A DNA stretch of 64,000 bases from an uncultured delta proteobacterium (GCA_963827685.1 CAWHBU010000005.1:1-64000); one strand, 5' to 3'. Numbered from the stretch's first letter, positions 1 to 64,000 are shown. The notes: generated by a model from the letters alone, not told the origin. A program made the numbers and translations.

Positions 1-15
1 TGAAAGGAGTTGCCG

Positions 16-1176
16 ATGGCGCTTGATTTCACTTTTGCCGAGGAACAAGAATTCTTCAGACAGATGGTTCGGGATGCGGTGAATCGTTTGATCATGCCCA
101 GAGTGGCCGAATTGGATGAAAAAGAAGAATTCCCCTGGGATCTTTGGAAAGAATTTGCTGCGCTGGGATATCTGGGCTTGAGGCATGAGGAAAAATATGG
201 TGGAATGGCTACGGATACCATCTCCCAAATGATTTTTTATGAAGAACTGGCAAGGGGATCCTGTGGGTTTGCCATGGCGGCAATCATGCAAATTCTCATG
301 GGAACTTACTTCATTGCCCGTTTTGGAAGTGAGAACATCAAACAGAGAATCCTTGTACCAGCGATAAAAGGTGAAAAAATCGGTACGATCTGCTTTACTG
401 AAGACCAGTCCGGTTCTGACTTGGGTGGAACGAGAACCTTAGCGACCAAGGTGGATGGAGGCTGGAGGATCAATGGAAGAAAGCAATGGATCACCAATGG
501 ACCGATTGCTGAGTTTTGCACCTGCATGGCAACGGTCGATCCAAAATTGGGACTCAAAGGTCTCAATTTCTACTTGGTCGAAAAAAAGACAGCAGATCGC
601 GATGGGTTCGTCTCCGGCCAGAGGCTGCATAAGTTGGGGTCTCGATGTTCGGTCACAGGTGAATTAGTTTTTGACAACGCCTTTGTTCCTGACGAAAATT
701 TTTTGGGTGACGAGATCGGAAAAGGGGTTCAGTATGCGGGAGATATTCTCAATGAAGTCCGTATCATGACGGCGATGTGTGCCTTAGCCATTGCAAAAGG
801 AGCCATGGATGATGCAAGGGAATACGCCAAAAACCGGATTGCTTTTGGAAATCCCATCAGTAAGTATCAGTTGATCCGGGAAAAGTTTGCAAAATATTGG
901 GCCTGGTATGAGGCCTCCTGGAATTACGCTTACAAATGTGCCTGGATGATTCAAAACAAAATTCCCTGCACCAATGAATGCATGATGGCTAAATATCATG
1001 CGACCGAGATGTGTATGTACGCCGTTGAAGAGGCAATGAGAATTTATGGCGGGAATGCCTTCTGCACAGAATATCCTCCGCAGCGTTATTGGAGAGATGC
1101 CAAGTTCTTGCTTTATGGCGGCGGCACCCATGAAGTTCTTTGCGATTATTTAGGAAGGATCTTTTGCAAAGAGTGA
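16..1176 (+). CDS. Acyl-CoA dehydrogenase
   Basis: ORF with ACAD motifs (FTEDQSGSDL, INGRKQWITNG, R-AFG-PI, YGGGTHEV); AGGAG RBS before ATG at 16. Confidence 0.93.
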   Translation: MALDFTFAEEQEFFRQMVRDAVNRLIMPRVAELDEKEEFPWDLWKEFAALGYLGLRHEEKYGGMATDTISQMIFYEELARGSCGFAMAAIMQILMGTYFIARFGSENIKQRILVPAIKGEKIGTICFTEDQSGSDLGGTRTLATKVDGGWRINGRKQWITNGPIAEFCTCMATVDPKLGLKGLNFYLVEKKTADRDGFVSGQRLHKLGSRCSVTGELVFDNAFVPDENFLGDEIGKGVQYAGDILNEVRIMTAMCALAIAKGAMDDAREYAKNRIAFGNPISKYQLIREKFAKYWAWYEASWNYAYKCAWMIQNKIPCTNECMMAKYHATEMCMYAVEEAMRIYGGNAFCTEYPPQRYWRDAKFLLYGGGTHEVLCDYLGRIFCKE

Positions 1177-1238
1177 TTAAAAAAATAAAGTACGAGGATT
1201 GAGGGTAATAGCGGACCCTGGTTGGGGAGGTTTCATTC

Positions 1239-2021
1239 ATGGAAATCTATGTGCTGGTGAAACAGGTTCCTGATCCGGAAGCGATCATAAAAGTCAAATC
1301 GGACTCTGAACTGGAGATCGAAAATAAATATTTCACCAACTTTTTCGATGAAATTGCTATCGAAGCAGGTCTAAAACTGAAAGAAAAGTTTGGGGGCAAG
1401 GTCACTGTGTTGACCGTCGAAAATAAGAAAGTGGATGCCCTGAGAAGAGGAATTGCTATGGGCGCGGATGATGCCATTCAGATCACCGACCCTGCCTTAG
1501 AGGGCTCGGATCAGTTTGCTATCGCCAAAGCCTTGGCCGCTTATCTCAAAGATAAACCCTTTGATCTGATTTTGGCGGGAAGGCAGGCCATGGACGATGA
1601 TGCAGGAATCGTCGGACCTGCTGTCGCTGAGCTATTGGGGATTCCACACGTCAATGCGATCATCGGCCTCGAGGTGGATGACCCCAAAAAGGGGGTGAAC
1701 GTGATCCGAGAAGTAGAGGCTGGGAAAGAAATCCTCTCCTGTTCCCTCCCTGCACTCTTCACTTGCCAGAAAGGTCTGTATAATCCTCGCATTCCTAAGG
1801 TGATGAATGTGATGAAGGCCATCAAGGCTCAGATTAAAAAGTTAGATCTTGCTGCTTTGGGATTGACCGCAACCGATGCAGGTGGCCAAGCCGCTAAAAT
1901 AAAAGTTCAGAAATATTTACCGCCTCCTAAGAGACCGCCCGTGAAAATGATCGAAGAAGATTTTCCGAAGAATGTGAAGACACTGGTTAAACTTCTAAAA
2001 GAAGAAGCCAAAGTCATTTGA
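1239..2021 (+). CDS. etfB: Electron transfer flavoprotein beta subunit
   Basis: VKQVPDPE, AMGADDAI and AGRQAMDDD motifs. Confidence 0.93.
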   Translation: MEIYVLVKQVPDPEAIIKVKSDSELEIENKYFTNFFDEIAIEAGLKLKEKFGGKVTVLTVENKKVDALRRGIAMGADDAIQITDPALEGSDQFAIAKALAAYLKDKPFDLILAGRQAMDDDAGIVGPAVAELLGIPHVNAIIGLEVDDPKKGVNVIREVEAGKEILSCSLPALFTCQKGLYNPRIPKVMNVMKAIKAQIKKLDLAALGLTATDAGGQAAKIKVQKYLPPPKRPPVKMIEEDFPKNVKTLVKLLKEEAKVI

Positions 2022-2151
2022 AATGCGGAATGCGGATTTTGGATTGCGGATCGAAATTCTAATTCTGGAAATCTAAGCTTCTAAACTTTTCAATTCGAGA
2101 CAAGATTGATTTGGACTTTAATTCCGCAATCCGCAATCCGAATTTCGAAAT
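2022..2151. repeat. Heptamer-periodic inverted repeat (TGCGGAA/TGCGGAT ... TCCGCAA) between etfB and etfA
   Basis: tgcggaatgcggattttggattgcggat ... attccgcaatccgcaatccgaatttcgaaat. Confidence 0.7.
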
Positions 2152-2169
2152 GGTAAAAGGGAGACCATC

Positions 2170-3156
2170 ATGCCTGATGAGATATGGGTCTTTGCCGAAC
2201 AACAAGAGGGAAAGGTCAGAAAAGTGACCTTCGAGCTCCTCACCGCCGTGGCAGAGTTTTCAAAAAAGACAAATCAGGCGGTCGGAGTGATCCTTCTGGG
2301 AAGCGGTCTTCAACAAGCCGTGAAGGGGCTCACCCCTTATGCTGACAAAATCTATCTTATTGATGACCCAGCCCTTGCTTCATACACTTCCGATGCCTAT
2401 TTGGTCAATATGGCACCTTTCATTAAAGAACATCAACCCTCTGTTCTTCTGGGAGGAGCCACCTCTACGGGAAAGGATCTTTTCCCAAGGCTGGCCATGC
2501 ACTTACAAACAGGTTATGCCCCTGACTGCACGGGTCTGGCCGTAGAAGAGAATGGAAAGCTTATAGCCAAACGCCCCCTTTATGGAGGAAAGGTCTTTGC
2601 AGAGATAACCTTTTCTGAAGCGAGACCTCAGATGGCTACGGTGAGGAATAATACATTCCTTATCAACGAAAACCTTGGTAAGTCAGCCCAAGTCGTTTCA
2701 ATTTCCTCTCACATCAATCCTTCTTCATTGAAAAAGAGGGTAATTGGAGTGGAGAAGGCAGCCGGGACGAAGTTAGATATTACAGAGGCCGATGTCGTGG
2801 TAGCCGCGGGTAGAGGAATTAAAGGATCTGAAAATTTCAAAATGATTGATCAGTTAGCTGATGTGCTCAATGCTTCCGTAGGAACAACCCGTGCAGTGGT
2901 CGATGAAGGGTGGAGAGATCAAAAGGATCAGATTGGAAAGAGCGGTAAGAATATCTCCGCCAAACTCTACATGGCTTTCGGCATCTCGGGCGCTGTCCAT
3001 CATGTGCTGGGAATTGGTACGTGTAAAACGGTCGTGGCTGTGGATACGGACCCAAATGCCCTCATCTTTAACTATGCAGACTATGGGATCGTTGGAGATC
3101 TTTTCCAGATTGTGCCAGCATTAACCGAAGAATTAAAAAAGGTTCTAAAGGAGTAA
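2170..3156 (+). CDS. etfA: Electron transfer flavoprotein alpha subunit
   Basis: KRPLYGG, AAGRG, QIGKSG, GISGAVHH and ADYGIVGDL motifs. Confidence 0.93.
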   Translation: MPDEIWVFAEQQEGKVRKVTFELLTAVAEFSKKTNQAVGVILLGSGLQQAVKGLTPYADKIYLIDDPALASYTSDAYLVNMAPFIKEHQPSVLLGGATSTGKDLFPRLAMHLQTGYAPDCTGLAVEENGKLIAKRPLYGGKVFAEITFSEARPQMATVRNNTFLINENLGKSAQVVSISSHINPSSLKKRVIGVEKAAGTKLDITEADVVVAAGRGIKGSENFKMIDQLADVLNASVGTTRAVVDEGWRDQKDQIGKSGKNISAKLYMAFGISGAVHHVLGIGTCKTVVAVDTDPNALIFNYADYGIVGDLFQIVPALTEELKKVLKE

Positions 3157-3166
3157 CAAATTGGGA

Positions 3167-3496
3167 GCTTGGAAAAGTGCCTGTATCAAGGCCGGCCTAT
3201 GGAAAATAGAACGGGAAAAGGACGGGAATGAGATTAAAGCTCCCACAAAACTCTTCTGCGATCTAAGAAAAAGTGCGGAGTGAGAAACTTACTTCGGGAA
3301 GGTGTACCCGAGAAGATTTCTATGAGTATCAGTGAACAGAAAAACCCGATCAGTCTTTGATCGGTGTAATATTGGTTCCGATAGAGATAAGGTGGAGGCC
3401 ATCAAAAAGGTACACGCTTACCACCTGGAACAAGAAAAAAGACTTTCTGAAGTGGAATCCATCACCGACGGTCGAAGAGTAATCGATAACGGTTGA
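3167..3496 (+). pseudogene. Decayed C-terminal fragment of a tyrosine recombinase/integrase
   Basis: Translation across two frameshifts: AWKSACIKAGL...KLFCDLRKS / VRNLLREGVPEKISMSISEQK / TRSVFDRCNIGSD, matching the FHDLRR-AVRN--RAGV-E---M-ISGHKT-SVFDRYNI box of tyrosine integrases. Confidence 0.8.
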
Positions 3497-3550
3497 AATC
3501 AAAGGTTGCGAGTTATCGAAATTTCAAATGGTACAAGAAATAATGATATC

Positions 3551-3590
3551 ATTTTAAGTCCCTTGCGTCTACCAATTCCGCCACCCACGC
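3551..3590 (-). pseudogene. 5' half of tRNA-Leu(TAA), truncated just after the anticodon loop (att-site-like)
   Basis: Minus strand GCGTGGGTGGCGGAATTGGTAGACGCAAGGGACTTAAAAT, followed by non-tRNA sequence. Confidence 0.85.
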
Positions 3591-3724
3591 TTTTTCCGTA
3601 TTTCGTTGCCCGTGAATAGTGTTTCGTTTGAAGCATCAATATACTCTTTGGAGGATCTTCTCAATACGGGAACTCATCTTGCTCTCCCCCAGTTTTTCAG
3701 CAGCCCTGAGCTTTTTAGGAACAA

Positions 3725-3893
3725 GCCACCCGGCCGAGCCCCTTAGAGAGGCTTCACAGGCCGCACCGCTTTGCGCTTGGGCACACGGATCTCAACGTTA
3801 TAAGGAAGCCCCCCATCTTCCTCGGTCAGGTTACAAATTACTCTCTAAGAAATCGGCCTTATGAAGCCTTGAAGAGGGGGTTGGCTAGGTGGC
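3725..3893. ncRNA. Candidate structured RNA (long closing stem around an inner hairpin)
   Basis: GCCACCCGGCCGAGCCCCT pairs with AGGGGGTTGGCTAGGTGGC; GGCTTCACAGGCCG pairs with CGGCCTTATGAAGCC; inner AGGAAG/CTTCCT hairpin. Confidence 0.35.
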
Positions 3894-4128
3894 AATTTGC
3901 ATCCATTCTATCCAGCCTGGAGAGGATAAGGAAATACTGGGGGTGGGCAAGGGGAACTCATGAATCCCTGTTCATTTTCAATAAATACCTTTTCAATTTG
4001 CCATAGAGTCTCTTATGAAGCCTCCCTTGTTTCAAGGAGAAACTTGTGTTAGAAGTGGACGGAATGTATTCCAAAGCCAGGACACGGAAGACGGACACTG
4101 ACACGATATTTTAATAAGGAGGAAACCC

Positions 4129-5787
4129 ATGCGATCCGATAGTATGAAGAAGGGGCTTGAAAGAGCGCCTCACCGTTCTCTTTTTAGGGCCCTAGGGCTG
4201 ACGGATGAAGAGATTGAGCGACCCATGATCGGAATTGCCAACTCAGCCAATGAAGTCATTCCAGGCCATCTCCATCTGCATCAACTCTCCGATGCCGTCA
4301 AAGCGGGTGTCCGGATGGCAGGGGGGACTCCTCTCGAATTCTTTACGATCGGAATTTGTGATGGAATCATCATGGGGCATGAAGGAATGAAATATTCACT
4401 CGGCTCAAGAGAATTGATTGCCGATTCGATTGAATCCATGGCCATGGCTTACCCTTTCGATGGCCTGGTCCTCATTCCAAACTGTGACAAAATCATTCCT
4501 GGAATGATGATGGCAGCAGCCCGACTCAATATTCCCACCATTCTTGTAAGTGGCGGTCCCATGCTGGCAGGTGAGTTTCAGGGCAGAGAGATTGACCTGA
4601 TCACAGTCTTTGAGTCCGTAGGAAAGGTGAAGGTTGGAGAGATGACGGAAAAGGATCTCAAGGAAGTCGAAGGCTGTGCTTGCCCGGGGGTAGGCTCCTG
4701 TGCAGGAATGTTTACGGCAAATTCTATGAACTGCCTTGCAGAGGTCCTCGGTTTGGCACTCCCTTATAACGGCACCATTCCAGCCGTCTTTGCTGAAAGA
4801 ATACGTTTAGGGAAAAAATCAGGGATCCAAATCATGGAGTTGATCAAGAAAAACTTGACGCCTTCTAAAATCCTGACGGTGAAGGCTTTTGAAAATGCTG
4901 TCACGGTAGATATGGCTTTTGGAGGCTCCACCAATACCTCCCTTCATCTTTCTGCGATTGCCAGGGAGGCAGGGATTAGACTTTCTCTCCAGGCTTTCAA
5001 CAAGATCAGCGAGAAGACTCCTCACCTCTGTAATATGTCACCGGGGGGACCCTATCATGTTCAAGATCTACATCACGCTGGAGGCATTCCGGCCCTGATG
5101 AACGAATTGAGTCGTGGAGGATTGATCCATCAGAATCCGTTGACGGTTACTGGAAAATCGATTGGAGAAAATCTTAGAGGAAAGAAAATCCTCGATCCAG
5201 AAGTGATCCGCCCGATTGAAAAACCTCATCACCCCACAGGAGGTTTGGCCGTTCTCTTTGGGAATTTAGCTCCCGAGGGTGCAGTGGTAAAACAATCCGC
5301 CGTGGATGAATCCATGCTGAAACATCGCGGACCGGCCAGGGTCTTCGATTCTGAAGAAGAGGCGACCAAGGTTATTCTCAATAGAAAGATCAAAAAAGGA
5401 GAGGTCGTCGTCATCCGTTATGAGGGCCCGAAAGGTGGACCAGGAATGAGGGAAATGCTGGCTCCCACCTCTGCGATTGTCGGCGTCGGAAGAGATCGGG
5501 ATGTCGCCCTGCTGACCGATGGCCGTTTTTCAGGAGGAAGTCGTGGAGCAGCCATCGGCCACATTTCTCCAGAAGCTGCAGAGGGAGGTCCCATTGCCGT
5601 GGTGCGGAATGGGGATCAGATTGAAATTGATATTCCCGAAAAGAAACTCAACCTTCTTCTCTCCGACGAAGAATTGAAAGAAAGATTGTCTAAGTGGAAA
5701 CCGCCAAAGAGAAAACTGAAGGGTTATCTCAAACGATATGCAAGACTGGTCACATCTGCCAATACGGGCGCAACGTTTGAAGACTAA
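4129..5787 (+). CDS. ilvD: Dihydroxy-acid dehydratase
   Basis: [36 protein letters not shown] and TDGRFSGG motifs. Confidence 0.96.
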
Positions 5788-5893
5788 TTTCAGATTGCAG
5801 ATTTAGGAACTACCCTGCCTGCTGCGGGAATGGAATCAAGTGGTCTTCAGGTTGAAGTCAGGAAGCCTGTTTACACCTCAACCTCTCATTTTC

Positions 5894-6085
5894 TTAGGAC
5901 CTGTTCCCTATTGGTGTTTTAAATTTTTTGGTGTCCCCGTCGGAATGGGGTTTCTCTACATCATATCTGAAATGAAATGCTTGCCCCGCAAACCTCTTCA
6001 AAACCTCGTCCATCTTTTTGATGAAAAGATCAACTTGGTCATCCTCTACATGAACCGCAAGAAATTTAATAGTGATTTTTGCCAT
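5894..6085 (-). CDS. Small hypothetical protein
   Basis: ORF MAKITIKFLAVHVEDDQVD..., directly downstream of a sigma54 consensus. Confidence 0.55.
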   Translation of the reverse strand: MAKITIKFLAVHVEDDQVDLFIKKMDEVLKRFAGQAFHFRYDVEKPHSDGDTKKFKTPIGNRS

Positions 6086-6106
6086 GGTGAGAGCCACTTA
6101 TTTAGC

Positions 6107-6122
6107 AGCAAATAATGTGCCA
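6107..6122 (-). promoter_or_regulatory. Sigma54 -24/-12 promoter
   Basis: TGGCACattatTTGCT (GG-N10-GC). Confidence 0.7.
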
Positions 6123-6493
6123 TCCATTTTAAAACCCATAATCCATTTAAATTCCTCAATTTGAGAAGATCGTAGAGATTTTCTTCAAGAGGATCATGAC
6201 AAATTTGCGTTTCTTCTTACAAAATTGATCACGAAACATTGAGTCTGAACATAAGCCTGCCGGACGATGGTCAACAAGCCGGGATTGGGATCTATCATAA
6301 ATTAGAATGGGAGTTCAACAAAGATTAAAAGGGATGGTTTCTAAAAGATTTTTTCCATTAATCCACAATCGATGTTGAATCATTGTGGAATTAGATTATC
6401 TTCCGCTTGATGGAGGCCGTTTTAACCGTTTTGCCTAAAAAATGGGCACATATAAGCCTTGAAATGAATTGGTAAATCTAAGTGTTTCTGGGA

Positions 6494-6763
6494 TCAAACG
6501 ACAAATGATCCCGCTTTGTCCTCAGAAATTAAGAACCCATCTCTCTTCAACTGAGAAATTACTTTATGGGCAGCCCATCTACTAATATTAAAGTCATGAA
6601 GAACTCTATCGTACGATAACCTTTGCCCCGCCTTCAGCTTGCCAGAGCGTTTCATCTTCTTCGGTTGACCATACACTTTGTCTGGAAACTGAAATCTGCT
6701 TAGCTCTTGTGGGAAAATTTCTTTAAGAATATCAACTGGTATTCTACTTTCGGATTTTCTCAT
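6494..6763 (-). CDS. GntR-like winged-HTH-only small protein
   Basis: LKAGQRLS...FNISR...ISQLKRDGFL...GSFV resembles a GntR wHTH. Confidence 0.55.
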   Translation of the reverse strand: MRKSESRIPVDILKEIFPQELSRFQFPDKVYGQPKKMKRSGKLKAGQRLSYDRVLHDFNISRWAAHKVISQLKRDGFLISEDKAGSFVV

Positions 6764-6850
6764 CTCTCATGCCCTTTCCGTGCTTTGGTATTAGGATCAT
6801 GTTTCCAGCCCCTTTCCCCTTCATGCCCTGACCCACCACCTTTACCCTCT

Positions 6851-7231
6851 CTACCACAAGAGTCTTAAAGTTATGTAAATTGCCGATAGCCAGATCAAGA
6901 CGATGACTATTGCTGCGATCCAATTTCTTCGCTTTTTACTCATAGATTGGAAGCGTGCTTTCTCCCTGCATTCCTCCAAAACTTCTTCAGGAATCATTTT
7001 GATGAGAAAGGCAATCCCCGCGGGAACAATTATTAAATCGTCAAGATACCCTATAACAGGGATGAAATCAGGAATTAAGTCTATCGGGCTTAAGGCATAT
7101 CCGATAATGAGGACGGCGAAGGCTTTTGCATACCAGGGAGTTCTTGGATGTTTAGAGGCAAGATAGAGAACGCATACCTCACTTTTTAACTGCTTCGATT
7201 TCGTTTTCCACGATCTTATATCCATTTCCAA
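6851..7231 (-). CDS. YkvA/DUF1232 membrane protein
   Basis: TPWYAK...YALSPIDLIPDFIPVIGYLDDL. Confidence 0.9.
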   Translation of the reverse strand: MEMDIRSWKTKSKQLKSEVCVLYLASKHPRTPWYAKAFAVLIIGYALSPIDLIPDFIPVIGYLDDLIIVPAGIAFLIKMIPEEVLEECREKARFQSMSKKRRNWIAAIVIVLIWLSAIYITLRLLW

Positions 7232-7334
7232 AATCTTTGCGATTCCACTCAGGTGTTATCCCCACTTCATCCTTTCCTTATTCATCTGCCGCCCCCCTTA
7301 CCCTCTTCTTCTCAAAAGACATTCTTGAATTGAT

Positions 7335-7508
7335 TCATTTGATTTCCTCTCTGCATCCTTTACAAACATATGAATTTCCTTCCAAATCGTCAGCTGTGAT
7401 AGCACGGTCAATTTCTTTCATCATTTCAATATCTTTATTAATGCACTCTACACAGTAAATATCTCCATCTTCGGTGTAGTAACCGACTGCCTCTTCTTTC
7501 TCGGTCAT
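7335..7508 (-). CDS. 57-aa CxxC...CxxC (zinc-finger-like) protein, absent from the ORF track
   Basis: MTEKEEAVGYYTEDGDIYCVECINKDIEMMKEIDRAITADDLEGNSYVCKGCREEIK*, GAGG RBS upstream. Confidence 0.7.
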   Translation of the reverse strand: MTEKEEAVGYYTEDGDIYCVECINKDIEMMKEIDRAITADDLEGNSYVCKGCREEIK

Positions 7509-7630
7509 TTCTTTCCTCCTTTCATTGGCGAGTACTCCTATTGCTCACAACCACTCTGGTGGGTGGTTCTTGCTGGACGGCCTGGGACATGAGAAGTTCT
7601 AATCCTACATTGAGGTTTCTAATAGGTGGA

Positions 7631-8467
7631 TCATTTTGATTTTTTCACTATCCCGATCACATTCGGAACAGGCCGAGCAACGGGTATGCTATCATTTTCA
7701 TTAAGGCTTATTGCGCGACCAATCCTGTCGAACTCAACATCGTTGGCTGAAAAATACAGGTTGGCTTGTTGTCCTCCCTCCAAATACATTGCATTACGAA
7801 TTGAAATGGGAAGTGATAGCAATACGTGGCCAAAGTCATACCCTGAGTAAGGAGACTCCGTAAAGATGAACAATGCATTCCCGCTTTTGTCCATGCCGAA
7901 AACAGCCATGCTCCATATCTTATCCTGTTTGCTCCAGACATTCTCCTGCCGGCAACTGATCATTCTTATATCCTGGACAAGCGTTTCGTACTTGAACCTT
8001 AGCCCTTCAAAGTCTTGGCATTTCAGATCGATAATCTGAATCTCTGGGAGGGCGGATTCGATAGGGTTAAACGCCAAAACGGCTTTGTAAGCCGTGTTAA
8101 GCCTTGGGTTGTTAATATGACTAAAGTTCTTCATGTAACCAACGTTTCTTATTCCATCCTGCTGATACATTCCTGCATTGATGGCAGAAATGAGACTATG
8201 CTTTTGACACCATTTCTTTGCCGTCATCTTTATTCCACCATGCTCCGAAGCACAGAGAAGTTTGAACGAATAGACCCTGGGGTCGGTCTTCACAATAGTG
8301 ATTCCTGAATTGTTGATCTTTGCTTTCCCTGGAAACGAAAAGTCCCCGATATATAATCCCTCGTCAACTTTCTTCCACAAATCATCCTTGGATAGGATCG
8401 GACGAGGAGATAGAATGGTGCTGAGGATTGCGGTGAGAATAGCAAGTAAAGCAGTTATTTGTTTCAT
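7631..8467 (-). CDS. Exported phosphodiester glycosidase (NAGPA/DUF2233-like) protein
   Basis: Signal peptide, AINAGMY and NAMYLEGG motifs, C-terminal PVPNVIG. Confidence 0.75.
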   Translation of the reverse strand: MKQITALLAILTAILSTILSPRPILSKDDLWKKVDEGLYIGDFSFPGKAKINNSGITIVKTDPRVYSFKLLCASEHGGIKMTAKKWCQKHSLISAINAGMYQQDGIRNVGYMKNFSHINNPRLNTAYKAVLAFNPIESALPEIQIIDLKCQDFEGLRFKYETLVQDIRMISCRQENVWSKQDKIWSMAVFGMDKSGNALFIFTESPYSGYDFGHVLLSLPISIRNAMYLEGGQQANLYFSANDVEFDRIGRAISLNENDSIPVARPVPNVIGIVKKSK

Positions 8468-8862
8468 GGACTCCCCTACTCAAAAGTCTATTTCTTTTCG
8501 TCTTCTTTACTGAAGACCTCCAGCATCAATTCTTTTTGGGGTCAGCATTCCAATACAGCAGAAATAGGGTCTCAATTTTATCCTTAGCCATACAGCCATT
8601 CCATGGGCTATGAGATTAAGAACGGATGGTCTTGATTTCGATAAGAGTGTATTAAATTTGGGGCATGGTGTCAATGAGCATTGGGAAAAGCAAAACTCCC
8701 CACCCACAAGACAGGGTTTATGGGGCACCTGTTCCACCTAAAAAAAGTCGCACCTACAACCCTTAGCGTATAGCGCGGGGATTAGGCTTTACCTCGAAAG
8801 GTTGAATGGATTGACCTCTTGGAGCAAATCGAGGGAAAAAGAAAAAGTTGGAGTATCGTAAG

Positions 8863-9126
8863 TTATGCAGAAGCCATTCTGTTATGAGAGAAACGCAGGT
8901 AAATTCCTAATAGGTCATCTGCCAATTTTTCGGTCCTCCCTTTAATTTCATACAAACTTGATAAAAAAGACTGAAGGGATTCGTTAATTTTGGTTAAGTT
9001 TTCTCCGTTCCTTTTCGAACTTTCTGATATTTTTTTCTCCCTTTCACGACATTCTTCGATAAGATCTTTTAACTTTTCTCTTTCTTCTTCAGTCCACTCT
9101 GAAACAAGCTGATCGACTGTCTTCAT
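8863..9126 (-). CDS. Small coiled-coil hypothetical protein
   Basis: 87-aa helical ORF with AGGA RBS and an upstream sigma54-like site. Confidence 0.7.
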   Translation of the reverse strand: MKTVDQLVSEWTEEEREKLKDLIEECREREKKISESSKRNGENLTKINESLQSFLSSLYEIKGRTEKLADDLLGIYLRFSHNRMASA

Positions 9127-9176
9127 ATTCTATCCTGTATGACATCATTCTATTTGCGAAAGATAGGAAAGACCGT

Positions 9177-9192
9177 AGCAAAATATATACCG
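9177..9192 (-). promoter_or_regulatory. Putative sigma54 promoter
   Basis: CGGTATatattTTGCT (GG-N10-GC). Confidence 0.5.
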
Positions 9193-9492
9193 CCTTCGTG
9201 AGTGATACAAAAAATCATAAAATAACTCACCTCTTCGAGGACTTAGGCAATTGCAAAAAATCTCTGCAAAAGCTAACCCCCCGAAAAAAGAGAAACGCTT
9301 TACTCTTTTTGAAAAAACATTTTCCCTTTTTGGGAAAACGACAGTTGGTCTAAAAGCAGCTTTTGAATTCCTGTTTCAGATCGTTCCACAAGGTAATTTC
9401 TTAATCTTCGTTAATTCTTATCAACACTCACTGTTGCAACACATTATCAATAAATTGCTTGGCAGGCAATTCACCGATAACAGAAAGTAACT

Positions 9493-9525
9493 AAAAAAGG
9501 GATAAGGTGATCACCTTATCCCTTT
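9493..9525 (-). terminator. Intrinsic terminator after the tRNA pair
   Basis: Perfect palindrome AAAGGGATAAGGTGA|TCACCTTATCCCTTT followed by a T-tract on the minus strand. Confidence 0.8.
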
Positions 9526-9534
9526 CATTTTTCT

Positions 9535-9609
9535 TGGAGGCGGCAACCGGATTTGAACCGGTGAATAACGGTTTTGCAGACCGTCGCCTTACCACTTGGC
9601 TATGCCGCC
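9535..9609 (-). tRNA. tRNA-Cys(GCA)
   Basis: GGCGGCATAGCCAAGTGGTAAGGC...CTGCAAAA...GGTTCAAATCC...CCA cloverleaf. Confidence 0.97.
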
Positions 9610-9611
9610 TT

Positions 9612-9686
<75 letters not shown>

Positions 9687-9790
9687 ATCTTGTCTTGAAA
9701 AATAACGTAACCGTGTCCGTGCCACGTGCCCGAGAAAAATTAAATTTTCGTCATTCGTGGTTGACGAAAACGGCACTCCAGATGACATTA

Positions 9791-9819
9791 AAATTACAGG
9801 AATGGGCCACGATTGTCAA
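9791..9819 (-). promoter_or_regulatory. Sigma70 promoter of the tRNA operon
   Basis: TTGACA-N17-TAATTT with TG extension. Confidence 0.6.
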
Positions 9820-9879
9820 TAGACAATCTCAAACAACAGTTCGGAGTTCAGCGTTTGGAGTTCGGAGAAAAAAACTGAT

Positions 9880-10443
9880 TCAGACAATGATGGACTTCAG
9901 GTATTTCCTGAAATAGTCGACTCCGGAGATGACGGCAATCCCCAAAGCAATCCATAGAAAAACCATCCCGATCGGACGAAAATTGAGGAAAAAATAACTT
10001 CCATTGAGGATAAGAAAAAAGATAGAAGCTGCTTCGAAAACCGTCTTATACTTTCCCGAAGCGCTCGCAGAAATAATGATATCCTGAGAAACGGCAATTC
10101 CCCTCAGCCCTGTAATGGCAATTTCCCTTCCGACTATGACAATGACCATCCAGACAGGAACCTCTCTTGCAGGGATAAGTGCAATGAGAGCAGTGACGAT
10201 CAACAGCTTGTCTGCAAGGGGATCAAGAAATTTCCCCAAGGTGGTCACCATGCCACGCCGTCTTGCGAGATACCCGTCGAACGTATCGGTAACGGCGGCT
10301 CCGAGAAAGAGCAGTGCGGTGAGGAGTTGATATCCCCGCCCCATGTAAAAAAGGAGAACGAGGATAAGGGGAATCGCTAGAATCCTGAGGATCGTCACTC
10401 CATTCGGTAGGCTCAGTATCTGTTGGCGATTGAGTTTTTCCAT
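9880..10443 (-). CDS. pgsA: CDP-diacylglycerol--glycerol-3-phosphate 3-phosphatidyltransferase
   Basis: TDTFDGYLAR...GKFLDPLADK; classic pgsA-tRNAGly-tRNACys synteny. Confidence 0.95.
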   Translation of the reverse strand: MEKLNRQQILSLPNGVTILRILAIPLILVLLFYMGRGYQLLTALLFLGAAVTDTFDGYLARRRGMVTTLGKFLDPLADKLLIVTALIALIPAREVPVWMVIVIVGREIAITGLRGIAVSQDIIISASASGKYKTVFEAASIFFLILNGSYFFLNFRPIGMVFLWIALGIAVISGVDYFRKYLKSIIV

Positions 10444-10522
10444 GAAGACTTTATATAATGGGATTTGGCATTTGGAGCAAGATATCAAAAATTTTGGGAT
10501 CTCCCGAGCGAGTCCGGGAGGA

Positions 10523-11152
10523 CTAAGGCGTATAGGATTGATAATAGCTCAACACTTTCCTGATATAATCCACTGTTTCCCGATAAGGAGGGATCGAACG
10601 TAACTCGCCGACAAGGTTCTCACCCGCATTATAGGCGGCTAAGGAGAGTCGGACATCATTATCAAAAAGGGAAAGGAGATACTTAAAATAGCGGACTCCT
10701 CCGTCAATATTTTCTCTGGGGTTAAAGATGTTCGAAACATTCAACCGAGAAGCGGTTTCCGGCATCAATTGCATCAACCCCTTCGCCCCCTTTCTTGAAA
10801 CGGCAGTAGGATTGAATCCAGACTCCGCTCGAATGATCGCTTTGATCAAGGCAAAATCCACCTGGTATTTTTTTGAAAACTCAGAAATCAGCGGGTCATA
10901 TTGATTTGAATCTCTTGCAGAGGAGCTCTCTTCATTTCCAGCATCTTCTTTACTCTCACGGATGTAGAGCTTAAATTTGGGGTCTCTCGGGCAATTGGTG
11001 AAATGGATGACCCCCCTCTCATCCACGTACCGATAGATTCCGCCCGAGGAAGGAGTGGTCACTAAAAATAAACAAAAAAATATCACTACCGAGGCGATGC
11101 AACTCATTAAATTTCGATCCTCTGGGTCAATATATTGGCAAAAAGCTACCAT
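10523..11152 (-). CDS. Lytic transglycosylase (DUF4124 + SLT domain); start uncertain
   Basis: IYRYVDERGVIHFTN; AES-FN---S-KGA-GLMQLMP; AAYNAG. Confidence 0.9.
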   Translation of the reverse strand: MVAFCQYIDPEDRNLMSCIASVVIFFCLFLVTTPSSGGIYRYVDERGVIHFTNCPRDPKFKLYIRESKEDAGNEESSSARDSNQYDPLISEFSKKYQVDFALIKAIIRAESGFNPTAVSRKGAKGLMQLMPETASRLNVSNIFNPRENIDGGVRYFKYLLSLFDNDVRLSLAAYNAGENLVGELRSIPPYRETVDYIRKVLSYYQSYTP

Positions 11153-11684
11153 AACTTGTCACTTCTGTCAACAAATTTCAATCCCCAGGTAATTCGTAAA
11201 GTTTTTCAACTTCATGAAATTAAAGGGGTTTTATAAATTTAGATTAAATTGACCTGTTTTAATCGCTGCAATCTTTATGCCGGTCAGTTGCTTTCTAAAA
11301 AGTGATTGTGGAATGGAGCTGGGTATGCTTGAACCTGAATTGCCTCTCAAGGATTCAAAAAGGTGCAGAAAACGATATCCCCCGCCAAAAGAATGAGCCT
11401 TTCTCTACGTCAACGCATTTTTACTGCACAATTTCTCTCTTCCCCCTCACAAGAATTTTCACCTTTTCCCGAAGATCATCGAGCAATGTCCACGCAACGG
11501 ATCAACAAAGAGGGTTAGCAATGTAGAGACAAACATACCCCCTAAGGTCGCCCCCCATCCCGGCGCACTTCGCCTTAATGAATCACCTCCCCTTTTTAAA
11601 TCCCCGCAAATCCGATCTTAGAAAACCTCTGAAATTCTATACTTCCCATCAAACATCGATGGGATCCTTATATATTGCAATCCA

Positions 11685-14600
11685 TCAGCCGATCTGACCT
11701 GACTCCGGAAAAGTGGCGGAATTGGGGCCCCTATCATGCGTATGCTCCGGTTGCTTCCCCTTGAACATCCGGTATATAAGGACAAAGAATAACGGGATGT
11801 AAAAGAGGTCGATGAATGTAGCGGAGAGCATCCCGCCCGTCACAGCAGTGCCAATGGCATTCATTGCGCCGGCACCCGCACCTGTTGCGATGGCCAGCGG
11901 CAGGACTCCGAAGAAGAAAGCCATCGAGGTCATGATGACCGGCCGGAATCTCACGCGTACTGCCCCAAGGGTTGCTTCCATCACTCCCTCTCCATGCGAC
12001 AGTCGTTCCCTTGCAAACTGAATAATAAGAATCGCATTTTTTGTCGTCAGACCGAGCGTGGTGAGAAACCCGATCTGGAAGTAGACGTCATTGTGCAGGC
12101 CCCGCAATGAAGTAACCAGCGTTGCACCGAATACACCCAGCGGCAACATCAGCATATTGGCGATGGGGATTGGCCAGCTCTCATACAAGGCTGCCACGCA
12201 CAGAAAGATGACGAGGATGGAAAAGACATACAGAAGAGGCGCCTGGGAACTCGACATCCGCTCCTGATAGGAAAGCCCGGTCCATTCAAAACCGATCCCC
12301 TGCGGTAACTTCGAGACCATGTCTTCCATGGCTTTCATCGCATCACCGGAACTCCTCCCCGGTGCCGGCTCTCCCCATATGTTCATAGACGGAAAACCGT
12401 TGAAACGCTCCAGCCTGGGAGAACCCGAGGTCCAGTGGTTGGAGGCAAAGGAGGAAAAGGGAACCATCTTCCCTGCGGTATTGCGTACGTAGAGCCTTTC
12501 GATGTCCCTGGGCAGCATGCGATAGGGGGCATCCGCCTGAATATATACCCTTTTCACCCGGCCGCCCTGAATGAAGTTGTTGACATAGGCGCTGCCGAAG
12601 GCCCCCGAGATGGTGTCATGGATGGAGGTAATCGGAACCCCAAGGGCGCCGGCCTTCTCCCAGTCCACGTCGACCCGGTATTCGGGTACATCTTCCATGC
12701 CGTTGGGTCGGACTTTGACCAGACGCTTATCCTGGAAAGCCATGCCAAGAAGCTGGTTGCGGGCCTCCATCAGCTTTTCGTGACCGAGTCCGCCCCGGTC
12801 GAGCAACTGGAAGTCAAACCCGGTTGCATTGCCCAGCTCGATTACCGAAGGCGGCGGGAAGGCAAAGATCTGGGCATTGCGGATCTTAGAAAAGGCCCTC
12901 CTGGCCCGTTCTGCAATGGCTTTCACCTTCAGGTCCGATCGGTCGCGGAGTTTCCAGTCTTTAAGCATGATAAATACCATGCCATTGGTCTGAGCTCTTC
13001 CCGAAAAGCCGAAACCGGTAATTGCCATACACGATTCCACCGCCTCTTTTTCATTCTCCCGGAAATAACGCTGCACTTCGTACACGATCTTCTGCGTCTG
13101 CTCCATGGTGGAGCCCGTCGGCAACATGACCTGGGCGAGGAGGATCCCCTGGTCTTCGTCGGGGACGTAGGACGTGGGCATACGAAGGAAGAGAATCCCC
13201 ACAGCAACCACGATCAAAACATAGACAATGGCGTAAGCGTAGCGCAGCAGTTTCTTCGAAAAGGAGTGTTCCACTATTTTTACATACCAGTCTCTGGTGC
13301 GGAAAAAGATGCGATCAAACCACGAAAAAAAAGGCCGTAGGAAAAAGACCGCATTTTCCGCGGGTTCATGCCCTGCGGCCACCGGTTTGAGGAGGGAAGC
13401 GCAGAGGACCGGCGTCAGGATCAATGCCACCACCACCGACAGGAGCATGGAGGCGATGATGGTCACGGAGAACTGGCGATAGATGACGCCCGTCGAGCCG
13501 CCGAAGAAGGCCATGGGGCCGAACACGGCCGAGAGCACAAGCCCGATGCCGATCAGGGCGCTCGTGATCTGTTCCATGCCTTTGCGGGTGGCCTCCCTGG
13601 GCGAAAGCCCTTCCTCGCTCATGATTCGTTCCACGTTTTCCACCACCACGATGGCGTCGTCCACCAGAAGGCCGATGGACAGCACCATGGCGAACATCGT
13701 AAGCATATTGATGGAGAAGCCGAAAAATCCCAATACCGCGAAGGTCCCCAGGAGCACTACCGGCACGGCGATGGTCGGGATCAGGGTGGCCCGGATATTC
13801 CCCATGAAAAGCCACATGACCAGGAAGACCAGCAGGATGGCCTCAAGGAGGGTCTTCAGCACCTCGCCGATGGCTACCTTGACAAAGGGGGTGGTGTCGT
13901 ACGGGTAGACGACCTTCATCCCCGGAGGGAAGTACCCGCTCATCTCCTTCATTTTCGCCTTGACCGCATCGGCCGTATCCAGGGCGTTTGCGCCGGCGGC
14001 CTGCCGGATAGCCATGCCGGCCGAGGGTTTGCCGTTGTAAAGAACATCCATGTCGTAGGAGTCTGTTCCCAGCTCCGTTCGTCCTACATCCCTGATCCGT
14101 ACGATCGAGCCGTCCGGATTGACGCGGACGGGAATGGCGGCAAACTGATCAGGGGTCTTCAGCATGCTCTGGACGATGATGGAGGCGTTCAGGCGTTGAC
14201 CTTCCACTGCCGGCGCCCCGCCGAACTGGCCGGCTGAAACCTCGACGTTGTAAGACTGAAGCGCGGCGATCACGTCATCGATCGTCAGATTATAATCGAC
14301 TAACCGGTCGGGGTTCAGCCAGATACGCATGGCATACTGGGTTCCGAATTCTTCCACCTCGCCCACGCCGGGGACCCGTGCCAGAACCTTCTCCAGGTTG
14401 GATTGGGCATAGTCCCTCAAGTCGTTGCCGTCCATGCTGCCGTCTTCCGAAATCAGGCCCACGATGATCAGATAGTTTCGGGTGGCCTTGCCGACGGTGA
14501 CACCCTGTTGCTGGACAACCACGGGCAGGCTCGCCATGGCAAGCTGGAGCTTATTCTGCACCTTTGCCCACGCAAGGTCCGGATCGGTCCCCGGGGCAAA

Positions 14601-14882
14601 GGTCAAATCGATTTCGGCATTTCCGGACGAATCGCTGGTAGCGGACAGGTAGATCATCTTGTCGAGGCCGGTCATCTTCTGCTCGATGATCTGAGTGATG
14701 CTGTTTTCCACGGTCTCTGCCGAGGCCCCGGGGTAAGAGGCCCGAATGTAGATCGACGGAGGCGCGATGGGAGGATACTGCGATATAGGCAGATTATAGA
14801 TGGCGAGGACGCCCGCCAGCATGATGATGATGGCGATGACCCAGGCGAATACGGGCCGATCCAGGAAGAATCTCGATAACAT
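11685..14882 (-). CDS. acrB: HAE1-family RND efflux permease (AcrB/MexB-like)
   Basis: MLSRFFLDRPVFAWV, GLLVDDAIVVVENVER and RFRPVIMTS motifs. Confidence 0.95.
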   Translation of the reverse strand: MLSRFFLDRPVFAWVIAIIIMLAGVLAIYNLPISQYPPIAPPSIYIRASYPGASAETVENSITQIIEQKMTGLDKMIYLSATSDSSGNAEIDLTFAPGTDPDLAWAKVQNKLQLAMASLPVVVQQQGVTVGKATRNYLIIVGLISEDGSMDGNDLRDYAQSNLEKVLARVPGVGEVEEFGTQYAMRIWLNPDRLVDYNLTIDDVIAALQSYNVEVSAGQFGGAPAVEGQRLNASIIVQSMLKTPDQFAAIPVRVNPDGSIVRIRDVGRTELGTDSYDMDVLYNGKPSAGMAIRQAAGANALDTADAVKAKMKEMSGYFPPGMKVVYPYDTTPFVKVAIGEVLKTLLEAILLVFLVMWLFMGNIRATLIPTIAVPVVLLGTFAVLGFFGFSINMLTMFAMVLSIGLLVDDAIVVVENVERIMSEEGLSPREATRKGMEQITSALIGIGLVLSAVFGPMAFFGGSTGVIYRQFSVTIIASMLLSVVVALILTPVLCASLLKPVAAGHEPAENAVFFLRPFFSWFDRIFFRTRDWYVKIVEHSFSKKLLRYAYAIVYVLIVVAVGILFLRMPTSYVPDEDQGILLAQVMLPTGSTMEQTQKIVYEVQRYFRENEKEAVESCMAITGFGFSGRAQTNGMVFIMLKDWKLRDRSDLKVKAIAERARRAFSKIRNAQIFAFPPPSVIELGNATGFDFQLLDRGGLGHEKLMEARNQLLGMAFQDKRLVKVRPNGMEDVPEYRVDVDWEKAGALGVPITSIHDTISGAFGSAYVNNFIQGGRVKRVYIQADAPYRMLPRDIERLYVRNTAGKMVPFSSFASNHWTSGSPRLERFNGFPSMNIWGEPAPGRSSGDAMKAMEDMVSKLPQGIGFEWTGLSYQERMSSSQAPLLYVFSILVIFLCVAALYESWPIPIANMLMLPLGVFGATLVTSLRGLHNDVYFQIGFLTTLGLTTKNAILIIQFARERLSHGEGVMEATLGAVRVRFRPVIMTSMAFFFGVLPLAIATGAGAGAMNAIGTAVTGGMLSATFIDLFYIPLFFVLIYRMFKGKQPEHTHDRGPNSATFPESGQIG

Positions 14883-14895
14883 CAGGTACCTCCGA

Positions 14896-16095
14896 TTAAT
14901 TTGCTTTTGCAGCCGGCTGAACCGTCTTCTCGGTCCCTGAACCATCCTTCCGACTGGCATCGAATGGGACAGCCTTTACGGAAGCCCCCGGCCGAATTCT
15001 TTGGCTCCCCTCGACAATCAGACGGTCACCCGGATTCAATCCCTCGCTGACAAGCCATCTGTCGCCTATGGCGCGAGCGACCGTGATCATCCGCTGCTCG
15101 ACCTTGCCCGAGCCGTCCACGATCAGCGCGACGGGATTCCCCTTCGGGTCGCGGGAGACCCCTTGCTGCGGGACGAGAATGGCGCGGTCAACGACGCCTT
15201 CCTGGACAACGGCACGCACATACATTCCGGGCAGAAGCGTATATTTAGGGTTTGGAAAGACCATCCGGAGGATAAACGATCCGGTGCTTGGATCAACCGT
15301 GACCTCGGAGAACTTCAGGATCCCTTCCTGCGGGTACGGTGTGCCGTCTTCAAGAAGCAGCTTCACCCGTGCCTGGTCGGGACCGGTGCCTTTGATCCGG
15401 CCGGCTGCGATGTTCCGTTTAAGCTGCAGCAGGTTGGCGCTCGACTGTGTTGCGTCTACATAAATCGGATCAAGCTGTTGGATCGTTGCGAAAGGGGAAC
15501 CCTGATATGCTGTTGCGAGAGCGCCTACAGTCACATTGGATTTGCCGATGCGACCCGATATCGGCGCCGTAATGCGCGTGTATGCCAGATTGATACGGGC
15601 GGATTCAACAGCGGCTTTCGAGTAATCGATATCGGCCTCGGCCTGTTTAAGGGCAGCGACCGCATTATCGAAATCCTGCTGGCTGATCGCTTTGACGGCA
15701 ATCAACTCCCTGTAACGCTCGGCTTTCAACCGGATGGGCGGGAGATTGGCTTCGCTCTTCGCAAGCGCAGCGACGGCATTGTCGTAGGCCGCCTGATAGG
15801 GCGCCGGATCAATCCGGTAAAGTACGCTGCCGGCTTTGACGTCGGAGCCTTCGTTGAATAGACGCTCTTGGACAATGCCATTTACCTGCGGACGAATCTC
15901 CGCGACAAAGTAGGCAGATGTCCGACCAGGCAATTCGGTGGTTAGCACGACGCGCTCGGGATTGACGGTCACAACGGCAACCTCGGGGAGGCCGGGCTTG
16001 GGAGCAGCCTGCTGCGAGCCGCAACCAGACGTTATCAGTCCCACGACAAGTACCCCCATGGCGGCAATTCGTTTGACTCTGTAATTGATTTGCAT
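14896..16095 (-). CDS. acrA: RND periplasmic adaptor lipoprotein (AcrA/MexA-like)
   Basis: Lipobox TSGC; ELPGRT, AEIRPQVNG and ITAPISGRIG motifs. Confidence 0.93.
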   Translation of the reverse strand: MQINYRVKRIAAMGVLVVGLITSGCGSQQAAPKPGLPEVAVVTVNPERVVLTTELPGRTSAYFVAEIRPQVNGIVQERLFNEGSDVKAGSVLYRIDPAPYQAAYDNAVAALAKSEANLPPIRLKAERYRELIAVKAISQQDFDNAVAALKQAEADIDYSKAAVESARINLAYTRITAPISGRIGKSNVTVGALATAYQGSPFATIQQLDPIYVDATQSSANLLQLKRNIAAGRIKGTGPDQARVKLLLEDGTPYPQEGILKFSEVTVDPSTGSFILRMVFPNPKYTLLPGMYVRAVVQEGVVDRAILVPQQGVSRDPKGNPVALIVDGSGKVEQRMITVARAIGDRWLVSEGLNPGDRLIVEGSQRIRPGASVKAVPFDASRKDGSGTEKTVQPAAKAN

Positions 16096-16129
16096 ACAAC
16101 ACCTCATAGCCGTGTGTGGAGATCTTCGA

Positions 16130-16393
16130 ATCTGTCGTTGTGCCCGTTAGGTGGTCTACTTCCAGGACCCATCCGCCCCCCGTCGCCTTGAACAGATTCA
16201 CCAGCGCCTGAAATAGGGACCCCGTTGTCTGGGCCTGGGAGAACTCGGCGTTGAATAAACTGCGCTCCGGATCCAGCAACTCGATGTAAGTCGTATAGCC
16301 GTTGTCAAAGCGCAACCGGGCAATTCGGGCGTAATTGCGGAGAGTCTCAACCGAAGGGCGCCGGTAGTTTGGACCCACCGGACATCCGAACAA
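16130..16393 (-). pseudogene. Internally deleted NodT/OprM-family outer membrane channel remnant
   Basis: N-terminal GCPVGPNYRRP fused directly to the C-terminal ARLRFDNGYTTYIELLD..ERSLFNAE...LFKATGGGW. Confidence 0.75.
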
Positions 16394-16468
16394 TTCAAGA
16401 GTTATTAGAAATAGTTGCCTCTCGCCTGCCTGCGGCAGGAAAGCTAAGCGCTTAGCGTTCTTTATTTC

Positions 16469-17788
16469 TTACGGATACATCCTCCCCATGGCTCTTTCCA
16501 ATTGGGCCTTGGCGACGTTAAAATCGCTCAATGCGCCGTAGTAGTTTGTCCTTGCCTGGGCCAGTAACGTCACGGCGTTTACGACATCGGTCTGGGTTGC
16601 CACCTGGTATTTATACCTTTCCTCGTTCATCCTTAAATTTTCCTCAGCCTGCTCAATGGACTTTTCGGCAGTGTTGATATTCTTTTCCGCCACCTGCATG
16701 TTGAGATAATCGTTCTTCACTTCCAGTGTAATGGAATCGATGGTCTGATTCTTGGTATCTTCGGCCTGGGTGACCTTAACCTTATTCTCTCCGACCTTGA
16801 ACGCCGTATTCCCCCAATTCCAAAGCGTGAATGTGGCTAAAGCCTGAACCATCCACCTGTCACTTTGTATGCCGCTATCCGTCGTCCACCAGTCAGAGGA
16901 CCGACTATAGTTACCGGTGAGGCTGATCGTCGGGAAGAATCCGCTCCTCGCAATCTTGACATTCTCCTTTGCCTGGTCGATATTCAATTGAGCGGTTTTC
17001 ACCTCTGGCCTCAAGCGCAGCGCCTCTTCAAGAGACTGCTCGAACGACAGCGGAAAGGCTTTGTGTAAAAGAATGTCTACCACCTCGAAGGGTGTATTGA
17101 CCTCTCTCCTGAGCAGTATATTGAATGAAGCCTTGGCCGTGGCCAGATCATTCGCCGCCTTAACCAGTGACTGCCTGGCATTAGCCAAATTCACCTCAGC
17201 CAGAAGCACATCATTTTTTGGAACAATTCCGACGTCAAAGAAAGCTTGTGTCACCTGGAGCTGAGCCTCAAAATTTTTGACTTGCTGCTCAGCCACTGCC
17301 AAGAACTTCTCAGCCCTTAAGATCGTGAAGTACCCCACCCGCACCTGAAGAACCAGATCCTGTTTGGCCGTCTCCAAACTCTCTTTTGAGAGATCAACTC
17401 CTAACTTCGCTGAACGATAAGTGGCCAGGTTAAACCCTCCGGTAAAAAGGGGTTGATTGACTGTGGTATTAAAATTGTAGACGTTACTGTTCACAGTTTG
17501 GATGAGCCCTGTAAGATTTCCCCCCAAGTTGCCAATAATATACGGATAGCTCCATTTGGTATAACTATATTGACCCGTCCATTGAGGGAGGAAATTGGTA
17601 ATCGCTTCCTTACGTCTGAATTCAGAACCCTCAACCCCCACCACGGCAGAATGGACAGTCAGACTCCTTTCCATGGCGATCTTGATGCTTTCCTCCAGGG
17701 TGAGAGGTGCCTGAGATTCTTGCGCCCAAACAACACCTGTAGAAACCATTGCCCACAAAATATACCCGATGAAACATTTCATTCTCAT
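16469..17788 (-). CDS. TolC-family outer membrane protein
   Basis: Signal peptide, LTLEESIKIA, duplicated OEP repeats. Confidence 0.9.
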   Translation of the reverse strand: MRMKCFIGYILWAMVSTGVVWAQESQAPLTLEESIKIAMERSLTVHSAVVGVEGSEFRRKEAITNFLPQWTGQYSYTKWSYPYIIGNLGGNLTGLIQTVNSNVYNFNTTVNQPLFTGGFNLATYRSAKLGVDLSKESLETAKQDLVLQVRVGYFTILRAEKFLAVAEQQVKNFEAQLQVTQAFFDVGIVPKNDVLLAEVNLANARQSLVKAANDLATAKASFNILLRREVNTPFEVVDILLHKAFPLSFEQSLEEALRLRPEVKTAQLNIDQAKENVKIARSGFFPTISLTGNYSRSSDWWTTDSGIQSDRWMVQALATFTLWNWGNTAFKVGENKVKVTQAEDTKNQTIDSITLEVKNDYLNMQVAEKNINTAEKSIEQAEENLRMNEERYKYQVATQTDVVNAVTLLAQARTNYYGALSDFNVAKAQLERAMGRMYP

Positions 17789-17792
17789 TGAT

Positions 17793-18429
17793 CTATCTCC
17801 TCCTTTCCATTTGCCTAACGCCACCTAAAAACATTTCCAAAACCGTATTCAACTTTGAAATGAGCGGATAAGGCTCGCGACTGATCATCCACTCGAAGAC
17901 AAAGGAATTGACAATGCCCACTAAAGCATGAGCCAAGTCCATGGGGTTCATGGATCTGAACTCTCCTCTTTCGATCCCCTGTCTCATGACCTCAGCGAGG
18001 ATGCTAATGTAGGCGACCATCTTCTCGTGGAGGCCTTTCCCCAACTCATCTTTGACTGTCCACTCAAAGCGATTCCGTTCCGAAATATAAATCCTGAAAA
18101 AATCCCGGTTCCGTTCAAAGAATTCGAACTGGAGACTCCAACACCTTTTTGATCCTCTCGACAGCAGAGGTCTTCTGCGAGAGTTCGGCTTTGACCAAAC
18201 GATTGATCTCCTCCACCTTCTCGTCGATGAGGGTGAAGTAGAGTTCCTCTTTCGATTTGAAATATTTATAGAGGGTCCCCGTCCCGAACTCTGCCTCGCG
18301 TGCAATGTCGCTCATCGTGGTGGGAAAAAATCCTTTCGCAGCAAAAACCTTTTCTGCTGCCGAGAGAATCTCTTCACGATGGGCCAAATATTCCCTCTCT
18401 TTTCTGCTTATTCTTTCCGTCTCCATCAT
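17793..18429 (-). pseudogene. TetR/AcrR regulator with one frameshift near 18135 (real or sequencing error)
   Basis: HTH (ILSAAEKVF..KGF..TTMSDIA..AEFGTGTLYKYF) in ORF 18115-18429; C-terminal domain continues in the frame of ORF 17793-18305. Confidence 0.8.
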
Positions 18430-18485
18430 TCACATACCTTTAGACGAGTGTTTAGAACATTTATTCACTATTTGAATGATAGTTC

Positions 18486-18514
18486 ATTTTATTGTAAAAA
18501 AAAAGTTCTGTCAA
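18486..18514 (-). promoter_or_regulatory. Sigma70 promoter of tetR-tolC
   Basis: TTGACA-N17-TAAAAT. Confidence 0.6.
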
Positions 18515-18652
18515 ATTAAATTTTCGGTTGAACCTCCTTCATCTTCTTCGATTCCGAATGATTCAACCACACCTTGAAGCAATTCACTCATCTCTCCTCA
18601 TTTCCTTAATTGAGGGATACTGGATCGCAATGTCTAGTTGATCTCCGCTGAC

Positions 18653-19267
18653 TTAGGATTTGGATGAAACGGAAACAACCTTTCCGCTCACCTCCAGAGT
18701 ATGAACCATAACCCCTTTTAAGGATTCAAGGATGCCCAGATAAACGGGTGAATGTTTGGGTACGCAGATTCCCTGAATCAGTCTGTCTTCATGTTCTTCG
18801 GAATAGGCATTCACAACTTCAAAAATGGACTTCCCCTCTTCTCCAATTCGTTGGCCGAGGAGTTTGTTCTCGGCAGTAATGAGATTCGGAAGGTATTCTA
18901 AAAGTCTCATGGCCTCTTGGAAGATGTCGTTCACCTCTTTGACCGCCCGATCACTGAAGAGGATATGGTTTTCAGACTTGCCCCTTAACCGATCCAAAAT
19001 TCCTTCAATATCGTAAGTCATTCGATCGAAACTGGAGGCGATGGAGAGATAAGGTTTCGCCCACCCCTTCCCTTTCTCACTCGACGGACTCTTTGAAATG
19101 ATAAAACTGGTCAGCTCTGAGGAACATTGGAAAATCCTATTCTTGACATCCTCCGCCTCTTTGAAAGATTTCCCCGTTGGCTTTCGAAATGCCTCGAAAG
19201 CCAAGTTCAACATTTTCATCAGATTTTGACAGACCGGAATCATCTTCTCTTTTATTTCTTTATCCAT
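18653..19267 (-). CDS. PhoU-like helical domain protein (like the Na/Pi cotransporter C-terminus)
   Basis: ILFSDRAVKE...HEDRLIQGIC.P..SPVYLGIL. Confidence 0.7.
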   Translation of the reverse strand: MDKEIKEKMIPVCQNLMKMLNLAFEAFRKPTGKSFKEAEDVKNRIFQCSSELTSFIISKSPSSEKGKGWAKPYLSIASSFDRMTYDIEGILDRLRGKSENHILFSDRAVKEVNDIFQEAMRLLEYLPNLITAENKLLGQRIGEEGKSIFEVVNAYSEEHEDRLIQGICVPKHSPVYLGILESLKGVMVHTLEVSGKVVSVSSKS

Positions 19268-19318
19268 CTCCCTCCTCCCTTGATGGAAAAACCACAGCTC
19301 CCAAATCAGGCGGCCACA

Positions 19319-19338
19319 CCTGCCTGCCGGTAGGCAGG
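19319..19338. repeat. 20-bp palindrome CCTGCCTGCCGGTAGGCAGG inside a GTAG-type REP; further copies at 25148, 40635, 58400 and 60561
   Basis: Near-identical copies seen directly. Confidence 0.85.
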
Positions 19339-19385
19339 GAGGGCCGCCCCTACATACGCATCCTTCCTTTTTATCAAAGTATCCA

Positions 19386-20636
19386 TCAAAACAGTTTCAG
19401 CTGCTCTTTTGATTCCTCTCCTACATGTCTCTCAGGGAAAAGATCGATTTTCCCATAAACGCCATCATGGCCCGGAATGATCGAAACCTTTCCCTGCCTC
19501 ATTCGGACAATCCCATCCAGGACATGTGGGGGAACAAATGAGGCCAATTCATCAGGAGTGGAATCGAGAAGAATTCTTAACTCTGATCCCCCTCTCTCGA
19601 TTAACCTTTCATACTCAGCCTCCACCCCCTTGGTCCCAACCCGAACACCCAGCGCTCCGGCAATGATCTCTTCTAATGGGATGAGGTGGATAGAAGGGAT
19701 GGCATTCTTCGGAATAAACCCCTCCGAACGATCAGCGAGTTCCTCCACTCGATGCATCACCCCGACCGTCAACTTCTTATGACAGTTCGGGCAGAGGTAG
19801 TGACTCGCCTTCGTTTGGGAGGGAGAGAAGATCACGCCACATTGACGATGGCCATCATAGTGATATTTCCCTTCCTGTGGAAAGAATTCGATAGTGAAGA
19901 GAAGTTTCTTGCGGTCTTTCTTCCGAATGGTATCAGCGATTTCCCAATAATCCAACGCACAGTCGAAGGCATTCGCCTCCCTTCCCAACCGATTCGGAGA
20001 GTGGGCATCTGAATTGGAGAGGAGGGTAATGGAATCGAGAGCCGATAACCTCCAATTCATTTCAGGATCCGAGGAGAGACCTGTTTCAATAGCATGGATA
20101 TGGGAGGACATTTCTCCAAAACATTCCTCAATGGAGTCGAATCCTGAATTGGCTCCAAAGATCGAAAACCACGGTGTCCAGGCGTGGGCAGGGATGACCA
20201 AGCAATCTCCGGAAATATCTAAAATCATCTTCGCCAGTTCTCTTGCAGTAAAACTGAAAATGGGTCTTCCATCTGAGGAGAGCTTCCCAAGGTTACCCAA
20301 TTTAGAACGAATGGCCTCGACCACTTCGAAACTGGGCGCGAAAATGAGGTTGTGAATCCTTCTCACCTTTCCATTCTGAGTATAGATATTGCTCACCTCG
20401 GTGGTCAGAATATAACGGATTGTTTGATCCCCCTTTTTCAACCGGAGAAGGCCATTTCCTAAGGGTTCTAATTTTGATCGCAACTCGGCAAAATAGGTGG
20501 GGTGTGTGAAGTCTCCTGTTCCGAGAAGGCCAATTCCTTTTTTGTTTGCCCACCGAGCAAGCGTCTCTACCTCCATATCCCTGCTCGTGGCTCGACTGAA
20601 TTTAGAATGAATGTGAAAATCAGCAATGAACCGCAT
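19386..20636 (-). CDS. Endonuclease Q family (PHP domain + Zn finger)
   Basis: ADFHIHSKFS, GTGDFTHP, PAHAWTPW, SNSDAHS, GKYHYDGHR.C and CPNC motifs. Confidence 0.9.
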   Translation of the reverse strand: MRFIADFHIHSKFSRATSRDMEVETLARWANKKGIGLLGTGDFTHPTYFAELRSKLEPLGNGLLRLKKGDQTIRYILTTEVSNIYTQNGKVRRIHNLIFAPSFEVVEAIRSKLGNLGKLSSDGRPIFSFTARELAKMILDISGDCLVIPAHAWTPWFSIFGANSGFDSIEECFGEMSSHIHAIETGLSSDPEMNWRLSALDSITLLSNSDAHSPNRLGREANAFDCALDYWEIADTIRKKDRKKLLFTIEFFPQEGKYHYDGHRQCGVIFSPSQTKASHYLCPNCHKKLTVGVMHRVEELADRSEGFIPKNAIPSIHLIPLEEIIAGALGVRVGTKGVEAEYERLIERGGSELRILLDSTPDELASFVPPHVLDGIVRMRQGKVSIIPGHDGVYGKIDLFPERHVGEESKEQLKLF

Positions 20637-20814
20637 ACGCCTTCAAATTCCAAATCCCAAATCTCGCACGAAGTGATGAACCAAAGGTGAATAAATACCA
20701 AATAAATCCCAAATTCCAATTTTGAATGACCGAAACAATTTCATTTTGAATTTCGAATTTGGATCATTGGAATTTGTTTGATATTTGGTGCTTATCTAAA
20801 TACGCTTAAATTTT

Positions 20815-21909
20815 TTAGCCGGCTTGGCGAAAACTATCAACGTTGGTAAAATGTCTCAGTCGCCGGATGGCTTCCATTTTTTCCCGATCTCCTACCTTGG
20901 CTTTATCAATCGCACCTTTTAATACTTGAATCGTCTGATCATAGACTTTTCGATCGACGGGATAGGGATGGCCATCTTTTCCGCCATGAGCAAAACTGAA
21001 TCGAGTTGGGTCTTTGAAACTGGGTCTGACCCCGTGAATCAGCTCTGAGATCAAACTCAGCGCCCGAAGGCTCTTAGGGCCAACCCCTTTGATCCCGAGA
21101 AGCTGCTCAAAATTGTTTGGCGAACGGTCATAGATTTGGACAAAAATCTTCTCCAATCTCCCGAGACAGGTCTCTTCCATGGGAATGGAATGCTGTGGAG
21201 GGAGATTAAGTTCCATGGCTCTCTTCCCCTCGGCAATCAGAAATTCTGGTTTCTCATGGGAAAGCTCCGTGATGGATTGCCTGGCTTTTTCACTCTCTTG
21301 AGCCACAAGATTTAAACCCTCTTTTCTTTGGTCACAACAGACTGCCCAGTGCGGTTCACAGACAAAATCCTTTATCCCCTGACTGAACCAATGATACCTT
21401 CGGGCATATCGGGTTTCCTCATTCATGCCTTGTTGAATGACTGCCCACTGTCCTGATTGGGCAAAGAAGAAAGTGTGATGATAGATTTGGTACCCGTCCT
21501 GAACGGCTGCGCTGTCAACCTTTGCAGACATTCGGCTTGCATAAATAAGAGGGGTCGCATCAATCGCTCTTTGACCACAAATCTCTTCAATTTCGACGGG
21601 AGTTCTTCTGGAGACTCTTCCTTTCCCTCCCGCAATGAAGAACCCCAGTTCCTTTTCCATCCCTTTGATACCTTCTTTCAGTGCACCACAGACTGTCGTC
21701 GTTACGCCACTCGAGTGCCAATCAAACCCTAATGCACAGCCAAAGGCCTGGAACCAGAAAGGGTCGGAAAGTCGCGAAAGCATTTCTTCCGTTCCATAAG
21801 CATCGATGACGGAAAGGGTGATCTCCCTCGCAAGACTCCTCATCCTTTGAAAAAGCCAAGAAGGGGCCTTCCCATAGTGGAGCGGAAGATGAGCCATGCC
21901 AGTCTTCAT
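20815..21909 (-). CDS. DUF763 family protein
   Basis: LPLHYGKAP.WL, DWHSSGVTT, AHGGKDGHPYPV. Confidence 0.9.
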   Translation of the reverse strand: MKTGMAHLPLHYGKAPSWLFQRMRSLAREITLSVIDAYGTEEMLSRLSDPFWFQAFGCALGFDWHSSGVTTTVCGALKEGIKGMEKELGFFIAGGKGRVSRRTPVEIEEICGQRAIDATPLIYASRMSAKVDSAAVQDGYQIYHHTFFFAQSGQWAVIQQGMNEETRYARRYHWFSQGIKDFVCEPHWAVCCDQRKEGLNLVAQESEKARQSITELSHEKPEFLIAEGKRAMELNLPPQHSIPMEETCLGRLEKIFVQIYDRSPNNFEQLLGIKGVGPKSLRALSLISELIHGVRPSFKDPTRFSFAHGGKDGHPYPVDRKVYDQTIQVLKGAIDKAKVGDREKMEAIRRLRHFTNVDSFRQAG

Positions 21910-21931
21910 TCCATACTATCCTTTCCCCGGA

Positions 21932-22177
21932 TTATTGAACGCCTTTTCGAAATAGCAGATGCAAATCTCCGATGCTCACCCTTTGAAGTCCCTGACCTTC
22001 GGTTATTTCTTTCTGGAAACGATGATGGGCACTTTCAATGAAAGTTTGGATACTCTCCGTTCCTAATCGAAGGCAAACTAAACAGACCAGGAGGGTTTGC
22101 GAAAGGAGGCTTGCTTCTTTCCCGCAAACAGAGCACTGTTTTCCCTTTTGAGCCGCAGCCTTTTTAAAAACCACCAT
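21932..22177 (-). CDS. Short CxxC...CxxC protein; possibly a truncated radical-SAM N-terminus
   Basis: CSVCG...SQTLLVCLVCLR. Confidence 0.45.
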   Translation of the reverse strand: MVVFKKAAAQKGKQCSVCGKEASLLSQTLLVCLVCLRLGTESIQTFIESAHHRFQKEITEGQGLQRVSIGDLHLLFRKGVQ

Positions 22178-22227
22178 TTCGCCCCGTTAGAAATCCCTGT
22201 AATATAACCTTTCGCCTTCTAATGGGG

Positions 22228-22485
22228 TCACCCCACGACCTTGTTGACAACGTCGTGTTCTCTCACTCGACCATTCACCTTAATCCCGATATCTGCACCC
22301 GGCCCTGCTTCCTGAACATTTTTATTCTCAATCTGCATCGAATCGATGGTCTGAGTGATGTCGGTAGTATGGCCGGTGATGTGGATGGTGTCACCAACCT
22401 TTAGCGACCCCTCTGATAACTGGATTGCTGCGACACTAATCTTTCCAAAAAATTTGATAATTTCTCCTACCTTCTTCTCTTCCAT
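22228..22485 (-). CDS. Translation elongation factor domain-II-like small protein
   Basis: VGEIIKFFGKISVAAI...LKVGDTI.I.GHTTD...SMQIE. Confidence 0.85.
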   Translation of the reverse strand: MEEKKVGEIIKFFGKISVAAIQLSEGSLKVGDTIHITGHTTDITQTIDSMQIENKNVQEAGPGADIGIKVNGRVREHDVVNKVVG

Positions 22486-22500
22486 CTTCTTCCTCCTTTC

Positions 22501-23547
22501 TTAAGATTTAAATGCGACACCGATTTTTTCCAAACCTTCAAGAACCTCGCCTATCTCAATCCCTCTCAGGCATTCCAAGTCTTTGCATTGAAAGAATCGC
22601 TCTTGAGGACAGGGAGAACAATGGACATCTCTGGAAACCACAAATATCTCTTCTCCCCTCGGCGACCAAACCCTTTGATCCGTGGGCCCAAAGATGACAA
22701 TCGCAGGAAGTCCTAATGCAGCCGCCATATGGGAAATACCGGAATCATTCCCGACAAAGAACCGGCATCCTTCCATCACGGATGCCAGTTGGAGAAGTGT
22801 CAGTTTATCTGCCAGAATGGGTGCGGCAAGGCCCATTCCCTCAAAGGCCTTCTTGACTTCTGGCCCCTCGGCCGGACCAAGAACGATGAGGATTCTTGAG
22901 CCGAGATGATCCTGAAGAGTATGAGCAAGGTTTAAGAATCGATCAAGAGGCCAAACTTTTTTCTTGCCCCCGCTACCGGGATGGAGGAGGATGACTTTCG
23001 ATCGCTCTTCCGAAGTCACCCCTCTGGTTTTCCAGAAATTCCCTGCCCATTCTCGATCCGACTCTTTCAAATGGAGTTTGGGAATTGACCCGGATGCAGG
23101 AAACCCGTTTTGGGCAAATTGTTTGAGGAGGTGATCGGTTAAATGAACCTTCTCATCCCAGGGGGGAAACGAATTGATGTGAAGAATTCGACCCTGACAA
23201 ACCCTCCTCAGATTCCCGATGACCGTTCCATTTTCCCCCTTTCCAAAGACGATGACGAGATCAAATGTTCCAAAATATTGCGAGAGAGGAAAATCCAGAG
23301 GTCCTTCTTGCACAAAGAAAGAGGCCATCCCTTTTTGATCGATGGAGAGGATCTCCTCGGCATAGAATCGCTTTTCGACCAGCTCCAGAATTCTGGGATA
23401 TCCCATGATGACCAATTTGGCATGTGGAAAAGCATGGTGAAGGGTTTCGAGGGCAGGCAAGGCGAGAATAAAATCGCCCAGGGCGCCCTGATGAATCACC
23501 AGGATGGATTGAACCCCGGGTGCTTTTGGGAGACGGGGAGAGACCAT
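22501..23547 (-). CDS. Glycosyltransferase family 9 (heptosyltransferase-like)
   Basis: GALGD, HPGSG, KVWP, GNDSG.SHMAAALG and FGPT motifs. Confidence 0.9.
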   Translation of the reverse strand: MVSPRLPKAPGVQSILVIHQGALGDFILALPALETLHHAFPHAKLVIMGYPRILELVEKRFYAEEILSIDQKGMASFFVQEGPLDFPLSQYFGTFDLVIVFGKGENGTVIGNLRRVCQGRILHINSFPPWDEKVHLTDHLLKQFAQNGFPASGSIPKLHLKESDREWAGNFWKTRGVTSEERSKVILLHPGSGGKKKVWPLDRFLNLAHTLQDHLGSRILIVLGPAEGPEVKKAFEGMGLAAPILADKLTLLQLASVMEGCRFFVGNDSGISHMAAALGLPAIVIFGPTDQRVWSPRGEEIFVVSRDVHCSPCPQERFFQCKDLECLRGIEIGEVLEGLEKIGVAFKS

Positions 23548-23566
23548 CAGCGATCTTCCTTCTCGT

Positions 23567-24595
23567 TCAGGAGATTCTTTCCAAACGCCTTTGAATGTGT
23601 TCATCGTCGGGTGTGATCCGGAGGATTTTCCGATATTCCCTTCTTGCCTCCTTCCATCTTTTCTGATCCTCATACACGACACCCAAATTGATCCTCGCAA
23701 AGAGATAGTTGGGGTTGATGCGAAGGGCCTTCTTCAATTCAAAGACGGCTTCCCTATATTGTTTTCGATCATTGTAGAGAAGAGCCAGATGATAGTGGAG
23801 ATCTGCATACCGAGGGTTCAACTGGACTGCCTTTTCCATATAACGAAGGGCCTCTCGAGTACGGGACATTAAGCCATAGATATAACTGAGGTTGGCATAT
23901 CCCATGCCATAAGAAGGGTCCATCTTCAAAGCCTTCTGAAATTCCTGAATCGCCTTGGAGTAGGCTCCCTGATAATAATAGACGGTTCCAAGGTTCGCAT
24001 GAAAAATAAATTCATCTGGTTTCAGCCTTGAAGCCTTCTTAAGTTCTTTGACCGCCTGCGCAAATTTCCCTTTTTTGGCAAGATTGAGACCGATGAAGTT
24101 GTGGAATTGAGCGTAGGGATCCAAATGAACCTTTTTCAAGGCGCTCTCCGCCTTCTGATCGAGGTGAACGGCCCCTCTCTGCCACACCCCTTTCTTCCGA
24201 TAATAGTCCCGGTAGTGGGAATGGTACCGAATCGCCTTACGAATACGTGCCGTCGCTTCCTTCTGCCTTCCCGTTTGGAGGTACAAGATTCCTAAGACAT
24301 GATGAAGAAAACCATCCCCGGGATGTCTCTTCACCTCGGAGAGGAAAATCTCTTCGGCTTTCTTCCATCGCCTCATTTCCATATACAGAAAGCCCAAATT
24401 GAGAATGGCCTCTCGATATTTTGGGTTGAGGCGGAGGGCCTCTAAAAAATGGCGCTCCGCTTTTTCCATTTTTCCTTCAACCATCAAGAGGAGAGCGAAT
24501 TGATTTTGGAGATCTGCATAATGAGAATGGATTTGGACCTCTTTTTCAATCTCACCTAAAAGCCGCCAATAGATTGGACTCCGTCTAGTTTTCAT
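23567..24595 (-). CDS. Tetratricopeptide repeat protein
   Basis: Multiple TPR units (A..NLG..Y...A...AL..NP). Confidence 0.9.
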   Translation of the reverse strand: MKTRRSPIYWRLLGEIEKEVQIHSHYADLQNQFALLLMVEGKMEKAERHFLEALRLNPKYREAILNLGFLYMEMRRWKKAEEIFLSEVKRHPGDGFLHHVLGILYLQTGRQKEATARIRKAIRYHSHYRDYYRKKGVWQRGAVHLDQKAESALKKVHLDPYAQFHNFIGLNLAKKGKFAQAVKELKKASRLKPDEFIFHANLGTVYYYQGAYSKAIQEFQKALKMDPSYGMGYANLSYIYGLMSRTREALRYMEKAVQLNPRYADLHYHLALLYNDRKQYREAVFELKKALRINPNYLFARINLGVVYEDQKRWKEARREYRKILRITPDDEHIQRRLERIS

Positions 24596-24908
24596 TTCTT
24601 TCTTCCCTTTTTATAATTTTGACATGGAACCAATGCCCTTTCTCTTTTCTCCAGTTGTTAAGCTGAAAAATCACATCCGAAACCCCCGGTATGCGCCGGA
24701 TCTTCTTTTCTAAGGAATAGAGTGTATTCGCTGTGAAATCTTTTACCTTGTCTGCATCCCACGATGGGTCAAAACGAGAAATCTGAAAAGTCCCCTGAAT
24801 GTAAACCACCCCCTTCACCGTACCAAAATCCATTTGGGAAGCATCGATATCGGTACGACTCAGCATCCGTCGGATATTCGCTTGAATGACAAAATCTTCC
24901 TTTAACAT
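24585..24908 (-). CDS. Hypothetical protein (BON-like)
   Basis: ORF from MLKEDFVIQANIRR...GVVYIQG...IPGVSDV; the upstream ORF extension runs through repeats. Confidence 0.6.
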   Translation of the reverse strand: MLKEDFVIQANIRRMLSRTDIDASQMDFGTVKGVVYIQGTFQISRFDPSWDADKVKDFTANTLYSLEKKIRRIPGVSDVIFQLNNWRKEKGHWFHVKIIKREERNEN

Positions 24909-25055
24909 GGCAATGATTGAGCTTGGCAATAATAATGAAACATTATCCATTTCATTACATCCCCTCACCCTCCCCTCTCTCCCGATTGCGGGGGAGAGGG
25001 TAAAAGGGAGGGGATCTAATGTGACGGCAATCTCTGTTCCATTATTTACATGAAA

Positions 25056-25212
25056 GGGAAGCTCCCCGGCCACAGGCCGGAGCTTCCCGGGCACGTAGTG
25101 GCGAGCGGAAAGCTCGCAAAAGAAATATCGTTTTAATTGTGCCCCTTCCTGCCTGCCGGTAGGCAGGGACCCCGCCTACAAAGCGGGGCTTGCGGGGCAC
25201 TTGCCGGTCAAT
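25056..25212. mobile_element. Non-autonomous hairpin-ended element (IS200/IS605 end-like)
   Basis: Subterminal hairpins gctccccggccacaggccggagc and ccccgcctacaaagcgggg; ends in GGTCAA like the 37439-37614 element. Confidence 0.4.
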
Positions 25213-25232
25213 AATAGTTGATTTCTCTGACC

Positions 25233-25622
25233 TTAAGAGGGGTCTGAATCTTTTTCCAATGCCCTCTTGATCGCATCTAATAACTCCTCCGGGTCATAAG
25301 GTTTTTTAATGTAAAAACGGGCTCCCAGTGTCATGGCCTTTTCCTCTGAGTTCTTCTCCGGACTCCCCGTCAGGAAGATAACGGGAATGGAAGAGGTATT
25401 TATGGAGCGCTTCAATTTCTCAGTAACGCTGAACCCGTTTCCGGCTGGCATTCGGATATCGAGGAGGATGAGATCCGGTTTTTCTTTGTGGGCCATAAAA
25501 ATGCCTTGAGCCCCATCAAAAGCGGTGACGACCTCATATCCAGCTCCTTGAAGCCGGATCATCAATGCCTTGAGAATATCCCGCTCGTCGTCCACAATGA
25601 GAATCTTCTTTTTCTGTTCCAT
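25233..25622 (-). CDS. Single-domain response regulator
   Basis: ILIVDDE, LLDIRMP, FLT and KP receiver motifs. Confidence 0.93.
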   Translation of the reverse strand: MEQKKKILIVDDERDILKALMIRLQGAGYEVVTAFDGAQGIFMAHKEKPDLILLDIRMPAGNGFSVTEKLKRSINTSSIPVIFLTGSPEKNSEEKAMTLGARFYIKKPYDPEELLDAIKRALEKDSDPS

Positions 25623-25648
25623 ATCCCCCCTCATTCTACCCGCTCAAT

Positions 25649-26962
25649 TTATTCCCCCTCTTCTATCTTTTTCCAATAAGGTGATTCCCCTTGAAGCCAA
25701 ACCAACATCGCATCCCTTCTTTGATAAAATGTTTCCATCTCTCCTTTCCCGATGGGAAGACCTGCAGGAAAAGTCTCTCTCAAGGGATTCCGGAATTGCC
25801 CGTCTTTGGCCAACCGATAGTCCAGATGAGGTCCTGTCGAAAGACCGGTCGATCCCACATATCCGATGACCTGTTTCTGCCTCACCTTCACTCCCTTTCC
25901 GATCCCGGGGCCGAAACCAGAAAGATGACCGTAATAGGTCATATAACCATTCATATGGCGCAGGATCACCTGGTTCCCGAATCCATCGTTCCACCCGCAG
26001 GAGGTAACGGTTCCATCTGCCACGGCCCAGATCGGTGTTCCGGGTGGAGCCGCATAATCCACACCGAAATGAGGCCTCAATCCTCCTAGGATAGGATGGA
26101 GTCGTGCCCGGCTGAATTTGGAGCTGATCCGGCTAAACCTTAAAGGAACCTTTAGAAATGCTTTCCTCAAAGAAACTCCTTTCTCATTATAATAGCCATC
26201 ATGATATCGTATCCCTCTAATGAATTTTTCTCCCCTCTGATATTCCACGGCATGGATGGTTCCATATTGGATGAATTGGTCTCCTTTATAGATCTTCTCC
26301 ACGACCACTTTGAATCGGTCCCCTTCCCGGACGTCCTTATAGAAATCAATTTCCCAGGCCAGAATTTCAGCAAAGCCGATGGTCAGCGGGTCTTGCTCTC
26401 CGGCCGCATCCATCGCCTCGAAGAGAGAAGAACGAATTTCTCCGACGACCTTCACCAGATGGGTTTCGAGGGAAACCTCCTTCCTTTGAGCCACATATCC
26501 CTGGGAATCCTTTTCAATCTCATAAATCTCCGTCGGACTCGCTTCATAAACAAACTTCACCAATTCCCCCTTCCCATCGGTAATGAACCGGTAAGTTCCT
26601 CCTTTGATCTTTTTAAAATTCACGTAGGGTTTCAATTTCGAAATGATCAGATCGATCCATCGAAGAGGAATCTTCTTCTCCGATAAGGATTGGAAAAGAG
26701 TGCTTCGTTCTTTCACCGTCCCTTCGACGGTATAAAGTTGTGGTTCCTGGGCCGTCGGTGGAGTGGCGTCAGGAAGGGCAGCAGGAAACGGTGGAGGAGC
26801 GGGAGGAAGGACAAAAAAGTAGATCAGGAGGAAAAGACCGACCAGAAAGGATCCTGAAAGAAACATCCACCTCTTTCTCCTCCTTTTGGCCTCAAAAGGT
26901 CGCCGTTTGAACCGATTCAACTTTTTAAACTCAACATTCTCCATTCTTATTACCCAGGGCAT
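25649..26962 (-). CDS. M23 family metalloendopeptidase (MepM-like)
   Basis: H.GVDYAAP.GTP, GHLS and STGPHL motifs; N-terminal TM segment. Confidence 0.93.
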   Translation of the reverse strand: MPWVIRMENVEFKKLNRFKRRPFEAKRRRKRWMFLSGSFLVGLFLLIYFFVLPPAPPPFPAALPDATPPTAQEPQLYTVEGTVKERSTLFQSLSEKKIPLRWIDLIISKLKPYVNFKKIKGGTYRFITDGKGELVKFVYEASPTEIYEIEKDSQGYVAQRKEVSLETHLVKVVGEIRSSLFEAMDAAGEQDPLTIGFAEILAWEIDFYKDVREGDRFKVVVEKIYKGDQFIQYGTIHAVEYQRGEKFIRGIRYHDGYYNEKGVSLRKAFLKVPLRFSRISSKFSRARLHPILGGLRPHFGVDYAAPPGTPIWAVADGTVTSCGWNDGFGNQVILRHMNGYMTYYGHLSGFGPGIGKGVKVRQKQVIGYVGSTGLSTGPHLDYRLAKDGQFRNPLRETFPAGLPIGKGEMETFYQRRDAMLVWLQGESPYWKKIEEGE

Positions 26963-27134
26963 ATAATAGTTTACTTCCCCCCTTTAGAAAAGGGGGGGGG
27001 ATTTGAAGGCTGGGAAAATCCCCCTAAATCCCCCTTTGCAAAGGGGGATCTTAAAGCGGTTCAGAATAAATGCTGAGAGAAAATCATAATAAGATGCAAA
27101 CTATTTTATGCTCCCCTTAATAACGCTTCATTCT

Positions 27135-28121
27135 CTATCCCACGTCTCTTAAGAAATGAGCGGCATCTTCAGGGGGCGTGGGATTGACAAAGAAACCCGT
27201 TCCCCATTCAAACCCTTCTCTTAATCCAATCCGCAATCGGGTTTCGATATGCCAGTGGTATTCTGCCCGGTGGAATCGATCTCGAACAGGGGAGGTATGA
27301 AAGGTAAGACTGTAAGGGGGATCAGAGAGAAGTTTATAAAAAGAATAAAACAGCGACTGGATCCCGACGGAAAGATCTGCTATCTCTTCTTCCGTAATAC
27401 GCTGAAAATCTGGGCAGTGAACCTTCGGAACGATCCAGGTTTCAAACGGGTAGCGTGAGGCGAATGGTGAGAAGATTAGAAAATGGACGGTTTCCAAAAT
27501 CACCCTTTTCTTCATAGAAATTTCTTCCTTGATAATGTCACAGAAAATGCAGCGTTCCTTGCGTTGATAGTAATCTATTGTCCCCCCGATTTCCTCATCA
27601 ATCCTCTTCGGGATGACCGGCATGGCCATGATATGGGAGTGGGGGTGGCGATTGAAAATGCCGGGATGATTTTTAAGAATCAGGAACTGCTGGAATCGCT
27701 GATCCTTCTCCAGGTCGATCAGCCTTTCTTTATAAGCCTGGAGAATTTTCTCAATCTGCCTGAGTTCCATGGTGGCCAGGCTCTGATCGTGATCAGGGGT
27801 TTCCACGACGATCTCATGGGCACCGATGGCTTCCATGACATCATACATTCCTTCAGGTCTTCGGTCGTAGTCCCCTTCGATACGGAAGAAAGGAAACTTG
27901 TTCGGGATGACCCGTACCGACCATCTCCCTCCATCACGGCTTAATGAAAAAGTTTCTTGAGGGGTCATCCCTTCGTTGCCCGGACAGAAAGGACACGCAC
28001 CTTCCGCCTCCTGGAGGCGATAGGGAGGTTTGAAAGGAAGGTAATCCGATGGACCCTTTGGGTGGTCGTTGGTGACCACCACCCACATTCTGGTAACGGG
28101 TTCTCTCCTCAGTTCTGCCAT
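27135..28121 (-). CDS. galT: Galactose-1-phosphate uridylyltransferase-like (GalT/HIT) protein
   Basis: CPFCPGNE, NKFP, HPHSH, CIFCD, YHWHIE and GFEWGTG motifs. Confidence 0.8.
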   Translation of the reverse strand: MAELRREPVTRMWVVVTNDHPKGPSDYLPFKPPYRLQEAEGACPFCPGNEGMTPQETFSLSRDGGRWSVRVIPNKFPFFRIEGDYDRRPEGMYDVMEAIGAHEIVVETPDHDQSLATMELRQIEKILQAYKERLIDLEKDQRFQQFLILKNHPGIFNRHPHSHIMAMPVIPKRIDEEIGGTIDYYQRKERCIFCDIIKEEISMKKRVILETVHFLIFSPFASRYPFETWIVPKVHCPDFQRITEEEIADLSVGIQSLFYSFYKLLSDPPYSLTFHTSPVRDRFHRAEYHWHIETRLRIGLREGFEWGTGFFVNPTPPEDAAHFLRDVG

Positions 28122-28131
28122 CGCACTCACC

Positions 28132-28719
28132 TCAGGAAAGGAGGGATTGGTAAATATATTGTCTTCCCCGATGGGGTTCGTCTCTTCCCGTCATCGGCCC
28201 CTCCACCCGCATCACAAGGCGTTTCTTATAAAGATTGAGAAGCCGCGTGCCGCTCGTGTTCATCTCAATCTCTTCCTCCTCGGATAATTCTCTCAGGGTC
28301 AACTGCCTCTTCTTCATTACTTGGTTTAAGGTGTGGATCAAATAATTATTCAGAGAACCGATGATTTGCCATCCTTCCGGCCTCGTGGTCAAAACGGCCA
28401 ATTTTTTTCTTTCCAAGGCCACCCCGATGTTTTCCGCCTGAGAGGGGCTGAGGTTCTTCAGGACGAGGAACTTCTCCCCATATTCACCGCTCCACAGCCG
28501 GGAGATCATCTTGGCCACCACCTCATCGGCCCAGGAAAAATCGACGGATCCCATCCCCGAGAAATCGAGGACCACGCGGAGAGATCCTTTTTCTTCTCCC
28601 AAAATCTTTTCGAGGGCCTCTCGAATCCGGACGCCTCGTAAGCGGCCGGTCATGTCCTTCGATCCGTTCTTCAAAACCGTGTGGGTTAGTTTCTTCAAAG
28701 AAAGGGTCCGCTTTTCCAT
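28132..28719 (-). CDS. STAS-like (DUF4325-like) domain fused to a C-terminal winged HTH
   Basis: VVLDFSG...DFSWADEVV; LRELSEE...NTSGTRLLNLYKKRLV. Confidence 0.65.
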   Translation of the reverse strand: MEKRTLSLKKLTHTVLKNGSKDMTGRLRGVRIREALEKILGEEKGSLRVVLDFSGMGSVDFSWADEVVAKMISRLWSGEYGEKFLVLKNLSPSQAENIGVALERKKLAVLTTRPEGWQIIGSLNNYLIHTLNQVMKKRQLTLRELSEEEEIEMNTSGTRLLNLYKKRLVMRVEGPMTGRDEPHRGRQYIYQSLLS

Positions 28720-28732
28720 TCTTTTCCTTCAA

Positions 28733-28750
28733 TTGATTCAGTTGAATCAA
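28733..28750. promoter_or_regulatory. Palindromic operator candidate
   Basis: TTGATTCA-GT-TGAATCAA, 14 bp upstream of the HTH gene start. Confidence 0.55.
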
Positions 28751-28940
28751 CTAATCATAAATTTTCCATTTTGTCAAGGAATTTTTGAGAGAATCTTGAA
28801 AAACGATCTCTCTTGATTACACAGGTTTCAATAACTGATTAAATAAATTCCCCTTGCTTTCAATGCGTTTCTACCAGGAACCCCCTCCCCCTTGATGGGG
28901 GAGGGTGGGGGTGAAAAGACAAATTTGAGACCCCCCCCTT

Positions 28941-29007
28941 CACCCTGTTAGATAAGATTTCGTCTATACCAACGTCAGACATATATATTTCTTTATCTAA
29001 CAGGGTG
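28941..29007. mobile_element. MITE-like element with terminal IR CACCCTGTTAGATA
   Basis: 14-bp perfect IRs; a second copy at 40690-40753 has identical flanks. Confidence 0.7.
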
Positions 29008-29162
29008 AATCCTCTCCCACTGAGAGGAGAGCAATATTTTTGGTGATATTCTAAGTTGATTTTCTATATCATTCAGGGTTTTTAGACTTTCTCAGAGCTC
29101 TCCTTGAGGGGCTTCGTCGTATGGACGGGTTGGGAAAGCCGGGGAGGACCACCGGAGGGGGT

Positions 29163-29474
29163 TCAATGGAGGACGGAGTCTGGATCTTTTTGAATTCGGA
29201 AGGGACCTTCCCAAGGGTGCTGGATCTCCTCCACAAACCGATCTCGACAGCTTTTACAAACAACCAGAGTGATCTCTTCGTACACCTCTTTCTCCAACTC
29301 CTTGGGATCTAAATGTTCGGCTTGCTCGAGCAGCTCCTTCAATTGTTTATCAATCCCTTCCGCTGGTTCTGTAAGGATGCCGTCAAAGCCTGAGAACACC
29401 TTGATATGGACAACGTAAAACAAGCTACCTGGCTGGAGTCCTTTCCCACATCGAAAACAATTTCTCATTTCCAT
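29163..29474 (-). CDS. Small CxxC...CxxC hypothetical protein
   Basis: MEMRNCFRCG...VCKSCRDRF; GAGG RBS. Confidence 0.7.
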   Translation of the reverse strand: MEMRNCFRCGKGLQPGSLFYVVHIKVFSGFDGILTEPAEGIDKQLKELLEQAEHLDPKELEKEVYEEITLVVCKSCRDRFVEEIQHPWEGPFRIQKDPDSVLH

Positions 29475-29506
29475 CAGTCCCTCACTCTGATTCGGCTCCC
29501 AGCATT

Positions 29507-30814
29507 TTATCCTCCACTCCTCTTCTTCCACTCTTCCATCTCTTTCAGCGCCCGCTTCGCCAAAAGGAGTCGTTTCCCTCTGCCTCTGCTCTTCCCCGAT
29601 AAAGGAGGGAACAGACCGAAGTTGATGTTCATGGGCTGAAAGGGGGAGGCGAGGGAATGGGTGATGTAATGGACCAACGCACCCATGGCAGTCATAGGTG
29701 GGGGAATGAGGGCTGGCATGCCGCTCGCATATCGATGGGCATTGATCCCGGATAATAGCCCCATAGCGGTCGATTCCATGTACCCTTCTACCCCTGTAAT
29801 CTGTCCGGCGAAGAAGAGGTTCGGATGAGTCTTGAGTTGGAGGGACTCCCTCAGTAATCGAGGGGAATCGATAAAAGTATTGCAATGGACAGAACCCAGT
29901 CGAACAAATTCTGCCTTTTCTAACCCAGGAATCATTCGAAAGACCCTCCTTTGTTCCCCATGCTTCAATCGAGTTTGAAATCCTACTAAATTGAAAAGCG
30001 TTTCAAACCGATCCTCTTGCCTCAGTTGGACCACGGCAAAGGGTTGTTTCCCTGTCTTCGGATCGATGAGGCCCACCGGCTTGAGAGGCCCGTAAGCAAG
30101 CGTTTCCCTCCCCCGCTCGGCCATTTCTTCAATGGGAAGACATCCTTCAAAGAGATATCTCTTCTCAAAGGGTTGTATCGACACTTTTTCCGCGTGATTC
30201 AATGCCTCCACAAATTGCGTGTAGCCTTTCTCCTCCATCGGACAGTTGACATAGTCTTCTCCCCCTTTGCCATACCGAGAGGATTTGAAGGCCTTCTGAA
30301 AATTGATCGACTCAGCGGTGACGATGGGTGAGATGGCATCGTAGAAAAAAAGATGACGAATCCCCGTCACCTTCTGAATCTCCTTGCTCAACATTTCCGA
30401 AGTAAGTGGTCCTGTCGCAATAATCGTAGTTCCATCTTGAGGGATGAAAGAAACTTCTTTCCGAATCACCTCCACATTTTCCAAGTTTTCTAAGGCCTGA
30501 GTGATCTGTTTTGAAAAAACCTCTCGATCCACCGCTAAGGAATCGCCTGCTGGAACCTTTGCCTCCTTAGCGATTCTTAAAATAAGGGAGTCTAACTGTC
30601 TCATCTCTTCTTTCAGAACCCCCGAAGCATTTTCCAAGGATTCTGATTTAAAAGAATTACTGCAAACCAATTCCGCAAAGAAGGGAGACCGGTGGGCCGG
30701 AGAATAGACCTCGGGCTTCATCTCATAGAGGATGACATTCCCTCCTCTCTTGGCAATCTGCCAAGCCGCTTCACACCCTGCCAGCCCTGCACCAATGATG
30801 GTGATAGGTTCCAC
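29507..30814 (-). CDS. trmFO: Folate/FAD-dependent tRNA m5U54 methyltransferase
   Basis: GAGLAGCEAAWQ, ELVCSNS, FEGCLPIE and AGQITGVEGY motifs. Confidence 0.95.
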   Translation of the reverse strand: MEPITIIGAGLAGCEAAWQIAKRGGNVILYEMKPEVYSPAHRSPFFAELVCSNSFKSESLENASGVLKEEMRQLDSLILRIAKEAKVPAGDSLAVDREVFSKQITQALENLENVEVIRKEVSFIPQDGTTIIATGPLTSEMLSKEIQKVTGIRHLFFYDAISPIVTAESINFQKAFKSSRYGKGGEDYVNCPMEEKGYTQFVEALNHAEKVSIQPFEKRYLFEGCLPIEEMAERGRETLAYGPLKPVGLIDPKTGKQPFAVVQLRQEDRFETLFNLVGFQTRLKHGEQRRVFRMIPGLEKAEFVRLGSVHCNTFIDSPRLLRESLQLKTHPNLFFAGQITGVEGYMESTAMGLLSGINAHRYASGMPALIPPPMTAMGALVHYITHSLASPFQPMNINFGLFPPLSGKSRGRGKRLLLAKRALKEMEEWKKRSGG

Positions 30815-30922
30815 GGGTTTCTATTTTACGCCTTCCCACTCCGATTTGCAAAACAAAACTAAATTCGTCGCAAAGGGGTTTGCTTTTGACAATCCCTTTA
30901 AAAGGTTGTTACGATTATTTTT

Positions 30923-32230
30923 ATGAAGATCGAATTGATCGTTCCAGCGGTTGAAGAGAATGCTCGTGTCCCCAACCTTGCCCTGCCTATTCTTGCTGGC
31001 CTTTCTCCGACTGATGTCCAAGTTTCTTTCACCGATGACCTTTTGACTCCTATCGATGTAGAGAAAGGGCTGAAGGAGGTCGACCTGGTCGGTATCACGG
31101 TTCTATCTAAAACAGCCCTGAGGGCTTATGAAATCGCCGACGCTTACCGAAAGAAAGGAATACCCGTTGTTCTCGGCGGAATTCATCCCACAGCCCTTCC
31201 AGAAGAGGCCAAAGAACATGCCGATTCGGTCGTCCTGGGAGAAGCTGAAGAAATTTGGCCTCATCTCGTCGAGGATTTCAGAGCAAGAAATCTCAAGTCT
31301 TTTTACCGGCAGGACCGTTACACAGAATTATCAAAAATGCCAATGCCTCGGCGAGACATTCTCCCCAAGAGGGGATATCTTCCCCTGGATGTGGTCCAGG
31401 TGTCACGGGGATGCCCTTTTCGGTGTGAATTCTGCACCGTCCAGAAATTTTTTGGAGAAGCTTATCGGTTCAGACCCATCTCGGATGTCGTCGATGAGGT
31501 ATGCCATCTCCCTCACCGATGGATGATGTTCACCGATGATAATATTATTGGAAATCCTTCGTACTCTGTGGAGTTACTCAAGGCTTTAGTCCCTCTCAAG
31601 AAGAAATGGTTCGGCCAGGCCTCCTTATCTGGATTGAGGAAGGTCGAGAATGTGGAAGGACTGGCGAAGAGTGGCTGTATCAGTCTTTTCATCGGTTTCG
31701 AATCTCTTTCTAAAAAAACCCTGATGACGGCCCAAAAATTTCAGAATGATCCATCCGAGTACCGGGAAATCATTGAGTCCCTTCATCGATTTGGGATAGC
31801 CATCTGTGGAGCGTTCATCTTTGGATTTGATGAGGATGATCCTTCTGTATTTGAGGAAACGGTCTCTTTCGCCATTCAAACCAAACTCTTTTCGGCAGTC
31901 TTTATGATTCTCACTCCCTACCCAGAAACGACCTTTTACCATAGAGTGAAAAATGAGGGACGTTTGGTTCAGAATCAGTGGTGGTTGCTGGAAAAACCGG
32001 AGGATTCCGCTCCCCATTTCCTTCCGATGAAGATGAGTGGTGAGACACTCCGGGAGGGCTGGAAAAAGGCCTGGAAAGAGTTCTATTCTTTCCCTTCTAT
32101 TGGGAGACGATTCCACTGGGAATATTCACCGACCTTGATCAACCGAATCGGCTATTTCCCTTTTCAACTGATGCAGCACCGGTTCACAAAGAAAAAGATT
32201 CTTGAGGGCAGGCGAAGATATCGTGGATGA
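30923..32230 (+). CDS. B12-binding radical SAM protein
   Basis: GGIHPT cobalamin-binding domain; SRGCPFRCEFC. Confidence 0.92.
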   Translation: MKIELIVPAVEENARVPNLALPILAGLSPTDVQVSFTDDLLTPIDVEKGLKEVDLVGITVLSKTALRAYEIADAYRKKGIPVVLGGIHPTALPEEAKEHADSVVLGEAEEIWPHLVEDFRARNLKSFYRQDRYTELSKMPMPRRDILPKRGYLPLDVVQVSRGCPFRCEFCTVQKFFGEAYRFRPISDVVDEVCHLPHRWMMFTDDNIIGNPSYSVELLKALVPLKKKWFGQASLSGLRKVENVEGLAKSGCISLFIGFESLSKKTLMTAQKFQNDPSEYREIIESLHRFGIAICGAFIFGFDEDDPSVFEETVSFAIQTKLFSAVFMILTPYPETTFYHRVKNEGRLVQNQWWLLEKPEDSAPHFLPMKMSGETLREGWKKAWKEFYSFPSIGRRFHWEYSPTLINRIGYFPFQLMQHRFTKKKILEGRRRYRG

Positions 32231-32344
32231 AGTAATGTCAAATGTCAAAGTTCAAAGTTCAAATGAAATCAAAAACCCAAAGTGCAAAACATGGGGTCCA
32301 TGATTTGCGCATCATTTGTTTACTTGGGCTTTGGCGAGATCGGT

Positions 32345-34582
32345 TCATTCTGAAGCGCGATAGCCACATTCTTTCTTAGGACATCGCTTGGTGAGTCCGC
32401 CCTTCCCATGCTTCTCAACCAGGAAAGGGAAACCGCACTGGGGACATTTCTCTGGAATGGGTTTATCCCATAATGCATAAGTACAATTGGGGTAATTGGT
32501 ACAGCTGTAAAATGTTCTCCCCTTACGGGTCTTTCTTTCAACAATCGCCCCATCACATCCTTCCTGAGGACACCGAACGCCCGTATCCAGAGATCGGGTG
32601 AATTTACAGGTAGGGTAATTGGAGCAGGCCAGAAACCTCCCAAACTTTCCATTCTTGATGACCATTGGGCTTCCACATTTTTCACACTTCGCGTCGGTTT
32701 CCACTTGACTCTCTCCGTTTCCTTCCACTTCTCTCGTATAGCTACATTTGGGATAACTTGAGCAGGCCAAGAAATAACCTCTCTTCCCCCATCGTTTCAC
32801 CATCTTTGAACCACATCGTTCGCAAACGGCATCCGTGGGAATCAGTTCTCGCTTCACATCCCGCATGGAGATCTTGGCCATTTTCAGATCCTTCTCGAAA
32901 GGGACGTAGAACTCTTTCAATGTGTCCACCCAATCCTTTTGGCCCTCTTCAATCTTATCTAAATTCTCTTCCATTTGTGCGGTGAATTCGATATCAAAAA
33001 TATCGGGGAAATTGACGACCAGGAGGTCATTCACCAGACACCCCAATTCGGTGGGGAAGAACTTCCCTTTTTCTAAACGAACATACTCCTTTTCTTTGAT
33101 TGTAGCCAAAATGGTTGCATACGTAGAGGGTCTTCCAATTCCCTTCTCTTCCAATTCTTTGATCAGCGTCGCCTCAGAAAATCGGTAAGGGGGTTGGGTA
33201 AAATGCTGTTTGGGTGTGAGAGCTAATAGCTCCAGAACTTCCCCTTCCGAGAGCGATGGAAGTTTCTTTTCTCCATTGCCGTTCTCTTGGTTATCCTCTC
33301 CTTCCATATAGAGGGCCATGAAACCCTGGAAAACAGGAACCGTACCCACGGCTGTAAACATGGCCTCATCCGCTTTGATCTCAACGGTGGTTTGGAGAAA
33401 TTGTGCGGAAGGCATCTGAGAGGCAACGAACCGGTCCCAAATCAATTTATAAAGGGCCCATTGATCTTTATCCAAATAAGCCTTCACCTTATCCGGTTCC
33501 AAATCAATTGAAGTGGGCCGGATCGCCTCATGGGCCTCTTGGGCTCCTCTGCGGCTTTTATAGACATTGGGTTTAGGAGGAAGATAAGAATCCCCAAAGC
33601 GGTCTTTGATCCATCCCCTGACTTGTTGAATGGCCTCCGTAGCCACCCTGACCGAATCGGTCCTCATATAGGTAATCATTCCAACTATCCCGAGCTGACC
33701 GAGGTCTATTCCTTCGTATAACTTCTGGGCAATCCACATGGTCTTTTTGGCAGGGAAGGAAAGCTTTCGATAGGCTTCTTGTTGAAGTCGGCTGGTAATA
33801 AACGGAGGAAAAGGATGCCGTTGTTTTTCTTGCTGGACAATCTTTGAAACAGAATAAGGGACGCTTCCCAGGGCTTTCTGAATGGCCAAGGCTTCCGCCT
33901 CGTTGGCTATTTTTACCTTCCTCCCTTTCCATTTCGTCAATTTCGCATCGAAGGAGACCGGGGAGTCTTTTCCCTTTAGGTTCGCCGTCAGGCTCCAATA
34001 TTCCTCAGAGACGAAATCTTGAATCTCTCTTTCTCTCTCACACACGATTCGAACGGCAACGGATTGAACCCGACCCGCACTCAGACCTCGACGGACCTTC
34101 TCCCAAAGAATGGGGCTGACCTGATAGCCGACCAGCCGATCCAGAATCCGCCTTGCCTGCTGGGCTTCATATTTGGATTGCTGTAACTTCCCAGGGTGAC
34201 GGATGGCATCCAGGACCGCCTTTTGGGTGATTTCATTGAAAAGAACCCGGTAAATATTTTTATTCCCGTTTCCAATCTCCTCCGCAATGTGCCAGGCGAT
34301 CGCTTCCCCTTCGCGATCCGGATCTGGCCCGAGGTAGATATTCTTCACCTCTTTGCTGGCCTTCTTCAATTCCCGAATGATCTTCGCTTTCCCGGAGATG
34401 GTAACATATTCGGGTCGAAAATCTTTTTCAAGATCCACTCCCAGCTCACCCTCTGGAAGGTCTTTAATATGTCCCACGGAGGCCTTGATGACATAATCCC
34501 CCCCTAAAAATTTTTGAATGGTTTTTACCTTCGCGGGGGATTCTACAACAATCAAACCTTTTGACATTCTCTTCTGCTCCAA
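32345..34582 (-). CDS. topA: DNA topoisomerase I
   Basis: VESPAK, DPDREGEAI, SAGRVQS, ITYMRTDS, C-terminal Zn ribbons. Confidence 0.97.
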   Translation of the reverse strand: MEQKRMSKGLIVVESPAKVKTIQKFLGGDYVIKASVGHIKDLPEGELGVDLEKDFRPEYVTISGKAKIIRELKKASKEVKNIYLGPDPDREGEAIAWHIAEEIGNGNKNIYRVLFNEITQKAVLDAIRHPGKLQQSKYEAQQARRILDRLVGYQVSPILWEKVRRGLSAGRVQSVAVRIVCEREREIQDFVSEEYWSLTANLKGKDSPVSFDAKLTKWKGRKVKIANEAEALAIQKALGSVPYSVSKIVQQEKQRHPFPPFITSRLQQEAYRKLSFPAKKTMWIAQKLYEGIDLGQLGIVGMITYMRTDSVRVATEAIQQVRGWIKDRFGDSYLPPKPNVYKSRRGAQEAHEAIRPTSIDLEPDKVKAYLDKDQWALYKLIWDRFVASQMPSAQFLQTTVEIKADEAMFTAVGTVPVFQGFMALYMEGEDNQENGNGEKKLPSLSEGEVLELLALTPKQHFTQPPYRFSEATLIKELEEKGIGRPSTYATILATIKEKEYVRLEKGKFFPTELGCLVNDLLVVNFPDIFDIEFTAQMEENLDKIEEGQKDWVDTLKEFYVPFEKDLKMAKISMRDVKRELIPTDAVCERCGSKMVKRWGKRGYFLACSSYPKCSYTREVEGNGESQVETDAKCEKCGSPMVIKNGKFGRFLACSNYPTCKFTRSLDTGVRCPQEGCDGAIVERKTRKGRTFYSCTNYPNCTYALWDKPIPEKCPQCGFPFLVEKHGKGGLTKRCPKKECGYRASE

Positions 34583-34671
34583 AGATTCAAAATAAAGTGT
34601 TAGTGATCTGTGTCAGTGTTAATACAAAAAACTTATTTTAAAACAATTACTGTTACTATTCACTACAACCA

Positions 34672-35772
34672 TCACATTTTCTTAGTGAAACATTTGCCTG
34701 GCCACTGTGAGATCAACCCTTTTAATTCCAAATTCAGAAGGAGACTGGAGACTTTTCCCGGATCCCATTGGCTCTCCCGTATGACGGCATCGATATGCAG
34801 TGGCGTCTCCCCTAAAAGTCCATAGAGAATCTTTTCCTCCTCCGTAAGACCGGGAACCGGACTCTCTGCTTTTTGAACCGTCTCCCCTTCCCTTCTCCAT
34901 TGGGGCAATATTTCTTCAAGAATGTCTTCACTGGACTCCACCAATTTTGCACCTTCTTTGATCAACCGATTCGTGCCACGACTGCCCTCGGCTCCGACAT
35001 TCCCTGGTACGGCAAAGACTTCTCTCCCTTGCTCTAACGCAAAGTTAGCGGTGATAAGCGAGCCACTATCTGCACTTGCCTGGACGATGACCACTCCAAT
35101 GGAAAGACCGCTGATGATCCGATTTCTTCTCGGGAAGTGTCCTCCCTCGGGAGGCGACGCCATCGGAAATTCGGAAAGGATAGCCCCCTGTTCGATGATT
35201 TGATAAAAGAGATTCCGATTTTCAGAAGGATAGATCACATCCACGCCGCAACCGAGCACTGCAATCGTTCTCCCTTCTCCCTGGAGCGCCCCCTTGTGGG
35301 CCACGGAATCGATGCCCCTCGCCATTCCGCTGACAACAGTGATCCCGTGGCGGGCAAGATCCTCGCCTATCTTTTCTGTGATCCACCTCCCATAGGGAGA
35401 GGTTTTTCGACTCCCGACAATGGCAATGGCCAACTCATCCTCTCTTCTCAATTGTCCCCTGAGATAAAGCAGTGCAGGAGGGTCGTAAATATCCTTCAAA
35501 CGCCTCGGATAATCATCGTTCTTTAAAGTAACAATCTTTCCTCCCACCTCTTCCAATAAAGACAACTCCCTTTTCACCACTTTTTCCAGTGGGCCTTTTT
35601 TGATTTCACCCGCCACCTTTTTCCCCAACCCCTCAATTTTCAGTAACTCTTTCAGTGAAGCGCGGAAGACGGCTTCCGGAGTCTTGAATCGGTCTAAGAG
35701 CCGTTTGATGAGAATACTCCCAACGCCAGGGGTGAGGCTTAAGGCCAACCAACAAAAAATATCTTCGGTCAT
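34672..35772 (-). CDS. dprA: DNA processing protein DprA
   Basis: IVGSR, SGMARGID and FPRRNRIISG motifs; likely start MTEDIF, as the longer ORF runs through repeats. Confidence 0.95.
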   Translation of the reverse strand: MTEDIFCWLALSLTPGVGSILIKRLLDRFKTPEAVFRASLKELLKIEGLGKKVAGEIKKGPLEKVVKRELSLLEEVGGKIVTLKNDDYPRRLKDIYDPPALLYLRGQLRREDELAIAIVGSRKTSPYGRWITEKIGEDLARHGITVVSGMARGIDSVAHKGALQGEGRTIAVLGCGVDVIYPSENRNLFYQIIEQGAILSEFPMASPPEGGHFPRRNRIISGLSIGVVIVQASADSGSLITANFALEQGREVFAVPGNVGAEGSRGTNRLIKEGAKLVESSEDILEEILPQWRREGETVQKAESPVPGLTEEEKILYGLLGETPLHIDAVIRESQWDPGKVSSLLLNLELKGLISQWPGKCFTKKM

Positions 35773-35825
35773 AAAGATCCTCAGGTGAGAGCGTACTCTA
35801 TCGACTGAAGCTGGGCCAGGTGATG

Positions 35826-35956
35826 GAGCCACACGGACAAGTCCGTGATACCTCCGTGATGAAATTCCCGCCTGCGCCAACCTGCCCGCCGAACAAGCCA
35901 GTCTGCGGAAAGCAGGTTCTTTCGCAGGCGGGGTTTTCGGCGGGTTATCCGCCGGT
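35826..35956. repeat. Cluster of palindromic REP-like units upstream of dprA
   Basis: CACGGACAAGTCCGTG; CCCGCCTGCG...CGCAGGCGGG; CGGCGGGTTATCCGCCG. Confidence 0.6.
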
Positions 35957-36167
35957 AGGTGACATCCCCGTAGCACTTAGGCTCGCATTCATGCACGGGT
36001 AAACCCATCGCCTTCTATAAACGCGGATAAAAAAGGGCTCGGGAGACAAAAGAAGATCTCCAAAGCCCAGATAAATATCCCGATCACCAAACCCCAAATA
36101 GGTGCCAATGATTTGATGATGGGTGTTTGGAGTTTAGTTGTTACGATAACGATTCAGTGCGTTGATG

Positions 36168-37046
36168 TTATTTTCCTGCTACACCCTCCATTTTTTCTTT
36201 GGAATAAGGTTGGACAAAATCCCCTACCATAATGGCATCGAAGGATTCAATGACCTTTGCTGTAAAGAAACTGCCATATTGGTCAATGAGTTGAATATTT
36301 CCTATGATGTTAAACTTTCTTCCAATCCTCTTTTCAGTAATGGGATGTCTTATCTCCTCCGCAGCACGAAAGACCGTATATTTGTTTCCGATCAGAATAG
36401 GTTCTGAGGTTTTGAAGGTTATATAAAGGATATCGCCTGCCGCCATGAGGTTTTTACCTTCCTTACTCTCCAAAACGATCCCGATTCCGCGATACTCGAT
36501 ATCGCTCATAAACCCTGCGGATCGAATTTCACGAAAGTAAACACGTTTTTCCTCAACCGGGACGGGCTTCTCTTCCTCCAGAATAGGTTCTTCCTCCTCC
36601 GGGGTAGGTTTCACCGCCTCTGGGATAGGTTTCACCTCCCCAACTGTCTCTGGTTTCTTCTCTGTTGGAGTTGGCTCTACCTTTTTGGCCTCTGGCTCTT
36701 TCACCGCCTCTTTGGGCTTTTCTTCGACCGCTTTAGGCTTCTCCTCGACCACCTTCTTAGGTTCCTCTTTAGGTTCCTCTTTCTTCGCCGGCTCAATGGC
36801 AGTCAGTCGGACGGGGTTTCCTGGATAGATCCAGTGGGGGTCGGTAATATAAGGATTTCTCTCCCACAATTTTGGCCAAAGAAAAGGATCTTTCAAAAAT
36901 CTGGAGGAGATATCCCACAGCGTATCTCCCTTTTTGATGGTATAAACGCCTTCCGTTTCTTTTGTTTCCTGTGTCAAACCTGGAAGAACAAAACAGAAGG
37001 AGAGCATCAAAATCATGGCAAAAAAGAAACCTACTATTCTTTTCAT
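36168..37046 (-). CDS. LysM peptidoglycan-binding protein with a Pro/Glu/Lys-rich linker
   Basis: [13 protein letters not shown]...[15 protein letters not shown]; conserved position upstream of dprA. Confidence 0.9.
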
Positions 37047-37148
37047 AATTACCTCCTCCTCTTCAAAAACTGTATTGTGAGCTTTATAAAAACAAAACTT
37101 ATTTAAAAATTAGCCCCTTATCATTATTTTGTCAAGAAGATTATATAA

Positions 37149-37165
37149 AGCAATATCCATACCAA
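37149..37165 (-). promoter_or_regulatory. Sigma54 promoter of the LysM gene
   Basis: TTGGTATggataTTGCT (GG-N10-GC). Confidence 0.6.
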
Positions 37166-37438
37166 ACCTCACTCTATCCTTTTTAATTAGCTAAAAATAT
37201 TGGAATTTCTTGGAAATGAGAAAAGGAATCTACTTGTCCTGCCCACGGGGGGTGGATGGTTTTTGTTCAAATCTTTCATATTTTTGAACAAATTTTAACC
37301 TTTTGAAACAGTAGAGGGCCGTAAATGTGATCCCAAATCCGTTCCACCCGGCCCGAAAAGCATTAAGAAACTATTGGGGTAGACAAGAATAGGCAACTCA
37401 ATTGACAGACGAACTCATTCCATGATAATTAAACTCAG

Positions 37439-37614
37439 CCGTTCGACTCCCCAGCCTAATGGCTTGGGCTCGCTCATGGTTGACCCTGCACTTTGATAGA
37501 TTCAGTGTTCAGAGCCCTTCGGCCTCGATCTCAGGGCCGAGAGGCCTGCCGAAGGAAGCAACGCTATTCTACTCGGCCTTCAAAGACAGGGCTTGAGACC
37601 GTCGAACGGGTCAA
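37439..37614. repeat. Composite palindromic element bounded by CCGTTCGAC...GTCGAACGG
   Basis: Terminal IR plus internal hairpins. Confidence 0.55.
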
Positions 37615-37641
37615 TCTGTTTTCTATCTCGATGTCCAGTCT

Positions 37642-38373
37642 ATGAACCTTCTCCCTTCAACGAATGAAACATTAGATACGTTCTTCAATGGAAAACTCCA
37701 AATCATTCAAAAGAAAAGGGGGTACCGATTCTCCGTCGATGCCATCCTCCTCAGTCAATTCGTCAGAATTCAAAAAAATGAAAGAGTGATCGATTTGGGA
37801 ACAGGCTGTGGAATTTTACCCCTGCTATTATCATATACTACAAAAGCTCACTCCTTTGTCGGCGTCGAAATACAAAAGGGATTGGCCGACTGTGCAAAAG
37901 GAAATGTCGTCTTGAATCATCTCGAAGACCGGATATCCATTCTTAAGCAGGATTTTAGAGAGTTGAGAGGGACCTTCCCAACGGGTTCTTTCGATGTCGC
38001 CCTCTCTAACCCACCCTATCGAAAATATCGGACTGGCAGGATCAACCCCTCGATGGAGAAGGCGATCGCACGCCATGAGATCAAAGGAACGCTTGAAGAC
38101 CTGATCTCTATGACCTCCTACCTGCTCACCCCCAAGGGAAGATTCACCATGATTTTTCCAGCCTCAAGAACCGTCGATCTATTTGTTGCCTTGAGAGACG
38201 AAAGGTTGGAGCCAAAGCGACTGCAGTTCGTTCATCCTCGCACGGGGAATGAAGCAAAATTCATCCTCATCGAATCCATCAAAACCAGCGGTGCGGAATT
38301 GAAGATCATGGACCCCTTGATACTTCATGAATCTCACAAAGGGAGCAGCCTTAGCCCTTCATTAAGAAGATAA
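37642..38373 (+). CDS. tRNA1(Val) A37 N6-methyltransferase (TrmN6/YfiC-like)
   Basis: GYRFSVDA, DLGTGCG, NPPY and ARHE motifs. Confidence 0.88.
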   Translation: MNLLPSTNETLDTFFNGKLQIIQKKRGYRFSVDAILLSQFVRIQKNERVIDLGTGCGILPLLLSYTTKAHSFVGVEIQKGLADCAKGNVVLNHLEDRISILKQDFRELRGTFPTGSFDVALSNPPYRKYRTGRINPSMEKAIARHEIKGTLEDLISMTSYLLTPKGRFTMIFPASRTVDLFVALRDERLEPKRLQFVHPRTGNEAKFILIESIKTSGAELKIMDPLILHESHKGSSLSPSLRR

Positions 38374-38417
38374 AAAGTTTTGACAATATCCCCTGAATAG
38401 GATAATAATTTTGTCAT

Positions 38418-39437
38418 ATGGATCATGTAAATAGTGCGCCTTGCCTCATAAAAGAAAAGGCATCCCCTCTGGAGACCGTCCTCGAATGCATTGGGGATGA
38501 TCTAGAAAAAGTGGATCGAGAGTTTCGGAAGAACTTGAGATCCAATGTCCCCATGATCTCTGCAATTGGAGAATATCTCTTGCTCAGCGGTGGGAAGCGG
38601 CTCAGAGCTAAACTCCTCTTACTTTCATCCAAATTGTGTGGCTATCGCGGAGATTTTCACATTTCCATGGCCAGCCTTATCGAATTTATCCATACCGCCA
38701 CCTTGCTCCATGACGATGTGGTAGATAGGGCTCAGTTACGACGGGGCATCGACTCCGCCAATGCCAAATGGGGAAATGAGGCGTGTGTTCTCGTCGGAGA
38801 CTTTCTCTTTACGAAATGTTTTTCTCTTTTAGTGCAAAGTGGGAACTGGAAAATCCTCGAAACCGTTTCCAAAGCAACGACCATCATGGCCGAAGGAGAG
38901 TTAGAGGAATTGATCAAAACCAACGACCTCTCTCTGACGGAGGACGACTACCTTTCGATCATCACTCGCAAGACTGCATCTCTTATTTCAGCCGCTACAC
39001 AGATTGGCGCCATTCTTGGACATGTATCAGAAGAAAAAGAAAAGGCATTGTCCGAGTTCGGGATGAATGTTGGTGTCGCCTTCCAACTCATTGATGATCA
39101 TCTCGATTACACTTCCAACGAAGAGGAATTTGGAAAGAAGATCGGGATTGACCTCCACGATGGTAAGATTACCCTCCCCCTGATCTCCATACTTCATCAT
39201 TGCAATCAGGAGGAGAAAGCTTTTATTCGAGAAACGGTCGTCTCCAATCCCATTACCAAAGACACCTTCTTCCGGGTGGTGGAGATCATCAAACGATATC
39301 ACGGGATCCAATACACCTGGGAAAAAGCCCGGGGATATGTCGAAAGGGCAAAGGATCATCTTCACCTCTTCCCAAATTCAAAAGAGAAAGAAGCCCTCTA
39401 TGCCTTGGCCGATTACGTACTGGAAAGGAAGTTGTGA
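38418..39437 (+). CDS. ispB: Polyprenyl diphosphate synthase
   Basis: GGKRLR, LLHDDVVD and FQLIDD motifs. Confidence 0.9.
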   Translation: MDHVNSAPCLIKEKASPLETVLECIGDDLEKVDREFRKNLRSNVPMISAIGEYLLLSGGKRLRAKLLLLSSKLCGYRGDFHISMASLIEFIHTATLLHDDVVDRAQLRRGIDSANAKWGNEACVLVGDFLFTKCFSLLVQSGNWKILETVSKATTIMAEGELEELIKTNDLSLTEDDYLSIITRKTASLISAATQIGAILGHVSEEKEKALSEFGMNVGVAFQLIDDHLDYTSNEEEFGKKIGIDLHDGKITLPLISILHHCNQEEKAFIRETVVSNPITKDTFFRVVEIIKRYHGIQYTWEKARGYVERAKDHLHLFPNSKEKEALYALADYVLERKL

Positions 39438-39484
39438 AAGATTTTAGATTGCAGATTGCAGATTTTAAGGTTATAAGAAAGTAA

Positions 39485-39580
39485 ACCCCGTCAGAAATTC
39501 CAGTGAGGTATTAGACCCCGCCGAAATTATTTAAAATGTAACTTTGCTGCAGAGAAGCGAGGCATTATTTCTAACGGGGT
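39485..39580. mobile_element. MITE-like element with ACCCCGTYAGAAAT...ATTTCTAACGGGGT ends; a short relative lies at ~22181-22228
   Basis: Terminal inverted repeats related to the 28941 and 40690 elements. Confidence 0.55.
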
Positions 39581-39611
39581 AAAATTAACACAGAAAGCAA
39601 GGGAGTGGAAA

Positions 39612-39944
39612 ATGGCAGATGAGTTGAGTTTGCTTCATATCAACGATAAGAATTTTGCTTCTGAGGTGCTCCATTCCGATCTTCCAGTACTGGTCGATTT
39701 TTGGGCAACCTGGTGCGGCCCATGTCGTAGCATCAGTCCGATCGTTGAGGAGTTAGCGAAAGAGTTTGTGGGCAAGGTGAAAGTGACTAAGCTCAATGTG
39801 GATGAGAATCCTTCCACACCCGGCCAATATGGGGTAAGGGGAATTCCCACACTGATTCTTTTCAAAGACGGAAAGATTCTCGATCAGATTGTCGGTGCAG
39901 TGCCGAAGGCCCGTTTAAAGGCTATGATTGAAAAGGCTTTATGA
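39612..39944 (+). CDS. trxA: Thioredoxin
   Basis: WCGPC motif. Confidence 0.96.
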   Translation: MADELSLLHINDKNFASEVLHSDLPVLVDFWATWCGPCRSISPIVEELAKEFVGKVKVTKLNVDENPSTPGQYGVRGIPTLILFKDGKILDQIVGAVPKARLKAMIEKAL

Positions 39945-39989
39945 ATTCAGTCTTCGCTTGCCAGCTCATAGCTAATATTCATTCTTAAT

Positions 39990-40511
39990 ATGAAACGGTC
40001 ATTCCTTATAGGGCTCGTGATCTTCAGCATCTGCGCCGGAGGGATACTTCTTCTTTCCCATTGTTCCAAGGAAAAAACACAGCCCCCCCTAGGTTTGCCA
40101 CCGGATTTCACCCTCAAGACCTTTGACGGGCAGGAGATCACTCTTTCCCAGCTCAAGGGGAAAGTGGTTCTCCTCGACTTCTGGGCTACTTGGTGCGGAC
40201 CCTGTAAGGAATCCATCCCCCATTTAATTCAACTCTATAAAAATTATCGAAAAAATGGATTCGAGTTGGTCGGAATGAACGTGGATAGAGGCGATGCAGA
40301 GGTTGTCCGCCGCTACATCAAGTCCATGGATATCCCCTACCCCGTCGTGACCGCCCCGGAAGAGGTGGTCAGGAGTTACCGAGTGACGGGTATCCCAGCC
40401 ACTTTTCTCATCGATAAGGAGGGTAAAATTCGAGAAAGATTGGCCGGGTTTAATACTACCATTGCTCAGCAGTTGACCACCAAGGTAGCAGACCTCACCT
40501 CCGAAAAATAG
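39990..40511 (+). CDS. TlpA/ResA-family disulfide reductase
   Basis: N-terminal anchor, PDFTL, DFWATWCGPC. Confidence 0.92.
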   Translation: MKRSFLIGLVIFSICAGGILLLSHCSKEKTQPPLGLPPDFTLKTFDGQEITLSQLKGKVVLLDFWATWCGPCKESIPHLIQLYKNYRKNGFELVGMNVDRGDAEVVRRYIKSMDIPYPVVTAPEEVVRSYRVTGIPATFLIDKEGKIRERLAGFNTTIAQQLTTKVADLTSEK

Positions 40512-40689
40512 AACTTCAAAATCCCCTCCCTACAGACGGCATACAAAATTTGAAACGAATTTCTCATGATGGGTTATCACTCGCGAACCACAAAACAATA
40601 ACAAATCCCCTCCCCCTTGATGGGGGAGGGCACGCCTGCCTGCCGGTAGACAGGGGCGGGGGTGGACACGATCGATTACCCCCCACCTT

Positions 40690-40753
40690 CACCCTGTTAG
40701 ATAAGGCTTTTTTATGTAACTCTGCAAGAGAACACTGCGTATCTAACAGGGTG
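40690..40753. mobile_element. MITE-like element, second copy (CACCCTGTTAGATA IRs)
   Basis: Same IRs and flanks as 28941-29007, different interior. Confidence 0.7.
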
Positions 40754-40865
40754 AATCCTCCCCCGCAAGGGGGGAGGAAATTGATATTGCTTTCTACGTT
40801 ATCCGATATATTTTTTAGGAATTGGGATTTGTTTTGAAGTTTGAAGTTTGAAGTTTGGATTTGGA

Positions 40866-41465
40866 TTATTTCTTCTTCGACTCTTCCATGAAACGGAGGT
40901 ATTCTTCAATCACCTTTTGGGAATCCAACCCAAGAGATTGGGCATAACTTTTTAGAAAACCCTTGAGATAAACTAAGGCTGGAAGTTTTTCAAAGGCCTC
41001 CTCCTCAATCCACTCCAAGATTCTTATGTTAATCTTCATCTCCTTAGAGATAGCCTGAAGTTCAACCCCCATTCCCTCTCGAGCTTGCTTCAGTGTCTTC
41101 CCACGATAAAGCCCCTCTTCTACGTTGAACGAAAGGCCTGTAAAAGAAAGGAGGGGCTCTTTTTCTCTGGAAACCCCTCGGGCTTCAGATGGCTTCTCTG
41201 GTGGTTGTTCCTCAACCATTTGAAAATGGGACTGATTGTAACTTCTCCGCGATGCCTCATCCATCAGAACCCGATAGGCCTCTTCCACAGCCTCATCTAT
41301 CTCTTTCACCTCCTCTTCGGAAAAGAGAGAATAGACAGCTACTGAATCGGCATGAAAGGTCTCTTTGGCATGTTCATACGCCCTCTGGATTTCTTTGGCC
41401 GTAGCAGTTGGGCTGATTTCCAAGATCTCATAATAAGTCTGGTCTTTAATGCCCTTGATGCTCAT
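40866..41465 (-). CDS. J-like domain + RodZ-type HTH protein
   Basis: YYEILEISPTAT..EIQRAY; LKQARE...LP..VYLKGFLKSYA. Confidence 0.85.
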   Translation of the reverse strand: MSIKGIKDQTYYEILEISPTATAKEIQRAYEHAKETFHADSVAVYSLFSEEEVKEIDEAVEEAYRVLMDEASRRSYNQSHFQMVEEQPPEKPSEARGVSREKEPLLSFTGLSFNVEEGLYRGKTLKQAREGMGVELQAISKEMKINIRILEWIEEEAFEKLPALVYLKGFLKSYAQSLGLDSQKVIEEYLRFMEESKKK

Positions 41466-41470
41466 GCCCC

Positions 41471-42490
41471 TTAATGTCGAATTCCCATTGGATGGCTATT
41501 GGCTAATTTGGAGGCGATCTCCATGACGCATTGGGCAGCCCTGGACCTGGAGTTCTCCAAAACCAGAGGCCTCCTTCGCCTAATGGAATGACTCACCTCT
41601 TGATCGTAGACGACATAGCCCAAATAGTGGAGGTGGATGCCAAAATATTTCAGGCAGGCGCTTCGAATCGAAAAACCAATCTCAATATCCTTCTTTGACC
41701 GGACTTGGTTCAGAATCAGATTCGGGTGGAAGGCATCCGCTTCCTCGATAATCCTTTGGGCATCCCCCTCGTCAATACGCCTCACCGCTTTGATGAAGTC
41801 AAGAGGGTTTTGAATTCCCATCTCATTCTTTCGATCCATGGCGTCATCGATCAGGGCCTTCACAGACGAAGAAAAAACCGAATGCTTAAGCCTCCGATAG
41901 AAAGCGCTCTTGAGAAATCGATAAGTATTTTCAATGGAAGTGGGCTCAGGGGTAACCACCAGAATCCCTCCATCAGACATCAAGAAGAAATCCAAAACGC
42001 TCAGCGAGTTGCCCGCTCCTAAATCCACCAGAATGGTATCGCTATCCAGACTTTGAATGGAACGAATCAGTTTCTGCTTCTGAACGCTCTTGGCATCGAC
42101 GGCATTCAGGAGGTCCTGTGCGCCGGTCAAGAGTTGAAGGTTGGGAATGGCTGTTGGGATGAGAACCTCGCGAAGATGGGAAACCCTCTTTTTAATGAAG
42201 TCAGAAAGAGAGAGGGCGGGAGGGGAAATCCCAAGAAACGTGTGGAGGTTTGCTCCTCCCAAATCAGCATCGACGAGCATCACCCGGATACCCAGTTTGG
42301 AAAGACAGATACCCATGTTGGCGGCGATAAAACTCTTCCCGCTTCCTCCTTTGCCACCTCCGATGGTCCAGATCACTTTCCGATGGTCAGTCTCTTCCTG
42401 CCCCATTTTATAAAATCGTGACTCGTGTCCGTGAAAAGAATTATTTCCAGACTCCATCAATCTTTGTATAGCAATGACGGCATGCTCCAT
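41471..42490 (-). CDS. MinD/FlhG-like P-loop ATPase; start uncertain
   Basis: GGGKGGSGKS, DADLGGANL and PEPTSIEN motifs. Confidence 0.88.
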   Translation of the reverse strand: MEHAVIAIQRLMESGNNSFHGHESRFYKMGQEETDHRKVIWTIGGGKGGSGKSFIAANMGICLSKLGIRVMLVDADLGGANLHTFLGISPPALSLSDFIKKRVSHLREVLIPTAIPNLQLLTGAQDLLNAVDAKSVQKQKLIRSIQSLDSDTILVDLGAGNSLSVLDFFLMSDGGILVVTPEPTSIENTYRFLKSAFYRRLKHSVFSSSVKALIDDAMDRKNEMGIQNPLDFIKAVRRIDEGDAQRIIEEADAFHPNLILNQVRSKKDIEIGFSIRSACLKYFGIHLHYLGYVVYDQEVSHSIRRRRPLVLENSRSRAAQCVMEIASKLANSHPMGIRH

Positions 42491-43454
42491 TCACCACATC
42501 ATTTTGGGTCACTCGAAATCCTATCCGTTCAATCAACCTCCGGCCACAGCGAGGGCAGAAGGTATCTTCGCCTTCCTCACCGGGAATATTTCCACAATAG
42601 ACATATCGGAGACCTGCTTTGATTCCGATCTCCCTCGCTCGATGAAGCGCCGAGGCAGAGGTTCTCGGAAGATTCAGCATTTTATAGGTGGGATAGAAGG
42701 CTGAGATATGCCAGGGCACCTCTGGCCCCAAGGAGGCGATGAATCGGGCGATCTCCTCAAACTCCTGATCGGAGTCATTCAGGGTAGGGATGACAAGGGT
42801 GGTGATCTCCACCCAGATCCCCATCTGTCTCATCCGTTTCAGGTTCTCCAGAATCGGTTCCAATTTCGCCCCACAGACTTCTTTATAAAATTTCTCCCTG
42901 AAACTCTTCAAATCCACATTGGCTGCATCTAAATAGGGTTGGATCGTCTTGAGGGCTTCCTCCGTCATATAGCCGTTGGTGACAAAGATATTTTTAATTC
43001 CTTCCTGGCTGGCTTGTCGAGCGGTGTCGTAAGCATATTCGAAATAGATCGTCGGTTCGGTATAGGTGTACGAGATGGATCGGCATTGGTATTGTTTAGT
43101 TAACGAAATAATTTTAGAAGGGGAGATCTCCGACCCTTCAATCCGACCATCCCGATCCCTTGGCATCTGAGAGATCTCATGATTTTGACACTGGAGGCAT
43201 CGGAAATTGCATCCCACGGCGGCAATGGAGAAAGAACTCGACCCTGGAAAGAGATGAAAGAGCGGCTTCTTCTCGACGGGGTCCACATTCAGAGAGATCG
43301 CACGGCCGTAGACGAGGGTGTAAAGCTTCCCGTCCCGGTTCTCTCGGACTCCACAGAGTCCCCTTTTCGAAAGCGTGATGATGCACCGATGGTTGCAAAG
43401 GTAACATTGCACCTTCCCATCCTCTAAGGGATTGTAAAACATCGCTTCCTTCAT
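42441..43454 (-). CDS. amrS: AmmeMemoRadiSam system radical SAM enzyme
   Basis: DPVEKKPLFH, GCNFRCLQCQN, YTYTEPT. Confidence 0.9.
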   Translation of the reverse strand: MKEAMFYNPLEDGKVQCYLCNHRCIITLSKRGLCGVRENRDGKLYTLVYGRAISLNVDPVEKKPLFHLFPGSSSFSIAAVGCNFRCLQCQNHEISQMPRDRDGRIEGSEISPSKIISLTKQYQCRSISYTYTEPTIYFEYAYDTARQASQEGIKNIFVTNGYMTEEALKTIQPYLDAANVDLKSFREKFYKEVCGAKLEPILENLKRMRQMGIWVEITTLVIPTLNDSDQEFEEIARFIASLGPEVPWHISAFYPTYKMLNLPRTSASALHRAREIGIKAGLRYVYCGNIPGEEGEDTFCPRCGRRLIERIGFRVTQNDVVNGACRHCYTKIDGVWK

Positions 43455-43508
43455 GACATCTTTCCTATTTCCGGACAGCACCTATCCAGATTAAAATATA
43501 GGCAGACT

Positions 43509-44688
43509 CTAAAGATCGAAATGAGGAAGTTGTTTAAGAACATATTCTCGTATGTCCTGTGGTTTGGGGAGGTCCCAAAGGATTTTTCTGTTTTGGACAA
43601 ACGGGATGAGGAGTCTCTTTAAACCGACCACCACATGAGCATCGATCCGCATCCGGAGCGGATCGTCCTCCGTTCTTTTTCAAAGGAACCATCTTGTCTT
43701 GAAAACATTTCGAGCACCGGAGAACGCTTTTCGACCCCGACATCTTTCCCCTCTTGGCCAGAGGTTTTCCATCCACCTCGATGATGTCCATCGCAAAATC
43801 GATCACCCGCGCGTTGGTGATCGACGTCCCCACCCCATAGGCATCCACCACAGGATTGAGATCGAGGATTCGTTTCTCATCCATTCCGCCGCTGACATAG
43901 ATCTGAACGTGTCCGAATCCCCTTAGGTTTAATTCCCAGCGAATCTCCTCGATGATCTTCTGAAAGTCTCCCCGCCTCGAGCTGGGGGTGTCAAGCCTAA
44001 TCCCGAAAAGCTTCTTTCCGAGCGCTTCTGCTACTCTGATGGCTTCTATTTTTTCATCATTGAAAGTGTCGATGAGGGAAACCCGTTTCACTTTCGGGTG
44101 GATGACTTCATCAAAAGCCCGGGTGGCCTCCACCGTATCCCCCATGATCAGGATTAAGGCATGGGGCATGGTCCCAGCTGGTTCCTCGCCAATGAACTCA
44201 GCATTCTTCACGACCGATACGCCATCACAGCCTCCGATAAAGGCATTTCGCTCCACCATGGGGGCCACCACAGGATGAATCCGCCTTGCGCCAAAACTGA
44301 TCACCCTTCGGTCACCGGCTGCCTTTTTGCACCGAGCAGCCTTTGTGGCGACACCTGAGGCCTGGCACATCAGCCCTAGAAGGGAAGTTTCATAGAGGCC
44401 GAAGTCCGTGTATCTTCCTTCAATCTCCATGACAGGCTCAAAAGCCCGAAAGATCGTCCCTTCTTTCATTGCTCTGACACTGACTTTCAGGTCTTTCAGA
44501 AGCTCAGCCGCTTCTTCGATTCCAGCGAAAACTCCCCACCCATAATCCTCCGGGAACCGTTTGGCAATGAATTCAGCTTTCACCCATTTATCAATCTTTT
44601 TGGCCTTGAGGACCTGCATCGTCCTCACAAAATAAACATCCGTTAACTTCCCTTCCTTTATTTCCTTTGGGTCTGCGGTATGAAACAT
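43509..44688 (-). CDS. pncB: Nicotinate phosphoribosyltransferase; apparent frameshift near 43615
   Basis: TDVYF, SFGARR, GTMPH, RLDT and SGG motifs; the shifted frame gives a plausible C-terminus RLLIPFVQ...LPKPQDIREYVLKQL. Confidence 0.88.
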
Positions 44689-44888
44689 CCGTTTCTCTCC
44701 AGCCTCTCACCCTCCCCCTCTCCCCACCGGGGAGAGGGGGAGGGTGAGAGGAAATTTCAAAAATATTTGATTAGAATTTCTCTTTATATAACAAAAATTT
44801 ACCACCCCTGTCTATAAAAATATTTGCAGAAAAATCTCTATAAGATCAAAAAGAGCATCAGATGAGGAATCAAAAATCCTACCGCTTT

Positions 44889-45794
44889 TCACAATTGCTC
44901 CAAAAGATATCCTTTCTCTTTGAGGATCTCGACGATCCCTTGGCTGCCCACAAGATGGCCTGCCCCCACAATAACAAAATAGGTCTCCTTGGCCTTCAAG
45001 AAATCTTCTATTTTCGAGACCATCTTTCTGTTTCTTTCGTATATAAGTCTTTCATAGATTGGAGCTAATCTTTTATCCTCTGCAAGACTTCTTGTGAGGG
45101 TTGACTCCACGCCCTGCGTATCTCCCGATGTCCATGCCTCTACCAATTTATCCAATTCATGCTTAAGCACATCGATATCCTTTAACGTATACAGCAAGAG
45201 TAGCTCCTGATCCTTCTCGGAAAGTTGAGAAAAGAGACGGAGCTGGTAATCAAAACTCTCAAGCTCCAATATCCTTTTTTTCTCCTTGGCCTTAGAAAGA
45301 AAATATTTGTCTATACCATAGTTTGGGTCAAACCCCAATTTGAGAGTTTCTAAGGACGCTAATGAGAGTGCCAGAAACCAGGGTTTCTGTTTTTTGACGA
45401 CCTCGAGAGGAAAACCTAAGCTCTCCAATTCTTTCTTCAACAGTTCAAAGGTCTCTGCTAAAACATGTTTTTCCAATAGGTCATCTCCCTGATAGAAAGC
45501 ACTTCCAATCAATTCTTGAATATCCCCCTTCTTGATATCATTAATATTCGCCTCCACCACCAGAATATCAGATTGCCCAAAAGCCCTTTCGATCTTTTCA
45601 TCAAGAGGATACATCTCCTTCTTTAAGTAATGTATCGAACCTAATATATAGACCGCATTCGTTTTCGATTGAACCCTCCACAAGAAGCTCTTCTTAGATT
45701 GAGAAAGAGCATCCTGAACAGAAATGACAAGAGATATAAAAATAAGGCTAAGACATATTGGCAATAATCTCGAAGTGTTATTCTTCATTTTCAT
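44889..45794 (-). CDS. TraB/GumN family protein
   Basis: FLWRV...YILGSIH, GID, ERNRKM and VGAGHL motifs. Confidence 0.9.
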   Translation of the reverse strand: MKMKNNTSRLLPICLSLIFISLVISVQDALSQSKKSFLWRVQSKTNAVYILGSIHYLKKEMYPLDEKIERAFGQSDILVVEANINDIKKGDIQELIGSAFYQGDDLLEKHVLAETFELLKKELESLGFPLEVVKKQKPWFLALSLASLETLKLGFDPNYGIDKYFLSKAKEKKRILELESFDYQLRLFSQLSEKDQELLLLYTLKDIDVLKHELDKLVEAWTSGDTQGVESTLTRSLAEDKRLAPIYERLIYERNRKMVSKIEDFLKAKETYFVIVGAGHLVGSQGIVEILKEKGYLLEQL

Positions 45795-46168
45795 CTTCCT
45801 TTCGATTGTGTATAGGGTTCCTGTGGGCATAGATTTTTCACATAGCCTATGGCGGCTGGACCAAATTTCTTACATCGATACCTTTTCTTCTTCAATTTCC
45901 GAGGTCTTACTTTTCTAGAACTAAACCGTCTATACCCGTTTCACTCCGGGCCCAAGCCACCTTTCATTCACGAAGCGACAGCCGAAACCACTTCGACACC
46001 CAGCCCCAGAAGCCCATGATCCGATTTGACTTCACAAGGGTCTAATACTGAGGGATCGCCACCATCAAAAGCGAGTAGATCCTTCTTGAGCGCCTTCAAA
46101 ATGATGACTGTTTTTCAATCTAACTGGTCAATTTTATTCCATTTATACATTGTCACGATAAAGAATTC

Positions 46169-46185
46169 TTGGCACTTTAATTGCA
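46169..46185 (+). promoter_or_regulatory. Sigma54 promoter
   Basis: TTGGCACtttaaTTGCA. Confidence 0.7.
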
Positions 46186-46295
46186 CAATTCTTCCATTAT
46201 TTCTAATTTTCCATTTATCCTAAGATTCATAAAAACAAAATAATGGCTTTTTTTCAATAGGTTCCAATAATTTTTTTTGAAGAACCCTAAAAAAA

Positions 46296-46943
46296 ATGAT
46301 TATTAAAAAAATTTCAATTTTGTCAACTTTTGTCATATTTGTAATGGTCATCCAGGTAGGAGCCAATGATGTTAAATCAGTAAAATACGCCGCTAATCGA
46401 GAAATGATAATAAAAATGGATGAAAATAAAGGTGTCATACAGAAAAGGATGGACCCTGCAAAGGAACCCGTTAAGTCATTAAAAAAACTCAAGGCCAGAC
46501 TTCAATCTACTATTTCACATGATTACAGGGCAAGACTGGACAGTACCAAGCTTGATGTAAACTTCTTAAAGCCTCCGGAAGAAGAAAAGCGAATCCGATT
46601 GATAGATTCCCTGCATAAATTGATTTGTTCCTATGAGTTTTTTCAAGACGCCTGGAAAGATAGATTCTTAAGCTCTCGGGAAATCAACAAAATCAAATCT
46701 TCAAATTCAGATTTTGGTCAATCCATTTCAATGCGGTATCTAAATGGGGATACATACTTTGGAGAGGGGAAGATATTACCCACATTTAAACTTCTCCAAT
46801 CTAAGAGGGACGAAACTTTCAAAGAAATATTTATGGGGGTCCGTCTTTCTTTTGACCCAAAAAGTACACATAGACACATCTTTGTAGAGATGAACATATC
46901 CCCTTCTTCTGAGAAGGGACCGGGGGTTATTATTCCATTTTGA
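46296..46943 (+). CDS. Exported hypothetical protein
   Basis: 215-aa ORF with a signal-like N-terminus, ending in Phe. Confidence 0.65.
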   Translation: MIIKKISILSTFVIFVMVIQVGANDVKSVKYAANREMIIKMDENKGVIQKRMDPAKEPVKSLKKLKARLQSTISHDYRARLDSTKLDVNFLKPPEEEKRIRLIDSLHKLICSYEFFQDAWKDRFLSSREINKIKSSNSDFGQSISMRYLNGDTYFGEGKILPTFKLLQSKRDETFKEIFMGVRLSFDPKSTHRHIFVEMNISPSSEKGPGVIIPF

Positions 46944-46963
46944 AAAACGTCGCGGGGTAAAAG

Positions 46964-47377
46964 ATGGATAAGGAATATTTTAATATCCTTATTATGGGGC
47001 ATACGACCTTCGGGATCAGACATCTGAGAATAAAAAAAGAACGTCTTAAAATTGTTGTTTATCTTCTCGCCTTTCTCATCCTCTCTATAACATTCTTCTT
47101 TTGTGATTACATCCAGGTCAGGAAAAAAACCTATCTCTTGAATCAATTGCGTCAGGAAGCGCAGATTCAGAACTCCCACATCCAACTATTTTCTGCAAAG
47201 ATCGGGGAACTGGAGAAAAAACTCACCAAATTGAAGGGTTTTGACAAGAGGATCCGCACCATCGCCAACCTGGAAGGAGGCGAGAAGACAACCTCCTTTA
47301 TAGCCATGGGCGGATCTCCGTCTTCTGCGATTCAAAGGAAGCTGGAGAATGAGGAGAATGAGAAAGAGGAGAAATGA
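46964..47377 (+). CDS. TM + coiled-coil protein resembling an M23 peptidase N-terminus without the catalytic domain
   Basis: FDKRIRTIANLE...AMGG; no HxxxD or HxH motif. Confidence 0.6.
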   Translation: MDKEYFNILIMGHTTFGIRHLRIKKERLKIVVYLLAFLILSITFFFCDYIQVRKKTYLLNQLRQEAQIQNSHIQLFSAKIGELEKKLTKLKGFDKRIRTIANLEGGEKTTSFIAMGGSPSSAIQRKLENEENEKEEK

Positions 47378-47449
47378 AAAAGTGAAGTCACGAAGCCGCC
47401 AACACCAAGTTATGCGAAGTCGCGGGCGTTCTTTTTGTTGTGATATTTC

Positions 47450-47920
47450 TTATAGATCAACTTTTCTATCCAGATACTCAGAATAATCTCTGACCACGGG
47501 TGAGTATCCCTTTTCCATTAATTTCGAAGAGATCAAAAAATCTGCTGTCGATCTATTACAGGCAGTGGGAATGTTATAGAGCACTGATATTCTTAAAAGG
47601 GCCTTTACGTCTACATCATGCGGATGAGGTTGCATCGGATCCCAAAAGAATATGAGAACATCGATATTCCCGTCCGCAATCATCGCACCGAGTTGCTGAT
47701 CTCCACCAAACGGTCCGGATTTTAGTTTAATGATATTATGTTTTAGGGGATGTTCTTGATCTATTTTTTCCGCTAAAGCCTCTTCCACTAACCTCCCCGT
47801 TGTTCCTGTGCATATCAATTGATGGTTTAACAGCAGCTCCCAGTTCCAATTCACCCATTCCACCAAGTCCTTTTTCAAGTTGTCGTGTGCGACCAGTGCA
47901 ATACGTTTTGCGATTTCCAT
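47450..47920 (-). CDS. mgsA: Methylglyoxal synthase
   Basis: IALVAHD, TGTTG, SGP.GGDQQ and PHDVDVKALLR motifs. Confidence 0.96.
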   Translation of the reverse strand: MEIAKRIALVAHDNLKKDLVEWVNWNWELLLNHQLICTGTTGRLVEEALAEKIDQEHPLKHNIIKLKSGPFGGDQQLGAMIADGNIDVLIFFWDPMQPHPHDVDVKALLRISVLYNIPTACNRSTADFLISSKLMEKGYSPVVRDYSEYLDRKVDL

Positions 47921-48130
47921 GCTACCTCCGTTTTTGAGTGAAAGATACCGCTTTCCACCTCAGTAGATGCTCAAAGTCCGCTTCATAATTAGCCGATTGG
48001 CACGAGTTATTCAATGCCCACCATTTCGCCCCAATCGTTCATTTCAGAACGGTTGCGATGAATTTGGGGTTAGCCTTGCATTGGTGCACACAGATAAAAA
48101 TCAGGTGAAAAGAAGCTGAGCGTAGCGAAC

Positions 48131-48712
48131 CTAATCTGCCGGCCAAGGCTTACGTTCCCGATAAAGGTTAAGTCGCTGTTGGAGCTCTGACGTTCCTGCC
48201 AGTTTGGAAGACTCCCAAGCCTTCTCCTGCCATTTCACTGCGTTGTCAAAGTCACCCACTCTCGCATAAGCGGCCGCAAGAGTGTCCAAGTATTCTGCGT
48301 TTCTCCAATCCGACAGCTCACACGCTTTGAGTGCAAGTTCCACAGCCCTCCTCCCGTTACGAAAACCAGGTGTCTTAGCCGTTGCCAATAGCCATGCAAG
48401 GTTATTGTAAGCCTCCGCATCCAGGGGGTTTATCGCAATGGCTTTATTGAAGTCTGAGATCGCCTGATTATACTGCCCCCTGAGCCTGTAGACAATTCCT
48501 CGATTGTTGTAAGCCCTATTATACCTTGGGTTTATCTCAATGGCTTGATTGAAATCTGAGATCGCCTGATCGTATTGCCCTTTTTCCCCAAAGGCAATCC
48601 CCCGATTGTTATAGAACTTAGCATCCCTCGACTCATCCTGTTTTGGCTGAGTCGAGGCACAGGAGAATAAGAAGAAAAAAACGATTGGCAGGATGATCCA
48701 GATTGACTTCAT
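48131..48712 (-). CDS. TPR lipoprotein
   Basis: LFSC lipobox; YNNRG TPRs; NNLAWLLAT...LDTLAAAYA. Confidence 0.85.
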   Translation of the reverse strand: MKSIWIILPIVFFFLFSCASTQPKQDESRDAKFYNNRGIAFGEKGQYDQAISDFNQAIEINPRYNRAYNNRGIVYRLRGQYNQAISDFNKAIAINPLDAEAYNNLAWLLATAKTPGFRNGRRAVELALKACELSDWRNAEYLDTLAAAYARVGDFDNAVKWQEKAWESSKLAGTSELQQRLNLYRERKPWPAD

Positions 48713-48925
48713 CACACCATTTTTCATCGTTCCACTCAGAAAAGGCGATCCAACGAGGGGTTCGCTTCTTGAGACAGCGGCTATGGGTAAACTCCTTATC
48801 AAGAAATGTCACCTATGCCAATCAAACAACTCTATTTCTTTAACACATAAAGTGAACCAGTTCAAAGTCAATCACTACGGAGGAATCGACATTTGAAATC
48901 CCCAATATGAACCCATCCGCAATTT

Positions 48926-48997
48926 CTATTCCCCTCCATCCTGAAGCATCTTCACTGCCTTATTACAAATCAACATGTGAGCAATATTGGCCGGCAT
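48926..48997 (-). repeat. Copy 1 of an ~80-bp direct repeat encoding a 23-aa ORF
   Basis: MPANIAHMLICNKAVKMLQDGGE*, GAGGA upstream. Confidence 0.7.
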
Positions 48998-49363
48998 TAC
49001 TGGTTTCCTCTCTCTTTAAATCTAAGAAAAAATACGGTCTCATTTTATTGGAAGCATATAGTGGACGGACCTCCGTCTTCTGTGATTCAGGGGAAATTAA
49101 AAGAAGAGCCTAAAGGAAGTGAATGATTAAGAAGGGTAATATGAACCACTCCCCAAATTACCGGATAAAAGATTTTGTCCTTCAATCAGTTTATCAAATT
49201 TCTCATTGAAGTCTTCAAGAATTATCTTAAACTGGTTCCCTTTCATCTTTCCCCGCTCAGATAATTTAATTAAAATAAACAGGACTTGAAATAACAGACA
49301 TTGGCAGGTTAACTGTTTCACCTTGGTCTTTCCCCAGAAAGGATAGGGGATGTTCCGATCAAC

Positions 49364-50452
49364 TTATCCATTGAGAATGACCTCCCTGATCGCATCACCA
49401 ACCTCATGGGTTTTATTTGTTCCCCCCCTATCAGGGGTCTTAACCTTCCCCAAGGCTAAGGTTTTCATGACAGCCCTTTGTATATCTAAAGCGGCCTGCT
49501 CTTCTCCCAGATGATCCAGCATCATCCGAATGGATTCAATCGATGCAATTGGATTGACAACTGCCTTTCCGACATACTTAGGGGCCGACCCATGAATTGG
49601 TTCGAACATAGATGGGTAAATTTTTTCTGGATTGATGTTCCCACCGGCTGCAAATCCCATCCCCCCCTGGAGCATGGATCCGAGATCCGTGATGATGTCT
49701 CCGAAGAGATTAGAGGCCACTATCACATCGAAGTATCCGGGATTCTTTACAAACCACATGGTCAAAGCATCTACCATTGCCATATCGGTCTTTATATCCG
49801 GGTATTCTTTTGCCACTTTTTGATACACTGAGTCCCAAAAAACCATAGAATAATTGAGTGCATTGGATTTGGTACAGTTGGTTACCATCCCAACAGGGGT
49901 TTTTTCGCCAAACTTTTTCCGCTTTCGGGCAAGCTCAAAAGCGTAGCGAATCGCTCTTCCACACCCTTTTTGAGTAAAAATACTTGTCTGAATAGCAAAT
50001 GCATCGGGACTTCCCGGTTTGAAAAAACCCCCTGCAGCGGAATATTCTCCTTCGGTATTTTCTCGGATGACCACCATATCGATAGTTTCAGATGTTGCAG
50101 TTTTCACCGGCGATTCAACTCCAGAATAAAGTTTAATTGGTCGTAAATTGATGTATTGATCAAACCCCTTGCGAATTGTGAGAAGTAGGGTCAGGGAGAT
50201 GTGGTCAGGAACTTTATTGGCATCCCCAATACATCCTAAAAAAATGGCATCAAATTCTTGCAGTATCTCCAGAGCATTGTGGGGCATCATTATTCCATTA
50301 CTTAAATAATAATCACACCCCCAGTTAAAATTTTCTGTCTCGACATTGAAATTGTGTTTATCCGCAACGGCCCTTAGAATCTTGGTAGCTTCTAACGCTA
50401 CCTCATTTCCAACCCCATCTCCTGGTATGAATGCAATTCGATAAGAAGACAC
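49364..50452 (-). CDS. Tartrate/D-malate dehydrogenase-like beta-decarboxylating dehydrogenase
   Basis: PGDGVG, RENTEGEYS, TKSN, SNLFGDI and FEPIHGSAP motifs; next to a DASS transporter. Confidence 0.88.
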   Translation of the reverse strand: MSSYRIAFIPGDGVGNEVALEATKILRAVADKHNFNVETENFNWGCDYYLSNGIMMPHNALEILQEFDAIFLGCIGDANKVPDHISLTLLLTIRKGFDQYINLRPIKLYSGVESPVKTATSETIDMVVIRENTEGEYSAAGGFFKPGSPDAFAIQTSIFTQKGCGRAIRYAFELARKRKKFGEKTPVGMVTNCTKSNALNYSMVFWDSVYQKVAKEYPDIKTDMAMVDALTMWFVKNPGYFDVIVASNLFGDIITDLGSMLQGGMGFAAGGNINPEKIYPSMFEPIHGSAPKYVGKAVVNPIASIESIRMMLDHLGEEQAALDIQRAVMKTLALGKVKTPDRGGTNKTHEVGDAIREVILNG

Positions 50453-50541
50453 GTGATCTCCTTTATATGTATTACTCGTACCCCTCCCTGTTCTTCACCG
50501 TCATTTTGCTATGAAAAGAGAAGATTACTGAGAGAAAGGGT

Positions 50542-51963
50542 TCATGTTGTGACCCATCTCAAATATGGGTAACCGATGACAAGGAAAACAATAAGAAATA
50601 TCAGTCCGAAGATCAGTCCCAGGATCCAGAAATCCTTACGTTCTATATACCCACTTCCATAATAGATGGGGGACGGCCCTGTTGCATAGGGTGTTATGAT
50701 ACCCATAAGCCCTAGCGTATAACAAAACATTAAGGCGAGGAGTTTTATGGGCATTTCAGGCACGGCTATGGCGGCTGCTAAGAATACCGGGAGCAAAGCC
50801 GTTGTATGCGCCGTCAGACTGGCAAACATATAATGGACAAGGAAGAAGATAGCGACAAGAAACCCTACCATCATTACAATAGGCATACCCCTCAGAACTC
50901 CTGTGGTGATTGCAGCAAACCAATCGAGGAATTTCACCAATCTCAGACCATCGGCCAGGGTGACGAGTGTGGCAAACCAGACCAGCACGTTCCATGCTTG
51001 TTTATAACTCAAGACATCATCCCACTTGATAATACCCGTAAGGATCATAAGGCAAAGCACCATGAGGGCTACTGTCGTAGCATCAAACCATCTGGAGCCA
51101 AAAATCCACAGGCTGAGGGCGCAGATACCGAGGAGGGCCATGATCAATTCTTTTCGTGTTATTTTACCTGCTTTAGACAATTCCTGGTTAGCCCAAACCA
51201 CTACATCCTCGCTGACTTTCACAACAGGTGGGTAGATCTTATAGACAAGAAAAGGTACAACCAGAAAAAGTACTAACCCAACCGGTAAAAAACCGACAAA
51301 CCATTCGCTCCAGGTGATGCTTACCTTTGCAGTTTTATTAACCAGCTCCAAGGCCAGGAGGTTAGGCGCCAGGCCGGTTAAGAACATGGAACTCGTAACA
51401 CAAGTGGATGCAAGCGCTGTCCACATAATGTAGGAACCAATTTTGCGCGCTGTCTCCCCGGGGAGAGACCCATAAAGGGGTGGGATATTTTTGATAATGG
51501 GAAAGATCGTACCTCCACTGCGGGCTGTGTTGGAGGGGGTGAAAGGGGCCAGAATCAAGTCCGCGATAGCTACTGCATAACCAAGACCCAATGTCTTCTT
51601 CCCCAGTAATTTCACCAGATTCAGAGCAATACGACGCCCCAAACCTGTCTTTTCATAACCCATGGCAAACATATATGCGATAAAGATCAGCCATACCGTC
51701 CCGTTGCTAAATCCAGAAAGCACCCACCTTAACGAATCGGCCGGTTTAGGAGTTACAATAAGTAAGCTTCCCGCCAGGGTAACACCTATAACCCCCACTG
51801 CTCCTGCTGCTATTGGTTCCAGAATCAAGGCTACAATTACGGCAGTGAACAAGGCAAAATAATACCAGGCCTTCGGCTGCAAACCTTGGGGAACAGGAAT
51901 TAAACAAATCGCTATCGCTATAAGCACTGGTACAATTGCTCTCCAATACGACAACTTTTTCAT
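50542..51963 (-). CDS. DASS-family di/tricarboxylate transporter (CitT/TtdT-like)
   Basis: TGLGRRIAL, PSNTARSGG, HYMFASLTAH, TPYATGP. Confidence 0.92.
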   Translation of the reverse strand: MKKLSYWRAIVPVLIAIAICLIPVPQGLQPKAWYYFALFTAVIVALILEPIAAGAVGVIGVTLAGSLLIVTPKPADSLRWVLSGFSNGTVWLIFIAYMFAMGYEKTGLGRRIALNLVKLLGKKTLGLGYAVAIADLILAPFTPSNTARSGGTIFPIIKNIPPLYGSLPGETARKIGSYIMWTALASTCVTSSMFLTGLAPNLLALELVNKTAKVSITWSEWFVGFLPVGLVLFLVVPFLVYKIYPPVVKVSEDVVVWANQELSKAGKITRKELIMALLGICALSLWIFGSRWFDATTVALMVLCLMILTGIIKWDDVLSYKQAWNVLVWFATLVTLADGLRLVKFLDWFAAITTGVLRGMPIVMMVGFLVAIFFLVHYMFASLTAHTTALLPVFLAAAIAVPEMPIKLLALMFCYTLGLMGIITPYATGPSPIYYGSGYIERKDFWILGLIFGLIFLIVFLVIGYPYLRWVTT

Positions 51964-52400
51964 TTTGATTCCTCCCTGTATGATTTTATTTTTTTCATGG
52001 TCCACCTCCCTTTGTGTGAGCCCCGAGGATCAGGGCACTATTATTGAGTTAGAACCCTCCCTTCTCGATTAGAAGAGATGAACTTTTAAAGCCTCCGAAA
52101 GGGCATAATACTCTCCGATAGGTTGAGATCAGGTAGGGAACGCTGATTTGGAATCCTATGGTTTTATAAGAATCTACTAATTTTGAATAGAAACGTCAAC
52201 AAGAATTCTTGATTTCCCATTTGATGTTATCTCAAGAGAAGAATTGATGGTAGGAGGAAAAAATCAACACCAAACTTGATATTGCCTGGAAGGTCGAATT
52301 TGGATTTTCACAACTAATTTCTTCAGATCCTTTTGAAATCCCTCGATCCTCTATCGGGAACCCGCCTCAATTTCTCAAAGGACTCTTCCGTTGCCGAAAG

Positions 52401-53288
52401 CTATATCAGCACCTCTTCCATCCAGCCGAGTTTGATCAGCTGAATGCGGCTCAAGTCACTGACCCCGAGGTGATATTTTTTATCTGCCACCATGATATGG
52501 ATGGGGGGGACATCCAGAGCCCGGTCTTCGCCGAAAAAGGCGATCCGCTTTACCTGGAGGAGATGGGCACCTATTGCGTCTACAGCAACGGGATCGGTTC
52601 CCACAATCAGCCCCTTATAGGGCCACACGTATCTCTTGTCGAAGAAACTGGCTCCCCTTCCATAAAATTGGGGCGTGAGGACACTGAGGATATTCAGGCG
52701 CGTCTTTCCCTTTACGATCGGATAAGTCCAAATTTTGCCCAGGGGCGAGCACCCCTCATCATGGTAGGCTGAAGGGTTGGGGACAAACTGGATGTAATTC
52801 TTCAGGCAGGTACCGACCCCGGACCAGTGATGCGTCCTCAACGGTCGCACATTGACAAGCGCAGTAGCGTTAAGGAAGATCGGATTATTCAGCACTCCCC
52901 GGTCATCGATGTCGATATTTTTCTCCGCCACTCCCACATCTAGCAGCCGGCGCTTAATAGCCGCTTCCAATTCTTTGGGGGTCCGCAGCTTCTGCCATTC
53001 GTTGCTTTTAATCCCCACCACATCTGAACTCTTGAAAAGTTTCTTCCATGCCTCCATGGGCTTATCAGTTCCCAGGAGACTCTTAACGGCTTCATCCAGC
53101 ATCGATTGCAAGATCTCCTCCTGCACTTTGTCTTGGGGTCCTAATACCCCCGCATTCCGGATGAGGACCACTTTCGCCGTTGTTTCTGCCCGAGCTTCTC
53201 CCAGGATCCCTGACCCCAAGGTAGCAGCCATCGCAGTTCCGGCCGTCACTCGAAGAAAATCCCTACGGGTGAAGATTTTTTCTTCCAT
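52401..53288 (-). CDS. Tat-exported DUF362 family protein
   Basis: TRRDFL Tat motif; VGIK.N, LRTHHW, DPVAVD. Confidence 0.85.
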   Translation of the reverse strand: MEEKIFTRRDFLRVTAGTAMAATLGSGILGEARAETTAKVVLIRNAGVLGPQDKVQEEILQSMLDEAVKSLLGTDKPMEAWKKLFKSSDVVGIKSNEWQKLRTPKELEAAIKRRLLDVGVAEKNIDIDDRGVLNNPIFLNATALVNVRPLRTHHWSGVGTCLKNYIQFVPNPSAYHDEGCSPLGKIWTYPIVKGKTRLNILSVLTPQFYGRGASFFDKRYVWPYKGLIVGTDPVAVDAIGAHLLQVKRIAFFGEDRALDVPPIHIMVADKKYHLGVSDLSRIQLIKLGWMEEVLI

Positions 53289-53372
53289 CTAACTCAAACT
53301 CCTTTCTCTGTCGAATAGAAATACTCCTCCCCTCCTCAGAGGAGCGGAGGACTGGGTGAGAGGCACCTCCCT

Positions 53373-54290
53373 TCAACGTCCTTCAGGCAATTTTTCTTCA
53401 GTAGCCTTAAGAAGGGCCTCGGCATCAGCCTCTGTTGGAGCTCCAAAAACAATGAGAATAAATTCATTCCGCTGTCGGGCAAAAGTCCACTTCCGGTCTT
53501 CCGTTCTTGCGCGATCCATCCCTCTCACATCGGGAAGGTAAACCTTCATGAAGCTCCGGTAGGCATCTGCAGCCTCTTTCGAGTCGGGATATCGAATGAG
53601 AAGAAGTTGGGTCTTTTGTTTACCTTGAAGGTATTGAGCGAGCACGGCTTCCGTCTTCCGGCTCAGGTTTAAAATATTCTGGTGGGCTATGAAGAACCGT
53701 TGGTTCAGGAGAACATGACTCTTAAGATAGCGAAGGCTCTTATCGACCAGCCCAAGGTCTTTCCCCGGAATAAAGCCGACCAATTTCGGCTCCAGACCCA
53801 CAGCCGGGATTGAATTTGCCGCAGCCCTGCCCATCTTGAGGATTCCTGATTCAACCTCCGCTCCCTCCCCTTCTGCATAGAGGCTGACAAAATATTTACC
53901 TTTCCAGAACCGAAGCAACCCTCCCCCAAACTCCGACCCCTGACCGATTCCTACGGCTTCATCCTGATGTTCAAAAGAAAAAACCCCATAAGCATCCTCT
54001 GAAGAAGCCATTTCATAGAGTTCGAGGAGTATGGGAGGTTGATTCGATTTCTCAAACCGGCGAACCGTGAGATTCTGAAAACCATACGCCAGATAAAGCT
54101 CCGCGGCCCCATCGATGTAACTGAATAGGGTTTTAGAATTGTATTTCATCTCCTTCCCGTCCCACTTCCAGTCCCCGGCTTCTGAAGGCAGGAAAATCTC
54201 TCGACTCATTTTCCCCTTCTCTTCTCCCTTGGCCATTTCGGCTACCGTGAATATTAAAACTATGATAACAAAAAAAGTCCAAATCCGCAT
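53373..54290 (-). CDS. Exported protein (DUF6599-like)
   Basis: LFSYIDGAAELYLAYGF...YEM....AYGVFS. Confidence 0.75.
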   Translation of the reverse strand: MRIWTFFVIIVLIFTVAEMAKGEEKGKMSREIFLPSEAGDWKWDGKEMKYNSKTLFSYIDGAAELYLAYGFQNLTVRRFEKSNQPPILLELYEMASSEDAYGVFSFEHQDEAVGIGQGSEFGGGLLRFWKGKYFVSLYAEGEGAEVESGILKMGRAAANSIPAVGLEPKLVGFIPGKDLGLVDKSLRYLKSHVLLNQRFFIAHQNILNLSRKTEAVLAQYLQGKQKTQLLLIRYPDSKEAADAYRSFMKVYLPDVRGMDRARTEDRKWTFARQRNEFILIVFGAPTEADAEALLKATEEKLPEGR

Positions 54291-54299
54291 GTCAGATTA

Positions 54300-54371
54300 T
54301 TATTCCCCTCCACCCTGAAGCACCTTCACTGCCTTATTACAAATATGCATGTGAGCAACATTCGCCGGCAT
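54300..54371 (-). repeat. Copy 2 of the direct repeat / 23-aa ORF
   Basis: MPANVAHMHICNKAVKVLQGGGE*. Confidence 0.7.
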
Positions 54372-54414
54372 TATTGGTTCTTTCTAAATTTTAGAATACG
54401 AAAGCCTCCAGAAT

Positions 54415-54549
54415 TCACACCCGATAGTCGCAATCTTTTCTCATCAGGTCTTCTGTCGCAGATTTCACCTCCTTAGAAACAAGCGAAGGTCCTTTTTGAA
54501 AAGCAACAATCTTTGCCTTTTCAATACATCTCTCAAACTCGCTACTCAT
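54415..54549 (-). pseudogene. Internally deleted HEPN-family toxin remnant
   Basis: ATGA overlap with the MNT gene; 44 aa: an N-terminus ending SKEVKSATEDL joined to an R--xDY-like C-terminal motif. Confidence 0.6.
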
Positions 54550-55103
54550 CGTTTCTTCTCGTGCAGGACTGTCCCTTGATCGACCTCTTTTAAGATTAGC
54601 TCCTTCTTATTTCTCATCGAAAGATACTCTTCCACGCTTACGACGATCGATTTAATCTCTCTTTTTACCTTCTCCGTCTCCTTTCTTATTTCTCTTAATA
54701 TTTTTTCTTTATCTTTGCCTATAACAAAAAGATCAATATCGCTCTCCACCGTATCTTCGCCAGTCGCACAACTACCGTAGAGAACTATTTTGTTAGATAC
54801 TTCTCTTATTCTTAGAAGAAGTGGAATTAAATCCAGAATATTTTCAAATTTCTTAAACTCCCGCACGATGGGTTGATCCGGTACGATTCGATACAGAAAA
54901 AGCTGTCCCTTCTTCTCCCTTGTGACCACTCCCATACGAAGGAGGAATTTAAGGGTTTGATTTGTGGCTCCAACGCTTACCTCAATCGATCTGGCTATTT
55001 CTCTCTCGTAATGAGGTATATGAGGCACTCTGCAGAGGTACGAGAAGATCTTTAGGGGAACGCCTTTTAAAAGCTTCTCTTTGAAGTCCGTCTGGCTTTT
55101 CAT
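54546..55103 (-). CDS. HTH + minimal nucleotidyltransferase (MNT antitoxin)
   Basis: YEREIAR HTH; LYGSCATGED..ESDIDL. Confidence 0.9.
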   Translation of the reverse strand: MKSQTDFKEKLLKGVPLKIFSYLCRVPHIPHYEREIARSIEVSVGATNQTLKFLLRMGVVTREKKGQLFLYRIVPDQPIVREFKKFENILDLIPLLLRIREVSNKIVLYGSCATGEDTVESDIDLFVIGKDKEKILREIRKETEKVKREIKSIVVSVEEYLSMRNKKELILKEVDQGTVLHEKKR

Positions 55104-55140
55104 TTAAATATGGCAACTGTTCATTTAAATGGGATTAGTG

Positions 55141-55154
55141 TTCATTATAATGAA
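55141..55154. promoter_or_regulatory. Palindromic operator candidate upstream of the MNT gene
   Basis: TTCATTATAATGAA, plus related TTCATTTAAAT copies nearby. Confidence 0.55.
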
Positions 55155-55436
55155 TTATTACCACCCGGTCAAGCTCCGCTTTTCTCTATGCTTTTCTCCA
55201 ATGTGAACCCACCCCCAATTAGAGTTTGACTGAATAATGGAAGCACCCAATAAAATTGTGCTTCAAAAATTCAGTCAACGACTACTCAACGACTCTGAGA
55301 CCCAATAAATCAATTACTCAATGACCTAATAACTTGGTTCGAGGTTTAATCTGTTCGCTTCGCTCTATGCCCTTAGCGCCATGCTTCAGGGCAGGGCCAA
55401 CTTTTTTATGGATGCCACCCCTTGGATATGGTTTAT

Positions 55437-56153
55437 TTACCCTTTCACTGAATGCTTATGAGTTTTGACCTCCCGGGCCCCCATGGCCATGACGTTATAG
55501 ATTGACGGTAGGGTTGAAATGTAGCGGTCACATGCGTCTATTTTTTGTCCCAATAGTCTTTCCCACTCGATAATCTCGTTTGCCATCAAGCATATAACAT
55601 CAGAATAGTCGACGGTCTGAAAAAGCTTTCTCCACTGATTGTTGTCAACTGGTAGCGCCACTTCGGGAAAAACCGAGAATAGAAGCTTACTAGCCCCTAC
55701 CAACCCCAAAGATGTTTCACTCATGCATAGGGGTAGCAGTTGTTTGAACATGTACCACAATTTTCCCGCAACCTGTTTTCTTTCGACCTCCGAAACTTCA
55801 ACAAGAACTCGCTCTCGAGTGGCAATTGGCCGGCTGATTAAAAACTTTTTCAGGTCAAGGACAGATTCCCCGATGGCCTTCCATGATTCGCTTAATATTT
55901 CTCGATCATTGTCAAAACCTTTTCTATTGAACACCCTCACCCCTTTAAAAGGCCCTGTACGCGTCATTTTGAAATTAGACATAAGTTTTGCAGCATTCTT
56001 AAGAAATATGCCCTTATCTATCCGGTCTTGAGTGGCGCCGATAATTTCTTGTACGGTCAAGCTGTAACTCCGGCCGAATTTTTCCAGGCATTTTTCTATG
56101 TAAGCCTTAGGATGGGGGTTGCCTGAATTATCAAATAGGACTTTCATATTCAT
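55437..56153 (-). CDS. Hypothetical protein
   Basis: 238-aa ORF; contains ASKLLF..FPE..LPVD. Confidence 0.75.
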   Translation of the reverse strand: MNMKVLFDNSGNPHPKAYIEKCLEKFGRSYSLTVQEIIGATQDRIDKGIFLKNAAKLMSNFKMTRTGPFKGVRVFNRKGFDNDREILSESWKAIGESVLDLKKFLISRPIATRERVLVEVSEVERKQVAGKLWYMFKQLLPLCMSETSLGLVGASKLLFSVFPEVALPVDNNQWRKLFQTVDYSDVICLMANEIIEWERLLGQKIDACDRYISTLPSIYNVMAMGAREVKTHKHSVKG

Positions 56154-56195
56154 GAATTCCCTTTCAGGTTTGCACCTGATCGAAACGCGAAGAAA

Positions 56196-56993
56196 TCACT
56201 TGATCCCCAGAATCCACCCCTCGACCTCTGCCACCGTGCGCTCAGCAAGCGTCAGAGACGGCTTGAAAAACTCTGCAAGGCTGCCGTCAAGGTCAGCGTG
56301 GCGCATCCAGGCAGCGACCGAGTAGGCGTCGTGCTGATCGCCACTGCGCCCTTCTCGCTCGAAGTTGTGTCTCCACAGGGAGGGATAGACCTCCGCTATC
56401 ACCGACCGCCCGGCCAGGATATCCCAGCCGTCAAATGGCCAAAAATAGATCTGATCGTGTAACTGCTGTCGAAGATAGCGTAACCACGGCAGTCCAGCAT
56501 GGGTGGACTTTGCCACTGCCCCTTGCACATCGAAATGAAAAACTGACTTGGCCGATCTGGCTCGTACTTCAGTCAACCGCCTCCAGCGAGGGTTGCCAGT
56601 ACGGTTTGCCCCATTGCCGCATATGCCCTCACGCACGAATTCGACATAGGTATTGTCCCCGTCAGTCGGCCAGTGCCGCTGAAAGTCATCTAGAAAGGCC
56701 GGCCAATCAGGTGGCAAGCCATGAGCCTGAAAATACTGTATTGGAAATGAAAAACCATGGTCGAGGCCGACCAGCGTTACCTTTCCTTCGGAAAGCCTTT
56801 CTACCAGCCATTCAGCGATGCCGCGCCGCGTCCAATATTTGCGAGGACTTGCCGGCGGTTCAACCTCCATGGGCAAGGTTTCTCGATCCGCCATATAGAC
56901 CTGCAGACCCTTCAGACTTGATGTCGGAGTCTTTGCACCGGAATAGTCGATTCCAATGTACTGTTTAAAGGCCGGATTACGTACGCTATTCAT
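56196..56993 (-). CDS. DUF429-like predicted RNase H-fold nuclease
   Basis: IGIDYSGA, GLD.GFSFP, EVYP, HDA and EGWI motifs. Confidence 0.7.
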   Translation of the reverse strand: MNSVRNPAFKQYIGIDYSGAKTPTSSLKGLQVYMADRETLPMEVEPPASPRKYWTRRGIAEWLVERLSEGKVTLVGLDHGFSFPIQYFQAHGLPPDWPAFLDDFQRHWPTDGDNTYVEFVREGICGNGANRTGNPRWRRLTEVRARSAKSVFHFDVQGAVAKSTHAGLPWLRYLRQQLHDQIYFWPFDGWDILAGRSVIAEVYPSLWRHNFEREGRSGDQHDAYSVAAWMRHADLDGSLAEFFKPSLTLAERTVAEVEGWILGIK

Positions 56994-57371
56994 GTCTGCG
57001 GACTCCTCCTCGAAAAAAACATCTCAGCCCCACTCTCTTCTTGCATATATCGAATTATCGTTGCCCGATATCATATGGTTGACTGAATTTTTCAGTCAGG
57101 CAGGAATTAATTCGTGAGGTGGAATCAGAAAATGCCGCCCACATGACTTGACTGAAAAATTCAGCCAGGCGTTACGAACTTCCTTTGAGCTTTCAGACTT
57201 GAGCTGATCGCGATGCGTGCGTTTGCGAACGGCCAACTTTTTTATGGATGACACCAGGGATCAGTATTTAATAACCTAACTTGTTGAATGCTGAGACCGG
57301 ACCCTGAGCCGCTAATGGAAGTAATCCCAGGCTTTCCGTGGTAGCTCCGATTTCAGTGAAACTTTCATCTA

Positions 57372-57920
57372 TTAAAACCTGTTTCTGTGTAACCAACTGA
57401 ATTCGGATCGCTTCGGAGGAAGAGAGGGTTTCTCCCCTGGTTCCCCGATCTTCAGAATGGCAGCTAACTCATAATCTTCTGGAATACCAAGGATTTTTTT
57501 AACCTCCTTTTCCTGCTCCCCCCAAAAGACCACGATCCCACTTCCCAAACCATCGGCAACCGCAACCAAAGACATATTTTCGATGCAAAGCCAGGCACTT
57601 GCCGCCGCCCCTTTCTGATGGCAGACTGCAACAGCACTCGCATTCTCGAATGATTTCCTCTGACCGACCGCCCTCTCTTGAACTTTATCCTGTCCTTCTC
57701 CAGCACGAGGAGGCATCGTTAAGCTAAGCTGATACTTTCGTTCCGCAATTTGATCGATAGTCTTTTGATCATCAATAATAATGAACTCCCAGGGCTGAGA
57801 ATTTCCGGCTGAGGGTGCCTGGGTGCCCGCCAGAATAATTTTCTTGAGCTGTTCTTCCGAAGCCTTCTTCTTAAAAATGCGAATTGTTCTCCTCTTTGCG
57901 ATTACTTCATGCATTTCCAT
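57372..57920 (-). CDS. Nitroreductase family protein
   Basis: KRRTIR.F, APSAGNSQPWEF, ENMSL.A...GLGS. Confidence 0.92.
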   Translation of the reverse strand: MEMHEVIAKRRTIRIFKKKASEEQLKKIILAGTQAPSAGNSQPWEFIIIDDQKTIDQIAERKYQLSLTMPPRAGEGQDKVQERAVGQRKSFENASAVAVCHQKGAAASAWLCIENMSLVAVADGLGSGIVVFWGEQEKEVKKILGIPEDYELAAILKIGEPGEKPSLPPKRSEFSWLHRNRF

Positions 57921-58553
57921 ATGTCGTCTCCTTTCGTAAATGTTATGTATCTCTAAGCTCTATCCCGTAAGAGGCGCCAACGAAGTGAAGAATGTTGAAC
58001 GGAGTCCTTTCCTTCCCCATATATATTAAAAGTCTACATAATCAGAATGGTGGCGTCAATATCACCATTGGCTTCAGCAAGGAAGAGATCGGACACGGCT
58101 TGGAATGGATGGAAGATCTGTTCGGAGAAAGACAGGGGTTGTCACGTGAATCTCTGACTTTTTTGTAATCATCAGGTTGGCGGCATATCGTCATCTCGCT
58201 CACCCCGAGTTCTTGGCCAAGTCGACTTGAAATAAGCCTTTGCTCCGGGTTCGGCCAGGAGAAAGCGGAATCTGGGGGTAATACCATGTCTCCTGCTTCT
58301 CAACCATCGATTCCTCGATGCCCCAACAAGTGGTTTATTGTTGACGCTGTGCTCCATGCTCTTTTTAGTTTTAAATTCCGCAATCAGCAATCCGAAATCC
58401 CTGCCTCCGCCGGAGCGGCTTCGCGCAGGCAGGCGCATTCTGCAATCGAATGGGCCAACTTTTTTATGGATGACACCGAAGTTTTTGAATAATTAGTTTG
58501 TATCTATCTGTTATTAAAAAAATATGAGAACCGTCCCCAAATAATTTATCAGT

Positions 58554-59020
58554 TTATTTTTTTGAAGTCCTTTGACTTAGGTTTTTCACAAGTTCCTTGC
58601 CTAGCGCGAGGCACTTTTTCTTCGCTTCGTTGCTAATGGGACGTTCACTTCCTACCGTCTCCCCCACCTGCTGGAAGAAGCGCTGAGCAAGGGATTCGAA
58701 AGGCTGCCTCACCTTCCCGCCACCACCACAGGAAAAGAAAAGGACAGCCGGTTTTCCTTTGACAGGCTTGCCCGATTGATCCCACAGGTAAATATCATCG
58801 AAAAAGGTCTTAACCGTGCCCGCGACGTATGAGAAATAGTCAGGGGTCCCGATCGCAACCCCATCGGCGGACAAAAATTCTTCCAGCGTGACCCGCCGCT
58901 CGTTTGTGTTAATGAGGTTAACTTCAGTCCCCGCTTCCCGACCCCCTCCGCAAGTGCTTCTGCAAGCATCTTTGTATTCCCATACTGCTGGCTGTGATAA
59001 ACAACAATAATTTTCCCCAT
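58554..59020 (-). pseudogene. Flavodoxin/WrbA-like protein with a single frameshift near 58940-58950
   Basis: VVYHSQQYGNTKMLAEALAEG in one frame; ADGVAIGTPDYF...KTFFD in the next. Confidence 0.8.
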
Positions 59021-59083
59021 AGTCTTCCTCCTTAACAATAGACAATCCAAACTATTTTATGGATGACAGGTAGACGTCTTAAA

Positions 59084-59252
59084 TTATTCATTGATTGGCA
59101 GGGTATGGATTCGGAGACGAGTCTGCTCAAACACTACGACACTCCCCTGCTCCAGTGCCTCCTGGATCATCGGGAGATTTGACAACAAGAGAGCAATTTG
59201 TTTTTCTGGTCGGCGATCTGATCCCCTTCTGAAAAGAATCAAGGAACTTCAT
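59084..59252 (-). pseudogene. Internally deleted DUF5615/PIN-like toxin remnant
   Basis: ATGA overlap with DUF433; MKFL joined out of frame to [22 protein letters not shown]...[18 protein letters not shown]. Confidence 0.75.
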
Positions 59253-59479
59253 GATCCAGTCACCAGTGGGAGTTCCCGCTCTCGCACCGCCTCGGCAGCA
59301 TACCGGAGGCCTTCTTGGAGATCTTCAGCCTCGAGATCTGGATATGCTCTGAGAATCTGTTCCTTTGTCATACCATCTACTATCATCCCCACCACTGTGG
59401 CCACTGGAATGCGTAATCCCCGGATACAGGGTACGCCTCCCATCTGATTGGGATTGATTGTTATTCGTTTGAATTTCAT
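59249..59479 (-). CDS. DUF433 antitoxin
   Basis: RITINPNQMGGVPCIRGLRIPV...YPDLE.ED. Confidence 0.93.
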   Translation of the reverse strand: MKFKRITINPNQMGGVPCIRGLRIPVATVVGMIVDGMTKEQILRAYPDLEAEDLQEGLRYAAEAVRERELPLVTGS

Positions 59480-59915
59480 CTAATGAACCTCCCTGAATTT
59501 CAACTAAGTCTAAAAAAGTCGCCTTACTATAAAACTCTTTTAAATCATTATACATGAAATCTTTTATCTTCAAAAGAGAATAAATACAAACCGATGCCAT
59601 GCTCTTTGCCCTTTGCGCTATGCGCGCCGCTGTTATTAGCTTTAGATTCCGCATTCCGCAATCGCCATTCCGCATTTGAATGGGCCAACTTTTTTATGGA
59701 TGACATCATAATTCACAATTCAAGACCTGATACCAAAACTGACACCAAAACTTTGCGCTTATTACGCACCTCGCGTTGCGCATTTTGCGTTATCTTATCT
59801 CTTTGACAATTCTTCGTCAAAGGGAGTTATTCAAAATGGGCGGCCCAAAATATTGAAGGTGGTGTTGATATGGATGCTAAATTTTAAAAATGAGACGCGC
59901 CCCATTTTCAATCAC

Positions 59916-60182
59916 CTATTCATAATGAGTCCACATCCTGATGACCTTGACGGTCTTTATTTCTTGCAAGACTTGGTACACGAGACGGTGTTGAATAGTG
60001 ATGCGACGGGAATAGGCTCCAGAAAGGTCTCCGATCAGCTTTTCAAAGGGTGGAGGGGTTTGAAACGGATTTTCAGAGAGAATGTCAAGTAGTTTTTCGG
60101 CTTTCTGCCTCAGGCCTGCCGCCGCAATTTTCTTTGCGTCCTTCTGAGCTTGCCTGGTGTAGACAATCCTCCACTTTACCAT
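59916..60182 (-). CDS. Txe/YoeB family toxin
   Basis: PPPFEKL.GDLSGAYSRRITIQHRLVY...MWTHYE. Confidence 0.93.
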   Translation of the reverse strand: MVKWRIVYTRQAQKDAKKIAAAGLRQKAEKLLDILSENPFQTPPPFEKLIGDLSGAYSRRITIQHRLVYQVLQEIKTVKVIRMWTHYE

Positions 60183-60418
60183 CCAGGTTTCCCGCTGCAC
60201 TTTCTAACAGCCGTCTTGAGCCCCTTCCGAATGGATTCTCTCATGCCAGGAATAGATAAGAGATAGAGGGTTTCTTGGATGGATCGCCAGTCGCCCTCGG
60301 AAATCAAGATAGCGTTTGACCTCTTTCCCGTAATCTGAATCGGTTCGTGGGATTCTGAAGCCTCGTCGAGCAATTTATAAAGATTTGCCCGAGCTTCTGT
60401 CGCCTTAATCGTTGTCAT
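60176..60418 (-). CDS. Phd/YefM family antitoxin
   Basis: ATEARANLYKLLDE...PIQITGKR...IQETLYLLSIPGM. Confidence 0.93.
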   Translation of the reverse strand: MTTIKATEARANLYKLLDEASESHEPIQITGKRSNAILISEGDWRSIQETLYLLSIPGMRESIRKGLKTAVRKCSGKPGW

Positions 60419-60437
60419 ACGAATCACCTCAGTTTAT

Positions 60438-60466
60438 AACGTACATTAAAACGTACGCAATGTCAA
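60438..60466 (-). promoter_or_regulatory. TA promoter with overlapping GTAC operator repeats
   Basis: TTGACA-N17-TACGTT; two AACGTAC repeats. Confidence 0.6.
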
Positions 60467-60633
60467 GAGATATTCGCTTGGCTCTGAAACCAGACACCAA
60501 GTTCGGAGTGACCTAATAACCCAATAATTAGTTTAATTCCGCACTCCGCAATCCAAAATCCCTGCCTACCGGCAGGCAGGCGCATTTGGATACACCAACT
60601 TTTTTGTGGAGGCCACCATAATTCACATTTCAA

Positions 60634-62254
60634 CGGCCTGTTGCTCAAAAGCCCAATTCAAAAATATCTGACAGTTTAAGTTTCGATGAATGATAGCCGG
60701 GGGTAAATAGAACCAAATAGCACCATTTGGCCAATTTTAAAGCTCATCAGCTCCTTAAAATCTGAAAAAGACCTTATCTCCCTTGTCACAGCCCCTTTGA
60801 TCTGCTCCATCATTACCGATGGACTTCTCTTTAGGTAAGATCCATACCTCAGCAAAACCTCAATGTTCTGGACAGCAGAGATCAGGTATTCCTGTATCTG
60901 CACCCGCCAAAGCCCTCTCCATCGTGCCCGGTCATATCCATACCGCGTCCCTCTGGCATAGGAACGCTCCATCAAGTGTTGCCTCATTTTGATATCCCGC
61001 TTCGCTTTGGCCGATCGACTCGCCTCTCGCATCCTGTCTAGATCTTCCTGCCTCAGATGTCGCTTAATTGTCCGACCCGACTTGTTCTTGGTACACTGCT
61101 CTCTTAAGTCACATACCGCACAAATCTTCTTGGGCGCAGCGTAATCTCTACTTTGCCGACTCATATGTAATGACCTAGGCTTCAACCGATGCCCAGCTGG
61201 ACAACGATAGGTGTCACTCTCCCGATCATACTCAAACCGCTCTTCCCCAAAGATATTCTGCTTTTCTGTACGCTTCAATGAAATTTCCCTCAAATCCGGC
61301 ATGTGGGCCTCTACTCCTCTATCATGACAGGCCAAAAAGTTCTCGATCGTCCCGTATTTGCTGTCGGCCACCACCGTATCCGCCTTGACCCCTGTATTTA
61401 AATGGTGGCTCTCTATCAGAGGAATCATCTCATGCGCTTCATTGACATCTCCTGTTGTCGTCTCGATCGCCGTGATCACTTCACTCCGCTCATCCACGGC
61501 CCGATGTACCTGATAGGAGAGTTTGGGCTTGCCACGATTCACTATCGATGCATCCGGATCGGTCGTTGAAATGTATCGGCTGTTCTCTTTAACGTATCTC
61601 CTGGAGGAATCCGTGCTCTCGCTCTTTTCCTCTAATCGTGCTTCCAGCTTCTTGTAGCCCTCCTGGAGTTGAACCTTCAACGATCGCGTGTCGATCACGG
61701 AGTTGTTCGATGCATCCGCATCCACCAAGCTCGAATCCACAAAGATCTTTCTGCCGTCCACTAACCCCGCCTCCACACATTGCCACACCATTCGCTCAAA
61801 AAATCCCCTAAACGCCTCTACTCCCCACCGCGCCCGGGCTTTACTCAATACACTGTGATCCGGCACCTCGCTGTCTATGTCGTACCCTAAAAACCATAGC
61901 CAGTCTAAACGCATGGGGATCGTTTCCATTAACTCTCGTTCCGATCGAACATTGTAAAGAACTAACAGCAACATCATCTTCAGGATCACAGGAGGGGGAA
62001 TGGACACATTCCCATTGCCTCCATAGGTATCTCTGACTTCGGCATAGATGAAGTTAAAGTCAATCTGCTCCTGGATCTTTCTCAGAAGGTGTGTCCGGGG
62101 AACTCTTTGGTCCAGGTTCATATGATGATAGAAGATCTTCGGCTGAATTCCTGTCTGTTGACCCATCATGGCAAAATCTCCATTCCTGATTTGTCTTGCC
62201 ATGCTTATAGCTCGAATGTATAATCGTTGCAAGCATCATTTGGGCAACAGCCCG
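60634..62254 (-). mobile_element. IS1182-family insertion sequence
   Basis: 16-bp imperfect IRs CGGCCTGTTGCTCAAA / TTTGGGCAACAGCCCG; 4-bp TSD TCAA at 60630-60633 and 62255-62258. Confidence 0.88.
60676..62169 (-). CDS. IS1182-family DDE transposase
   Basis: SERELME, PDHSVLS, VDSS.V.A.AS, ADSKYG, YRCPAG Zn motif. Confidence 0.9.
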   Translation of the reverse strand: MMGQQTGIQPKIFYHHMNLDQRVPRTHLLRKIQEQIDFNFIYAEVRDTYGGNGNVSIPPPVILKMMLLLVLYNVRSERELMETIPMRLDWLWFLGYDIDSEVPDHSVLSKARARWGVEAFRGFFERMVWQCVEAGLVDGRKIFVDSSLVDADASNNSVIDTRSLKVQLQEGYKKLEARLEEKSESTDSSRRYVKENSRYISTTDPDASIVNRGKPKLSYQVHRAVDERSEVITAIETTTGDVNEAHEMIPLIESHHLNTGVKADTVVADSKYGTIENFLACHDRGVEAHMPDLREISLKRTEKQNIFGEERFEYDRESDTYRCPAGHRLKPRSLHMSRQSRDYAAPKKICAVCDLREQCTKNKSGRTIKRHLRQEDLDRMREASRSAKAKRDIKMRQHLMERSYARGTRYGYDRARWRGLWRVQIQEYLISAVQNIEVLLRYGSYLKRSPSVMMEQIKGAVTREIRSFSDFKELMSFKIGQMVLFGSIYPRLSFIET

Positions 62255-62475
62255 TCAAGACCTGACACCGGAGCCTATTACTTTCTTGAGCCACTATGCC
62301 ACCAGACGCTGCCAACTTTTTTATGGATGACCTAAATCCCTTTTAAGATTCTTATAATTTTATGGACGCCCCCCTTTGATTATCAAGCAAAGTGTATAAT
62401 GTAGCTTTGACCCCAAAGTCTTTTTCAAAGTCTCTTTCCGTGTGAAGAATCTGGTCCGCTCTCATGGTTTTCAGG

Positions 62476-64000
62476 CTACTTGGCTCTTTCGGGGGGTTGG
62501 CCCAAAAGCGCTTTTAACTTCTCCATAGCCTTTCCGAAGTCTTCCCATCTTCCCTGTCGAATAGCCTGCTCAGCTTCTTTGAGATCCTCTCTTGCCCGGT
62601 TCAGCTGTTCGCTCTGAACGGGGGCAGAGACTTTCCCGGCCTCAGGTTGAGCGGTGCCGAAAACGGCCTGAAGGGCTTGATCAAGAGTTGGCTCCATAAC
62701 CACTTTGTTCCCGGATACAATAATAATCCGTTTGAGCTGCGGGATGTTTGTGCCCTCCGCCGTCAGGTACACAGGCTCGACGTAAAGGAAGGAGCTATCG
62801 ATGGGGATAATAATCAAGTTGCCACGGATGACCCGGGAGCCTTTCTGGTCCCAAAGGGACAACTGCCCGGAGATCAGCGTGTTCTGATCGATCATCGCCT
62901 CGATCTGCATGGGGCCCAGAATCAGCCGCTCCTTTGGGAGTTGATAAAGGAGCATTTTCCCATATTCAGGAAAATCGCAATTGGCAGCCATCCAGGCGAT
63001 CATGTTGTCTCTGTTCTGAGGCGTAAAGGGACTCATCAGAAGATACATAAGCTCTTTCTGGCCGGGAAGCCGCATCAGGATATAATAGGGGATCATCGGG
63101 ATGGTATTGCCGGCATATTTCTCCTGTGCAAAACTCCAGAGATCTTCTCGGTTGTAGAAGACCTGAGGATCCGTCATGTGATAGGTCCTGTACATGTCGG
63201 CTTGAATCGTGAAAAAGTCCTCAGGGTATCTCAGATGCCTTTTTAAATCCTGCGATAACTCCCCCAATTCCCTGAAGACCCCCGGAAACGCCTTGCGGTA
63301 AACGCCGAGGACCGGGTCATCGACGTCCATTACATAAAATCGAACAGAGCCTTCATAGATATCCACAATCACCTTCACGGAGTTTCGGATATAATTCAAG
63401 CCAATCCCCAAGGATCTTGATTGGGGTTTTGAGTAGGGGAAATGGTCGGAAGTTGTGTAGGCATCCTGAATCCAGTAAAGCTTCCCTTCGCTCAGGACGA
63501 GGTAAGGATCTTTGTCCAGTAGTAAAAAAGGGGCGATTCTCCTAACTCGGTCCTGGACACTTCTCCAAATCTGGATACGACTCTCAGGGCCGAGATAAGA
63601 GGTGAGCAGTATATTGACGTCTGAGAAATTCCATGCAAAAAGAACTCTTTTCCAGTAGCTGTCCAGAGGAATGCCTCCCTTCCCCTGATAGCTGGTATAG
63701 ATATTTTCACTCCCCTTCGGATAGTCAAATTCTTTCATCTTGGTCCCGACGATCCGATAACCCGGGGTCTTTTCGCCGAAGTAGATGGCAGGCTGCTCAA
63801 CATTCAGGCCGTACTTGGAGACGGGCGGGATATTTTCGATAATATACTGCGGGAATCCTCCTTCGGCAATCTTCGAGACGAAGTTCATGACGAGACCATA
63901 GCCGTGGGTATATTGAAGACGCTCATTGACCCACGTCCTGGCCTGTTCGGGAAGCTCGGGCGCCAACTCCCGAGCTGGAGACTCCACCTGATGATAGCCG
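62476..64000 (-). CDS. UPF0182 family membrane protein (5' part outside the window)
   Basis: WVN.RL.YTHGYG, WIQDAYTTS, NYIRNSVK and LYVEPVY motifs. Confidence 0.92.
   Translation of the reverse strand, partial: GYHQVESPARELAPELPEQARTWVNERLQYTHGYGLVMNFVSKIAEGGFPQYIIENIPPVSKYGLNVEQPAIYFGEKTPGYRIVGTKMKEFDYPKGSENIYTSYQGKGGIPLDSYWKRVLFAWNFSDVNILLTSYLGPESRIQIWRSVQDRVRRIAPFLLLDKDPYLVLSEGKLYWIQDAYTTSDHFPYSKPQSRSLGIGLNYIRNSVKVIVDIYEGSVRFYVMDVDDPVLGVYRKAFPGVFRELGELSQDLKRHLRYPEDFFTIQADMYRTYHMTDPQVFYNREDLWSFAQEKYAGNTIPMIPYYILMRLPGQKELMYLLMSPFTPQNRDNMIAWMAANCDFPEYGKMLLYQLPKERLILGPMQIEAMIDQNTLISGQLSLWDQKGSRVIRGNLIIIPIDSSFLYVEPVYLTAEGTNIPQLKRIIIVSGNKVVMEPTLDQALQAVFGTAQPEAGKVSAPVQSEQLNRAREDLKEAEQAIRQGRWEDFGKAMEKLKALLGQPPERAK

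Follow-up and report, generated by a model that had tools for sequence, protein, structure and literature searches.

Small gene modules in the genome of an uncultured delta proteobacterium are bounded by direct copies of a conserved 25-base sequence, GGTGTCATCCATAAAAAAGTTGGCC, and the comparison of close genomes as well as of metagenome contigs shows that modules are gained, lost and reordered at this site, the left and right flanks of which assort independently. The site does not belong to the attC class. With slightly better than even confidence, we take it to be the core of a double-stranded recombination site, similar to the attI simple site, of an integron-like cassette system. A preliminary description, made from the sequence only, had proposed a cassette-like behaviour of the modules, with a non-attC site at their boundaries, and this is borne out by a complement search, a covariance model, the assortment of flanks, the relatives and the contigs; the observation reported there is confirmed and its interpretation partly supported.

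In the window (i.e. the whole 64-kb stretch of DNA that was analysed) the sequence is found seven times (six strong matches and a weak one), always on the minus strand between 55395 and 62334 and nowhere else. A search with a 23-mer (at most 3 mismatches) yielded six minus-strand matches, at 55397, 57233, 58455, 59685, 60595 and 62312, against none expected by chance (100 shuffles). The 16-mer core (at most 2 mismatches) gave 7 matches, where 0.09 are expected and with none outside 55397-62327, and picked up the seventh, weaker copy at 59048 (TCCATAAAATAGTTTG). The conserved stretch spans some 25-26 bases (GGTGTCATC CATAAAAAAGTTGG CC), with background-level conservation on either side, and two copies (55397 and 59048) start about 15-17 bases after a stop codon (55437 and 59084, respectively). 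The preliminary description was thus correct with respect to the seven co-oriented copies within 7 kb, the sharp drop in conservation on both sides of the core and the two copies less than 20 bp after a stop codon. The array is made up as follows:

54546..55103, minus strand, HTH and nucleotidyltransferase (MNT-like) gene, after the last copy
55395..55419, minus strand, site copy 1 (GGTGGCATCCATAAAAAAGTTGGCC), 42.9 bits; last in the window, then the MNT-like gene
55437..56993, minus strand, two-gene module (238 aa and 265 aa)
57231..57255, minus strand, site copy 2, consensus, 44.4 bits
57372..57920, minus strand, nitroreductase gene (PF00881)
58453..58477, minus strand, site copy 3, consensus, 45.4 bits; 5' edge of the nitroreductase module
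58554..59045, minus strand, flavodoxin-like (FMN_red) module
59046..59070, minus strand, site copy 4, weak (CTGTCATCCATAAAATAGTTTGGAT), 22.9 bits
59084..59479, minus strand, DUF433 antitoxin-like gene and 52-aa partner remnant
59683..59707, minus strand, site copy 5, 44.1 bits
59916..60427, minus strand, YefM/YoeB toxin-antitoxin module
60593..60617, minus strand, site copy 6 (GGTGGCCTCCACAAAAAAGTTGGTG), 27.0 bits
60633..62255, minus strand, IS1182-family insertion sequence, transposase 60676-62232 (328 bits, cut-off 270)
62310..62334, minus strand, site copy 7, preceded by a 'type A' left flank, 38.2 bits
62335..62424, minus strand, 'type A' left flank (roughly 90-115 bases), found 7 times in the genome
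62476..64000, minus strand, UPF0182 gene, 3' part

Within the 'type A' left flank the site recurs in part (GCGTCCATAAAAT), together with TTGATA-18-TAAAAT, which resembles a promoter; in site copy 4, TAAAAT could serve as a -10 box, with TTAAGA 17 bases before it. The IS1182-family element, which sits inside the array in the left flank of copy 6, had not been noted earlier, nor had the continuation of the array past the window, across the UPF0182 gene, as far as C5:70155. The locus had been placed downstream of the UPF0182 gene, whereas that gene itself lies between two site copies, namely copy 7 and another one at C5:65346. With respect to the cargo, the nitroreductase, the flavodoxin-like FMN_red protein, DUF433, YefM/YoeB and the MNT-like gene were recognized correctly, but the supposed DUF429-like gene (56196-56993) has no Pfam match at E<=0.001, a HEPN partner was not found, and what had been called the PIN partner of DUF433 is reduced to a 52-aa remnant, with similarity to no more than the last 40 residues (C-terminal) of a DUF5615/PIN-like toxin. 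The nitroreductase gene has a leader of 535 bases (57921-58452) with heptamer repeats and a REP-like hairpin. Toxin-antitoxin genes are frequent in the cargo of the arrays, which also includes genes of housekeeping type (an ABC transporter block of 8 kb, UPF0182, amtB-glnK, RNase D and MltA). Up to 11 kb may separate neighbouring site copies, and there are ORF-less units in which 150-185 bases without a gene separate two copies.

In the genome of the window (G000, estimated to be 94.5% complete) there are 43 copies of the site at a score of at least 24 bits, as compared to 0 in the reversed genome, and 38 of them fall in 5 clusters, each on a single strand. The even scatter over the genome that had been named as a refuting outcome is therefore not what is found, and neither are the two other such outcomes, namely module boundaries in relatives that miss the site and a covariance model that classes the copies as attC.

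The site behaves as a junction. Among 66 copies compared by their flanks, 32 pairs have the left flank alone in common, 34 the right flank alone and 2 both, and between loci of relatives the homology breaks off at the site edges, i.e. module boundaries coincide with the site. Array membership and order of the modules differ between genomes that are 96-97% identical. The YefM/YoeB module is found on one side of UPF0182 in G000 and on the other in the relative G010, the right end of the shared module being the stop codon, short of the next site, and the MNT-like gene is common to these two genomes up to the site, where the homology ends. A single array of G011 combines modules that in G000 are distributed over three arrays (C1, C4 and C7), and the amtB-glnK module is 98% identical from site to site between G011 and G000 arrays. 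The nitroreductase module is present in duplicate, in the C4 array (C4:505370-506483) and the C5 array, with 98% identity from the 5' edge of the site to 9 bases past the stop codon, short of the next site. Variant junctions were also present on contigs that, being metagenomic, could derive from different strains: in two runs, which belong to two studies, contigs connect 59683 with 62311 over 20-21 bases in common, which implies the deletion of two modules exactly between two copies (copy 5 is fused directly to the left flank of copy 7), and one contig joins backwards, from 59704 to 57231. At C4:507490 there is a half-site junction, where the site stops at ...AAAAAAG and is immediately followed by a ribosome-binding site.

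The right end of the site, GTTGGCC, agrees with GTTRRRY at 6 of 7 positions, and CCATAAA agrees with the attI1 L box CCCTAAA at 6 of 7 (7 of 7 in variant copies with CCCTAAA). The motif matches the attI1 core of plasmid R100 at 14 of 19 aligned positions with one gap, a likeness that we regard as weak evidence, since the sequence is A-rich and the spacing between L and R is 2 bases shorter than in attI1. Variants at T17/T18, the TT of GTT, follow the right flank, as they differ in 11 of the 32 left-shared pairs against 2-3 of the 34 right-shared pairs; over 369 copies, the first mismatches are spread across the whole site and mark no single crossover position. Of the two models that had been put forward, an attI-like site and single-strand capture by a RAYT/HUH enzyme, the former may be preferred, although it is favoured by resemblance only: the GTTRRRY-like end, the L box, the alignment to attI1 and the T17/T18 variants speak for it, whereas the motif is the attI of none of 25 intI loci in the family and G000 and G010 hold no more than an IntI fragment.

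According to the attI-like model, the 25-base sequence would be a site-specific recombination core by which small modules are linked in head-to-tail rows, each genome having several such chromosomal arrays. It would act as double-stranded DNA without a hairpin partner, its L-box-like CCATAAA or CCCTAAA, A-rich spacer and R-box-like GTTGGCC being laid out as in an attI 'simple site'. We infer an enzyme, a crossover point and a circular intermediate: a recombinase encoded elsewhere in the genome, with a tyrosine recombinase as the best guess, would carry out strand exchange within the site, most likely immediately 5' of the TT in GTT, and recombination of two direct copies would release the intervening DNA as a circle that could re-enter at any other copy, in its own or another array. 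That double-stranded attI-type sites can delimit working cassettes is known, as IntI1 is reported to excise attI1-gene-attI1 units efficiently (PMC12901181). Against the model count the right ends of the shared nitroreductase and YefM/YoeB modules, which fall short of the next site, the housekeeping-type genes among the modules, and the outcome of the recombinase searches, as follows.

As had been stated for the window, no cognate enzyme was found there, and in the array flanks examined, metagenome loci included, no recombinase recurs. The sole recombinase seen in these flanks is an intI at a distance of 5.6 kb from the G011:C108 array, which lies 3' of intI and points towards it (convergent). 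Integron integrases are frequent in the family, with 17 of 41 genomes above the TIGR02249 cut-off. The window's genome encodes a 141-aa C-terminal IntI fragment (C3:782919-783275; 191 bits, cut-off 265) and the near-complete relative G010 likewise a fragment only; a full IntI is absent in G004, G007 and G028 despite 17-25 motif copies in each, and IntI is present and the motif absent in G023 and G035. A PF00239 serine recombinase was not found in the 94.5% complete genome of the window. Xer and RAYT do not fit as the enzyme.

Several other types of site were considered and rejected. Sites of the dif and pdif type consist of XerC and XerD arms of 11 bases each around a 6-8-base centre; a TTATG... 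arm is missing from the motif, and no conservation extends past +16. The probable dif of the genus is GTGTCTGATAA-GATATA-TTATGTTAACT, of which 4 of 5 relatives hold one conserved copy, and it has only GTC...ATAA in common with the motif, at a different spacing. An organization in dif modules is ruled out by the direct orientation of the sites in every cluster and, among 73 metagenome loci, by the 39 of 39 multi-copy loci with every copy on one strand. A genomic-island att derived from a tRNA or gene end does not agree with array neighbours that vary by locus; no tRNA or tmRNA lies beside the arrays (13 loci and the window's array) and no gene end matches the site. An Rfam search of 54000-64000 at E<=1 gave a chance-level snoRNA (E 0.97) as its sole match.

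It is very improbable that these are ordinary integron arrays or CALINs with attCs diverged beyond recognition, even though intI is common in the family, the window's genome holds an IntI remnant, an intI accompanies a motif array in G011, toxin-antitoxin genes abound in the cargo and the site has a GTTRRRY-like right end. The complement of the motif is matched within 140 bases upstream and downstream at 10.6 and 10.4 of 20 positions, compared to 10.2 in random DNA. The attC covariance model R2, which represents 7 canonical attCs of the relative G071, finds attCs beside intI in G026, G020 and G013, three relatives outside its training set, yet has no match at E<=1 in the window or the motif arrays searched (L009-L014, L019-L023, L151, L153, L157); its only two matches in a motif-holding locus (L016, E 0.26 and 0.67) lie at no motif copy. 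The lack of an inverted partner and the covariance model together rule out an attC hairpin (R''-L''...L'-R', RYYYAAC ... GTTRRRY), and the absence of the motif upstream of intI in all 25 family loci (0/25) rules out an integron with adjacent attI. The G011 array, moreover, points towards its intI from the 3' side. Another unlikely explanation is that the site is the conserved end of non-autonomous mobile elements, moved by a transposase of which the genome has many copies (an IS1182-family DDE, an IS200 Y1 or a RAYT-like enzyme), and that the arrays are nested or tandem insertions. Its first seven bases, GGTGTCA, are the start of the GGTGTCAGGTCTTG box beside array-linked IS1182-family copies and resemble the GGGGTCA start of the inverted boxes around the RAYT-like gene; furthermore, five motif copies have an IS1182-family copy or fragment 13-74 bases upstream, and RAYT-like genes are found near the G026:C24 array (some 1.5 kb ahead of it) and near a G007:C102 copy (at some 1 kb). 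The box is found, however, at only 7 of about 20 IS1182 copies, which makes it a preferred target and not an IS end, all array copies are direct, and there is no inverted second end or inverted motif copy in or near the arrays, which excludes a MITE or IS end. The motif shows no relation to the ends or the targets of IS200. The RAYT-like gene of the window's genome is flanked by inverted GGGGTCAGGTCTT boxes, but such boxes are scattered on both strands, the GGGGTCAGGTCTTG boxes being spread over the contigs with 11 of 202 matches (at most 2 mismatches) within 300 nt upstream of a motif copy, and RAYT-like genes occur in 46 of 61 genomes without relation to the motif, including motif-less ones, with none at E<=1e-30 in the motif-bearing G004 and G009. 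A REP or REPIN is rejected on these grounds, the motif being asymmetric and clustered, and neither the RAYT/HUH model nor a linkage of the site to intI or RAYT genes is supported.

The main rival to the recombination-site reading, which we consider doubtful but deserving of attention, holds that the motif has a conserved cis-regulatory or protein-binding role before accessory operons, for example as promoter part, operator or architectural-protein site, and that the shuffling is a by-product of homologous or slipped-strand recombination between the 25-base copies. All 7 window copies precede same-strand genes, as do most copies in other arrays, the motif is also carried by housekeeping genes, no dedicated enzyme was found, and the copy at 59048 as well as the partial copy in the 'type A' flank provide an acceptable -10 (TAAAAT) with a -35 at 17-18 bases. 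A run of 25 identical bases is, in addition, near the lower limit for RecA-dependent exchange. The consensus, however, reads TAAAAA, without the final T of a -10, and nothing is conserved at the distance of a -35; start codons lie between about 27 and 535 bases away, with REP hairpins and heptamer repeats between; opposite-strand genes follow the copies at C1:263533, 265440, 265996 and C4:510298; there are the gene-less pairs of copies; and the half-site junction would not be expected of a regulatory element. Movement of modules between arrays requires insertion, which short-homology slippage does not supply.

Integrons, including sedentary chromosomal ones, CALINs and cassettes of the attI-attI or delta-attI type, are a close system, with co-oriented modules of 1-3 genes, toxin-antitoxin and unknown-function cargo, ORF-less units and independently assorting flanks in common with the arrays described here, and with a GTTRRRY-like right end and an L-box-like CCATAAA/CCCTAAA in the site. 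Unlike integrons, which have one platform, there are five or more arrays per genome, without attC hairpin, adjacent intI, attI platform or Pc, and the shorter L-R spacing, the housekeeping-type genes and the large blocks are further differences. Staphylococcal SCC composite islands depend on Ccr serine recombinases and direct repeats at rlmH; a short att core recurs as a direct repeat at every junction of the tandem array, as here, and units without a recombinase can be excised in trans. The arrays described here, by contrast, are not tied to the 3' end of any one conserved gene, have much smaller units, and are found in a genome in which neither a serine recombinase nor a tRNA or gene end matching the site was detected. 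The dif modules of Acinetobacter plasmids (pdif, XerC/XerD; PMC13141974, PMC6449649 and PMC10132070) are likewise discrete, include toxin-antitoxin modules, are bounded by a short double-stranded site, shuffle between replicons, have no adjacent dedicated recombinase and have a specific IS family beside the sites; pdif sites, however, combine a XerC with a XerD arm and lie in alternating orientation, whereas here all sites are direct and lack a XerD arm. Furthermore, dif modules are plasmid-borne, as opposed to the chromosomal arrays. REPs and REPINs with their RAYTs resemble the motif as short intergenic repeats starting with GG(G/T)GTCA, but are palindromic or in inverted pairs and scattered on both strands, in contrast to the co-oriented copies that bound gene modules.

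The conservation of the motif extends across genera: it is present in 25 of 61 genomes and 13 of 36 genera, as well as in 22 of the 36 other genomes searched of the same Desulfobacterota family (0-1 matches per genome with the reversed pattern), and on more than 134 metagenome contigs. The host is described as a sediment bacterium.

The preliminary description had claimed seven copies of a 25-base repeat (the site or motif) that bounds small gene modules on the minus strand of the window. Six of them were recovered at up to three mismatches to a 23-mer, and the seventh, at 59048, was found only as a weaker match to the core. With the 16-base core at up to two mismatches, seven copies were found versus 0.09 expected, and the rest of the window, outside 55397-62327, contains no match to it.

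Site copies in the window (23-mer, at most three mismatches; 0 in 100 shuffles)
55397, minus strand, site copy
57233, minus strand, site copy
58455, minus strand, site copy
59685, minus strand, site copy
60595, minus strand, site copy
62312, minus strand, site copy

Column counts over 88 clustered copies place the conserved stretch at about -9 to +16 around the core, reading GGTGTCATC-CATAAAAAAGTTGG-CC, with background-level conservation on both sides; the values at positions 0-13 are inflated, because those positions served to collect the copies. Readings of the motif as a sigma-70, sigma-54 or ECF element were rejected, a conserved -35 being missing, as were a terminator on the opposite strand (the hairpins lie away from the T run) and a leader peptide (MSSIKKLA), because conservation ends at GGCC. 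Rfam returned nothing above chance level for 54000-64000 of the window, and the motif string does not occur, in either orientation, in the literature that was searched.

In the genome of the uncultured delta proteobacterium (G000; its contigs are labelled C1, C2 and so on, and the window is C5:1-64000), a PWM derived from 38 copies detected 43 sites at 24 bits or more, versus 0 in the reversed genome. Clustering is pronounced: 38 of the 43 copies lie in five clusters, each with its copies on a single strand, that amount to about 65 kb of 5.23 Mb.

Clusters of site copies in the genome
C1:261-266 kb, 5 copies
C4:503-535 kb, 11 copies
C4:726-729 kb, 2 copies
C5:55-70 kb, 12 copies (the array of the window)
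C7:180-190.5 kb, 8 copies

The 20-mer of the motif, at up to two mismatches, was detected in 25 of the 61 genomes searched (13 of 36 genera), with 12 of 14 others within the genus and 22 of 36 within the family carrying it. Genomes beyond the family have one match at most, and the reversed-pattern control gave 0-1. The recorded taxonomy of the motif-bearing relatives is uncultured deltaproteobacteria or Thermodesulfobacteriota. A contig scan with a degenerate 17-mer was dominated by chance single matches in unrelated taxa. The motif occurs in many sediment, peat and wetland metagenomes, the exact 20-mer being found in more than 134 metagenome contigs among the matches listed and in 0 viral contigs. 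The 73 metagenome loci examined contain 158 copies, and in every multi-copy locus (39/39) the copies lie on the same strand. None of the sequencing runs listed as containing the region is an RNA dataset.

The site behaves as a junction between otherwise unrelated sequences. Among 66 copies, taken from G000 and from loci of three relatives (G004, G009 and G010), 32 pairs have a common left flank (at least 25 bases) and different right flanks, 34 pairs show the reverse, and both flanks are common in 2 pairs, one of which is a tandem duplication; these pairs reduce to 7 left and 7 right families and are therefore not independent events. In the printed alignments identity ends at the motif edges, and the expectation that module boundaries in relatives coincide with the site was borne out in the same three genomes. 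Downstream of the UPF0182 gene, for instance, G004 and G009 have 91 bases in common up to and through the site and are wholly different thereafter, and at copy 55397 the MNT side is common to G000 and G010 and the opposite side is unrelated.

Whole modules recur in different positions. The nitroreductase module at C5:57363-58478 is 98% identical to C4:505370-506483 from the 5' edge of the site onwards; the duplicate stops 9 bases past its stop codon, beside a GGTGTCAGG box in C4, and since some modules thus end short of the next site, IS- or REP-linked events also reshape the arrays. The YefM/YoeB pair (94% identical) lies downstream of UPF0182 in G000 and upstream of it in G010. In another relative, G011, a single array combines modules of the C1, C4 and C7 arrays of G000, and its amtB-glnK module matches that of G000 from site to site (98%), barring an IS in G000. 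Orthologues of C5:54304 and C5:83746 enclose 9.8 kb of other, motif-free DNA in G011; the whole C5 array region is a variable island.

No sequencing run contains more than 42% of the sampled words of 54500-63500. Natural variants of the window array were sought in metagenomes by comparing Logan contigs of four runs with it. Contigs of X1 and X2, two runs from different studies, connect 59683 with 62311 through 20-21 bases assignable to both ends; YefM/YoeB and the IS are thereby lost, the deletion running precisely from one copy to another. In one X2 contig 59704 leads back to 57231, as would be seen with a circle, a tandem copy or a different module order, and more joints lie at copies 55414, 58474 and 62311. 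As the contigs are metagenomic, they show variant arrangements, not single-cell excision.

Every module between copies in the window lies on the minus strand. Pfam upheld the earlier labels nitroreductase, flavodoxin (an FMN_red/flavodoxin-like protein), DUF433, YefM and YoeB, and three others fell: Pfam recognises nothing in the 'DUF429-like' protein, the HEPN partner could not be located, and the supposed PIN partner is a 52-aa remnant whose only match is to the last 40 residues of a DUF5615 toxin. This toxin partner of DUF433 (59084-59242) matches just residues 84-123 of a 126-aa DUF5615 protein, and with a partner so truncated the pair looks inactivated. Beyond the last window copy Pfam identifies an HTH plus nucleotidyltransferase protein. 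The C5 array extends past the window, with copies at 62312 and 65346 enclosing the UPF0182 gene (62476 to about 65177). Elsewhere the cargo is rich in toxin-antitoxin and defence functions (PIN, MazE, ParE/Phd, SocA, HEPN/MNT-type proteins, a restriction-modification pair), and other arrays also carry amtB-glnK, RNase D, RluA-type pseudouridine synthases, MltA, a radical SAM enzyme and an 8-kb ABC transporter block; in the metagenome loci a PIN protein (11 members) is the commonest protein family. A gene for a CD-NTase (CBASS-type cyclase; C4:501211-502194, L010:4211-5194 in the excised locus) immediately precedes the C4 array, and arrays of relatives are flanked by BREX, STAND NTPase and AbiE genes, which places the arrays in defence islands. 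Near-perfect palindromes, TTGACTGAA(N3)TTCAGTCAA, occur at 55226-55278 and 57080-57167 of the window, in the leaders of the MNT-like gene and of a 265-aa gene, and similar TGAGTCAAT repeats lie in units without an ORF, for example C5:65346-65550; they look like operators of a regulator.

The earlier statement that attC hairpins are missing was confirmed in two ways. For 38 copies, the reverse complement of the motif was aligned without gaps to the 140 bases on either side; the highest score averages 10.6/20 upstream and 10.4/20 downstream, and 500 random genome segments average 10.2 (maximum 13), so that no partner above chance is present. Furthermore, R2, a covariance model built from seven canonical attC sites of G071, a relative within the family (CCTAAC ... 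GTTAGGC, with the usual bulged stem), makes no call at the copies. At E<=1 it has no hit in the window or in the searched motif arrays (L009-L014, L019-L023, L151, L153 and L157), and the two hits in L016, both weak (E 0.26 and 0.67), lie away from motif copies; the same model recovers intI-adjacent attC sites in three non-training genomes (about 10 in G026, one each in G020 and G013). True integrons do exist in the family, 17 of 41 genomes exceeding the TIGR02249 cut-off, and in G026 a canonical integron and a motif array lie about 93 kb apart on one contig. Canonical examples, with intI and 60-100-base attC sites (CCTAAC...GTTAGGC), are L158 (G071:C271) and L150 (G026:C24:52-70 kb).

The distribution of mismatches within the motif bears on where an exchange may take place. 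In left-shared pairs 20-mer positions 13-16 have 0 mismatches, T17 has 11/32 and T18 11/32; in right-shared pairs the values are 3/34 at T17 and 2/34 at T18, a signal that rests on about five independent variants (GTGGG twice, GTGGC, GCTGG and GGAGG). In addition, the copy at C4:507490 breaks off at ...AAAAAAG and continues with GAGGAAATCC, which serves the next gene as ribosome-binding site. In integron R boxes exchange takes place just 5' of TT, and an exchange point just 5' of TT is likewise suggested here by the sequence comparisons; over 369 copies first mismatches fall all over the motif, positions 1, 2, 8 and 9 being free to vary, so that the crossover is suggested and not fixed. The integron attI1 site offers a double-stranded parallel: in PMC12901181 its L box (CCCTAAA) and R box (GTTRRRY) are described as bound as double-stranded DNA, and IntI1 as efficiently excising attI1-gene-attI1 units. 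The attI1 core from R100, GTCGCCCTAAAACAAAGTTAAAC, and the motif, GTCATCCATAAAAAAGTTGGCC, match at 14 of 19 positions if one gap is allowed, and many variant motif copies hold an exact attI1-type CCCTAAA; the motif spacer is 2 bases shorter than that of attI1, and this, together with the A-rich sequence, makes for resemblance to attI rather than membership.

We lean, by somewhat more than even chances, towards an integron-like cassette system that works site-specifically, in which a putative trans-acting enzyme would act on a short double-stranded site. The main competing explanation, a conserved regulatory motif whose surroundings are shuffled by homologous recombination, appears improbable: a -35 is missing and the -10 is poor, the distance between site and gene varies, some copies are followed by genes on the opposite strand, units without any ORF occur, and one copy forms a half-site junction. 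That the motif is the end of a mobile element fits the data poorly and is more doubtful still, and a reading of the arrays as divergent attC arrays fits poorly as well and is very improbable indeed.

Under the cassette-system reading a more specific proposal can be made, which is plausible but falls somewhat short of probable: gene capture parallel to the integron, without IntI or attC, at a 25-base double-stranded site seeded at many chromosomal loci in a Desulfobacterota family, with a trans-acting recombinase that may be a repurposed housekeeping enzyme or belong to an unrecognised family. Each copy would then be a landing pad and the genome would share one pool of modules. Integrons are the textbook means by which bacteria stock and reshuffle single genes, and since they are defined by IntI and a folded attC, search tools find only that type of array. 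Here a cassette-like outcome (exchange of co-oriented modules at a fixed site, several arrays per genome, at least 13 genera) is seen without either. If the enzyme is found, this would be a second, simpler and hairpin-free cassette system with a short double-stranded site, cassette pools would prove under-counted in anaerobic sediment bacteria, and the compact pair of site and recombinase might serve as a tool. It also offers a testable case for attI-type double-strand recombination, possibly predating the attC mechanism.

The array flanks in G000, G010, G011 and G026 contain housekeeping and defence genes, and the only recombinase seen there is intI, 5.6 kb from the array on G011:C108, which lies 3' of intI and is oriented towards it. 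G000 (94.5% complete) has no PF00239 match, i.e. no serine recombinase, and its IntI is a C-terminal remnant of up to 141 aa (C3:782919-783275, L017 about 9919-10275, 191 bits), near which no N-terminal part was found. The same remnant is present in G010 (2 contigs, 22 motif copies) at C1:720662-721045; it is stop-free in both genomes (an open frame of about 135-141 aa), and at least 13 other genomes of the family give comparable matches confined to the C-terminal part. The presence of full IntI does not follow that of the motif across genomes, and the motif is upstream of intI in 0 of 25 intI loci examined. Array-end proteins without Pfam hits gave nothing recombinase-like in NCBIfam.

Several candidates were considered and rejected. 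Of 5 relatives, 4 carry one conserved copy of a probable dif, GTGTCTGATAA-GATATA-TTATGTTAACT; the motif lacks a XerD arm and has only GTC...ATAA in common with it, at different spacing, which speaks against Xer. In G000 the probable dif GTGTCTGATAAGATATATTATGTTAACT is a single copy at C2:737718 (minus strand), identical in G010 and G004 and differing at 3 positions in G011 and G026; a first candidate at C2:326899 was dropped, as it was not found in 14 genus genomes. The IS200 Y1 transposase belongs to a 545-base IS with 21 identical copies, whose ends and targets are unrelated to the motif, and no tRNA-derived att site was found. A tyrosine recombinase family of about 200 aa, comprising the catalytic domain only, has 3-4 copies in G000 and is sporadic in relatives, not being found in the motif-rich G007, G010, G012 and G013 and being present in the motif-free G027; most genome-search matches to it cross one in-frame stop codon, usually TGA.

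Tyrosine recombinases of about 200 aa in G000
C4:172551-173156
C6:132834-133433
C2:692520-693119

The proposed link of the site to RAYT genes did not hold: 46 of 61 genomes have RAYT-like genes, whether or not they carry the motif. One such gene in G000, at C4:98189-99037 (L300), encodes a RAYT-like Y1 transposase of 283 aa and lies between inverted GGGGTCAGGTCTT (GGGGTCAGGTCTTTTAT) boxes, and paired inverted boxes about 114 bases apart elsewhere (C4:101107/101221, C6:355569/355683) look like REPIN doublets. The genome also holds three copies of RIT trios.

The flanks of the copies contain repeats of their own. A left-flank family of 7 copies (type A, about 90-115 bases) includes a partial second site copy and a promoter-like TTGATA-18-TAAAAT pair; a second family carries a GGGGYCAGGTCTTGCAAT box, a dispersed REP/MITE-like unit that seems to be a preferred target of an IS1182-family element. 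One such element (60633-62255, 328 bits, cut-off 270) lies within the left flank of copy 60595. The genome has about 16 full IS1182-family copies at 95-98% identity (including C7:183531-185177 and C4:525174-526840), and a GG(G/T)G(T/C)CAGGTCTTG box is abutted by seven copies or fragments, five of them 13-74 bases upstream of a motif copy, so that the IS seems to target the box. In right flanks heptamer repeats (GCGGAAT and relatives) are frequent; of the 29 loci in the genome with runs of three or more units (GCGGAAT/GCGGATT), 7 lie near a copy. A GC-rich hairpin, CCTGCCTGC...GCAGGCAGG, of which there are about 50 copies genome-wide, is found there too, lying at 58399-58434 and 60561-60580 of the window and often between heptamer runs. 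The heptamers and the hairpin do not belong to the site; both are intergenic elements of the genome at large that accumulate in the arrays.
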